From Candidatus Thorarchaeota archaeon (GTDB lineage Archaea > Asgardarchaeota > Thorarchaeia > Thorarchaeales > Thorarchaeaceae), in assembly GCA_008080745.1 (NCBI GenBank), contig SHMX01000001.1:90001-122000 (forward strand): a stretch of 32,000 nucleotides of DNA, written 5' to 3'. This document shows, piece after piece, positions 1 through 32,000 of the stretch. The position numbers were made by a program, and so were the translations under genes. Each line of letters begins with the position of its first letter. The first letter of the stretch is position 1. The notes under the pieces were generated by a model. That model did no database searches. It was not told where the DNA came from and was given only the letters and a program-made list of their open reading frames with translations.

Positions 1-133
1 AATTTTTCCCAAACCTTGAATCAAAATTCACAACTGATGGAAATATACAAGAAGCAGAAGAATAATACGGGCTAAGGAAATATTAAATGGGCTGAATCAT
101 CAGATTGCTCATTCAATAAAGGGGTAAATCATA

Positions 134-346
134 ATGACAAACTGGAATCAGATTTTATCAGACTTGAAACAGTCGGGACAAGTATTCACAATCTATCTAA
201 GATACATGCAAAAAGATACTCTGGCTAAAATTAGAGATGTTCGAGTGTCAGAAGTGTTTCAGGACCATGTCAAGCTAGAAAACGAGTCAGGTTTTGGTAT
301 CTTGAGCTTTGACGATATTCTGTATCTATCAATACCTAAGAGATAG
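134..346 (+). CDS. Small hypothetical protein, possible Sm/Hfq-like (LSm) fold
   Basis: 70 aa with ATG start. Predicted N-terminal helix, then beta strands (VFTIYL, IRDVRVSEV, HVKLEN, GILSFDDILYLSI), a pattern resembling Hfq/Sm. Fold call by eye only. Confidence 0.45.
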   Translation: MTNWNQILSDLKQSGQVFTIYLRYMQKDTLAKIRDVRVSEVFQDHVKLENESGFGILSFDDILYLSIPKR

Positions 347-432
347 AATAACCACATAAAGCATCACGCGCACATTTAATACCAAAAATATGTAAAGCTG
401 GACTGATTAATAGGTGTATAGAGGTCGTTATA

Positions 433-1392
433 GTGAGTAATCTAGTTTTAATCCCCATTGAAGGTGAGCGTACCCTTTTAGAAAGAGAAGAGCATATCAT
501 CACCAATTACCGAGTTATTCAGAGAGATCGTGGTTCAAACACCTCTGTTGGAATCCCATTGCATGTCATTCGTGAATACAAACTGACCTCTCGTTCGGGA
601 ATGTTCAAGGTGGTTAATGGTATTATTAATGTGATAGGTGCTATGCCCCAAAAAGAGGCACTACGTGGTGCTCTTGGACTGCGAGAATTCGATAGATTAC
701 GAGTTGGCGACCAGCGAAAATTATGTGAGATGTCCGGTCTTGCCTTTGTTCATCCGGACTATCCTTACGGTAGATGGGCAACAATAGGATATCACCGACC
801 ATTCTCTCAGCATTTCTATCAGGAATTTGCATGGATACGAGGAGAAAATGTTTTCACTTATTATCCAAATTCATTCATTCTCACAAACTATCGATTATAT
901 CAGAAAGATGAGAAACGAAGAAAACTCTATATCTTTCCCCTCCATATGGTCGAAACCTTTGAGGCAAAAGGCAACAAAATCAGAATCAAAGCAACATCTG
1001 GAAAATTTGAGATAAAGGGAAAGGTGCCACGACAAGACCATATGTTGCGAGTATGGCAAATGCGTGCGTGGGATACCTTACCAAAAGAACATCTCGATTG
1101 GTTAATCAGACCTTATGATTTCATTCAAGCAAGACACCCACTTTCTCAATACTCGATTAGCGACAGCGCTGCAATAGACAGATCATTTGTTGCAACCGAA
1201 ACAAAAGAAGAGATGGAAGTGGCATCAGGTAGTAAAGGTGAACACACTGTATTCGTAAAACCAGTCATAAAGGACAGATGTACGAATTGTAACGCCCCAC
1301 TCTCCTGGGAGCAAATCGATTGGGTGGGTCCTGATCAATATCAATGTCCAAGCTGTGGAGCAACACATCGCGTGGATTATGTTAGAATGTAG
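433..1392 (+). CDS. Protein with two PH-like repeats and a C-terminal Zn ribbon
   Basis: GTG start with GAGGT upstream. Internal duplication IITNYRVIQRD..PLHVI / ILTNYRLYQKD..PLHMV, where the LTNxR strand is typical of bacterial-PH/GRAM-like domains. C-terminal CTNC...CPSC. Confidence 0.6.
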   Translation: MSNLVLIPIEGERTLLEREEHIITNYRVIQRDRGSNTSVGIPLHVIREYKLTSRSGMFKVVNGIINVIGAMPQKEALRGALGLREFDRLRVGDQRKLCEMSGLAFVHPDYPYGRWATIGYHRPFSQHFYQEFAWIRGENVFTYYPNSFILTNYRLYQKDEKRRKLYIFPLHMVETFEAKGNKIRIKATSGKFEIKGKVPRQDHMLRVWQMRAWDTLPKEHLDWLIRPYDFIQARHPLSQYSISDSAAIDRSFVATETKEEMEVASGSKGEHTVFVKPVIKDRCTNCNAPLSWEQIDWVGPDQYQCPSCGATHRVDYVRM

Positions 1393-1404
1393 TATGCTTT
1401 ATGT

Positions 1405-3297
1405 TTACACATTCAAACGAGTCCAATTCAGAGATAGCTTATGTAGTGTTTCATCGGTGGGTAATCCGCTCTCGCGATTCCACCCTCTCAGACGATAATA
1501 GTCATCTAACATAGGTTCTAAATCAACAGTCTGTCCCTTTCCAGGTCCTTCAGGCATCGGTTCATCAGTAAATCGCTTTGGAAGTGTATCATCAGACCTA
1601 GATATCCCTTCTCTAGCATTGAATAAACGTTTTAGAGTAACCTGTCTTTCAGCAATAAGAGTGAGATTATCTTCATCACCAAGAGATTGAATACCAGTAG
1701 CAAGAGGTAACAGTTTCGCAAAATCTTTCATCCAGAAAATAGGAGGCCATGATACCGAATACCAGCAAACAATCAGAGTATCTCTGATACAATATGCGTT
1801 CTCGGTTTCAACAACCGCTGTTGCTTTGTATTTTTCGACATAAGGATTGAGAATTTCAGGAAGAGTGTGTGCACCCCATCGTTCCGTAGCTACATCTTCG
1901 TATCCTAGTTGATCTACTACGACTAGACTTCGCAAATGATCTGCACCTCGTGCACCAGTGGCATGAGAAAGTCCAATACTGCGGTGGGTACGACCGTCCT
2001 GACCTGATACTTCCAAACCTTTTACATGGATAGCGTATTCAGATGCATTCTTGCCAATCTTCTCAGCTGCAATACGACTTCCCTCGGCCAATATATCGCC
2101 AAAACCATCTCGAGAGCCGATTTTCTCTAACATCCTAATGGTATTTTCACGATTGCCCCAACTTATATCAAGACCGTCAGTATCACTAGTGTCGATTATT
2201 CCTTTTTCAAATAGTTCCATAGCGAAAGCGAGAGTTGATCCTGCGGAGATGATATCCATACCATATCGATTACAAATCTGATTTGCTTTTAGTGTGGTGG
2301 GATAGTCATCAATACCCAACAGACTACCAAAAGCCATAAGACCCTCATATTCAGGACCTTCTTCTAAAGTTCCTCTAAAGGGACCATCTGGGATGTAGTT
2401 CACCTTTTTACACCCAAGGCTACAACCAAAGCATGCACGATCGGAAATCGTATAACGAGGACGAATGTAGTCACCAGAGAGCTTTTCCCATCCATCAAAC
2501 ACTCCTGTTTGATGATTCCGTGTTGGTAATTCACCAATTTCTTGTTTAACAGCGGTGAGAACCCACGTGCCCCATTTACCCATCTCCTGTGCTTGAGGGT
2601 TATTTCGTACACGTTGATGGGCATCCTTAGCAAATTCAACAAAGCCCTCATGGTCATATACATCGATTCCCCCATGACCTCGAACGGCTATAGCTTTGAC
2701 ATTTTTTGACCCTAATACTGCCCCCATTCCCGTTCTTCCTGCTGCCCGTGCATTATTGATTATTACTGACGAGAAACGAACTTGTTTTTCACCAGCGGGG
2801 CCTATTGCACCGACCTGAATGTCTGGGTCTCTGTGGTCACTTCTAATAGCAGCTGAAATCTCGTTTGTCTTCATGCCCCACTTATCTTTAGCTTCAATCA
2901 ATTGGAGATCTGTGTCACTAACATATACGTAGACTGGTTTTTCGGACTGTCCTTCAATTACAAGCATGTCATAACCTGCATACTTTAGTTCAGCTCCCAA
3001 GAATCCACCCACATGGCTCTCTCCCCAGATACCAGTTTGTGGAGACTTTGAAACAAATACAGTTCTTCCACTCATAGGCCATAGAGTTCCTGTAATAGGC
3101 CCTGTACCAACAATTAGTTTGTTTTCGGGTCCAAGTGGATCACAACCTCCTGGGACCTCTGCAAACATCAGACGTGCTGCAAACCCATCCCCACCGATAT
3201 AATCCGTTATCCACTCAGTTGGAATCGATTCAATCTTGAAATCATTGGAATCGAGCTGCACTCGTAATATTTTCCCAGCATATCCACCATATTTCAT
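1405..3297 (-). CDS. aor: Aldehyde:ferredoxin oxidoreductase family (tungstopterin) catalytic subunit
   Basis: Motifs GRTGMGAVLGSKNVKAI, CFGCSLGC, GPEYE, GMDIISAG and C-terminal YYRLRGW. Start moved to the ATG at 3297, which follows the upstream stop and has a GGTGA SD. The ORF track starts at 3321. Confidence 0.93.
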   Translation of the reverse strand: MKYGGYAGKILRVQLDSNDFKIESIPTEWITDYIGGDGFAARLMFAEVPGGCDPLGPENKLIVGTGPITGTLWPMSGRTVFVSKSPQTGIWGESHVGGFLGAELKYAGYDMLVIEGQSEKPVYVYVSDTDLQLIEAKDKWGMKTNEISAAIRSDHRDPDIQVGAIGPAGEKQVRFSSVIINNARAAGRTGMGAVLGSKNVKAIAVRGHGGIDVYDHEGFVEFAKDAHQRVRNNPQAQEMGKWGTWVLTAVKQEIGELPTRNHQTGVFDGWEKLSGDYIRPRYTISDRACFGCSLGCKKVNYIPDGPFRGTLEEGPEYEGLMAFGSLLGIDDYPTTLKANQICNRYGMDIISAGSTLAFAMELFEKGIIDTSDTDGLDISWGNRENTIRMLEKIGSRDGFGDILAEGSRIAAEKIGKNASEYAIHVKGLEVSGQDGRTHRSIGLSHATGARGADHLRSLVVVDQLGYEDVATERWGAHTLPEILNPYVEKYKATAVVETENAYCIRDTLIVCWYSVSWPPIFWMKDFAKLLPLATGIQSLGDEDNLTLIAERQVTLKRLFNAREGISRSDDTLPKRFTDEPMPEGPGKGQTVDLEPMLDDYYRLRGWNRESGLPTDETLHKLSLNWTRLNV

Positions 3298-3298
3298 A

Positions 3299-3799
3299 TC
3301 ATGCATCACCGCTGGTTTCACTTGCTGTGCGTTTTATCTCACGAAGATATTCAGAGATTTTCTCGTGGCGGCCTGAGGTGCTGACACTTGTAATAGGCCC
3401 ATAGGATATCGCTCCCGTGGGACATACCTTTGCACATTCTGGATCTCCCTCACAATGATTACACTTGACAATCCGCATTTTTGCCGTGTCAAGTAGAATA
3501 ACCCCATTCACACAGGCACCAACACATGACTTGCATAGTATGCACTTGTCATGGTCTATATACGTCATTTTTGTAACAGGATTTCGCCTCATAGCGTAAA
3601 CTGGACATACTTCAACACAGGGAGCCTCTTCACAAGGCCCACATACATTGGGTACATCTATACCAAGGTCATCATAACGTACAATTCTTAATCGAGCAAG
3701 ACTGGGTTGAAATCTACCCTCATGTTTTGCTGAACAGGCTAGCTCGCATATTCTGCATCCAGTGCATTTTGTGTAATCAACGACCAATTGTGATGTCAT
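3299..3799 (-). CDS. 4x[4Fe-4S] electron-transfer subunit (DmsB/HydN-like) of the AOR
   Basis: Four Cys groups: CTGCRICELAC, CGPCEEAPCVEVC, CILCKSCVGAC, CNHCEGDPECAKVC. Its stop directly precedes the aor start. Confidence 0.92.
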   Translation of the reverse strand: MTSQLVVDYTKCTGCRICELACSAKHEGRFQPSLARLRIVRYDDLGIDVPNVCGPCEEAPCVEVCPVYAMRRNPVTKMTYIDHDKCILCKSCVGACVNGVILLDTAKMRIVKCNHCEGDPECAKVCPTGAISYGPITSVSTSGRHEKISEYLREIKRTASETSGDA

Positions 3800-3892
3800 G
3801 AGGTGTTCCTCGCAGTACCAAATAACTACATTACCACGCTAAAAGGATTCGGTCTTGATACATGTACGCTTATTAGGTTTTGATAATGTGTT

Positions 3893-4348
3893 TTGAGTGT
3901 GATGTCTATGCCCAAGGAGCACATAAAAAAAGATGATGATATAGTGGAAATCGAATTCGAGCTTGGTGACATGGAATTCGAGGCCAGGGGTAGAGCGGAT
4001 GTTATTGAAAGAATGTTCAGGCATCTCCTACACAAGATAGAGGTTGGAGGTCTTCCTGTAACTCTTCCAGATATGTCAGAATTTGAAGAAGATGAATTCG
4101 AAGAAGAGGAGGAGGAGGAATATATCTATGATGATGAAGATGAGGAGGAGGAGGAAGTTTATGAGGAAGAGGAATCTGATGAACTTCCCGATATTGATGC
4201 AGAATTAGAACCTCCAGAACCGCATATGACGGAACCCTCCAGGGTAGAACCATCTACCACTTACTCTGACACAAGAGCACCTTCTTGGGAAGAACTAGAA
4301 CATTCCTCTCCACCAGAGTCTGAAGCTGAAAAACAAGCTAGAGAGTAA
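3893..4348 (+). CDS. Hypothetical protein with a small N-terminal domain and a long acidic, Pro-rich tail
   Basis: 151-aa ORF filling the gap between divergent and convergent genes, with the run EEDEFEEEEEEEYIYDDEDEEEEE. True start may be the ATG at 3902 or 3908. Confidence 0.65.
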   Translation: MSVMSMPKEHIKKDDDIVEIEFELGDMEFEARGRADVIERMFRHLLHKIEVGGLPVTLPDMSEFEEDEFEEEEEEEYIYDDEDEEEEEVYEEEESDELPDIDAELEPPEPHMTEPSRVEPSTTYSDTRAPSWEELEHSSPPESEAEKQARE

Positions 4349-4369
4349 TTATTAATCAGATTTAGGAAG

Positions 4370-4390
4370 AGATGCCCAAAATGGGCATCT
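4370..4390. terminator. Stem-loop between convergent genes
   Basis: AGATGCCCA-aaa-TGGGCATCT, a perfect 9-bp inverted repeat between the stops at 4348 and 4392. Confidence 0.55.
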
Positions 4391-4391
4391 T

Positions 4392-5465
4392 TCAGCTAAA
4401 CTCGGTGACCCAGCCATATTTGTCTTGAACTTGTCCACATTGCATACCAGTTAATTGATCGAATAGTTTCTGTGTTAACTCGCCGATACCCCCATCTGCA
4501 ACTTGGTAAGCATGACCTTTATACCAAAGATTTCCAACAGGTGCAATCACAGCTGCAGTACCCGCACCAAAAATTTCTAGAACTTTTCCGGACTCAATTC
4601 CCTCAATAACTTCGTCAATTGAAATCATTCGTTCGGACACGTTGAAACCCCAATCTCTGGTCATATGAATCACAGAATCTCTTGTTATTCCAGGAAGAAT
4701 AGTACCTTGAAGAGGTGCGGTGGCTAGCTCATCATCAAATCTAACAAAGAGATTCATGGTGCCAACCTCTTCAATATACCTATTCTCATTAGCATCTAAC
4801 CATAAAACCTGAGAATAGCCAATCTCTTTCGCTTTTTCAGCTGCTTTCAAACTAGCTGCATAATTCCCCATCGTTTTTGCAGCACCCACACCGCCCTTAG
4901 CAGCACGTACATATTGATCTGCAACCATAATCTTCACAGGTTCAAATGATTTGAAATAAGGTCCAACGGGAGAGAGAATAACATAATACAAATACTCCTC
5001 AGAGGGCCTAACCCCTAGTTTAGATTCAGTAGCAATCATGGTTGGACGAATGTACAACGATGTCCCTCGCGCTTGAGGTATCCAATCTTTTTCGATTTTC
5101 AATAATTGAATGAGATTCTGTAGTGCCTCATCTCTATTGATAGTTGGCATGACCATTCGAGTAGCAGATGAATTGAAACGCTCAAAGTTCTTCTCTGGTC
5201 GAAATAGATAACATTTATCCCATCGACGATAAGCCTTCATTCCTTCAAAGATACCTTGTCCATAATGTAATACCAAGGCCGATGGATCAAGTTCGAGATT
5301 TCGATATGGATGTATTCTTGCAGGATGCCATATTTTCTCAGAATACTCCATAGAGAGCATGTGGTCCGTAAAGACTGTTCCAAAAGATACCTGTAATATG
5401 TCAGCAGGTTTTGATTTTCGCTGTTCATGAGGGGCCAGCTCAACGTCAACAGTCATATCTATCAC
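4392..5465 (-). CDS. ilvE: Branched-chain amino acid aminotransferase (class IV)
   Basis: Motifs LHYGQGIFEGMKAY, LYIRP, AKTMGNY (PLP lysine), EEVGTMN, ILPGITR and GAGTAA. Confidence 0.95.
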   Translation of the reverse strand: MIDMTVDVELAPHEQRKSKPADILQVSFGTVFTDHMLSMEYSEKIWHPARIHPYRNLELDPSALVLHYGQGIFEGMKAYRRWDKCYLFRPEKNFERFNSSATRMVMPTINRDEALQNLIQLLKIEKDWIPQARGTSLYIRPTMIATESKLGVRPSEEYLYYVILSPVGPYFKSFEPVKIMVADQYVRAAKGGVGAAKTMGNYAASLKAAEKAKEIGYSQVLWLDANENRYIEEVGTMNLFVRFDDELATAPLQGTILPGITRDSVIHMTRDWGFNVSERMISIDEVIEGIESGKVLEIFGAGTAAVIAPVGNLWYKGHAYQVADGGIGELTQKLFDQLTGMQCGQVQDKYGWVTEFS

Positions 5466-5578
5466 GAAAAAATTTCCGCAGAACCCCCTCTTAGTCTTTC
5501 TGTAATACTACATCAAATTCAATCTATTATCAGTCAAAAAGACTATAGGGATATTAGATACAGTACAGTTGATGAGCA

Positions 5579-6190
5579 ATGAGCCATTTTGAAGGATACG
5601 ATAGAGAAGATAAAGACCCATTTGAAATAGATCAGAAGGAAATCTTGGGAGAATATACCGTTGAATGGATGGCATTGAAAAAGTCGTATCAAGAAGTAAA
5701 AAGGCAGTTACTTGAAATTCAGAAGGACCTTAGTGAATTAGATAAGCAATTACAAAAAGGTCAGATAACTGAGGCTGAACATATTAGAGAGTATCAGGCA
5801 AAATGGCATGCTTCTACAGAAATAATCCATGTGAAACGAGATGTTGAAGCTAGACTTGCAGAGATACAGAAAGAGATTCGAGAGGCTAACAAACGGCTTC
5901 AGCTCCAAGAGAGAGAACGAGAAAAAAGAGCCAAGATAAAAGAAGAGAAAGCTCATGCAATGATTGAGTGGATGTCACTTCGAGAGGGATTCGAATTAGT
6001 TTCAAAAAAGAGGAAAGAAATCAGTCATCAAATGGACAAGCTAGAGTTGCAACGGAGACGAAAAGAGATATCAGATGACGAATACAGAAGCCAGCAGTTG
6101 GAACAAATCCGAGAACTGGCAGAACTAAGCACTGTGGAGTCTGATGTTAAACGAAGACTCTCAGAACTTCTTGAGATAATTAAGAAATAA
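5579..6190 (+). CDS. All-helical coiled-coil protein with two internal repeats, CdvA-like helical domain
   Basis: Two repeats of about 100 aa: EWMALKKSYQEV..LQKGQITEAEH and EWMSLREGFELV..RRKEISDDEY. The EW...G[EQ]I[ST]xxxY pattern resembles the CdvA coiled coil. No PRC barrel is visible. Confidence 0.55.
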   Translation: MSHFEGYDREDKDPFEIDQKEILGEYTVEWMALKKSYQEVKRQLLEIQKDLSELDKQLQKGQITEAEHIREYQAKWHASTEIIHVKRDVEARLAEIQKEIREANKRLQLQEREREKRAKIKEEKAHAMIEWMSLREGFELVSKKRKEISHQMDKLELQRRRKEISDDEYRSQQLEQIRELAELSTVESDVKRRLSELLEIIKK

Positions 6191-6201
6191 AAAGAAGATA
6201 A

Positions 6202-6224
6202 AGCAGAACCAAGGAGGTTCTGCT
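6202..6224 (-). terminator. Stem-loop plus U-tract terminator for gdh
   Basis: AGCAGAACC-aagga-GGTTCTGCT 9-bp stem. On the minus strand it is followed by TTATCTTCTTTTT. It lies between convergent stops. Confidence 0.6.
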
Positions 6225-6232
6225 GGTTGATT

Positions 6233-7594
6233 CTATGCGTAATAACCCATTGCGAGCATTGCGTCAGCAACTTTTAGGAAGCCTGCAATGTTAGCACCAA
6301 GTACGTAGTTACCCTTATCACCAAACATCTCTGCTGTATCGTATGCTGTTTGATGGATGTCAATCATGATCTGATGTAGACGCTGATCAACTTCTTCTCG
6401 GGTCCAGAAGTATCTCTGACTGTTCTGTGCCATCTCAAGACCAGAAACTGATACACCACCAGCATTGGCAGCTTTACCAGGACCGTAAAGGACTTTGGCC
6501 TTTTGGAATATTTCTACTGCTTCAGGTACACAAGGCATGTTTGCACCTTCACCAACGGCCATTACTCCATTGTCAACGAGTTTTTGTGCCTCTTTTGCAT
6601 CAACCTCGTTCTGGGTTGCACTGGGTAAAGCAACGTCACACTTTAAGCTCCAAGGACTACCTTCAGCTGAGTATTCAACACCTTCATAATTCTCGGCATA
6701 TTCCTTGATACGGCCACGTCGGACATTCTTCAAATCCATAATCCATGCGAGCTTATCACGGTCAATACCAGCGGGGTCATGAATCCAACCGCTAGAATCA
6801 CTCATAGCGATAACTTTTGCACCAAGGTCTAGACATTTCTCTGCTGCAAACTGTGCTACATTACCAGAACCAGAGATACAAACAATTTTGCCTTCCATCT
6901 CTTCATTCTTGGTCTTGAGCATCTCTTTGACAAAGTAGACACAACCATAACCGGTTGCCTCGGGTCTGATAAGAGACCCGCCATATGTGCGGCCTTTGCC
7001 AGTGAGAACACAGGTGCCATGAAGATTCGTAATCTTTCGGTATGCACCATACAGATAGCCTATCTCACGACCACCAACTCCAATGTCACCAGCAGGTACA
7101 TCGGTAAATTGGCCAATGTGTCTGTAGAGCTCGGACATGAAGCTGTAACAGAAATTACGTACTTCTTCGTCAGTCTTACCCTTTGGGTCGAAATCGGATC
7201 CACCCTTACCACCACCCATAGGTAGGCCAGTGAGACTGTTCTTGAAAATCTGCTCGAAACCGAGAAACTTCAGAACACCCTCATTTACGGTGGGATGAAA
7301 ACGGAGACCGCCCTTATAGGGTCCGATGGCTGAATTGAATTGGATTCGGTAACCACGGTTGACCTCAATCTTTTCGTCCTTGTTGACCCAAGGTACACGG
7401 AATTTGATGATCCTCTCAGGAACAGTAATTCGTTCTAGAATGGATTTTTCCTTGTATTTGGGGTACTTCTTAATTGCGGGCTCCAGTGATTCAAGAACCT
7501 CAAGAGCTGCTTGGTGAAACACCTTTTGCTCTGGATCCTTTTCGACTAGGGCGTTATACACATGCTCGATGTAACTATCCACTGATATCACCAA
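6233..7594 (-). CDS. gdhA: Glutamate dehydrogenase (NADP-type hexameric family)
   Basis: Motifs GPYKGGLRFHP, EQIFKNSL, GGGKGGSDF, DVPAGDIG, RPEATGYG, GSGNVA, EGANMP and KAANAGGV. Confidence 0.97.
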   Translation of the reverse strand: MVISVDSYIEHVYNALVEKDPEQKVFHQAALEVLESLEPAIKKYPKYKEKSILERITVPERIIKFRVPWVNKDEKIEVNRGYRIQFNSAIGPYKGGLRFHPTVNEGVLKFLGFEQIFKNSLTGLPMGGGKGGSDFDPKGKTDEEVRNFCYSFMSELYRHIGQFTDVPAGDIGVGGREIGYLYGAYRKITNLHGTCVLTGKGRTYGGSLIRPEATGYGCVYFVKEMLKTKNEEMEGKIVCISGSGNVAQFAAEKCLDLGAKVIAMSDSSGWIHDPAGIDRDKLAWIMDLKNVRRGRIKEYAENYEGVEYSAEGSPWSLKCDVALPSATQNEVDAKEAQKLVDNGVMAVGEGANMPCVPEAVEIFQKAKVLYGPGKAANAGGVSVSGLEMAQNSQRYFWTREEVDQRLHQIMIDIHQTAYDTAEMFGDKGNYVLGANIAGFLKVADAMLAMGYYA

Positions 7595-7736
7595 TATGCT
7601 GTGTTAGGCAAGCAAATCGCAAAGGAGCTTACACATAAATGAATCGGATTGGGATGAAATCAAAAATCAAGCAGTACATGGCGTAAATACACAATTAAAT
7701 AACTAATGGGGATTGAGATAGATAACATAAAGATAC

Positions 7737-8402
7737 GTGAATATCGAGGCAGATTCTATGCCAGTATTTGAACAAGAATGGATTTCCCCGATTTTAGAAG
7801 TCTACCGGAAAGAAAAGATAACTAACAACTACACAGTGCTATTGGGCTTGAATCCGCTAGGGCAGGCTCTTTGTAGAAAGATATACGAGAAGAACTTCTT
7901 TGAAACAGTATTGTTGTTTAATTCACCATCTTTTACATCTTGGAATAGATATCCAGCTGGTGTGAAACCACCAGTTATTCCAGTGCACGGTATGATAAGA
8001 GACGAGCTCATGATGATTTGGGGAGATGTAAGTATCAAGGATTACGAATGGCTTACAGATACATTGTTCTATATCCGTGGAAACATTCCTACTCGATTCA
8101 TAGTAGCATTTGTTGCTCACTCTGGACCAACTTCAGGTCAAGTTTTTTCAAAGAAAGGAGAACGATTACTAGAACGTCTAGAGATTCCAAGAGGAAGGTC
8201 TGAATATTATGACGGACTGACCGCACCACTAATCAGCGTAGCCAATGTTGCGAATCTTGACCCAGTGATATTCTATGTGGAAGACAGGTTAGATACGGAA
8301 CAGGTTATACAGATTGACGATGTAATAGTCACCCAAGGTGAGATTGACGCCGCAGAGCACCTCATGAATAGAGGATTTGATTTGCAATTAGCAGATCAGT
8401 AG
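7737..8402 (+). CDS. Hypothetical protein, possibly divergent PAC2/proteasome-assembly-chaperone-like fold
   Basis: 221 aa, GTG start. Order of segments (VLLGLNPLGQAL, LMMIWGD, FIVAF, YYDGLTAPLISVA) parallels PAC2-family proteins. Weak similarity judged by eye. Confidence 0.4.
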   Translation: MNIEADSMPVFEQEWISPILEVYRKEKITNNYTVLLGLNPLGQALCRKIYEKNFFETVLLFNSPSFTSWNRYPAGVKPPVIPVHGMIRDELMMIWGDVSIKDYEWLTDTLFYIRGNIPTRFIVAFVAHSGPTSGQVFSKKGERLLERLEIPRGRSEYYDGLTAPLISVANVANLDPVIFYVEDRLDTEQVIQIDDVIVTQGEIDAAEHLMNRGFDLQLADQ

Positions 8403-8405
8403 AAT

Positions 8406-9116
8406 CTATTCTGTCGATTCGTCATGCTCTGTTCGTCCGTATCCTACACGGTCACGGTCTCCAGAATAAGTCCGTTCTAAAGGATGGTCTGAGAGCTGGG
8501 AATCACATTCGGAACACATTAGAGCTCGAGTATCATTCACCATTACAATGCGGCCGCATGATATACAAGTCCAGAGTCCATTCTGTAACATGCGAGTCTT
8601 TCTATAGACCGTCTTCGCTAAGTCTCTAAGTTCTGAGGGGCAACTTTTTGAAACACCTACAATTCCATCAGCATTCCATCTACAGATAAGGGATACAAGA
8701 GATGTTGTCAATTCAATCATCCTAGAAGTAGTAGTATCAATATCTTCAGGGGGATCTGATTTTACGGTAAAGTCATCCTCAGAGATACTATAGAGCATCT
8801 CCAGATAAACAAAAAATGCAGGTACGGGATAATGATTACTTCCTTTAGATTCTACCATCTGTGCTAGAACTGCAGATATCATTAGTGTCTGAGAATAATC
8901 ATCTCGAAGAATTGAGTCGATTTCGTCAGCAATCTTCTTGGCATCCAAATCATAATTATTTGGATTCAGTCCCTTTTTTCTAGCTATTTTTCTAACAGAT
9001 GTGAGAAAATCTTGCCCATTCTGAATATCCCTATTTACCATTCTGGCAAGTGATTGATAATTAATACCAGAATCCTCTGCTAACTTATGAAGAAGGTCAC
9101 GGGCGGTTAGACTCAA
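8406..9116 (-). CDS. Hypothetical helical protein with a C-terminal Zn ribbon
   Basis: 236 aa, TTG start, with WTCISCG...MCSECD near the C-terminus. Confidence 0.7.
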   Translation of the reverse strand: MSLTARDLLHKLAEDSGINYQSLARMVNRDIQNGQDFLTSVRKIARKKGLNPNNYDLDAKKIADEIDSILRDDYSQTLMISAVLAQMVESKGSNHYPVPAFFVYLEMLYSISEDDFTVKSDPPEDIDTTTSRMIELTTSLVSLICRWNADGIVGVSKSCPSELRDLAKTVYRKTRMLQNGLWTCISCGRIVMVNDTRALMCSECDSQLSDHPLERTYSGDRDRVGYGRTEHDESTE

Positions 9117-9296
9117 CAGGTATTCGAACCCCTGGTGGCATGTAGATTAGTAGTATAAGATACATTTTAGACTGTCTATTGAATCATAAAAGGTAAACTG
9201 TTTGGAGAATGACAAGGTCTGCTATTGTGGGTTATCCATCAGCAATATCTTTAGGCACCAGTGTTCTGTCAGACTACTGAAACAGGTTGAGATAGA

Positions 9297-9842
9297 ATGA
9301 TGCTTTCCGATGTGGATATTGAAAAAGCGATGGAACAAGGAGATATCAAAATTGAGCCATATGATAATGCACTTTTGGGGCCTTGTAGTATCGATTTAAC
9401 CTTGGATTCCATTTTTAGAATTTATAGTCCTGGTGCTCCAGTAGATATAAAATCCGATACACCTGTAGACCGAGATACCAAAGTGGTTGACACGGGAGAA
9501 GAACCTTTCATGATTCTGCCGGGACAATTCATCCTAGCCCAAACAAGAGAAAATATCTCAGTATCCCCAAAATATGCAGCTCTGTTGGAGGGCCGTTCAA
9601 GTGTCGCTCGATTAGGTATAATCGTTCATGCAGCGGGCTTGGTTAATCCTGGCACTGGAATAGATCGGCCAAGTAGACTAACTTTAGAGGTGTTTTGTGA
9701 AAACTTGAGCCCAGTTCTTCTATACCCAGGGATGAAAATTGTGCAGATAATGTTCGTACCACTAAGTAGTCCAGCAAAGACGGTCTATGACAAGAGAAAG
9801 AAGAGCCGATATGTAGGACAGCAGAGACCGGATGTGCGATAA
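9297..9842 (+). CDS. dcd: dCTP deaminase (trimeric dUTPase superfamily)
   Basis: Motifs LSDVDI, PCSIDLTL, LEGRSSVARLGI, LTLEV, LYPGMKIVQIMF and YVGQ. Confidence 0.88.
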   Translation: MMLSDVDIEKAMEQGDIKIEPYDNALLGPCSIDLTLDSIFRIYSPGAPVDIKSDTPVDRDTKVVDTGEEPFMILPGQFILAQTRENISVSPKYAALLEGRSSVARLGIIVHAAGLVNPGTGIDRPSRLTLEVFCENLSPVLLYPGMKIVQIMFVPLSSPAKTVYDKRKKSRYVGQQRPDVR

Positions 9843-9893
9843 AACAGTAAGTCTATTTAGGGGAAGTATCTGGCGAGAACTCGGCGGTCGTAT

Positions 9894-10880
9894 ATGAAAG
9901 ACTACGATGTCATTCTTGCAAGTGGTGCTGAACACCTAAAAGCTCGCTTTGAGAGTTTTGGATACAGAGTGTATACCTGCGAACAGAATTACGATGAGAG
10001 AAGGATTTTCCCCAATGCAGACATCTATACTCGGATTTCAAATGTTGCGGAACTATCCAACAGAAGAGTCATAGTAATCCAAAGTTGTACTGGAGCGGGG
10101 CCTGCAGAGAGTGAAAGATTCACCACCGCAGATCGCGTTATTGAACTCATGCTACTTTTAGACCTTCTTAATAGACCTGTTGAAGTCGAAAAAGTGGGTC
10201 ATAAACAATATCAAGAAGAGGCCCTCCCTCCACCATCAAAAGTAGAAGTAGTCCTTACATTCCAGCCTTTTGCCTTACAAGATAAATCATTCATGACAGG
10301 AGAAGCTGTATCAGGAAGATGGTCAATGGAAACCATTGCTAAAATGTGTAATAAAATCTGGGTTGTAAACCCACATGCAACAGACCATTTGCCCTGGGTA
10401 GAAAGACTCCGGGAACGAGGTCTTTACGAGGTGATTGATATTATACCGGATCTAATCAAGTTCGCCGCCAGGCAATTTGGATTCGAGGAGTATGGTGTTA
10501 TCACTCCAGACGAGGGTGCACAACTAAGGTATGATATTGAAGGATTTGGAAAGAGCCGTACTAATTCGTACTGTGTGGAAATGCACGGAGAAGTTGATAC
10601 CGATTGCAAGAATATCATCGTGATTGATGACTTGACCAAGAGTGGTAGTACTTTACTGAAAGCATCTGAAAGACTAATTGAACAGGGTGTTGAAAATGTT
10701 GGAATGGCTGTTGCACATGTCCTTCCGCTTATTGAAATAGGAGAAGAAAAACTGGAATCTCTGGTCGCAAAGAGTCATGGAAGAATTGTTACATCAAATA
10801 CAATAAGAACAAATGTGTTCTGTGAGATGAATCCAACACATACCTACAACATTGTAGATACCCTGATAAACTGCCTTTAA
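9894..10880 (+). CDS. prs: Divergent ribose-phosphate pyrophosphokinase (PRPP synthetase) homolog
   Basis: FPNADIYTRI, VIVIQS, ELMLLLDLL, PFALQDKSFMTGEAVS, PDEGA, and the PRTase loop IVIDDLTKSGSTL. Confidence 0.7.
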   Translation: MKDYDVILASGAEHLKARFESFGYRVYTCEQNYDERRIFPNADIYTRISNVAELSNRRVIVIQSCTGAGPAESERFTTADRVIELMLLLDLLNRPVEVEKVGHKQYQEEALPPPSKVEVVLTFQPFALQDKSFMTGEAVSGRWSMETIAKMCNKIWVVNPHATDHLPWVERLRERGLYEVIDIIPDLIKFAARQFGFEEYGVITPDEGAQLRYDIEGFGKSRTNSYCVEMHGEVDTDCKNIIVIDDLTKSGSTLLKASERLIEQGVENVGMAVAHVLPLIEIGEEKLESLVAKSHGRIVTSNTIRTNVFCEMNPTHTYNIVDTLINCL

Positions 10881-10906
10881 GAAAGGAAAAGTTATGGACA
10901 AGTCCA

Positions 10907-11140
10907 CTAACTGAAGTATGATTCAGCCTTGGACTTGCCGATCCATGTTTTAGTAGTATAACGCTCTACGAGATCACGGGCCTCGAGAGATTGAAGTGCT
11001 TGAACCACTTTATTCTGGTCACAATCAATGTGCTTCTTTTTCAAGATGCGAGTAATAGCTGCTGGTCTATGACTATCATTGAGTATGATTCGAAGAACTT
11101 CTAGTTCAAGTTCAGTAATATCTTCGCTCATTGTCAACAC
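10907..11140 (-). CDS. Small winged helix-turn-helix protein
   Basis: ITELELEVLRIIL...VVQALQSLEARDLVER followed by beta strands, a typical wHTH pattern. Likely start is the ATG at 11131. Confidence 0.65.
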   Translation of the reverse strand: MLTMSEDITELELEVLRIILNDSHRPAAITRILKKKHIDCDQNKVVQALQSLEARDLVERYTTKTWIGKSKAESYFS

Positions 11141-11266
11141 TTTGTGGGCCCTTCGTTTGAATCTTTTAAGATTATCTCTATATCATTGAAATGACATGGA
11201 GGAGTAATGTAAAGATGTTTCGAAACCTTTTTACAAACGACTAACGAGAACGAGTCGGTCTGTCTT

Positions 11267-12019
11267 ATGGGAAAAGAAACCGAATATCACATAGGGATTG
11301 CTAAAGGAGAGATACCAGAATACGTCTTACTTCCAGGAGATCCCAAAAGAGCAAAAGCAATTGCTGAACGTTTTTTCGATAATCCTGAGCTGATAGCTGA
11401 TAAACGGGAATATTTGAGCTATAAAGGTACATACCAAGGATTGCCTGTTGCAGTCTGTTCAACTGGAATTGGATGCCCTTCTGCTGCCATCGCAATTGAA
11501 GAGCTGATACATGTAGGATGTCACACGTTTATACGAGTTGGAACTGCAGGTGCAATCAATAATTCTCTTACAGCTGGAGACCTTGTGATTATCACTGGAT
11601 CGGTTAGAGATGATGGAACCTCAAAACAGTATGTACCTGTAGAATTTCCCGCCATCGCAAATCCATTGGTGGTTTCTAAATTAGAACAAGCAGCGAAGAA
11701 ATATACAGACCGATATTTCTTAGGAATTGGTCATAGTAAAGATGCATTCTATAGCGAATATCCTGATAAAGTGGCAGACCCCGACACTACCGAAAAGAAA
11801 TGGGAGATGATGCGTAATAGTGGTGTGCTTGCTACAGAAATGGAAGCAGCAACATTGTTTGTTATAGGTCATCTTAGAGGTGTCCGTGTTGGAAGTATCT
11901 GTGTAATTGTAGGTGAACCGATAGAAAAAGAGGCCAAAATTATTGGAAAACCAGATTTGGGCCCCTTAATTCATACCGCATTAGATTCCTTTGTTGCACT
12001 CCAAGATTCACCAGACTAA
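11267..12019 (+). CDS. udp: Uridine/purine nucleoside phosphorylase (PNP_UDP_1 family)
   Basis: Motifs LPGDPKR, STGIGCPS, RVGTAG and ATEMEAA. Confidence 0.9.
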   Translation: MGKETEYHIGIAKGEIPEYVLLPGDPKRAKAIAERFFDNPELIADKREYLSYKGTYQGLPVAVCSTGIGCPSAAIAIEELIHVGCHTFIRVGTAGAINNSLTAGDLVIITGSVRDDGTSKQYVPVEFPAIANPLVVSKLEQAAKKYTDRYFLGIGHSKDAFYSEYPDKVADPDTTEKKWEMMRNSGVLATEMEAATLFVIGHLRGVRVGSICVIVGEPIEKEAKIIGKPDLGPLIHTALDSFVALQDSPD

Positions 12020-12807
12020 AGTCCACCAAAGAAAGCTTTCTTCTGAACTTTGAGTTGGAGATCCTCTGCAGATTTCCTATCAATTCCAAGAGCAGTTGCC
12101 AGTTTTTCAGGACTCGCAGCGATTACTTCTGTAACAGATGAATATCCTGCACCTAATAGAGCATCAATCGAAGCTCCACCAACACCCAATTCATTGAGAG
12201 TGCTTCGTAATTCGGAGATACTCTCTTCATCAGCTTTGGGAGGGGACACATCAGGCATAGCCTCCTCTATTGAAACGGGCTCTTCGTCTGCTTTGGTTTT
12301 CTTTGGTTTACTCTTCTTTGGTGTTGAAATTGAATGCTCAAGGATGAATGAAGGTCGGAGAATAATCAGTCCAACAATAAGCATGACAACCAATATTGGA
12401 ATTAGTAAAGTACTACCCATATCCACACCTACGACTGACCCTCCAGGACCAGCTGCAGGTAGGGCGTTATCTACACCAGTTGTCAACACTTCAACAACGG
12501 ATGTACCTGTAATTTCGGATGCAAATAAGAACCACATAGGACTGAACAATGCAAGCCCGCCAATTTCGAATAGAAGAAATTCCCGAAATAGCGACCGTTG
12601 TATTGCAAATGTCAATATTAGTGGAACGACCAAGATCATGACAGAAATTATGGTCCATAAGAGAAATAGACCCCAGATACTTTGTAATACTGCATAATCG
12701 GTTATTCCATAACCAAGCAATTTGATTACTGCATATCCCATAAACACAATTCCAGATAGAATGAATCCAATAATAATACCAAGAGCATATCGCATTGTTT
12801 TGCTCAC
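12016..12807 (-). CDS. Multi-pass membrane protein with a C-terminal helix-hairpin-helix domain
   Basis: About four hydrophobic segments in aa 5-155, then a Lys/Pro/Glu linker, then LGVGGASIDALLGAGYSSVTEVIAASPEKLATALGIDRKSAEDL (RadA N-terminal/HhH_5-like). Confidence 0.7.
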   Translation of the reverse strand: MSKTMRYALGIIIGFILSGIVFMGYAVIKLLGYGITDYAVLQSIWGLFLLWTIISVMILVVPLILTFAIQRSLFREFLLFEIGGLALFSPMWFLFASEITGTSVVEVLTTGVDNALPAAGPGGSVVGVDMGSTLLIPILVVMLIVGLIILRPSFILEHSISTPKKSKPKKTKADEEPVSIEEAMPDVSPPKADEESISELRSTLNELGVGGASIDALLGAGYSSVTEVIAASPEKLATALGIDRKSAEDLQLKVQKKAFFGGL

Positions 12808-12914
12808 CTACATAAGATTAGGACGTACAATCAATAGGAAATCTGGTTTAAAGATGTTTTGAGAACATGTATCTAACATGCAACATACTTATGAGATAGG
12901 AAAATTTCCGCTAG

Positions 12915-14003
12915 GTGGCGAATCCTTTGAAACCGTTTATCGTTGTTGGCACAAGACCAGAGATTGTAAAGATGACACCAATAGTACATGAATATGAGAA
13001 TAGGGGCATCGATTATCTACTTCTTCATACTGGTCAACATTATTCAAAGTTCATGAGTGGATCGTTTTTCGAGGACATGGATCTTCGTCAGCCGGATATC
13101 AATTTAGAAATTGGTTCAGGAACCCATTCTGAGCAAACTGCTAAGGCTCTCATAGGTATAGAGAAAGAGCTCATCAAATATAGGCCATCAGTGGTTTTGG
13201 TTCAAGGGGACACCAATGCGGTACTATCAGCCGCTCTGGCGGCGATAAAATTAGGAATCCCAGTAGGTCATGTTGAGGCAGGACTACGAAGCTACGACAA
13301 AAGAATGCCAGAGGAACATAATCGGAGGCTAACAGACCACGCATCGGATTATCTATTTGCTCCCACAGAGAAATCAGCAAATATTCTTCGAAACGAAAAT
13401 GTGTGGGGAGAAATATACATTACAGGAAACACAGTTATCGATGCACTTGAATCAAGGATTCCCATTGCCTTGAAAAGAGAGAGCCCACTTGACCATCTAG
13501 ACCTTGAAGATTATGCTTTGCTCACACTCCATCGAGCGGAAAATGTTGATGATAGACAAACACTAACCAATCTGATAAGAGGTCTATTATCTTTAGATGA
13601 ACAAATAGTATTTCCAGCACATCCAAGAACTGTGAACCGACTGAAATCTTTTGGACTTGACAAAGAGATTGAAAGTGATGGAAGTTTCAGAATTATTGAA
13701 CCCGTACCATATCTCGATTTTCTGAGAATCATAGTTGATTGTAAATACATTATGACAGACTCTGGAGGAATTCAAGAGGAGGCCACGGCACCCTCAATTA
13801 ATAAAAGAGTCTTTGTTCTGAGAACATCCACAGAGAGACCGGAGGCTGTCGAATCCGGTCATGCAACACTTGTAGGAGTCAATCCGTCTGAGTTTGTACC
13901 AATGATTCGAGAAGCAATTTCAGAGGGGCTTGATAAACAGAGAATGTGTCCGTATGGCGAGGGTAATGCTGCAAGGAAAATTGTGGATATTTTGGAAAAC
14001 TAG
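12915..14003 (+). CDS. wecB: UDP-N-acetylglucosamine 2-epimerase (non-hydrolysing)
   Basis: Motifs GTRPE, HTGQHY, VQGDTN, HVEAGLRS, PEEHNR and DSGGIQEEA. Confidence 0.95.
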   Translation: MANPLKPFIVVGTRPEIVKMTPIVHEYENRGIDYLLLHTGQHYSKFMSGSFFEDMDLRQPDINLEIGSGTHSEQTAKALIGIEKELIKYRPSVVLVQGDTNAVLSAALAAIKLGIPVGHVEAGLRSYDKRMPEEHNRRLTDHASDYLFAPTEKSANILRNENVWGEIYITGNTVIDALESRIPIALKRESPLDHLDLEDYALLTLHRAENVDDRQTLTNLIRGLLSLDEQIVFPAHPRTVNRLKSFGLDKEIESDGSFRIIEPVPYLDFLRIIVDCKYIMTDSGGIQEEATAPSINKRVFVLRTSTERPEAVESGHATLVGVNPSEFVPMIREAISEGLDKQRMCPYGEGNAARKIVDILEN

Positions 14004-14070
14004 GTACAGTTCGACATTTTTATTTTACCCAAGATATAGAATTGAAATCCCTTGGAAGAGGAAATGACTC

Positions 14071-14856
14071 ATGATAAGAATTTGTTTGGCAAACGATGAT
14101 GGTCCAGAAGGAAGAGGATTAGAAGTACTTGCAGACAACCTCTCAGAATTAGGTGAGGTGATTGTTGTTGTGCCAGATCAGCAGAGAAGTGGTTCGGGTA
14201 AGAGTATGACTCTAAACCATCCTTTGAGAATAACTGAAACAAAGACTAATTCAGGACTTACAATGCTAAAACATAGTGGAAAGCCCGCAGACTCTGTAGT
14301 TATTGCTACTTCCTTCTTTGATGATATAGATATCTTTGTAGCGGGAATTAATGCAGGTGCTAATCTAGGTTATCAAAGCATGATGACAAGTGGAACAGTT
14401 GGAATTGCAATGGAAGCAGCCATTCTCGGGTATCCATCTGTGGCTGTGTCAATGGCAGTCAATCCCAATGAATGGTTTGATAATCATGCTACAAATAGAG
14501 ATTATGCGGAAATGAGCAAGATTGCCACATGTATCATAAAAGGAGTAATCGATAATGGTCTTCCTGAAGGTATAGACGCGCTTAACATTAATTTTCCTTT
14601 GAGCCTAAACGATAATCCAGAAATAATCGCCGCAAAACCAGTACGATTGAGAATGAGTAATTCTCTCGAGCAAAGAACAGATCCAAATCAATCCACATAC
14701 TATTGGATTGATGGTAAATTCCAAGATATACCCGAAAGAACAGATGCTTACATAGTATTAGTGGAGTCAAATATTTCCGTTTCACCAATTGTTATTGAAA
14801 CTGTTAAAGATGAAGAGGTTGAAAGGGTCAAAGGTTTCCTTGACTTATTGACCTAA
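14071..14856 (+). CDS. surE: 5'/3'-nucleotidase SurE
   Basis: Motifs NDDG, QRSGSG, GKPADSV, GINAGANLG and SGTVGIAMEA. Confidence 0.93.
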   Translation: MIRICLANDDGPEGRGLEVLADNLSELGEVIVVVPDQQRSGSGKSMTLNHPLRITETKTNSGLTMLKHSGKPADSVVIATSFFDDIDIFVAGINAGANLGYQSMMTSGTVGIAMEAAILGYPSVAVSMAVNPNEWFDNHATNRDYAEMSKIATCIIKGVIDNGLPEGIDALNINFPLSLNDNPEIIAAKPVRLRMSNSLEQRTDPNQSTYYWIDGKFQDIPERTDAYIVLVESNISVSPIVIETVKDEEVERVKGFLDLLT

Positions 14857-15844
14857 GGGCGTTCCACAAGGCATCGTTTGTGGGGCGTGGAAGCAGTTCC
14901 TTCTGGCCATTTCGCAAGATAACACGTTTGTTCTCTTTTTTCGTGAAGTGTCCTATCTTAGTTGAGGATATATTTACCGATTTGAGAGCATCTAAAACAT
15001 CTTCTGCAGTCCCCTTCTCACAGGAAATCAGCATGCAGCCACTACTTATCAAATGAAGAGCTTCAATATCCAACAGTCTACAAATCTCTATTGTAGAAGG
15101 ATGAATTGGAATTGACTTGGCATCTATAACAACACCCAATTCACTAGCGTCACATATCTCATGGATTCCATTAGCTATACCCCCCTCTGTAGGATCATGC
15201 ATAGCGCTAACATAACCGGTCTGAAAAGCATGTACTCCCTCCTTTACGACACTTATCTGCTCTTTGAGTGCTTTTGCATCTTCAACAAGCTGCTTATCAA
15301 GTTGAGATTCAAGATAAGATTCACCCTCGGTGGCAATAATAGCTGTTCCTTCCAATCCTGCATATTTTGTGAGAAGTAGCTCATCACCAATCTTAGCTCC
15401 AGCAGTAGTGACATATTGGTCTTTTTTGGTAATTCCCATCATAAAACCAGCAATTATAGGACGATTGATTCCTTCTGTAACTTCAGTATGTCCACCAACA
15501 ACAGCTATATCTAACGAATTTGCTGCGGAATCAATTTGTTTCATGATTCTTACGAGAGTATGCTCATCTGTGCCATAGGGCAAAAGGATTGAAGAAAGAA
15601 ACCAAGAAGGAGGTACACCAAAAGTAGCGATATCATTGGCATTAATATGAACAGCTAACCAACCAATATCAGAAATAGATCCTGTAATTGGATCTGTAGC
15701 TGCAACCAATACATGGTCTCCGATTTTAATGAGCGAGGCATCTTCGCCCAAACCAGGCCCAAGAATGACTGAGGAATTTGATTTCCCTAAATGCGAAAAG
15801 ACATATTTAGCAAGTATATCAGGTGGAACTTTCCCGGGCTGCAA
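14828..15844 (-). CDS. AIR synthase-related protein (PurM/HypE-like superfamily)
   Basis: Motifs GKVPP, GPGLGEDA, TDPITG, HINANDIA, VGGHTE, AMHDPTEGG and SSGCML. TTG start preceded by GAGGGAG. Confidence 0.85.
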   Translation of the reverse strand: MQPGKVPPDILAKYVFSHLGKSNSSVILGPGLGEDASLIKIGDHVLVAATDPITGSISDIGWLAVHINANDIATFGVPPSWFLSSILLPYGTDEHTLVRIMKQIDSAANSLDIAVVGGHTEVTEGINRPIIAGFMMGITKKDQYVTTAGAKIGDELLLTKYAGLEGTAIIATEGESYLESQLDKQLVEDAKALKEQISVVKEGVHAFQTGYVSAMHDPTEGGIANGIHEICDASELGVVIDAKSIPIHPSTIEICRLLDIEALHLISSGCMLISCEKGTAEDVLDALKSVNISSTKIGHFTKKENKRVILRNGQKELLPRPTNDALWNALRSISQGNL

Positions 15845-16027
15845 TTATTCTCCCTCTTTTCAGATAGTGCGCACCAGCCTTGTCCCTGATGTATGAAAAG
15901 TAATTTCATAGAAACCCATACGGGACTCTCCATACTCACTATGACACCAGGATGGTCAGACGTGATGCGCAATATCTCCTACGATGGTAGGTTAATATAA
16001 TCATCGAGCTGGCAATAAAGGAGATTC

Positions 16028-17461
16028 CTATGGAGCAATGTATGATTCCGCTGCTTTCAGGTCCTCGGAACGTATTACTGCTCTACTATGAGCCCCAGCA
16101 AGGAACTCATTCAGTATTGAGTCCTTTTTCAGTAATTCTTTAGAAAGGAAACATTTCCCGCCTCCAACTCTTGCAATCAGATAGGCACCAAAGGTCTGTC
16201 TGAACTCGGGGACTGCCAATATTGTTTCAATGGGATCATCATAACCTTCCTTCTTCATTCTGAGCATGGTAGCTAATTCAAGAGCTTCATGATAGGGTCG
16301 TTTGAGAACTCGAATCCAGTTCAATTGGGATGGGTCAACATTTACTGTTGCTAATCGTACATCAGACTTTTTGGCAATTCTTGCTGCACGAACAATATCT
16401 CGAACGGGAGTATAAGACTGATGACCTGGACCGACGGATTGAGCCAGTGGAATATTCGGTGCAAAATCCGAGATGATGATAATCAGAGGTTCAACATCAC
16501 GGTTCCTCATTCGTTCCCTCTTGATAATCTCAAGTGATTTCATCACAGCCTCAGCAAGAGGTGTAAGACCCGATATTCGTAATTTGGCTAATGCTCGGTA
16601 TAACTTATTCCAATTTGTAGTTGGAGCTTGTACTTCGATTGCTCCGCTTTCCTTAAAGGCAACAATTCCCGTTCGGTCTTTAGATCCACGGGTTTCTCTC
16701 TCGATACGTTCGAGTAATTTTCGAATCTGATCTCTACTTGCTTTCATAGACAAGCTGACATCAATTACAAGCAAGATAGTCAATGGAGTATGGCCGGTAA
16801 ATACTCGCTCGCGGATATCCGAGGACTGAATCTTCAAACGTTCACCTGGTTCTAATTTTCCCGTTCTAGTTATAGCGGATAATATGGTTGAGGGTAAATC
16901 AATACTCCCAACTTCACCAGTGGGTTGTCGAGACCTAATTGGGCGTCCATATTGCTGGGTTTCTGAAGCCTTGAGAGAACCTACTCCTCGAGAGCTTACT
17001 CTCTTGTGAATCCATCCACCAGAGGAGATTTTGGATCGAATCATGGCCTTTGAACTGAGCTCGTCTACCTCAAACACTGGTTCTCCAGTATCCAAATCAG
17101 GAGTTTTTACAAAAAAGTCCCTACCTAAATCTACTGGAGGGTCTCGTATCTCGGACTTGGATCCAATGACCTTCGATTTATGTTTAGCCTTGTATGGCAT
17201 GGATGCCTTACCCCATTGATCACCATCTTCAGCCTTTGCAGGTCCTGCTTCAACAGTATCAATTCCACCAGCTGGACCTTTTTGTCGTTTAGTCATAGTT
17301 CGAAGCCAACGACGTACAGTATAGTAAATCAAAGGAGCATAGAGAATGGTTACCAAAATTGTTAGGGGGAGGGGAAGTAGTGTGCCAATCTGTGTGCCAG
17401 TAATGAAGTGAAATGGATTAAAGAAAATCCACCCGAAGTAACCAAAAACAACAACCGCCAT
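16028..17461 (-). CDS. Membrane-anchored vWA domain protein, C-terminal half of a ChlD/BchD-like chelatase subunit (probably expressed by -1 frameshift)
   Basis: MIDAS motif IDVSLS, plus GLTPL and ISDF, with two N-terminal hydrophobic segments. The reading frame stays open upstream of the ATG to 17527, overlapping the end of the AAA+ ORF. Confidence 0.8.
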   Translation of the reverse strand: MAVVVFGYFGWIFFNPFHFITGTQIGTLLPLPLTILVTILYAPLIYYTVRRWLRTMTKRQKGPAGGIDTVEAGPAKAEDGDQWGKASMPYKAKHKSKVIGSKSEIRDPPVDLGRDFFVKTPDLDTGEPVFEVDELSSKAMIRSKISSGGWIHKRVSSRGVGSLKASETQQYGRPIRSRQPTGEVGSIDLPSTILSAITRTGKLEPGERLKIQSSDIRERVFTGHTPLTILLVIDVSLSMKASRDQIRKLLERIERETRGSKDRTGIVAFKESGAIEVQAPTTNWNKLYRALAKLRISGLTPLAEAVMKSLEIIKRERMRNRDVEPLIIIISDFAPNIPLAQSVGPGHQSYTPVRDIVRAARIAKKSDVRLATVNVDPSQLNWIRVLKRPYHEALELATMLRMKKEGYDDPIETILAVPEFRQTFGAYLIARVGGGKCFLSKELLKKDSILNEFLAGAHSRAVIRSEDLKAAESYIAP

Positions 17462-17505
17462 AATGGCACATATTGTTCCTTTAATGGGGTCACCTCGGGG
17501 GTTCC

Positions 17506-18723
17506 TTATTTTTTTGGGCGTTTTTTTTTACCTTCCTGGGAACCTCCGACACCAAATCGGTGTTGTCGACCAAATTTGCCCCCGCTGAACCGTTTCTCGC
17601 TCCCAGATTCATCAGAAGAGTCTTTTTCCTCGGGAGGAACCTGTGTAGGGGATTTGCGCCGGTCCTTCTTCTCGGTAACATCAGCCGCTCTGGCAATCGC
17701 TCGGCTGATATCTTCTGGTACGGGAGGTTCGAGTAATCCACCTCTTCGGGTTCTGTGACTCAAAGTAAGTTGTGCTGCAAGTTGCATATCATCCAGAGAA
17801 ACTTCTTTTCTGCCATCTAGTGCAGCATTTGTGATTGCAGTCTTACTGATGATGATATCTGGACGGACTCCATCTACCTCCAATGCATCACACGCCATTG
17901 CGATTGCCCGGAGTTTACTATCAGATAAGATAACCTCTGAAAGTAACACCTGTGCGTTTTGTATACGTTCTCGAAGTTCTTGTTGATAAGGAGCATAATC
18001 TGTTCTGAAAGCATGGGGATCAGCCTCAAACTCCAAATTACGTCGAACTAGTTCCATTCTCTCCTCAATCGAGTGGTCGGAACTAACAGATACATGTAAT
18101 GGAAATCTATCCAATAGTTGGGGTCTCAGTTCACCCTCTTCTGGATTCATAGAACCCATGAGAATGAAATTTGAGGGGTGGGATATTGAAATCCCTTCTC
18201 GTTCTATGACATTTACCTTTGTCGCAGCCGCATCAAGTAAATCGTCAACAAGATGGTCTGGTAAAAGATTAACCTCATCAACGTAGAGAACGTTTTGGTG
18301 AGCTTCTGCAAGAATTCCAGGTTTAAGTGCTTGAATTCCTTCTTGGAGAACCCTCTCAATATCGAGAGCTCCAATAAGACGGTCTTCAGTAGTTGAGAGG
18401 GGGAGATTTACTACTCGCATCTCTCTTTTCTGAGGTATCAATTCTTCTCCTGATGCAATCTTTGCTTGGCATTCTTCACATAAAGATTCCATATTGAAAG
18501 GATTGCACCCAAACCGACAGCCCTCTACGACATCGACTTCTGGTAGAAGATCTGCTAAGGCACGAACCACGGTTGTCTTTCCAGTCCCCTTAGGACCAGA
18601 AACCAAGACCCCACCTATTCTGGGATTTATTCCGTTTAGAATCAATGCTAATTTTAGTCTATCAAGTCCAACGAGTGCCGTAAATGGAAGAACTGAACGC
18701 TTTGATGTGACCACGACAACCAT
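17506..18723 (-). CDS. chlI: Mg/Co-chelatase ChlI/BchI-like AAA+ ATPase (N-terminal half of a chlD-like gene)
   Basis: LPFTALVG, Walker A GPKGTGKT, TEDRLIG, Walker B VDEVNLL, MNPEEGELRPQLLDRF, DGVRPDI, LSHRTRR, then a Pro/charged linker. Confidence 0.92.
   Translation of the reverse strand: MVVVVTSKRSVLPFTALVGLDRLKLALILNGINPRIGGVLVSGPKGTGKTTVVRALADLLPEVDVVEGCRFGCNPFNMESLCEECQAKIASGEELIPQKREMRVVNLPLSTTEDRLIGALDIERVLQEGIQALKPGILAEAHQNVLYVDEVNLLPDHLVDDLLDAAATKVNVIEREGISISHPSNFILMGSMNPEEGELRPQLLDRFPLHVSVSSDHSIEERMELVRRNLEFEADPHAFRTDYAPYQQELRERIQNAQVLLSEVILSDSKLRAIAMACDALEVDGVRPDIIISKTAITNAALDGRKEVSLDDMQLAAQLTLSHRTRRGGLLEPPVPEDISRAIARAADVTEKKDRRKSPTQVPPEEKDSSDESGSEKRFSGGKFGRQHRFGVGGSQEGKKKRPKK
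17509..17547 (-). other. Candidate -1 programmed frameshift or slippage signal
   Basis: Minus strand reads GGAGG (17547-17543), 13 nt, then ggT AAA AAA AAA CGC CCA AAA AAA TAA. This gives an A9 run (17529-17521) and an A7 run (17515-17509), each forming an in-frame A_AAA_AAA heptamer. The -1 frame is open from the A9 run into the vWA ORF. Confidence 0.7.
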
Positions 18724-18776
18724 CTCTTTCCCCTAAAAAGTGGTATACTCAAATAAGATTGTGCATTCACGTATAA

Positions 18777-19961
18777 GTGGGAAAAACAGTGTTCTCTTAC
18801 ATCACACATTTGGAATGTCCTCAATGTAATAGGAGCTATTCAGCAGACGTCCATGCTGGATACTGTGTTTGTGGATCACCACTTTTTGCAGTATATGATA
18901 TGATGAGTATTATCGACGAGATTAATGCTGGCACATTTCCAGCAAATATTAATTCAATATGGAGATATGCACAGCTCCTACCTGTGAGATCCCCGTCATT
19001 TGTGGTAAGACTAGGAGAAGGATGGACCCCTCTTTTGACTACAAGACATCTAGGAAGACATGTTGGATTGAAGTTATTGAGGGTTAAAAATGAGGCTATG
19101 AATCCTACTCAGAGCTTTAAAGATAGAGGTCTCTGTGTAGCAATCTCAAAACATCTTGAATTGGGAGCAAAATCCTTCGCATTGCCCTCGGCAGGTAATG
19201 CTGGAGTTTCAACTAGTGCATATTCTGCCGCTGCTGGTGTTCCAGCTCACATCTTCATGCCTGAAGACACCCCCAAGTCCTTTTTTGAGGCATGTCATAT
19301 GTATGGCGCCATTATCGAAAAAGTTCCAGGAACAATTTCTGATGCAGGAAAAGAAATGAAAAACCAAGGTGGAAACTGGACCGACTTATCAACAACAAAA
19401 GAACCGTACAGAGTAGAAGGGAAAAAGACATTGGGATTTGAGATTTCAGAACAAATGGGATGGACTATGCCAGATGTAATAGTATGCCCAACAGGAGGCG
19501 GAACAGCATTAATTGGAATTTGGAAAGCAATCGATGAATTGGAGGCATTAGGACTTTTAGATTTCAAAAAGCCACGACTCTATGCCGCCCAAAGTGCGGG
19601 GTGTGCACCAGTTGTTAGAGCAATTGAAAAAGATACACTTACTATCGAGTCCTGGGAAAATGGTGAAACAGAAGCATATGGTCTTCGTGTTCCAAGTCCA
19701 TTTGCCGATAGACTAATTCTCAATGCACTTCGAGGATCAGGGGGAGGTGCAGTTGCAGTGATAGAACAAGAAATACGAGCCGCTAGAAGTCTTGCCGCTA
19801 GAATGGAGGGCATGGATTTCTGTCCGGAAGCTGCAGTAGGTCTTGCGGGAATAAGACATCTGGTAGAAACGGGAGAGATAGATTATGATGAAGACGTAGT
19901 CCTCCTCAACACAGGGTCTGGTTCGCGATACTCCTTCAAATACGATACGAGTGAAACCTAA
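18777..19961 (+). CDS. thrC: Threonine synthase (PLP fold type II)
   Basis: N-terminal CPQC..CVC, LGEGWTPL, NPTQSFKDRG (PLP lysine), SAGNAG, EGKKT, PTGGG and LLNTGSG. Confidence 0.9.
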   Translation: MGKTVFSYITHLECPQCNRSYSADVHAGYCVCGSPLFAVYDMMSIIDEINAGTFPANINSIWRYAQLLPVRSPSFVVRLGEGWTPLLTTRHLGRHVGLKLLRVKNEAMNPTQSFKDRGLCVAISKHLELGAKSFALPSAGNAGVSTSAYSAAAGVPAHIFMPEDTPKSFFEACHMYGAIIEKVPGTISDAGKEMKNQGGNWTDLSTTKEPYRVEGKKTLGFEISEQMGWTMPDVIVCPTGGGTALIGIWKAIDELEALGLLDFKKPRLYAAQSAGCAPVVRAIEKDTLTIESWENGETEAYGLRVPSPFADRLILNALRGSGGGAVAVIEQEIRAARSLAARMEGMDFCPEAAVGLAGIRHLVETGEIDYDEDVVLLNTGSGSRYSFKYDTSET

Positions 19962-20051
19962 TCAGCATTAATAAAAATTGAAATCTCATAAATTTCCGTC
20001 AATATTATAGGTACCAATGTATGTTCGATAAGTAATTTGGGAGGATAACAA

Positions 20052-21206
20052 GTGACAGATAGTCCGAAATCTGAGCATCATCGAAAGACGTTCAAAGAGT
20101 CAATAGCAGCAGATAAATTTGAACTAACTGTTTTTGGAATTCTGATTGTTCTGTATTTTTATCTTCGATTATCAGGCATCGAGCCAACAATAGTTCTTAT
20201 TCTAGGTCTCGTTTGTGGGACTTGGTTAGCATTCCGGCCATCTGAATGGGCAGTCGAGGGAATTGAGAGCGCTGCAGGTCATCTAGGATTCACAGCATAC
20301 GTTGCAGGAATGTTATCTAGTCTAGCTAGCAATATGCCAGAAGCAGCTATAAGTGGGATTGCGGCATACACAGGAGAGATAACAAATCAACCAGAATTGA
20401 AAACAATTGCAGTGTTATCGGTACTCATAGCTGCTGGTTTCAATATGGTTCTGCTTGGACTCACAATAATCATTGCAACAAAGGGAAAGGATGATATGCC
20501 AGTTCCAGAGGAGGCAATAAAGAAGGATTCTGTTTTAATTCGATGGACAATTGTGGCGTTGGTCGCTATTTTTGCTCTTGGCATCGTGGATGTCGCTTTT
20601 GCAGAAAATGGAAATGCTCAATTCTTTATTCCTTGGGAGGCATCATTTATCCTCTTTTTCTCCTATATCGTCTATGCATATTCACTCGCGACCGATGATG
20701 TAAGCGAAGAAACTGAATTAGCAGAAGCACATCATTCAAGAAGAATTGCAGCAATCTTGGCAGTAATAGGATTTATTGGGATATTTTTTGCAGGTGAGAT
20801 GCTAACCTCATCTGTAGAGATACTTCTACATGACTATAATCATGTAATTGCAGAATATGCTAATCCTGTCACAATTGCAGCGTTGATACTGGGTGCAGCT
20901 GGTGCAATACCTGAACATGGGATTGCATTGATTGCAGCTGCAAGAGGAAAGATTGGTCTTGCAGTGGGAAATCTTATTGGAGGCGTTTTGCAAATAATAT
21001 TACTCGTCGGTGGAGGAATTGGAATTTTTGTATTGATTCCTATGAATCGTTATGTTTTATTTCAGCTTATTGTCATAGCAGGGAGTCTTTGGTTCCTAAA
21101 ACGAGCAATAGCAGACGATCATCACCTAGATCTGTTCGAGGGTGCAATGATTATTCTACTACAGGCATATGTATTTGCCTTACTAGTTTGGGGAACGCCT
21201 ATATGA
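20052..21206 (+). CDS. Ca2+/cation antiporter (CaCA superfamily, CAX/ChaA-like)
   Basis: About 10-11 TM segments with alpha-repeat motifs SSLASNMPEA and GAIPEH..A...GN. Confidence 0.82.
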   Translation: MTDSPKSEHHRKTFKESIAADKFELTVFGILIVLYFYLRLSGIEPTIVLILGLVCGTWLAFRPSEWAVEGIESAAGHLGFTAYVAGMLSSLASNMPEAAISGIAAYTGEITNQPELKTIAVLSVLIAAGFNMVLLGLTIIIATKGKDDMPVPEEAIKKDSVLIRWTIVALVAIFALGIVDVAFAENGNAQFFIPWEASFILFFSYIVYAYSLATDDVSEETELAEAHHSRRIAAILAVIGFIGIFFAGEMLTSSVEILLHDYNHVIAEYANPVTIAALILGAAGAIPEHGIALIAAARGKIGLAVGNLIGGVLQIILLVGGGIGIFVLIPMNRYVLFQLIVIAGSLWFLKRAIADDHHLDLFEGAMIILLQAYVFALLVWGTPI

Positions 21207-21831
21207 TATAATCAAGGATATGTGTGAGATTGTCACCAGGCACATTTATCATGGCGGCATTTCTCACTTCTTTATCCTCGGGTCTGAAAGCAATTGATAG
21301 TCCAACAGTACTAAAAACAGAGATATCATTTCGACCATCTCCAATATAAGCTGTTTCTTTCAAGTCAACTCCAAAATGCTCAGCAATGCGTTTGATTTCA
21401 ATGACTTTACCACCCCATCCCACGTTCACCTCAACATTTCCGGATAGGATACCATCCTTGTGAAGAAGCCTATTTGTAAGAACATATTCAACACCCAATC
21501 TTCTAGCTACATCATTAGCAAGAATATCGAGACCACCAGATAAAATGGCTACTTTCACGCCAGCCTCTTTCAAACGAGTAATGGTTTCTTTTGCACCTGG
21601 TACCAACTTCGTACCTTCAATTACGGGATGTATTTCTAAAATCGGACGGCCCTTCCAAAGACCTGCATCGAGTGCAGCCCATTCATTATATGTAATTTCA
21701 CCTGCAAAATATTGGTCAAAATAGAACCGACCTTTCTCTTCTGTTCCAAAATGCTCATGAAGTCGCCACCAAATACTTGAATGGCAGGTCAAAGTTCCAT
21801 CCACATCAAACACAACTAATTGTATTGCCAT
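21199..21831 (-). CDS. HAD-IB phosphatase, phosphoserine phosphatase SerB-like
   Basis: Motifs DVDGTLT, ILSGG, GGK and GDGRND. Confidence 0.85.
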   Translation of the reverse strand: MAIQLVVFDVDGTLTCHSSIWWRLHEHFGTEEKGRFYFDQYFAGEITYNEWAALDAGLWKGRPILEIHPVIEGTKLVPGAKETITRLKEAGVKVAILSGGLDILANDVARRLGVEYVLTNRLLHKDGILSGNVEVNVGWGGKVIEIKRIAEHFGVDLKETAYIGDGRNDISVFSTVGLSIAFRPEDKEVRNAAMINVPGDNLTHILDYII

Positions 21832-21866
21832 GAATTAAACACCTGTAGTAGGAATCATCAATTTTA

Positions 21867-22535
21867 CTAACTCTGAGCTTCTTTTTCCCGTTCTTCTTTT
21901 GCTTCACGTTCAAGATCAGCCAGCATAGCATCAATTCTCTTCTCTTCTGAGGGGGTCTTTTCACCTGAGGCAGAAGCTTCCATTTCACGCTCTTCTTCAA
22001 GAGGCGGAAGAACACCTTCTTTCTCCAATAAGACCTCAGCCTCGATAGCGTCTAGCTCGCGATCAATTCGTTCTTCAGCTTCCAGCGTAGTAGATGAACT
22101 GGATAGGTCTTCAGATAGCAACTCTCCGGCAATAGAAATATGTTCAAAGGACTGTGATAGTCTATCCAATTGCATCTGAATTTCAGTAGGACTTAGCATT
22201 TCACGAGCCTGTGTAAGAGCCGCATTTGCAATCTTGAATGCACTTAGAACCTCAGCTTGGTCTTGAGCTTCTTCGAGATTCATCAATGCGGTTTCCAGGG
22301 TAGTTACTTGTTGACGATATCTTCCCTTTCTTCCTTCAAGATCAACCACGACACTCAGATGGGACCTTGCCGAGGTCCTATCTCCACGTTTCATTGCTTC
22401 TCTTGCGGCTTTACGTTCCTCAGCCATTCGAGTATCAAGGCGTCTAATACGTAAAGTAAGAGCATTCATAGTGCCTTTAATCTCAAGTATGCCGCGCTCA
22501 GAGTCTACTTTTTTCTTCCCGCTCAAAAAACCCAT
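21867..22535 (-). CDS. ESCRT-III/Snf7 family protein (Vps20/32/60-like)
   Basis: Basic N-terminus MGFLSGKKK, heptad helices, LETALMNLEEAQDQAEVLSAFKIANAAL (parallel to Snf7 LENANTNTEVLKNM), acidic C-terminus with EERIDRELDAIE and a terminal amphipathic helix. Confidence 0.82.
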   Translation of the reverse strand: MGFLSGKKKVDSERGILEIKGTMNALTLRIRRLDTRMAEERKAAREAMKRGDRTSARSHLSVVVDLEGRKGRYRQQVTTLETALMNLEEAQDQAEVLSAFKIANAALTQAREMLSPTEIQMQLDRLSQSFEHISIAGELLSEDLSSSSTTLEAEERIDRELDAIEAEVLLEKEGVLPPLEEEREMEASASGEKTPSEEKRIDAMLADLEREAKEEREKEAQS

Positions 22536-22655
22536 TCATTTTCCACCATATTTCGGGTTACATTATTCCTGTGGAGAAAGACCATTTAACCATTTGGCAT
22601 TGGTGCTTTTGAGTTAGATTCTTAGGTACAAAGTAGACGAGAGTATTGTGATTAT

Positions 22656-23468
22656 ATGAGCCTGAAGAAGATACTATTTGACGCAATTGATGCTGCAAAA
22701 GATACAGTATTAGATAATTTAGACCAAGCATCAAAGAAAACTGGAAAAGAAAATCCATTTGGTGATAAAACACTATTACTTGATCAACAAGCTGAAAACG
22801 CAGCTATTGAGATATTACAATCCTCAGAATTTGGCATGAAAATTTTGACAGAGGAACAAGGAACTATCGAATCAGATATTCAGACAGACTACCTAATCAT
22901 AATTGACCCAATCGATGGATCAGCTAACCTAGAACGCAGAATTCCCCTCTGCACTATTGGCATATCTGCAATTCCCATAGAGAGTTCACTCACAACTGAT
23001 AATGTCGAAATAAGTATCATTGACTCATATTTCACAAAAGAGACTTATGTAGCACAAAGGAACAAAGGTGTTACCTGCAATGGAGAAAGAGTAAAAGTTG
23101 CAGACTCGCTTTCAATCGAAGATACAATAATATCATATGATTCAAAGAAGAAAGGAGACCCCTCTTTTGCCTTATCTTCTCAAAGAGTAATTGAGGGTGT
23201 AAAGGATATTAGACGAACAGCTAGTAATTTACTTGATCTCTGTTGGGTGGCAGCAGGAAAATTAGATGCAATGGTAGATTTACGGAATATGCTACCAATA
23301 ATCCATGTGAGTGGAACACATATGGTGCGAGAGGCTGGTGGATTTATTCTAAGCGAAAATAAAGAGAGATTCGTTCTTCCATTAGAATCAAAATATATGA
23401 TGAGCTTTGTTGCAGCCTCCAATGAGCAACTTGCTCAACAAATTCTGCAATTATATCACTCTGAGTAA
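22656..23468 (+). CDS. Inositol monophosphatase/FBPase family protein (divergent)
   Basis: Motifs TEEQG, IIDPIDGSAN, CWVAAG and REAGG. The canonical WD motif before AAG/EAGG is missing. Confidence 0.82.
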   Translation: MSLKKILFDAIDAAKDTVLDNLDQASKKTGKENPFGDKTLLLDQQAENAAIEILQSSEFGMKILTEEQGTIESDIQTDYLIIIDPIDGSANLERRIPLCTIGISAIPIESSLTTDNVEISIIDSYFTKETYVAQRNKGVTCNGERVKVADSLSIEDTIISYDSKKKGDPSFALSSQRVIEGVKDIRRTASNLLDLCWVAAGKLDAMVDLRNMLPIIHVSGTHMVREAGGFILSENKERFVLPLESKYMMSFVAASNEQLAQQILQLYHSE

Positions 23469-23540
23469 GACTGAAAATAAGCTGGTAGCTAACTTATCAC
23501 TTATATTATTGTTAGATTGAGCTAAATCAGAGTTGATTCT

Positions 23541-24344
23541 ATGTCAAAACCAACCGTTCCAGAAGAAGTAGTCGAAGCCATGAAAGGCGTCAAGCATAAG
23601 ATTGTAGTCCTTTCAGGTAAAGGCGGTGTCGGAAAGACCACAGTAGCTACAAATCTAGCAATGGCATTTTCAAAGAACCATTCATCAGGTATTCTTGACG
23701 TGGATATTTATGGACCAAATGTTCCAAAGCTATTAGGATTAGAAGGACAACATCCTGTAGCAGAGGGAAATATGATTCAACCCGTAATTGGTCCTGAGGG
23801 AGTTAAAGTCATGAGTATGGGCCTCCTGTTGAAGAAGAGCGATGATGCAGTTGCGTGGAGAGGGCCGCTTGTTGCAAGAGCAATTAACCAATTCCTCGGC
23901 AATGTGTTATGGGGAGACCTAGATGTTCTTGTTGTGGATTTACCACCTGGAACTGGTGACGAAATTCTCAGTATTCTTCAATCAATACCTAATATAGATG
24001 GAGTTATTATAGTTTCAACACCACAGGAAGTGGCAGTTTTAGATGCAAGACGGGCAATTCAACTTGTATCGAAGATGAATGTCCCTATACTAGGAATTAT
24101 AGAAAATATGGCTGAATTTGTCTGTCCCAATTGTGGTGAGGTCTATCAATTGTTCGGCACAGGTGCTGCAGAGAAGGCATCTGAAGATTTTGGAATAGAT
24201 CATCTCGGTACACTACCCCTCGACCCTCGAGTCATCACATTGAGTGATGAAGGTACACCTTTTGTTATAAAAGAACCCGACTCAAAAGTTTCAAAGGACT
24301 TTAACAAAGTAGTAGAGATACTTGCAGAGAAGGTTGGACTGTAA
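23541..24344 (+). CDS. mrp: Mrp/NBP35 (ApbC) Fe-S cluster carrier ATPase
   Basis: Motifs GKGGVGKTT, DVDIYGP, WRGP, VDLPPGTGD, STPQ and ENM..CPNC. Confidence 0.95.
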   Translation: MSKPTVPEEVVEAMKGVKHKIVVLSGKGGVGKTTVATNLAMAFSKNHSSGILDVDIYGPNVPKLLGLEGQHPVAEGNMIQPVIGPEGVKVMSMGLLLKKSDDAVAWRGPLVARAINQFLGNVLWGDLDVLVVDLPPGTGDEILSILQSIPNIDGVIIVSTPQEVAVLDARRAIQLVSKMNVPILGIIENMAEFVCPNCGEVYQLFGTGAAEKASEDFGIDHLGTLPLDPRVITLSDEGTPFVIKEPDSKVSKDFNKVVEILAEKVGL

Positions 24345-24380
24345 ATATTCTAAAACAGGAGAAACAGAAAGACTGAGTGT

Positions 24381-24788
24381 TTATTCCTCAGTCTCATCTG
24401 ATTCTTCATCATCTATTTCTTCATCCTCACCCTCTGACTCCATATCTTTATCGATGTCTTCCTCTTCATCAAGATATTCTTCTTTATCTTCGACATCTAA
24501 ACCGGATGATGCTATCTTATTGATAATAGGATAGACTATAATCAATCCAATGAAGGCCAGAGCAATTATTGCCATCATTGCACCACTGGCACCAAACCAG
24601 GCCACAGGATTGACTAAAAGATCGGAAAAGGGCGACTCAAGTAATACAATTTGAAACCAAATGGGAATGGCAAAGACAAGTGGTAGACATATTAGAACCA
24701 GAATGCCAATTGAGGCAATTATCTCAGCCATATGTAGCAGAATACGTTTCACCGTGCTATCAACTGCTTTCTTCGCAATAGAGGACAT
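24381..24788 (-). CDS. Small two-TM membrane protein with an acidic tail
   Basis: Start moved to the ATG at 24788 (MSSIAKK, preceded by GGAG and a TTTTAAA box about 35 nt upstream). Two hydrophobic segments, then a D/E-rich tail. Confidence 0.65.
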   Translation of the reverse strand: MSSIAKKAVDSTVKRILLHMAEIIASIGILVLICLPLVFAIPIWFQIVLLESPFSDLLVNPVAWFGASGAMMAIIALAFIGLIIVYPIINKIASSGLDVEDKEEYLDEEEDIDKDMESEGEDEEIDDEESDETEE

Positions 24789-24822
24789 TTTTCTTCTCCA
24801 ACCGAGTGCAACATAGAACTCC

Positions 24823-24834
24823 TTTAAAACTTGC
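24823..24834 (-). promoter_or_regulatory. GCAAGTTTTAAA BRE/TATA-like element upstream of the 24788 gene
   Basis: The same 12-mer occurs on the plus strand at 25241-25252. TTTTAAA lies at archaeal promoter distance from the ATG. Confidence 0.5.
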
Positions 24835-24851
24835 TGGATAAATGAAGGTCT

Positions 24852-24948
24852 GGGGGCCAAAAATAGGAGGAATCGAATCCGCAGCGCTTGTGGAATTGGA
24901 CGTCAAATCTGAGAGAGAGGGTGTGTGTAGCGGATGATTGTGGCCCCC
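24852..24948 (-). ncRNA. Candidate structured small RNA 1 (97 nt, strand uncertain)
   Basis: Terminal 8-bp stem GGGGGCCA/TGGCCCCC and inner helix AATC-ATCCGC/GCGGAT-(TC)-GATT. Unpaired CCCTCTCTCTC and CCTCC on the minus strand. TTATAT lies 27-32 nt upstream on minus. Confidence 0.45.
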
Positions 24949-25053
24949 GTTATGATATATTATAATATAATATGATATAAGTGTATGTAATGTCAACACT
25001 GTCGTCATAATGTTTTGATAATTGATTGATGAAAAGAAGAGAGAGGAGAAGAG

Positions 25054-25136
25054 GAGCGACCCGAGGTTTTGAACGCTGGAGGAGGAGAGAGAATTGCTAC
25101 GGAATGATCATAACAAGATTAACCGTCGGGTCGTTC
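25054..25136 (-). ncRNA. Candidate structured small RNA 2 (about 83 nt)
   Basis: Terminal stem CGACCCGA/TCGGGTCG, a bulged C, then GGTT/AACC. The loop contains TTCTCTCTCCTCCTCC. TTATATA box at 25166-25160 and a downstream pyrimidine tract ending TTCTTTTC. Confidence 0.5.
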
Positions 25137-25240
25137 TGTATTATATTAGGATTAAAGATATATAATCAAATCTTCGATAGACTAAAACCCGCCAAATGAT
25201 GCGAAATTCGCAATAGTGAATAAATATGATAGAGATTATC

Positions 25241-25263
25241 GCAAGTTTTAAATGTAAACTTGC
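25241..25263 (+). promoter_or_regulatory. TATA box embedded in an 8-7-8 inverted repeat (putative operator)
   Basis: GCAAGTTT-taaatgt-AAACTTGC. TTTAAA at 25247-25252 lies about 30 nt upstream of candidate RNA 3. Confidence 0.5.
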
Positions 25264-25282
25264 AGTATACTCATTTGAATGC

Positions 25283-25472
25283 GTGTCGAGGAGCGCCAAA
25301 ACATCACAACGTGACTCTTGTCACAATTAGTGATGCTCCCTCCTGAAAAATCCTGATTGCACAAAAGGTGCACACATCCTCTCCTCCAATCGTACTAAAT
25401 AAAGTACGATTAACCTCCTCAAGCAACCAAGCGTACTATTTTTCTTGGCGCACCTCGCACCTTCACTTTTTT
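25283..25472 (+). ncRNA. Candidate structured small RNA 3 (about 180 nt plus T-tract)
   Basis: The 5' arm GTG-t-CGAGG-a-GCGCCAA pairs with the 3' arm TTGGCGC-a-CCTCG-CAC. Three internal hairpins (25302-25335, 25358-25372, 25388-25411). Linkers carry CTCCCTCCT, CATCCTCTCCTCC and AACCTCCTC. Ends CTTCACTTTTTT. Confidence 0.55.
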
Positions 25473-25542
25473 GTCACAATTCTAAAAATATTTGGGAGGA
25501 AAGAAGGGTCTCCCCCCGGTACAACTTAGTTTTTCTACACCT

Positions 25543-25965
25543 CTAACAGACATCTACTGGCTGAGGAAAAGGTGACGTTTCTATAAGGACTGACTCACAT
25601 CCAAAAGAGAATACTTCGACCATGAAAGGTGAATCTGATTCTGCAACTTTTGTCCAATTGTTCCGATCCCGCCTATAAAAACAATAATTGGTACAATTAT
25701 ATCGAATTTCAACTATTGATCTATCAGGAATAGTTTCCAGATCAGAAACAGAAAAGGTGATTCCCTCCGATTGATTTTCGCTATTCGGACGAGAAAGAAA
25801 GATTCGAAAAATATCACCATTATTTGGAAGTAGTAGCGCAACATGAGGACGACTATAAGAATCCCAATGATTAGGGATTGGCAGATTTCTGCACGCATAT
25901 GCGCCCTGAGCAGATTGGAATACCAAAAGAGTACCCTCATCGATTATCATGGTTTTATTGTACAC
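25543..25965 (-). CDS. Hypothetical protein (orphan-like)
   Basis: 140-aa ORF with ATG start and an upstream GGAG, occupying otherwise empty sequence. No recognisable motif. Confidence 0.5.
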   Translation of the reverse strand: MYNKTMIIDEGTLLVFQSAQGAYACRNLPIPNHWDSYSRPHVALLLPNNGDIFRIFLSRPNSENQSEGITFSVSDLETIPDRSIVEIRYNCTNYCFYRRDRNNWTKVAESDSPFMVEVFSFGCESVLIETSPFPQPVDVC

Positions 25966-26217
25966 TCCATTTTGTAGTTGTCATTGGTTGAGGTGTCTTC
26001 CCTAAGGACAGAAATACATGAAGACATATAATCGAAACCAATGAATAGATATATGATGAGATACTAAAATTGGAGTAGAAGCCGAATCCACCTAGAATAA
26101 TGGGCGATTCTAAAGATATTTTCTAGTTTTACATAAATTCAGCATTTTTGATGAAGTACAGGTTTTTTGAGACCACACAAAAAAGAACACCTTAACATTT
26201 GGTCATACGGGAATACA

Positions 26218-26901
26218 TTAGCTGCCATCATCGATTCTTTTCTTGACTTCTTCGACTATTTCACTGAGAGAAGAGAATACTAAATCAGAACCTACCTCCA
26301 AAAGCACATCTTTTGGTGTTTCACCAGTTGCTACTCCCCAAAATTCGATTCCTGCAGATTGTGCTGCTGCTGCATCAATACGTGCATCACCAACATAAAC
26401 TACTTCATCCACTTCAAGGTTCAAGTTGCGAGTCAGCTTGACTAATCCATCAGGATATGGTTTCGGATTTGGAGACTCATTTCGTGTTTGAATAATATCA
26501 AAATATTGATCAAATGGATGATTCTGTAGGATGATATTTACTGCATGACGACCATTGTTAGTTAATACTGCAGTACGAAGACCAAGGTTACGAATCTTCT
26601 GAACCGAATCAAGAGAACCTGGGATAATCAAAGTGTTTTGTGCAGCATCTCCTTCATGAGAGTTTAGCACCACATCCAAATCAATTTCCATCTGTTTCCA
26701 TTCGCTATCTGTGATCCCATTGTTAAAGAAATAAGTCTTGGCTTTGTATTTAGTACTGGATATTCCGTCTTCTACTGTCAGGAGTTCTGACGGGAGACCT
26801 TTTTCAAGAAAGAACTTCTTAGTATCACTACGCATCGCCTCTAGGGGCAATGTAAGTTCGGTTATTGTGCCATCCATATCAAAGAGTAATGCCTTTAGCA
26901 A
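26218..26901 (-). CDS. HAD-IA hydrolase (phosphoglycolate phosphatase-like)
   Basis: Motifs FDMDGT, LTNN, PKPYP and VGDARID. Confidence 0.88.
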   Translation of the reverse strand: MLKALLFDMDGTITELTLPLEAMRSDTKKFFLEKGLPSELLTVEDGISSTKYKAKTYFFNNGITDSEWKQMEIDLDVVLNSHEGDAAQNTLIIPGSLDSVQKIRNLGLRTAVLTNNGRHAVNIILQNHPFDQYFDIIQTRNESPNPKPYPDGLVKLTRNLNLEVDEVVYVGDARIDAAAAQSAGIEFWGVATGETPKDVLLEVGSDLVFSSLSEIVEEVKKRIDDGS

Positions 26902-26959
26902 TTCTCAAGTCCTCTCGCTATTAATTTTGGAAAACTCGTAAGAGTATTCCAAGAGGTGT

Positions 26960-27622
26960 TCACTCAGGATTCAGGCTTGTCACCAAGTCCTTTATAATTT
27001 CGCATGTATGACTAAGCGAGTTTGAGTAAAAATGATCCTCATTCTCTAAGATGACAGTACTAGTTAGTTCCTCTCGAGTAACACGAGCAATATATTGACT
27101 ACTGGTAACAGGTACGGTAGAGTCACGATTCCCATGAACAAGAAGAATTGGACAAGATATATTCTGCAATATAGAATCCCAATCAGAAAAATCTCTAATC
27201 AATCGCATGGAAGGACTAAGAGCAACAACAAAGTCAGGCTTAAAGAGTCCACCAGCCAGCAAAGCCACAGAACCTCCAAAAGAATAACCCAATATTCCTC
27301 GTAATTGGTAAGAATCAATAGACTCAATTTTTTTTATTGCAGAAGAAAAGTCCTCAACAGCACCTTTGATTCCAGTAAAATCTCCTCTGAAGTCGGCTCC
27401 GCGAAAATTGAAGCGGAATGTTGCCTCATCCAGTGTGTGGAAAAGATGTACAAGTTCTTTCACTACAGAGTTATCCATATTTCCACCATAAAGAGGATGG
27501 GGATGTAGAACCACATTTACTAAAGGGGTTTCATCCTTTCGCGATTCGAGGAGGCCAGTGACTGCTTGAGATCCTACTGTAACCTCAAGTTTGATTCTCT
27601 GTATATCATTCACTGGGGACAT
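26960..27622 (-). CDS. Alpha/beta hydrolase
   Basis: HPHPLYGGNMDN, RFNFRG, nucleophile elbow GYSFGG, HGNRD (Asp) and EDHF (His). Confidence 0.88.
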   Translation of the reverse strand: MSPVNDIQRIKLEVTVGSQAVTGLLESRKDETPLVNVVLHPHPLYGGNMDNSVVKELVHLFHTLDEATFRFNFRGADFRGDFTGIKGAVEDFSSAIKKIESIDSYQLRGILGYSFGGSVALLAGGLFKPDFVVALSPSMRLIRDFSDWDSILQNISCPILLVHGNRDSTVPVTSSQYIARVTREELTSTVILENEDHFYSNSLSHTCEIIKDLVTSLNPE

Positions 27623-28112
27623 TTTCCAATTTGAGTGATTTTATACACGTGGAATCTTCAGTTGCCTTCCTAACTACACCCACAGTTATTTCTGGTGCTA
27701 TGCCTTCTGCAACAGCTGTTACATAGGGTAGGCAAACTGTATCACAGAATAACTTGCCCTGTTTTTGAAATTCAGCATGTTGGGGACAGAATGGGTGATC
27801 AAACTCAACATATCCATCCGATTTCCATGTAGCATTCATTTTCGCACCAAATACATGACCTATTACTTTCCAAGCATCGGATGCATCCTTTAGCCCATCC
27901 TCAAGACCTAGACGCTTCTTCATTGCTTCAGCGTCCTCTGAACCTAGTCTTCTGAAAACTTCAGATAGTGCGTCTAAACCCTCCTGTCCAAATCTCTCTT
28001 CTAAGACTTTTGCACTCTCTGTCATTAAACGTGTCAAATTTCCTCTTAATTCAGATATTTTATTTCCAGCAGGTATTAATCCTTTTGCAGCTGCAGTTCG
28101 CATTATTCCCAT
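27606..28112 (-). CDS. V4R/ATC-hydrolase-like small protein
   Basis: Helical N-terminus, then PFCP..FCDTVC..GI..C pattern. Start moved to the ATG at 28112, which has a GGAGG SD. The ORF track starts at 28151. Confidence 0.55.
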   Translation of the reverse strand: MGIMRTAAAKGLIPAGNKISELRGNLTRLMTESAKVLEERFGQEGLDALSEVFRRLGSEDAEAMKKRLGLEDGLKDASDAWKVIGHVFGAKMNATWKSDGYVEFDHPFCPQHAEFQKQGKLFCDTVCLPYVTAVAEGIAPEITVGVVRKATEDSTCIKSLKLENVPSE

Positions 28113-28221
28113 ATTAGTTCCTCCGATTTTGATATCTATGAGATGTGCCATTAGAGCGTATTAGTCTTGTCATATATTTTACTCACCAATCAGAATATAT
28201 ACAATTCAAAGAAGGGGAATT

Positions 28222-29259
28222 TTGATTATGATGGGAATGATAGAGGAAATAGATAAAGAAGATATGACTGCAATGGTAGACGCCTTTCCATCCTTGTTAC
28301 AAATTTATTCCTTATCAGAAGAATACCAAAAAAAATTGGAACATATTGACAAGACCTCTATCAAGGGAATAGGATTAGTAGGAATGGGAGGGAGTGCTAT
28401 TTCGGGTTTACTAAGTAAAGGCTTACTCGACCAAAAGTCACACATTCCAATCGTGTCTGTTCAAGATTACAAATTACCAAAATACATCCAGAAAAAATGG
28501 GTAGTTATCGCAGTTAGCTATTCAGGCAATACGGAGGAGACCTTGGCATCACTGAAAGAAGGACAAGGAAGAGGTTGCACTTGTTTAGGTATAACTAGTG
28601 GCGGTAAGCTCAGAAATAAACTACCGTCAGAACAGATTCAACTCTTGCCTAAAGGTCTCCAACCTAGAGCCGCTTTGCCAATTATTTTTGCAGCTGTTTA
28701 TCCAACAATCCAATTATTGATTGGTACTGATAAGGAAGATCTGGTAAAAGTGGGAAGAAAGTTAGAAGAATTAGAGAAGGATTGGGGTGGTAATATTACT
28801 CCGGTTCAATTCGCAAAATCCATATCAAATTCAATACCCCTTTTTACAGGATGGAGTCACCTTTCGCCTGTTGCCTATCGAGCAAGGTGTCAAATAAATG
28901 AAAACGCAAAAACAGCAGCATATAATTCAGATATACCTGAAGCAAATCATAATGAAATAGAATCGTGTGAATCCTTTAGTAAATATAGAATCATCCCAGT
29001 CTTTCTTCGCAGCATCTATGAGGAAACAGGAATCACCAGAAGGTTTGAAATCACTGGTGAAATATACAGAGCGCAAGGAATTTCTCCATTAGAAATTAGA
29101 TTCGAAGAACTCAGTCAAATAGAAGAAACACTAGTACATACATATTACCTGGACAAAGTTTCTGTTGAATTAGCAAAAATTCTGAAAGCTGATCCTATCA
29201 GTGTAGATAGAATCAGCACTCTGAAACGGAAATTAGCATCAAGTGATGAAACCCACTGA
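28222..29259 (+). CDS. Bifunctional phosphoglucose/phosphomannose isomerase (SIS fold)
   Basis: Motifs GMGGSAISG, SYSGNTEET, QPRAA, QINENAK and PEANHNEI. Confidence 0.92.
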   Translation: MIMMGMIEEIDKEDMTAMVDAFPSLLQIYSLSEEYQKKLEHIDKTSIKGIGLVGMGGSAISGLLSKGLLDQKSHIPIVSVQDYKLPKYIQKKWVVIAVSYSGNTEETLASLKEGQGRGCTCLGITSGGKLRNKLPSEQIQLLPKGLQPRAALPIIFAAVYPTIQLLIGTDKEDLVKVGRKLEELEKDWGGNITPVQFAKSISNSIPLFTGWSHLSPVAYRARCQINENAKTAAYNSDIPEANHNEIESCESFSKYRIIPVFLRSIYEETGITRRFEITGEIYRAQGISPLEIRFEELSQIEETLVHTYYLDKVSVELAKILKADPISVDRISTLKRKLASSDETH

Positions 29260-29775
29260 ATCATATGTCATAGGCCTGAATGAAACCGCTCGTGATTCAA
29301 AGACGTAATAGAAGTACATCATCTCGATTAAGAAAAACCATTCACCAGATTGGGATGCATTATAGATTGTCCATTTGTCAATATTAGTATCGATAACTTC
29401 CGAAACAGTGAAAGTTTCGTTATATGTAGAGGTCAGTGTTCTCCTATCTTGTGGAATGGTCTTCTTCAATGAGATGTAGCTGAGCTCATCTCCATTTAGT
29501 AAAACTGTGCATCGGAATGAGGATAATCTTGCTTCTCCAGCTGCTACACTGGGAGCTTCGAATCGAAATGAAAGAGAGATTATAGGATTGACATCTAAAT
29601 CTGTAGTATTCATGTTAGTTATTTCCAATCCAACCATTTCAACATCTAAATATCGAACAAGAATGTATGTTCCACTGTAGTAGTTGGCTGTAGAGTATAT
29701 AGATGCGCCACTTATCAGAGCAACGACTAGTACTGCTATGACAATAGCATTTTGTGGTTTCTCACTTGAAATCAT
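29239..29775 (-). CDS. Membrane-anchored beta-rich protein (possibly LEA-2/WHy-like)
   Basis: Single N-terminal TM followed by alternating beta strands with several N-x-S/T sequons. Confidence 0.5.
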   Translation of the reverse strand: MISSEKPQNAIVIAVLVVALISGASIYSTANYYSGTYILVRYLDVEMVGLEITNMNTTDLDVNPIISLSFRFEAPSVAAGEARLSSFRCTVLLNGDELSYISLKKTIPQDRRTLTSTYNETFTVSEVIDTNIDKWTIYNASQSGEWFFLIEMMYFYYVFESRAVSFRPMTYDSVGFIT

Positions 29776-29836
29776 TTCTGCTCACCTATTGTTTTATTTG
29801 ATATAATATACCCCTTTTGCTTTACGCAGGTAACAA

Positions 29837-30715
29837 TTAGCCTCCCAAGAACAGTAAAGTGGAGATATGGAAAATCCAAGGTAATAAAGCCAGAGTAGCG
29901 GGAAGGGGTATACCAGGAAGGAAATTCTCTTCCCTCGCTAAAATAGTCATATTAACAAAGATTCCTACTAATGCAAGGAACATTGACATTAGCCAAACAT
30001 GAAATGGGAAGAATACAAGCGTATGAGCGGATATTAGAGAAAAGGCAACGTAATCACCAACACCTACAGTAACGCTTTCAGCTTGTATTCGAGTGTAATC
30101 AAAAGGATCAGAACCAATATGATCCTCCATTTGCATAGATTGAATAGCTGGAGAGTGTCGTGTCAAAAAATAATCTTCAACTACTAGTGATAGAACCATT
30201 ACAAACATTGTAGACGTGACCATTGTTAAACCCATAAAGACTCCAAAAATGCTCCCATAAAACACAACAAAGACATTCTTTACTGCGGGGGGGATTGCGT
30301 CTATGACAATGAGTGCTAGAGCAATCATTGCTACTGCAAGAGATATCAAGGAAAGGACTCCGAACCAGACATCACGAGACCCTTTCAACAGTATGAGTAG
30401 AAAGACTTGACTTACAAAGAGAGATACAAAATACAGAATTGGTGATACGACAAAGGCAACAACTAGCTTTCGTGCACCTTTACCCCGCCTTTTCATTACG
30501 GTGAATAATGCAAAAACAACCGCCATACCTAGTCCTGTAGATACTACAGCTTGTAGAACTAATTCTGTTATATTGTAGTTACGCGATTCAGAGATAATCT
30601 CTCCTATTACACCACTATTCAACACAGAAGATCCAATTGCAGACCCAATTACTAGAGGTAATGCAGATAGTAATATGAGAATTGTACGTTGTCTGGTTAT
30701 TTTCAATATGAGCAC
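29837..30715 (-). CDS. Presenilin/PSH-like GxGD intramembrane aspartyl protease (A22)
   Basis: Nine hydrophobic segments. TM6 carries VVEDYF (YD-equivalent Asp), TM7 VGVGDY (GxGD) and TM9 LPGIP (PAL-equivalent). Confidence 0.8.
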   Translation of the reverse strand: MLILKITRQRTILILLSALPLVIGSAIGSSVLNSGVIGEIISESRNYNITELVLQAVVSTGLGMAVVFALFTVMKRRGKGARKLVVAFVVSPILYFVSLFVSQVFLLILLKGSRDVWFGVLSLISLAVAMIALALIVIDAIPPAVKNVFVVFYGSIFGVFMGLTMVTSTMFVMVLSLVVEDYFLTRHSPAIQSMQMEDHIGSDPFDYTRIQAESVTVGVGDYVAFSLISAHTLVFFPFHVWLMSMFLALVGIFVNMTILAREENFLPGIPLPATLALLPWIFHISTLLFLGG

Positions 30716-30804
30716 CTATCAGTTCAGGACTAAAGAAATAGAATGAGTCACAGTATAAAGGAGCTTCTAATGACGTAATAATTTCTACTATTGGCATGAA
30801 GAAA

Positions 30805-30839
30805 TATAAAAAAGAAAAGATTAGGGGACAGTGTCCCCT
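30805..30839 (-). terminator. Stem-loop plus U-tract terminator after the ABC substrate-binding gene
   Basis: AGGGGAC-agt-GTCCCCT (30823-30839), followed on the minus strand by AATCTTTTCTTTTTT. Confidence 0.65.
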
Positions 30840-30853
30840 TTAGTCTAAAATTG

Positions 30854-32000
30854 CTATTTCTGCCTCAACAGGACATATCCACCGACGAGGATAACCACTG
30901 CTGCACCGACAGCACCAGCAACAACAGCCATCAACAAATCACCTTGGAACGGTGATGGTGGTGTGGTTGCTTCTGGATGCTCGATTCCAAAGAAGTAATC
31001 AGGGTTGTAGGTCAGTTCAGTGAACTCACCAGCAACATATTCGCTGATTGTGAATGGACCAGAGGTCACAAAGAATGGTTCGTCTGGATCGGTTGGGTCA
31101 GGGTTCCACTCATTCCAAGCTGGGAATTCAGGATCGGTGAAGATGTGCTTGGGTATGATAGGCTTGTATGAAACAGTGTGCAGATGCCAGAATGACTCAG
31201 AGTCGAACTCAACAATGAGTTGGTATGGAGTCTTAGCATAAGCTGCAGCAAGGTCAGTCAGGTCAGCACCATAGGGGTTGCCTGGAGCATCACGGAAGTA
31301 GTTCAGTGAAAAGGCAGCGTCCTCAGCGGTAATTGGAGTACCATCAGTCCAGGTTGCGTTCTGCAACATGTTGAAGGTGAATCGCGTATTACCGTCTGGT
31401 ACTTCTGGGTTGTCATCATGGGTCTCAGCGACGTAGGACTCAATTAACCAATTGACATCCTCACCGTCTTCATTCTGAGTGATAAGACTGTCCCAGAGCT
31501 GATTGTTGACGTTTGCTGTGTAAGCAGATGAGCTAGCCATGAAGTTGAAGGTGTCAATGTCAAGTGGGTTGCTCCAACGGAACGTACCACCGAATGGACC
31601 ACCTTGGCTCTCCTTCAAGTGAACCTTGTAGTTGGTCCACCAGCCAGGTACACCGTCGCTTACGTCGTTTACAAAGCCCTCGAACTTGTCAGTTCTGTAG
31701 GCAGATAAGAGAGTGTTTTCATAACAGATAATCATAGGACTCTCAAAGACCCAGATTCTCTGCATCTCAATAGCAGCTTCGTATACATCCTCGTATTGGA
31801 CACCATAGAGAAGTTGATCTCTCCAGCTGTCGTATGAATCATTCCTGAAGTTGGGGAAGTTCCAGTATGGCTCATCGGCGTATTCAGACCAGTACTCATA
31901 AGCGAGCCAGTCAACGTCGAAGGTACTGAAGCTTGAACCAAGGAATACGATGTCATAGTCCTCGTGGAAGTATAACCTGTTCAAGTACTCGTAGAAGTCT
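30854..32000 (-). CDS. Oligopeptide/dipeptide ABC substrate-binding protein (family 5), 5' end outside the window, with C-terminal membrane anchor
   Basis: The frame is open to the window edge (DFYEYLNR...). Motifs WTDGTPITAEDAAFS, TSGPF.ISEY and YNPDYF. Ends in a Thr/Pro linker, a TM helix and RQK. Confidence 0.88.
   Translation of the reverse strand, partial: DFYEYLNRLYFHEDYDIVFLGSSFSTFDVDWLAYEYWSEYADEPYWNFPNFRNDSYDSWRDQLLYGVQYEDVYEAAIEMQRIWVFESPMIICYENTLLSAYRTDKFEGFVNDVSDGVPGWWTNYKVHLKESQGGPFGGTFRWSNPLDIDTFNFMASSSAYTANVNNQLWDSLITQNEDGEDVNWLIESYVAETHDDNPEVPDGNTRFTFNMLQNATWTDGTPITAEDAAFSLNYFRDAPGNPYGADLTDLAAAYAKTPYQLIVEFDSESFWHLHTVSYKPIIPKHIFTDPEFPAWNEWNPDPTDPDEPFFVTSGPFTISEYVAGEFTELTYNPDYFFGIEHPEATTPPSPFQGDLLMAVVAGAVGAAVVILVGGYVLLRQK

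Follow-up and report, generated by a model that had tools for sequence, protein, structure and literature searches.

The gamma and tau products of dnaX come from one gene, share their AAA+ N-terminal part, and are believed to assemble together at a set ratio. Recoding of dnaX takes place at A_AAA_AAG in E. coli, where it is ribosomal and accompanied by an SD and a hairpin, and at an A9 run in Thermus, where it is transcriptional. In MoxR-class systems (NorQ/NorD, CbbQ/CbbO, RavA/ViaA, CoxD/CoxE), an AAA+ ring is combined with a MIDAS/vWA adaptor that holds the client, for cofactor insertion or remodelling.

The closest described systems are the recoded chlD genes (fs-chlD), also published as the recoding cluster of “magnesium chelatase” genes (PMC3711429, PMC5009743, PMC9227772). 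Reporters of such genes showed a −1 shift on A_AAA_AAR or poly-A of 10-63%, rising with run length, and homopolymers of at least 8 nt were described as typical for transcriptional realignment (PMC3711429). Two fs-chlD hosts, Spirochaeta thermophila and Brevefilum fermentans, are without CobN/ChlH and without chlorophyll and B12 pathways, and the published archaeal cases are from Methanococcales (PMC3711429, PMC5009743, PMC9227772). Few archaeal frameshifts have been documented (PMC8211752).

The locus considered here comes from a Thorarchaeota (Asgard) archaeon from marine sediment and lies on the minus strand of the window, the whole 32,000-nt stretch of DNA that was analysed. Its features are as follows.

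16028..18723, minus strand: whole candidate recoded gene; the 0 frame encodes a 405-aa ChlI-like ATPase, and a −1 slip would give an 898-aa AAA+/2TM/linker/vWA protein
17506..18723, minus strand: ORF1, ChlI-type AAA+ ATPase of 405 aa, assigned by profile and structure matches
ATG 17461 to stop 16028, minus strand: ORF2, 2TM plus vWA, 477 aa, in the −1 frame relative to ORF1
17521..17529, minus strand: A9 run (GGT AAA AAA AAA C), predicted family-wide slip site, as a heptamer A_AAA_AAA or a transcriptional slippage tract
17506..17515, minus strand: second heptamer A_AAA_AAA (17509-17515), adjoining the ORF1 stop TAA; only in this genus, represented by this genome (G000) and G001
17462..17520, minus strand: trans-frame segment in the −1 frame, ..TPKKIRNPRGDPIKGTICAI; conserved as protein and without ATG, GTG or TTG
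17429..17501, minus strand: predicted stem-loop of 29 bp, beginning 7 nt past the A7 heptamer
17420..17476, minus strand: TM helix 1 (TICAIMAVVVFGYFGWIFF), predicted by hydropathy and AlphaFold2; starts 5 codons 5′ of ATG 17461
17321..17383, minus strand: TM helix 2, then RRWLR, predicted by hydropathy and AlphaFold2
16790..17320, minus strand: linker of ~170 aa, predicted disordered, with the invariant motifs GIDxVE, GDxxG, SKSxxR and SSGGW
16127..16789, minus strand: vWA domain plus helical C-terminal part, from profile and structure model

The 3′ end of ORF1 reads GGT AAA AAA AAA CGC CCA AAA AAA TAA, with the stop at 17506-17508, and both the A9 and the A7 run are X_XXY_YYZ heptamers in the ORF1 frame. 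The −1 frame has a TAA (GG TAA AA) immediately 5′ of the A9 run and is open after the run, through ..KKTPKKIRNPRGDPIKGTICAI-M.. into ORF2. A slip at either run would give 898 aa, the sole difference being residue 402 (Thr versus Arg). Frame analysis bears out the starting claim that a vWA ORF lies downstream of a ChlI-like ORF, offset by −1, and that a shift would give an 898-aa product. The favoured reading, to which we assign a probability of about 0.85, is that of a single recoded chlD-type gene, which yields a soluble ATPase of 405 aa and, after a −1 slip, a membrane-anchored fusion of 898 aa.

According to this model, standard decoding would halt at TAA 17508-17506 and release the soluble ChlI-like AAA+ ATPase, while a fraction of expression events would slip to −1 on the A-rich tract, at the A9 run across the family. 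In this genus, the slip might also occur at the second heptamer, adjoining the stop and 7 nt 5′ of the 29-bp hairpin. In the 898-aa product, the AAA+ module of the short form would be followed by a basic patch, a membrane hairpin of two helices whose ends are cytoplasmic, the ~170-aa linker and a MIDAS vWA domain. If they behave like ChlI/ChlD and MoxR-vWA pairs, the short and long forms would together build an AAA+ ring tethered to the membrane, with its vWA domains holding the client. It is comparative evidence that supports this central claim of the original prediction: the frame offset, the A-run, a start-less stretch that evolves in the −1 frame, and fused relatives.

The family is near-universal in Thorarchaeota, being present in 66 of 76 genomes. 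At 17 of 18 genome loci, from 16 genera, the vWA half is offset by −1 from the AAA+ half. Adding metagenome loci, which came from an alignment-based scan after a single-protein query had found nothing, the −1 offset is kept at 49 of 52 scorable related loci. Among these 49 −1 loci, the run is A9 in 33, A10 in nine, A11 in two and A7 in one, with A9G in the other four, and the ORF1 frame contains A_AAA_AAA or A_AAA_AAG at all of the −1 loci. Alignment of orthologues, proposed with the original prediction as a check, therefore finds both the frame break and the A-run conserved. AAA makes up 42% of Lys codons elsewhere in the family genes, and only 2/27 in one locus (L020) where the run is still present; the persistence of the run despite this codon usage argues that it is under nucleotide-level selection. 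Just 11 A/T runs of at least 9 nt occur in the whole 3.16-Mb genome, and none of the others lies inside an ORF overlap, so the genome offers no further recoding candidates.

The claim of two tandem heptamers stands in part. Both are present here, and the A-run is kept family-wide, but the second heptamer is specific to the genus. In G001, the A9 run is broken up (AAAAAGAAA) and A7 alone is left. That genome, which lacks A9, retains A7, the stop and the RNA hairpin. The folding z of the hairpin in this genome is −3.8 and −5.5 in two computations; z-scores at the hairpin site, within the same comparison, are −5.5 here, −2.4 in G001 and between −1.8 and +0.8 in 17 other loci. Between G000 and G001, 20 pairs are the same, five show one-sided compatible changes, three are compensatory and one is broken. 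Because a protein search for further members of the genus gave G001 alone, at 85% identity, this covariation rests on two sequences. The elements of a classical −1 frameshift cassette (heptamer, 7-nt spacer, which falls within the usual 5-9 nt, and stable stem-loop) are all found, in this genus only. RNAalifold predicts no pairs across the family, and a family-wide stimulatory structure was rejected on that ground.

An upstream GGAGG had also been proposed as a stimulator. The motif lies 13 nt 5′ of A9 in this gene, but its conservation was not borne out: within 25 nt 5′ of the run, GGAGG occurs at 5/52 loci and any GGAG or GAGG at 12/52. With the distances scattered as well, an SD-like stimulator was rejected as a conserved element. 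An aragorn scan of the genome returned 22 tRNAs only, Lys not among them, and no 16S 3′ end was found.

These observations bear on how the slip might occur. In transcriptional slippage, RNA polymerase would add one A on A9-A11 in some mRNAs, and ribosomes would read the fusion unshifted. This route is a real possibility, at somewhat less than even odds, and is compatible with ribosomal frameshifting rather than exclusive of it. The runs are long enough, being A9-A11 in 44 of 45 −1 loci, and neither downstream structure nor an SD-like element is conserved across the family. Alleles with one more A or in the +1 frame (L039) would be easily tolerated if run lengths were already mixed in the mRNA, and reporter efficiency rises with run length (PMC3711429). 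Pointing the other way, the A7 of G001 is short for efficient slippage, and it is joined there by a stop and a hairpin spaced as for frameshifting. The mechanisms cannot be told apart by run length alone, since a 7-nt heptamer with three Lys codons already gives A9.

Evidence that the two halves form one gene comes from the stretch between the run and ATG 17461. The 16-20 codons 5′ of the ATG are conserved as protein, with no start codon among them. Column entropy of the trans-frame segment by −1-frame codon position is 0.57, 0.37 and 1.38, so that the third-position wobble of the start-less stretch follows the −1 frame. Directly 3′ of the run, conservation is seen in the −1 frame and is absent in the 0 frame; changes in ACN CCN leave the −1-frame protein as it is and would swap Leu and Arg in the 0 frame. 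Since the start-less stretch evolves as −1-frame protein and starts TM helix 1, one gene giving 405-aa and 898-aa products is most likely.

It is improbable that the halves are instead two separate genes, with translation of the vWA half initiated at ATG 17461 or, after termination of ORF1, reinitiated at the codon that overlaps the stop, and the A-run serving as a Lys-rich tail. Public annotations do file the two halves as separate proteins, and the Met codon of 17461 is conserved in most relatives, leaving room for some independent initiation. In L018 and L019, ORF1 runs on to a later stop that shares bases with the ATG (TAATG), as is common in translationally coupled genes, and in four relatives the codon overlapping the ORF1 stop is GTG (GTGA overlap). 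That codon, however, is ATA in 11 of 19 loci, and separate genes would leave the conserved start-less codons unexplained and deprive TM helix 1 of its start. Moreover, ATG 17461 sits in the apex of a strong hairpin with 2/3 start-codon bases paired, and no SD-like element is present 5-10 nt 5′ of it in this genome. The maintenance of the A-run against codon usage and the existence of fused orthologues and in-frame alleles also argue for a single recoded gene. At least 170 protein clusters are filed as a stand-alone “VWA domain-containing protein” or “Mg-chelatase subunit ChlD”, an annotation that would miss a long product of ~890 aa with an AAA+ module and a complete first TM helix.

In-frame members of the family were found in 4 of ~62 genomes, on one metagenome contig and as one JGI protein. 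The in-frame alleles (G012, G117, G222, G285 and L026) have A10 or A11, every one checked has exactly one additional A, and L039 is a +1 allele; run length thus varies at the DNA level. Such alleles are what a phase-variable switch would produce, with replication slippage toggling between split and fused genotypes and no RNA or ribosome slip. This explanation is nevertheless very unlikely. The −1 state is fixed in >90% of species across the 16 genera, whereas a free-running switch should fill all three frames, and some of the in-frame calls are possibly homopolymer assembly errors. In addition, Logan contigs of two runs, at 46x and 125x, agree on one run length and are identical to the window over 17300-17700, although contigs hide minority variants, and the two runs are probably the source samples, making this a re-assembly and not an independent sample. 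An A10 assembly error had been named as a danger to the original prediction, but both re-assemblies reproduce A9 and A7. A sequencing or assembly error, or a pseudogene, is hardly credible. Homopolymers are error-prone, and in some relatives an additional A restores the frame, but the re-assemblies are identical, the same offset recurs at 49 of the 52 related loci, and both halves are under purifying selection (53-88% amino-acid identity, Walker and MIDAS motifs intact).

Domain searches assign ORF1 to ChlI/AAA+ and ORF2 to vWA. ORF1 has a Walker A motif (GPKGTGKT), a Walker B motif (LYVDEVN), a Cys-rich insert and a basic C-terminal tail (KKKRPKK), has Pfam-type matches to AAA_5, AAA_lid_2 and Mg_chelatase, and matches the ChlI structure 6l8d with E 2e-97. 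It is the sole ChlI-like gene in the genome. The best-matching family is TIGR02442 (putative cobaltochelatase, fused ChlI-ChlD type), a model of one fused protein, which ORF1 matches at positions 2-353 (455 bits) and ORF2 at 401-596 (80 bits); the halves were scored separately, and their sum falls below the 779-bit cut-off. Relative to this model, ~150 aa (TM plus linker) are inserted. ORF1 reaches 385 bits against a ChlI cut-off of 467 (TIGR02030), and against a ChlD cut-off of 500 (TIGR02031), ORF1 scores 233 bits and ORF2 57 bits. The bpMoxR profile gives 24.4 bits on ORF1, below its cut-off of 27, and ChlI-type families score far higher.

The two TM helices expected between the AAA+ and vWA domains are borne out by hydropathy and by AlphaFold2, and the TM hairpin is conserved. 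The two hydrophobic segments have 19-residue Kyte-Doolittle maxima of 2.19 and 1.99, and the AlphaFold2 model places helices at 2-21 and 31-57 with a pLDDT of ~76-83. The hairpin is bordered by basic residues on either side, from which its two ends are predicted to be cytoplasmic. The vWA MIDAS is intact, with D234, S236, S238, T300 and D332 all invariant. By sequence, the vWA half matches a single PDB entry type, the BchD integrin-I domain. It also has a Pfam match to VWA_CoxE, and structural comparison of the vWA model gives NorD (9qh8_G) among its matches.

The absence of ChlH/CobN, first reported for the window, extends further: ChlH/BchH/CobN has no match in this 98%-complete genome, with control genomes positive, and CobN/ChlH is found in 0/61 family genomes. 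Nor does this genome have a match to ALAD/HemB, HemC or CbiX for tetrapyrrole supply. By analogy, the client is probably not a tetrapyrrole chelatase subunit and may be a membrane protein complex; to judge from homology, the gene may act in remodelling or metal insertion, and recoding may set the subunit ratio, as proposed at the outset. Synteny with a divergent ThrC, an AIR-synthase-like gene and SurE is kept across the family, but these neighbours look like housekeeping genes and were rejected as functional partners, so that no partner emerged from synteny. The AIRS-like protein was also discarded on its own account, being below all NCBIfam cut-offs and without the HypE C-terminal Cys motif; in another Asgard family (f12), the nearest AIRS-like gene, which adjoins ThiN, is likely to be ThiL.

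Other Asgard families (f12, in 19/19 genomes, and also f8, f10 and f15) share the AAA+/TM/vWA architecture with central TM segments; their vWA halves are 28-37% identical, and their AAA+ halves 44-57% identical, to those of the recoded gene. Unlike the split Thorarchaeota gene, they have continuous ORFs of 856-900 aa without a conserved A-run, so no separate short subunit is predicted for them, and a separate TM-less chlI gene is absent from the genomes of these families that were checked. Because the TM form of these sister families is in frame and has no A-run, the frame break probably arose within the Thorarchaeota family.

A broader proposal can be put forward tentatively, at slightly less than even odds. 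Thorarchaeota and several other Asgard families may possess a membrane-tethered ChlI/ChlD-type AAA+/MIDAS machine unrelated to tetrapyrroles, which would serve a membrane-associated client, either inserting a metal or cofactor or remodelling the complex. In Thorarchaeota, the ratio of free to anchored subunits would be fixed by recoding, and in one genus the signal would have been rebuilt from a bare poly-A slippage tract into a heptamer-stop-hairpin cassette. If true, this would be a natural example of two recoding mechanisms exchanged at one site. The near-universal, CobN-free family would be a clean system for ChlI/ChlD-type motors outside tetrapyrrole chemistry, a question left unanswered in PMC9227772 and PMC5009743. 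Its membrane anchor narrows the client search to membrane-proximal candidates, and it offers >100 natural site variants, including in-frame alleles, a +1 allele and the structured cassette.

Compared with known systems, the locus stands closest to fs-chlD. Both have a ChlI-like AAA+ ORF with a vWA ORF downstream at a −1 offset, the halves being annotated as two genes, an A_AAA_AAR or poly-A site under purifying selection at the domain boundary, and fused homologues. Here, the two-frame ORFs fall on one ChlD-type model, the slippery site is conserved, and natural in-frame homologues exist. That chlD frameshifting had already been described was rightly stated at the outset (PMC3711429, PMC9227772). 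With the recoding mechanism already published, what is unusual is the membrane hairpin, the lack of a tetrapyrrole context and the genus-specific cassette. The conserved two-helix membrane hairpin and conserved ~170-aa linker differ from fs-chlD, for which PMC9227772 mentions no membranes; the lineage is Thorarchaeota (Asgard) rather than the Methanococcales of the published archaeal cases; and one genus has the second heptamer-stop-hairpin cassette.

The order AAA+/linker/vWA is shared with ChlI/ChlD (BchI/BchD) and CobS/CobT, but the protein described here is predicted to be membrane-anchored, occurs without ChlH/CobN, and has both halves below the ChlI, ChlD and TIGR02442 cut-offs. In dnaX, the slip gives the short product, whereas here it would give the long one; the protein families are unrelated, and an SD-like stimulator is not conserved in the Thorarchaeota family. 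In contrast to MoxR-vWA systems, the ATPase is of ChlI type, the partners would come from one recoded gene, and the vWA subunit would itself also bear an AAA+ module and a TM hairpin.

Re-reading the sequence and its frames confirmed the frame break, the paired A-run heptamers and the vWA reading frame opening at −1, all of which had been noted in the original prediction. The features concerned are as follows.

Features of the probable recoded gene and its downstream neighbor (window coordinates)
18723..17506, minus strand: ORF1, 405 aa, 3' end GGT AAA AAA AAA CGC CCA AAA AAA TAA
13 nt upstream of A9, minus strand: GGAGG sequence
17521-17529, minus strand: A9 run
17509-17515, minus strand: A7 run
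ATG 17461 to stop 16028, minus strand: ORF2, 477 aa, in frame −1 relative to ORF1
14828-15844, minus strand: AIR-synthase-related (PurM-superfamily) gene, directly downstream in every locus of the family

A9 and A7 each form an X_XXY_YYZ heptamer in the ORF1 frame. In the −1 frame, a TAA stands immediately 5' of A9; the frame is then open via ..KKTPKKIRNPRGDPIKGTICAI-M.., and ATG, GTG and TTG are all lacking between A9 and 17461. A slip at either run would give 898 aa, the sole difference being Thr402 versus Arg402.

The sequence comes from a marine-sediment MAG of Thorarchaeota (Asgard), 98% complete at 3.16 Mb in 19 contigs; a Snf7/ESCRT-III family gene 3 kb away (21867-22535, minus strand) fits an Asgard origin for this contig. 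A homopolymer assembly error, with A10 as the true run, was looked for, and across the A-runs the Logan contigs from two runs (46x and 125x) are identical to the window. Because both runs are probably the source samples, this match is a re-assembly rather than an independent sample; the comparative evidence against an artefact carries more weight. Relative to the AAA+ half, the vWA half is offset by −1 in 17 of 18 species-level genomes (16 genera), and in 49/52 loci once 34 metagenome loci are added; the A-run is conserved along with the offset. Runs at the −1 loci are A9 (33), A10 (9), A11 (2), A7 (1) and A9G (four), and all of these loci carry A_AAA_AAA or A_AAA_AAG in the ORF1 frame. Elsewhere in these genes, just 42% of Lys codons are AAA (2/27 in one genome). 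The whole 3.16-Mb source genome has 11 A/T runs of 9 nt or more, which a rough estimate places below the base-composition expectation; the chlD site is the only one of them at an overlap of ORFs.

An alternative is that ORF2 is an independent gene with its own initiation. Against this, 19 codons around the ORF1 stop, upstream of the ATG and, in the source genome, devoid of starts, show a codon-position bias in the −1 frame (column entropy 0.57, 0.37 and 1.38 at positions 1, 2 and 3). Directly 3' of the run, changes in ACN CCN (Thr-Pro) are synonymous in the −1 frame, whereas in frame 0 they interchange Leu and Arg. In 11/19 loci the ORF1 stop is overlapped by ATA, and thus not by a start codon. 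Moreover, initiation at the annotated Met would truncate TM helix 1, whose best window begins five residues upstream. With the exception of the Shine-Dalgarno (SD)-like element, the comparative data support the original prediction of one recoded gene, which would yield a short soluble and a long anchored product.

In-frame members of the family are the genomes G012, G117 and G222 (all A10) and G285 (A11), contig L026 (A11) and an 880-aa JGI protein; each in-frame allele checked is one A longer than its split relatives. Contig L039 (about 2410-2445) has the usual A9, but its vWA frame is +1, due to a 1-nt deletion just upstream of the run; it may be a real allele requiring an A deletion or +1 shift, or else an assembly error. 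Other Asgard families (f12, in 19/19 genomes; also f8, f10 and f15) have orthologues that are uninterrupted and 856-900 aa long, with central TM segments and no conserved A-run, indicating that the AAA+/TM/vWA architecture predates the frame break, which, from these sequences, appears confined to the Thorarchaeota family of the source genome. A TM-less ChlD-like gene of another Asgard family (f22, genus g44; L080-L085) is broken −1 at A10 or A11 in four species; one species has it in frame with A11, and another in frame with no run at all. Among Asgard archaea, recoding of chlD-type genes at poly-A is therefore a recurrent feature, here at another point of the linker.

The GGAGG proposed as an SD-like stimulator is not conserved: GGAG or GAGG occurs within 25 nt in only 12/52 loci, at scattered positions. 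Likewise, no downstream RNA structure is conserved across the family. Runs of 9-11 A's fit either structure-independent frameshifting or transcriptional slippage. The source genome and a same-genus relative (G001) share the second heptamer, CCA AAA AAA TAA, and a 29-bp hairpin beginning 7 nt 3' of it, with z-scores of −5.5 and −2.4, respectively (−1.8 to +0.8 in the remaining 17 loci). The relative has lost A9 (AAAAAGAAA), keeping the heptamer-hairpin cassette alone. The two hairpin regions differ at 18/85 nt; among the 29 pairs, 20 are unchanged, 5 have one-sided compatible changes, 3 have two-sided changes, all synonymous at third positions, and 1 is broken. The ORF2 start codon, ATG, falls at the apex of this hairpin, two of its three bases being paired. 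On these grounds, ribosomal −1 frameshifting is favored for the source genome, possibly on top of slippage at A9.

ORF1, the only ChlI-like gene in the source genome, is by sequence a ChlI-type AAA+ ATPase: it matches AAA_5, AAA_lid_2 and Mg_chelatase in Pfam and solved ChlI structures (E 2e-97), and shows Walker A, Walker B, sensor and Arg-finger motifs. A four-Cys insert in the AAA+ module, GCRFGCNP...CEEC (18490-18550, minus strand; ORF1 residues about 68-86), is also kept in a fused relative (L017) and looks like a small metal-binding knuckle. ORF2 contains a vWA domain with MIDAS residues invariant among 15 relatives. In the PDB, its sequence matches the BchD integrin-I domain alone; its predicted fold is a generic vWA, with structural matches including NorD of the NorQ/NorD complex. 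The fused-protein model TIGR02442 aligns consecutively with ORF1 (positions 2-353) and ORF2 (401-596), although all NCBIfam scores, these included, fall under curated cut-offs. Beyond the junction are two hydrophobic helices (Kyte-Doolittle maxima 2.19 and 1.99), modeled by AlphaFold2 as ORF2 helices 2-21 and 31-57. Since basic residues flank the pair at either end, the two large domains are expected on the cytoplasmic side. Next comes a linker of about 170 aa (16790-17320, minus strand; ORF2 residues 58-225), which is predicted to be disordered (pLDDT below 50), yet is rich in invariant residues (GIDxVE, GDxxG, SKSxxR, SSGGW, GRxxR), and probably folds upon binding a partner.

CobN/ChlH, initially noted as missing from the window, was not found in the whole genome or in 61 family genomes; HemB, HemC and CbiX were also not found in the source genome. 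The protein is thus unlikely to be a classical chelatase acting on a tetrapyrrole made by the cell itself. Synteny pointed to no functional partner; the AIR-synthase-related gene scores under all NCBIfam cut-offs (best matches HypE, ThiL and SelD) and lacks the HypE C-terminal Cys motif. If ChlI/ChlD double rings and MoxR-vWA chaperones (NorQ/NorD, for example) are taken as a guide, the products could form a membrane-tethered AAA+ ring, with MIDAS domains that would hold a membrane-proximal client and extra ATPase subunits supplied by the short form.

As the original prediction stated, chlD frameshifting has been described before. In "magnesium chelatase" genes, −1 recoding at A_AAA_AAR or poly-A was predicted and measured with reporters for genes from Pseudomonas, Delftia, Herpetosiphon, Methanocaldococcus and others, with efficiencies of 63%, 40% and 10% for 11, 9 and 7 A's (PMC3711429), and has been reviewed (PMC5009743, PMC8211752). 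fs-chlD genes occur in all major phyla, including some hosts lacking CobN/ChlH or chlorophyll and B12 pathways, where their function is reported as unknown (PMC9227772). The recoding principle is thus already known. The literature searched, which is incomplete in coverage, was not found to mention either a membrane-anchored form or Thorarchaeota. The Thorarchaeota gene shares with fs-chlD its predicted −1 recoding on A_AAA_AAR or poly-A, and its placement as a new form of this known recoding class is well supported.

Follow-up and report, generated by a model that had tools for sequence, protein, structure and literature searches.

The question raised by this locus is what occupies an intergenic gap of ~750 bases (24790–25543) flanked by two minus-strand genes. 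The gap lies in the window, i.e. the whole 32,000-nucleotide stretch of DNA analysed here (positions 90001–122000 of contig C1), which belongs to a Thorarchaeota assembly of 3.16 Mb that is 98% complete. Between the flanking genes 24381–24788 and 25543–25965 the longest open reading frame does not exceed 82 amino acids. The lack of a credible coding sequence over about 700 nt, noted in a preliminary description of this DNA, is further borne out by the homologues of the elements found in the gap: their lengths range from 78 to 185 nt and their indels are not multiples of three. At the level of sequence analysis it is confirmed that the gap contains three independent small non-coding RNA genes of this Asgard archaeon, designated E1, E2 and E3.

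The gene order around the gap is kept across the family: Mrp-like ATPase (plus strand), membrane protein (minus), E1 (minus), E2 (minus), E3 (plus), 140-aa protein (minus) and HAD hydrolase (minus). The small membrane protein encoded by 24381–24788 (minus strand) possesses a long acidic, D/E-rich C-terminal tail. Its gene always follows E1 in the downstream direction and has a conserved promoter of its own, AGCAAnnTTTAAAGG. The GA-rich codons of the tail may in principle be complementary to the C/U-rich loops of the RNAs. The gene of the 140-aa protein (25543–25965, minus strand) is transcribed towards E3 and keeps its syntenic place throughout the family; the protein belongs to no Pfam family. 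By features its nearest entries in a protein atlas are SPRY/Neuralized-like eukaryotic clusters (score 0.91), a lead provided by a low-confidence atlas model.

The three RNAs have a common anatomy: a GC-rich terminal stem is formed from both ends and closes a large C/U-rich loop with CCUCC and CUCUC, and a T- or pyrimidine-rich tail follows. Three elements with GC-rich paired ends had been perceived in the preliminary description; the stems were recovered at the same positions and covary across many genera. E1 (about 24850–24951, minus strand; covariance model R3) has a terminal stem of GGGGGCCA (24948–24941) with UGGCCCCC (24860–24853), a C/U-rich loop with the core CCGCUACACACACCCUCUCUCUCAG (24933–24909) and a second CCUCC at 24870–24866. 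E2 (25041–25140, minus strand; model R2) consists of a stem, 25136–25123 with 25066–25053, and a pyrimidine-rich loop with the core AAUUCUCUCUCCUCCUCCAGCGUUC (25095–25071); its pyrimidine-rich tail with CUUUUC extends to about 25031. E3 (25280–25472, plus strand; model R1) is detected with 120 bits, and R1 gives no second match in the genome. Its terminal stem P1 (25283–25299 with 25445–25460) encloses the variable hairpin P2 (25302–25335), loop motif A CUCCCUCCUGAAAAAUCCUGAU (25336–25357), hairpin P3 (25358–25372), motif B CACAUCCUCUCCUCC (25373–25387), a lineage-specific hairpin (25388–25411) and motif C CCUCCUCAAGCAACCAAGCGUAC (25414–25436). The T6 run at 25467–25472 and the CUUUUC tail of E2 correspond to the pyrimidine/T tracts in which the second and third elements had been said to end.

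Each of E1, E2 and E3 is presumably transcribed from its own TATA promoter, with expression, ends and strand predicted from the DNA. The boxes are located 22–33 nt upstream of the 5' arms. The TATA box of E1, ACACTTATAT (24975–24984, minus strand), lies 26–32 nt upstream of the 5' arm, and that of E2, ATTATATAT (25158–25166, minus strand), 22–30 nt upstream. The E3 promoter (25238–25253, plus strand) is formed by ATCGCAA at the BRE position (25238–25244) and the TATA box TTTTAAAT (25246–25253). These elements are conserved. ACACTTATAT precedes E1 homologues in genera g1, g5, g7, g8, g13 and g6, and in genus g9 the box is a different AT-rich sequence. TTATTATATA, GCTTAAAT or AGTTAAAAG is present at a similar upstream distance in most of the 26 aligned E2 genomes and is not evident in G009 and G013. 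A TATA-like hexamer is found 25–35 nt upstream of the E3 model match in 29 of 30 genomes (29–35 nt in 28 of them), compared with 2 of 30 in the antisense control, and the conserved TATA boxes of E2 and E1 occur on the minus-strand side only. The TATA-like boxes about 25–32 nt upstream of each element and the strands minus, minus and plus, both proposed in the preliminary description, proved right by the positions of these promoters.

The palindrome TGCGAAATTCGCA (25200–25212) is situated between the divergent promoters of E2 and E3 and represents a candidate operator. It is the sole TGCGAnnnTCGCA in the genome, and upstream of E3 the palindrome TTGCGAnnnTCGCAA is recognisable, with small variants, in all 10 of the 10 aligned genomes. 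Several g6 genomes have a related half-site, TTCGCAAT, in front of the E2 TATA box. The ATCGCAA of the E3 promoter is a further half-site. E2 and E3 are probably co-regulated via this unique palindromic operator, and it is likely that a dedicated transcription factor acts on it.

The preliminary description had not recognised the RNA system and had asked for an Rfam scan. Rfam 15 gave no match at the locus when the whole window was scanned at the gathering score, and the interval 24600–25700 yielded chance-level matches only at E-values up to 10. A tRNA scan of the window found none. The SRP RNA and the RNase P RNA of the host genome sit elsewhere (G000:C2:303444–303753 and C12:4769–5102, respectively). 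The best match to the Y RNA family RF00019 in the genome is off the locus and reaches 17.5 bits against a cut-off of 38, and the 98%-complete genome has no match to Ro60/TROVE (PF05731), to which control genomes respond. Archaeal C/D box sRNAs are about 50–70 nt long and carry C (RUGAUGA) and D (CUGA) boxes near their ends; the sR2 match of 14.3 bits (cut-off 42) falls between the elements, and no conserved C box is seen in the alignment. CUGA occurs twice in motif A of E3. As E1, E2 and E3 are single-copy and syntenic, they are not mobile elements. In the literature on non-coding RNAs of Asgard archaea and Thorarchaeota and on archaeal anti-Shine-Dalgarno sRNAs nothing was found on this RNA family. 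The three clustered and conserved small RNA genes of Thorarchaeota are real, and we could find no earlier description of them.

Conservation of the locus was surveyed in 86 genomes of the family, belonging to 16 genera, using models R1, R2 and R3. BLAST of the region against relatives gave a 630-nt alignment with 85% identity in the sister species G001 and short conserved cores in eight other genera. Each of the RNAs occurs once per genome and always in the same syntenic slot according to the covariance models: E3 in 43 of the 86 genomes (12 of 16 genera), E2 in 66 (13 genera) and E1 in 22 (7 genera). An E2 homologue with the core AUUCUCUCUCCUCCUUCCAGCGUUCU and a variable GC-rich closing stem is found upstream of E3 on the opposite strand in nearly every genome, and of the 30 loci inspected at least 18 have an E1 homologue behind E2. 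In some genomes E2 and E3 are 700–800 nt apart and the E2 TATA box is still present. In other Asgard families no credible copy of E1, E2 or E3 was found at the sensitivity of these models; four marginal matches of the E2 model there (E 0.001–0.01) were discarded as chance, and three of them seem to be antisense inside coding sequences.

Ten aligned E3 homologues possess the BRE/TATA block ATCACAAnnCTTATAT, a 5' arm GUGUCGAGGAGGCGCC paired with the 3' arm GGCGCCUCCUCGCACC and the invariant core ACAUCCUCUCCUC..CUCAAGCAACCAAAGCGAAC. The shortest forms (88–104 nt; genera g6 and g8) are reduced to the terminal stem and one open loop carrying CUCCCUCCUGAAA and ACAUCCUCUCCUCCUCAAGCAACCAAGCGAAC, and the longer ones, that of the host included, have hairpins P2 and P3 plus an extra insert. 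E1 homologues have the promoter ACACTTATAT, a stem of GGGG with 3–5 variable pairs and the loop ACCGCUAC..CUCUCUCA..CAUCUG; E1 is 100% identical in G001, where its flanks diverge. In most genera outside that of the host a T-run follows the 3' arm of E1.

Across many genera the loops are near-invariant and the stems covary strongly, as was established after collecting the syntenic regions of relatives suggested for examination by the preliminary description. The E1 stem covaries in 17 genomes (GCCA/UGGC, ACC/GGU, CUCAC/GUGGG, GUCC/GGAC), its versions being GGGGGCCA/UGGCCCCC, GGGGACC/GGUCCCC, GGGGCUCAC/GUGGGCCCC and GGGGGUCC/GGACCCCC; G-U pairs are present in six genomes. The E2 stem shows a compensatory change from C-G to U-A already between the host and G001. 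The following counts for E3 and E2 were obtained with alignments fitted to the models and so lean towards structure, the raw MAFFT alignments pointing in the same direction: in 30 sequences of E3, 92% of cells are paired, 15 of 24 pairs have changed on both sides and doubly changed cells number 61 (19.5 ± 3.6 in shuffles, every slid control being far lower); in 26 sequences of E2, 76% of cells are paired, all 14 of 14 pairs have changed on both sides and doubly changed cells number 62 (23.2 ± 4.3 in shuffles). The ratio of G-U pairs to A-C mismatches is 29 to 13 in E3; in E2 it is 26 to 29, a count that does not decide the strand.

The loops are linked by their motifs. Each of the three RNAs has CCUCC and CUCUC in its predicted loop, kept from genus to genus between covarying stems, with two to four copies of such motifs per RNA. 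The sense strands of E1, E2 and E3 together carry six CCTCC, where ~0.4 would be expected (our estimate from the window-wide count), in agreement with the unpaired regions rich in CCUCC/CUCUC described earlier. The exact 9-mer reported as common to E2 and E3, CTCTCCTCC, is found exactly twice in the 32-kb window, at 25081–25089 (minus strand) and 25379–25387 (plus strand), against 0.24 expected from shuffles. With filters off, the ~43 sub-threshold matches of the E2 model include 11 E3 and 6 E1 genes, all matched over their full length and in the right orientation; these genes make up ~3.5% of the sequence searched by our estimate, and the cross-detection is far above chance. This weak detection by the E2 model implies a shared architecture and motif, so that the original term "sibling" RNAs is reasonable. 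The shared architecture may reflect either common descent or convergence.

In the host genome the region −15 to −9 relative to the first ATG of 1986 long open reading frames shows a sharp peak of GGAGG, GGAG and GAGG, which extends to the whole genome the earlier remark that genes here use GGAG/GAGG Shine-Dalgarno sequences. The 3' end of the 16S rRNA reads GAUCACCUCCU. Given this use of Shine-Dalgarno sequences, an RNA exposing CCUCC might be able to base-pair with ribosome-binding sites. From the 515F primer site, the 16S gene itself (G000:C2:590413–592382, at the contig end) runs for ~1.9 kb up to its 3' end GAUCACCUCCU, ~900 nt above the usual, which suggests an insertion or intron. Two more copies of the 16S 3'-terminal GATCACCTCCTACGCATTTT are located at G000:C9:11580 and 13491, ~1.9 kb apart and away from the C2 gene; a motif search of the assembly revealed no 23S rRNA.

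The prediction of targets, proposed in the preliminary description, points for E1 to one mRNA, in this genus only. The E1 loop CGCUACACACACCCUCUCUCUC is complementary at 21 of 22 positions (BLAST E-value 5.6e-4) to GAGAGAGAGUGUGUGUGUAGCG, the 5' UTR abutting the AUG of a gene for a 378-aa winged-helix regulator (G000:C5:37833–38969, outside the window; locus L111, 37770–38969, includes the 5' UTR). The predicted duplex has −43 to −44.5 kcal/mol, compared with −30.9 kcal/mol for the next best of 1986 start regions, and the only other occurrence of the (GA)n(GU)n tract in the genome is antisense to E1 itself. The sister species keeps the tract GAGAGAGAGUGUGUGUGUAGCG, although the identity of its regulator protein is only 64% and the flanks are different. 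The regulator contains two winged-helix/AsnC-type HTH regions and is one of about four paralogues per genome. A matching 5' UTR is missing from its g5 and g7 orthologues, the E1 loops of these genera also being different, and the only long complements to the E1 loop in g5 are the E1 genes themselves. The pairing being absent there, it may be lineage-specific or fortuitous. Neither E2 nor E3 has an outlier target, and their loops pair with start regions only 1.2–1.6 times more often than with internal coding controls. The complement of the E3 core GAGGAGGAGAGGATG with up to two mismatches was found at no gene start of note. Pairing with 16S, SRP and RNase P RNA reaches −20 to −25 kcal/mol at best, within the ordinary range of start regions.

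Base-pairing riboregulation is the reading of E1, E2 and E3 that we rank first, and we adopt it tentatively. In this mechanism the 5' and 3' ends would pair into the GC-rich stem and hold open the large, mostly single-stranded C/U-rich loop. The RNAs would be trans-acting, their loops (CCUCC, CUCUC; CAUCCUCUCCUCC in E3) pairing at or close to start codons with Shine-Dalgarno-like, purine-rich sequences, and this pairing would lower translation. In the genus of the host the putative target of E1 is the 5' UTR of the two-domain winged-helix regulator gene, which would be covered right up to the AUG. An anti-Shine-Dalgarno mechanism is plausible as a whole; it is partly supported for E1 and may apply to E2 and E3. 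The E3 loop counts against a base-pairing role: ~30 consecutive nucleotides hardly vary between genera in which the neighbouring proteins share only 40–60% identity, which exceeds the need of a 7–12-nt seed and fits a conserved protein or RNP partner better.

The serious rival is thus a role as protein-binding RNAs, sponges or RNP scaffolds, that titrate or deliver a protein with no mRNA pairing; it is also called for by the lack of an outstanding complementary target of E2 and E3 in the genome or in 16S, SRP or RNase P RNA. The terminal stem would then display the repeated C/U-rich motifs to a conserved RNA-binding protein, a candidate being a KH-type protein reading CCUCC-like sequences; an archaeal KH-type homologue of Dim2/Pno1 has been reported to read a CCUCC-like sequence on the 16S 3' end. 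Loops far more conserved than the stems, over stretches longer than a pairing seed, the two to four motifs in each RNA and the Y-RNA-like combination of paired ends, pyrimidine-rich loop and U-rich tail are all consistent with it. On the other hand, the genome has no TROVE/Ro60 gene, the partner is only hypothetical, the adjacency of any gene says little where the whole neighbour block is syntenic, and E1 has its striking antisense match to a start region. Weighing the outlier target of E1 against the missing outliers of E2 and E3 and the invariance of the E3 loop, we place base pairing first and a protein-binding role second, as possible but on balance unlikely. A further view is doubtful, and distinctly less probable than either: the trio may be an Asgard-specific RNP system whose closed loops display the 16S 3'-end-like CCUCC (preceded in E3 by CAU, the initiator anticodon sequence) as decoys titrating Shine-Dalgarno start regions globally or an anti-Shine-Dalgarno-reading protein. 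It would then control translation initiation as a master switch governed by a single dedicated operator, and its shape would make it an archaeal equivalent of the clustered eukaryotic Y RNAs with their pyrimidine loops, but lacking Ro60.

Two explanations dispense with independent RNAs. It is highly improbable that the elements are cis-acting parts of neighbouring transcripts, such as a structured leader or attenuator of the membrane-protein gene or 3' UTR structures. E1 does lie directly upstream of gene 24381–24788 on the same strand and in conserved order, but the separate conserved promoter AGCAAnnTTTAAAGG between them means that E1 is not simply the leader of that gene, and the T-run behind its 3' arm in most other genera speaks against it too. 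Furthermore, E3 converges on its neighbour, and E2 precedes E1 and not a coding gene and retains its own TATA box where 700–800 nt separate it from E3. Least probable of all is conservation at the DNA level, as a replication origin or a complex regulatory region that produces no stable RNA. AT-rich stretches, several inverted repeats and a unique palindrome within 750 bp would suit such a region, but the arms show compensatory changes and differ among the elements, unlike repeated protein-binding boxes, and the stems of E1 and E3 contain G-U pairs. The TATA boxes occur on one strand and at a constant distance, and no orc1/cdc6 gene is present among the neighbours examined.

Several known systems resemble the RNAs in part. 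RsaE/RoxS and LhrC are bacterial sRNAs with C-rich loops that mask ribosome-binding sites, and sRNA41 is an archaeal sRNA of Methanosarcina mazei. Like these, E1, E2 and E3 are small RNAs predicted to be independently transcribed, with unpaired C/U-rich motifs complementary to GGAGG-type Shine-Dalgarno sequences and several similar copies, and E1 has a long match over a start region. The three differ from them in that sequence and structure show no homology (Rfam gave no match) and a loop of 55–150 nt is closed by one long terminal stem, whereas the motifs of the known sRNAs reside in the loops of small hairpins. Conservation extends over 25–35 nt of the loops, targets of E2 and E3 are not identifiable and the host is an Asgard archaeon. 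The Y RNAs of the Ro60 RNP (RF00019) are similar in size (about 80–190 nt), in the long stem of the 5' and 3' ends, in the large pyrimidine-rich internal loop and U-rich 3' tail, and in the clustering of paralogues at one locus with an own promoter each; without a TROVE/Ro60 gene and a Y_RNA model match at the locus, this likeness is one of shape only. With the CsrB/RsmZ sponges the RNAs share a short motif repeated in unpaired RNA, multiple paralogous genes and loops more conserved than stems, but the motif is CCUCC/CUCUC here and GGA there, and it is present in far fewer copies per RNA. A CsrA-like partner is not known from archaea.

Conserved RNA genes, their promoters, a candidate operator and a predicted mRNA target of E1 together provide a testable entry to post-transcriptional control in Thorarchaeota. 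Models R1–R3 can serve to annotate genomes of this group and to search sediment metatranscriptomes for the transcripts. Should the loops turn out to target Shine-Dalgarno sequences, or a protein reading the 16S 3' end, they would represent a new mode of tuning archaeal translation initiation.

Follow-up and report, generated by a model that had tools for sequence, protein, structure and literature searches.

A predicted lineage-specific small RNA with conserved unpaired CCUCCU motifs in one family of Thorarchaeota

The DNA analysed here, to which we refer throughout as the window, is a stretch of 32,000 nucleotides from the genome of a Candidatus Thorarchaeota archaeon (GCA_008080745.1, SHMX01000001.1:90001-122000). 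The assembly amounts to 3.16 Mb in 19 contigs and is 98% complete, and the only sequencing runs listed as containing its DNA are two DNA runs, both from a single study of marine sediment, which are probably the source of the assembly. The window contains a group of genes whose order is kept in all 15 of the loci examined: a gene for a Mrp/ParA-like ATPase, a gene for an acidic-tailed membrane protein of 159 aa, an intergenic stretch with predicted RNAs, a convergent gene for a 135-aa protein, and a HAD hydrolase gene. The main subject of this report is the RNA that lies next to the convergent gene, designated RNA 3, the predicted transcript of which occupies approximately 195 nt of the plus strand (25278-25472; covariance model match 25277-25473). 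Two more conserved stem-closed elements, RNA 1 and RNA 2, are located between the membrane-protein gene and RNA 3.

An earlier note on this DNA, prepared from its sequence, had described RNA 3 as a multi-branched RNA, and this fold is confirmed. A 15-bp closing stem, interrupted by a single bulged U and a single A/A mismatch, is formed between a 5' strand at 25283-25299 (GUGUCGAGGAGCGCCAA) and a 3' strand at 25445-25460 (UUGGCGCACCUCGCAC), while hairpins A, B and C, the CU-rich linkers between them and the T6 run that follows are all present on the plus strand as described. Hairpin A (25302-25335) consists of CAUCAC/GUGAUG plus GUGAC/GUCAC, hairpin B (25358-25372) of UGCAC/GUGCA, and hairpin C (25388-25411) of 9 bp. 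The MFE of the region 25283-25472 on the plus strand is -55.8 kcal/mol, compared with -29.2 +/- 3.3 kcal/mol in shuffled sequences (z = -8.1), and none of the 200 dinucleotide-preserving shuffles folded as well. The strand is not decidable from folding energy alone, because the reverse complement of RNA 3 also folds well (z = -6.5). Its orientation can instead be read from the homologues, in which several positions often carry U-G or G-U pairs that would become A-C mismatches if read on the opposite strand; since these pairs exist in the plus orientation only, we place RNA 3 on the plus strand.

The structure is further supported by the pattern of substitutions in an alignment of 33 homologues, in which 91.8% of the cells are paired as against 83.1% when shuffled, and in which 14 of the 20 pairs show double-sided changes, a number that none of 500 shuffles equalled (6.5 +/- 1.6). 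Controls in which the pairing partners were slid along the alignment reached only 29-57% pairing. The two strands of the closing stem covary, the main helix showing compensatory changes in 10 of its 11 pairs, and the stem was recovered independently in a MAFFT/RNAalifold alignment; no comparative support was found for the additional A/U helix (GAAAAAU/AUUUUUC) that the MFE structure contains. The three-hairpin layout stressed in the earlier note stands for the window and not as a conserved design, for the minimal homologues, which belong to two genera, are approximately 100 nt long and consist of the closing stem and a CU/CA-rich loop of approximately 50 nt, without hairpins A and B. The site of hairpin A is variable in sequence and is occupied by unrelated self-complementary sequences across many genera, the hairpin being lost in the minimal forms. 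Hairpin B, also missing from those forms, is partly conserved, with 89% of its cells paired, double changes in two pairs, and U-G pairs. Hairpin C is a genus-specific insertion that interrupts an otherwise invariant block; it was seen only in the window and in the same-genus genome L003, and the two motifs that it separates are contiguous in other genera. Of all the parts of RNA 3, the closing stem and the CU-rich linkers alone are found throughout.

These unpaired linkers are also its best-conserved part, across at least 13 genera. Motif 1 (25336-25356, plus strand; CUCCCUCCUGAAAAAUCCUGA) has the family form (C)CCUCCU-GAAA-UCCUGA. Motif 2 is divided by hairpin C into motif 2a (25373-25387, plus strand; CACAUCCUCUCCUCC), which is the first half of the near-invariant block and is itself invariant in alignments of 10 and of 15 sequences, and motif 2b (25412-25436, plus strand; AACCUCCUCAAGCAACCAAGCGUAC), which is the CA-rich half; the family form of motif 2 is the near-invariant block ACAUCCUCUCCUCCUCAAGCAACCA(A)AGCGAACC. 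Taken over the unpaired loop, the near-invariant parts are CCCUCCU-GAAA-UCCUGA and ACAUCCUCUCCUCCUCAAGCAACCAAAGCGAACC. The hexamer CCUCCU occurs in 32 of 32 distinct homologues and always within unpaired regions, AUCCUCUCCUCCUCAAGCAACC is nearly invariant among the homologues, and CUCAAGCAA, from motif 2b, is found in 26 of the 32. This outcome supports the proposal of the earlier note that the exposed CCU/CCUCC repeats, held in a structured frame, are the functional part of the molecule. Neither of the outcomes that the note had named as a refutation was seen, the fold being far more stable than that of shuffled sequences (z = -8.1) and the motifs being invariant. Each homologue carries 2-7 copies of UCCU and 3-8 copies of CCUC, and the loop is poor in G (12% G vs 35% C). 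In the variants of genus g4, CCUCC is gone from motif 2 and CUCAAGCAAGCAA is retained. Immediately 5' of the 3' stem strand lies an internal U5 tract (25439-25443, plus strand), and a U-run of at least four (U4-7) occupies the same position in 29 of 33 homologues; this tract may be a site for an Sm-like protein or a point of pausing or termination.

The element is flanked by the signals expected of a gene of its own. An archaeal TATA box on the plus strand (TTTTAAAT, 25246-25253) lies approximately 25-30 nt upstream of a conserved GAAUG that precedes the closing stem, and a TATA-like element is found at a constant distance upstream of the stem in all loci read; the position of the box puts the start of RNA 3 near 25278, so that transcription probably begins approximately 5 nt before the closing stem. 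At the other end, a tail at 25461-25472 (plus strand) consists of a conserved CUUCAC and the T6 run at 25467-25472. A CCUUCA tail follows the stem in 19 of 32 homologues, and T-runs follow it in most loci, oligo-T being an established archaeal terminator. Upstream of the TATA box are two putative operator boxes. The distal box (25199-25213) is a 15-bp palindrome, ATGCGAAATTCGCAA, with the family consensus TTGCGA-N3-TCGCAA, and is located at -78 +/- 1 from the start of the RNA 3 model in nearly all homologous loci; the proximal box (25230-25244; TAGAGATTATCGCAA) abuts the TATA box and lies at -47 in most loci, with a fixed centre-to-centre spacing of 31 bp between the two. The box is not enriched genome-wide, and a PWM scan of the whole genome for paired boxes at the 31-bp spacing returned a single other site, C1:347469-347546, which has three boxes; the genes beside it were uninformative on the regulon.

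The boxes TTGCGA-WWW-TCGCAA are like Lrp/AsnC-type operators: each is a 15-bp semi-palindrome, A/T-rich at its centre, and their spacing is regular. The boxes of Ss-LrpB, which have the consensus TTGCAAAATTTGCAA, likewise form arrays of regularly spaced sites, and the RNA 3 boxes may be said to resemble this Lrp-type format (PMC1802622).

We also considered whether the region might be conserved for a reason other than an RNA product, as a DNA-level element or as a small protein-coding gene. Short open reading frames do overlap it, yet no conserved one runs across RNA 3, because the 26-nt indel of hairpin C and other indels break every frame, their lengths not being multiples of three. The compensatory changes preserve base pairs, including the strand-specific G-U pairs, and TATA and T-run signals flank the element on its two sides, all of which makes a DNA-level or protein-coding explanation extremely improbable. 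One small reading frame of the region (25026-25199, plus strand), which would encode an Arg-rich peptide with a hydrophobic helix, overlies RNA 2 and was set aside, as it is not kept in the same-genus genome.

The two neighbouring elements have much in common with RNA 3. RNA 2 (25030-25137, minus strand) is closed by a stem of 25058-25064 with 25126-25132, which shows compensatory changes at 7 of 8 pairs in a 19-sequence alignment, and its loop holds an invariant CUCCUCCU(U)CC followed by AGCGUUC, a succession that resembles motif 2 of RNA 3. Read in the minus orientation, the stem contains approximately 13 G-U/U-G cells and zero A-C/C-A cells, from which it follows that RNA 2 reads on the minus strand; a TATA box at a fixed distance and T-rich runs on that strand fit this assignment. 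RNA 1 (24835-24951, minus strand), conserved in 14 loci, is closed by a stem of 24851-24859 with 24941-24948 and holds a conserved CCGCUAC...CCUCUCUCUCA in its loop. Its stem covaries between GGGGACC/GGUCCCC, GGGGCUCAC/GUGAGCCCC and GGGGGCCA/UGGCCCCC, and U-G wobbles occur in it in the minus orientation only. On this comparative evidence the minus strand appears settled for RNA 2 and, less formally, for RNA 1. RNA 2 and RNA 3 are thus predicted to be divergent transcripts with the operator boxes in between. As judged from these predicted structures, RNA 3 is one of three clustered CU-rich siblings; the cluster is retained in most loci, and no further sibling copies were found elsewhere in the source genome. 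An alternative in which RNA 2 would be GA-rich and would pair with RNA 3 was rejected, since RNA 2 belongs to the minus strand and, like RNA 3, is rich in C and U.

The convergent 135-aa gene could be thought of as the target of RNA 3, which would then act as a cis-antisense regulator, with the overlap or collision of RNA 3 and the 3' end of the mRNA controlling stability or termination. The two are tail-to-tail neighbours in approximately 40 of 44 genomes, often with a gap of just 13-60 nt, and some loci, such as L019, lack a T-run between the stop codon of the gene and RNA 3. In the window, however, a T5 run belonging to the protein gene (25483-25487, where the plus strand reads A5) comes before RNA 3 is reached, RNA 3 occurs without an ortholog of the gene in genera g10 and g14, and the two are 1.2-1.7 kb apart in G012 and G015. 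Such action would require neither a covarying stem nor invariant loops, and neither RNA 1 nor RNA 2 has a partner of this kind, so that we consider antisense control of this gene very unlikely. The same protein was rejected as a protein partner of RNA 3, as it has no recognisable RNA-binding fold and as the distributions of gene and RNA do not match. It has no Pfam match and gives weak SPRY-like hints only (Atlas); its AlphaFold model has a pLDDT of 70, and a Foldseek search of this model against the PDB returned nothing below an E-value of 0.03. It is also encoded in genomes without detectable RNA 3.

RNA 3 is single-copy in the source genome. A BLAST comparison with relatives gave a same-genus match of 89% identity and the core in eight further genomes of the same GTDB family, and an exact-pattern scan for the core in approximately 185,000 species genomes found 12 loci, of which 11 belong to MAGs labelled Thorarchaeota, Promethearchaeota or 'uncultured archaeon' and the twelfth is a chance match without the stem. 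With a covariance model built from eight members, exactly one copy was detected in 44 of the 86 genomes of the same GTDB family; these 44 include 16 of the 23 high-quality genomes and represent 13 of the 16 genera. The same model found it in 0 of 125 genomes from other families of the phylum, and in 0 of 17 genomes of g3, 0 of 3 of g11 and 0 of 2 of g2, while genus g4 has a diverged version that was mostly missed by the filtered covariance search.

Known RNA families offered no identity for it. Rfam 15 gave no match anywhere in the window at gathering thresholds, and at permissive E-values only chance-level matches to 24860-25560 (E 1.4-9; 11-18 bits, compared with gathering scores of 40-94); the window contains no tRNA or tmRNA gene, no Rfam snoRNA matched the RNA 3 region above chance, and a literature search turned up no publication about small RNAs of this type in Asgard archaea or Thorarchaeota. 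A C/D-box, H/ACA or BHB-processed RNA was rejected upon inspection of the sequence, which has no k-turn, boxes, tandem G-A pairs or bulge-helix-bulge. On the strength of the covariation, the conserved motifs and this distribution, RNA 3 is very probably a real, conserved and lineage-specific non-coding RNA gene, and we predict that it is a stand-alone gene of approximately 100-195 nt, depending on the genus, whose previously undescribed family is confined to one family of Thorarchaeota.

As to what such a gene might do, one answer is that RNA 3 belongs to a housekeeping or other lineage-specific ribonucleoprotein or RNA machine, such as a processing guide or a chaperone, in which the CU-rich block would pair with a conserved, purine-rich RNA outside the assembly or form tertiary structure. 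Its single copy, its fixed syntenic position, the invariance of the core across genera and the retention of the whole three-RNA cluster would suit such a role. A promoter with conserved operator boxes would not, nor would the failure to find RNA 3 in 3 of the 16 genera, the well-sampled g3 included. Moreover, the duplexes predicted between RNA 3 and the 16S and 23S rRNA with their flanks were no better than those with shuffled targets, and the marks of known guide RNAs are missing, as noted above. We therefore regard a machine of this kind as an unlikely explanation.

The composition of the invariant motifs draws attention to translation initiation. The 16S rRNA of the source genome ends in GGAUCACCUCCU, the last six bases of which are CCUCCU, so that the invariant CCUCCU of RNA 3 is identical to the anti-SD core of the organism's own ribosome. 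In the 40 nt upstream of 2210 open reading frames, GGAGG is enriched approximately 20-fold at -15 to -12 of the starts (121 of 181 GGAGG), GGUG is enriched at -11 to -9, and GGAGG(UGA) Shine-Dalgarno (SD) sites are common on genes of this genome; from these enrichments and the 3' end of the 16S rRNA it follows that the organism uses SD-led initiation. Furthermore, the reverse complement of motif 2a is GGAGGAGAGGAUG, which reads as an SD sequence followed by AUG. Our first-ranked reading, held tentatively and at somewhat less than even confidence, is that RNA 3 is a regulated RNA which acts in trans, masking ribosome-binding sites of the GGAGG type, and this reading is ranked first because of the identity of its motif with the anti-SD sequence and because of a design that it has in common with known ribosome-blocking sRNAs. 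RNA 3 would be driven by its own TATA promoter under the control of a dimeric transcription factor, possibly Lrp-like, that would bind both operator boxes. Its closing stem would shield the ends of the RNA and hold the seeds single-stranded, and the exposed CCUCCU and CUCUCCUCCUC segments would pair in trans with the purine-rich ribosome-binding regions of mRNAs, competing with the 16S anti-SD sequence and blocking translation initiation. The siblings RNA 1 and RNA 2 would raise the dosage or broaden the range of targets.

When the genome was searched for targets, no mRNA stood out as a specific one with extended pairing. Sites complementary to at least 17 of the 21 nt of the RNA 3 core are absent from the 98%-complete genome, one match aside, which lies inside a sulfatase-like open reading frame on a contig of 62% GC that is probably contamination, and which we dismissed as due to chance. 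A seeded genome-wide duplex scan gave noise-level matches only, and the 10-11-mers that could pair with the core are rare, with 0 of 8 and 1 of 7 lying at gene starts. The bases that flank GGAGG are unbiased in approximately 511 candidate start regions, and generic pairing between RNA 3 and SD sequences would therefore be only 5-6 bp long; such short pairing with the approximately 500 GGAGG sites is possible but unspecific, and RNA 3, as a single-copy RNA, could rival ribosomes for generic SD sites only if it were expressed at a very high level. The CA-rich half, CAAGCAACCAAAGCGAACC, is not anti-SD, and its complement is absent from the source genome. Its retention where motif 2 of g4 has lost CCUCC points to recognition of a different sort, for instance by a protein. 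The 35 invariant unpaired nucleotides would also be long for a seed, which counts against the anti-SD reading.

The same observations lend themselves to a second reading, in which RNA 3 is a protein decoy or a scaffold of a ribonucleoprotein, the UCCU, CCUC and CAAGCAA motifs being bound by a protein, for example of KH or Sm-like type, that prefers pyrimidine-rich single-stranded RNA and that the three sibling RNAs would sequester or assemble. Precedents for sequestration are CsrB, which sequesters CsrA, and CrcZ, which sequesters Hfq, although motif and partner would be other ones here. The several copies of the motifs in each homologue, the near-invariant 35-nt unpaired block for which the genome holds no complementary nucleic acid, the survival of the CA-rich half in g4, the U4-7 tract beside the stem and the G-poor, unstructured loop are all consistent with protein binding, as are the three LSM-domain genes that the genome encodes (C2:97138, C2:429726 and C2:532560), although LSM genes are expected in an archaeon. 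Against it stand the identity of the motif with the 16S anti-SD sequence, which would then be mere coincidence, the linked 135-aa protein, which offers neither the fold nor the distribution of a partner, and two candidate partners, neither of which was found: CsrA (PF02599) was not detected in the 98%-complete genome by a search that did detect it in control genomes, and Ro60/TROVE (PF05731) was likewise not found in the source genome, the controls Deinococcus and Bacteroides being detected. We consider the decoy nearly as likely as the anti-SD reading, while still doubtful.

The result for CsrA bears on the resemblance to CsrB-type sponges that the earlier note had drawn. RNA 3 does share with CsrB and RsmZ the layout of many copies of a short motif left unpaired on a multi-hairpin RNA. 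These RNAs, however, present GGA in hairpin loops, whereas RNA 3 exposes the complement (CCUCCU, UCCUGA and UCCUCUCCUCC), mostly in linkers; with the wrong motif, no CsrA partner and no homology, it was rejected as a member of the CsrB family, and the resemblance is limited to the arrangement of repeated motifs. Y RNAs, which occur in eukaryotes and some bacteria, have a long bulged end stem, a pyrimidine-rich loop, a 3' U-run and clustered paralogues. RNA 3 shares this arrangement, its 5' and 3' ends pairing around a pyrimidine-rich internal loop. The resemblance is one of layout only: no Ro60 gene was found in the genome, as noted above, and RNA 3 has neither an Rfam Y_RNA match nor the conserved sequence of the Ro-binding helix.

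To return to the anti-SD reading, its closest parallels are trans-acting sRNAs of the Firmicutes, among which LhrC of Listeria is of the anti-SD type. In Streptococcus, the csRNAs (ccnA-E) carry unpaired C/U-rich motifs complementary to the SD sequence and also to AUG, exist in several copies and block initiation (PMC4387999), and in S. aureus, RsaE and other Rsa RNAs use conserved unpaired C/U-rich motifs to block ribosome binding (PMC2790875). The likeness to this group extends to sibling copies, unpaired C/U-rich motifs, stable framing helices, a terminator and a promoter with a dedicated regulator, but RNA 3 shares no sequence or structural homology with its members, and it is encoded in an archaeon, behind a TATA promoter. 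The Firmicutes RNAs consist of a 5' hairpin and a terminator, whereas in RNA 3 a stem that joins the two ends encloses a large loop; their motif is UCCC, whereas that of RNA 3 is CCUCCU/CUCUCCUCCUC with an additional invariant CA-rich block. Among archaea, sRNA154 and sRNA41 of M. mazei are nutrient-regulated intergenic sRNAs whose anti-ribosome-binding-site loops mask target sites (PMC5867862). Their targets have experimental support, whereas those of RNA 3 are postulated, and they belong to another phylum and show no sequence similarity, the three-sibling cluster and the operator boxes being specific to the Thorarchaeota locus. On present evidence RNA 3 would work most as trans-acting sRNAs of the anti-SD class do, this being a functional class and not a family defined by homology, and it is distinguished within that class by its end-to-end stem, its CA-rich block, an archaeal promoter with paired boxes, its place in a three-gene cluster and its restriction to a single Asgard family.

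Asgard archaea are the closest prokaryotic relatives of eukaryotes, and our literature search found no paper that describes a regulatory RNA of theirs. The present locus offers a three-member small RNA family that has strong comparative support from its covariation, its invariant motifs and the operator boxes that accompany its conserved promoter; the covariance model could become a new RNA family entry, and the operator boxes, taken as a pair, delimit a small regulon. As predicted from its sequence, the logic of RNA 3 points directly to translation initiation or to a pyrimidine-binding protein, which makes the locus a testable way into post-transcriptional control in Thorarchaeota. We can also imagine, as a speculation that is probably wrong, that the three CU-rich RNAs together constitute a lineage-specific Asgard system, serving either as Y-RNA- or 7SK-like scaffolds that would sequester a KH- or Sm-type protein, or as a pool of free anti-SD sequence which, itself under regulation, would shift translation globally away from SD-led mRNAs. 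If true, either the scaffold or the anti-SD pool would represent a mode of translational or ribonucleoprotein control not described in archaea.

RNA 3 is accompanied upstream by two further stem-closed RNAs on the minus strand, RNA 2, which lies in divergent orientation to it, and RNA 1. RNA 2 (25030-25137) is a conserved small RNA with an invariant loop motif, CUCCUCCU(U)CC, and a TATA box at plus-strand coordinates 25156-25166 that reads GATTATATATC on the minus strand. RNA 1 (24835-24951), the third CU-rich, stem-closed RNA of the group, carries the loop CCGCUAC...CCUCUCUCUCA and a conserved TATA box at plus-strand coordinates 24975-24986, and its closing stem covaries, with U-G wobbles arising in the minus orientation only. 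The 159-aa ORF as listed on the minus strand (24381-24860) has a TTG start that falls within RNA 1. An ATG at about 24788, however, is preceded by a GGAG site and by a TATA box that is conserved (TTTAAAG), which suggests that the true product is a membrane protein of about 135 aa, with a very acidic C-terminal tail. A 57-codon ORF on the plus strand (25026-25199), with an Arg-rich N-terminus followed by a hydrophobic helix, is most likely spurious, as it overlaps RNA 2 and is not conserved in the same-genus genome.

In genus g4 of the same family, the position of RNA 3 is retained (loci L063, L064, L065, L067, and L068), but its core is altered to AUCC-N-CCCCUCUCAAGCAAGCAA, and neither the closing stem nor the operator boxes are clearly recognisable. 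The RNA has here either diverged while staying functional or begun to decay; RNA 2 is well kept in this genus even with RNA 3 diverged. On the other side of RNA 3, a conserved 135-aa protein gene of unknown function (25546-25950, minus strand) is convergent with it in about 40 genomes, and a distant paralogue of the protein is also present in most genomes. The convergent protein matches no Pfam family, with only weak SPRY-like hints, and its AlphaFold model, which is mostly beta (pLDDT 70), gave no fold match in the PDB.

Within the assembly to which the window belongs (G000), five short contigs (C14, C15, C17, C18, and C19) have a GC content of 62-65%, against about 41% for the remainder, and are probably contamination. 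The 16S rRNA gene, located at the extreme end of contig C2 (G000:C2:589938-592348), is 2411 bp long, whereas the model has 1478 positions, and so contains at least one large insertion or intron.

The sole other site in this genome with paired RNA 3-type operator boxes lies outside the window, at G000:C1:347469-347546, where three such boxes, spaced by 31 and 32 bp, occupy an intergenic region adjoining a 379-aa gene of unknown function. It may share a regulon with RNA 3, as the second member.
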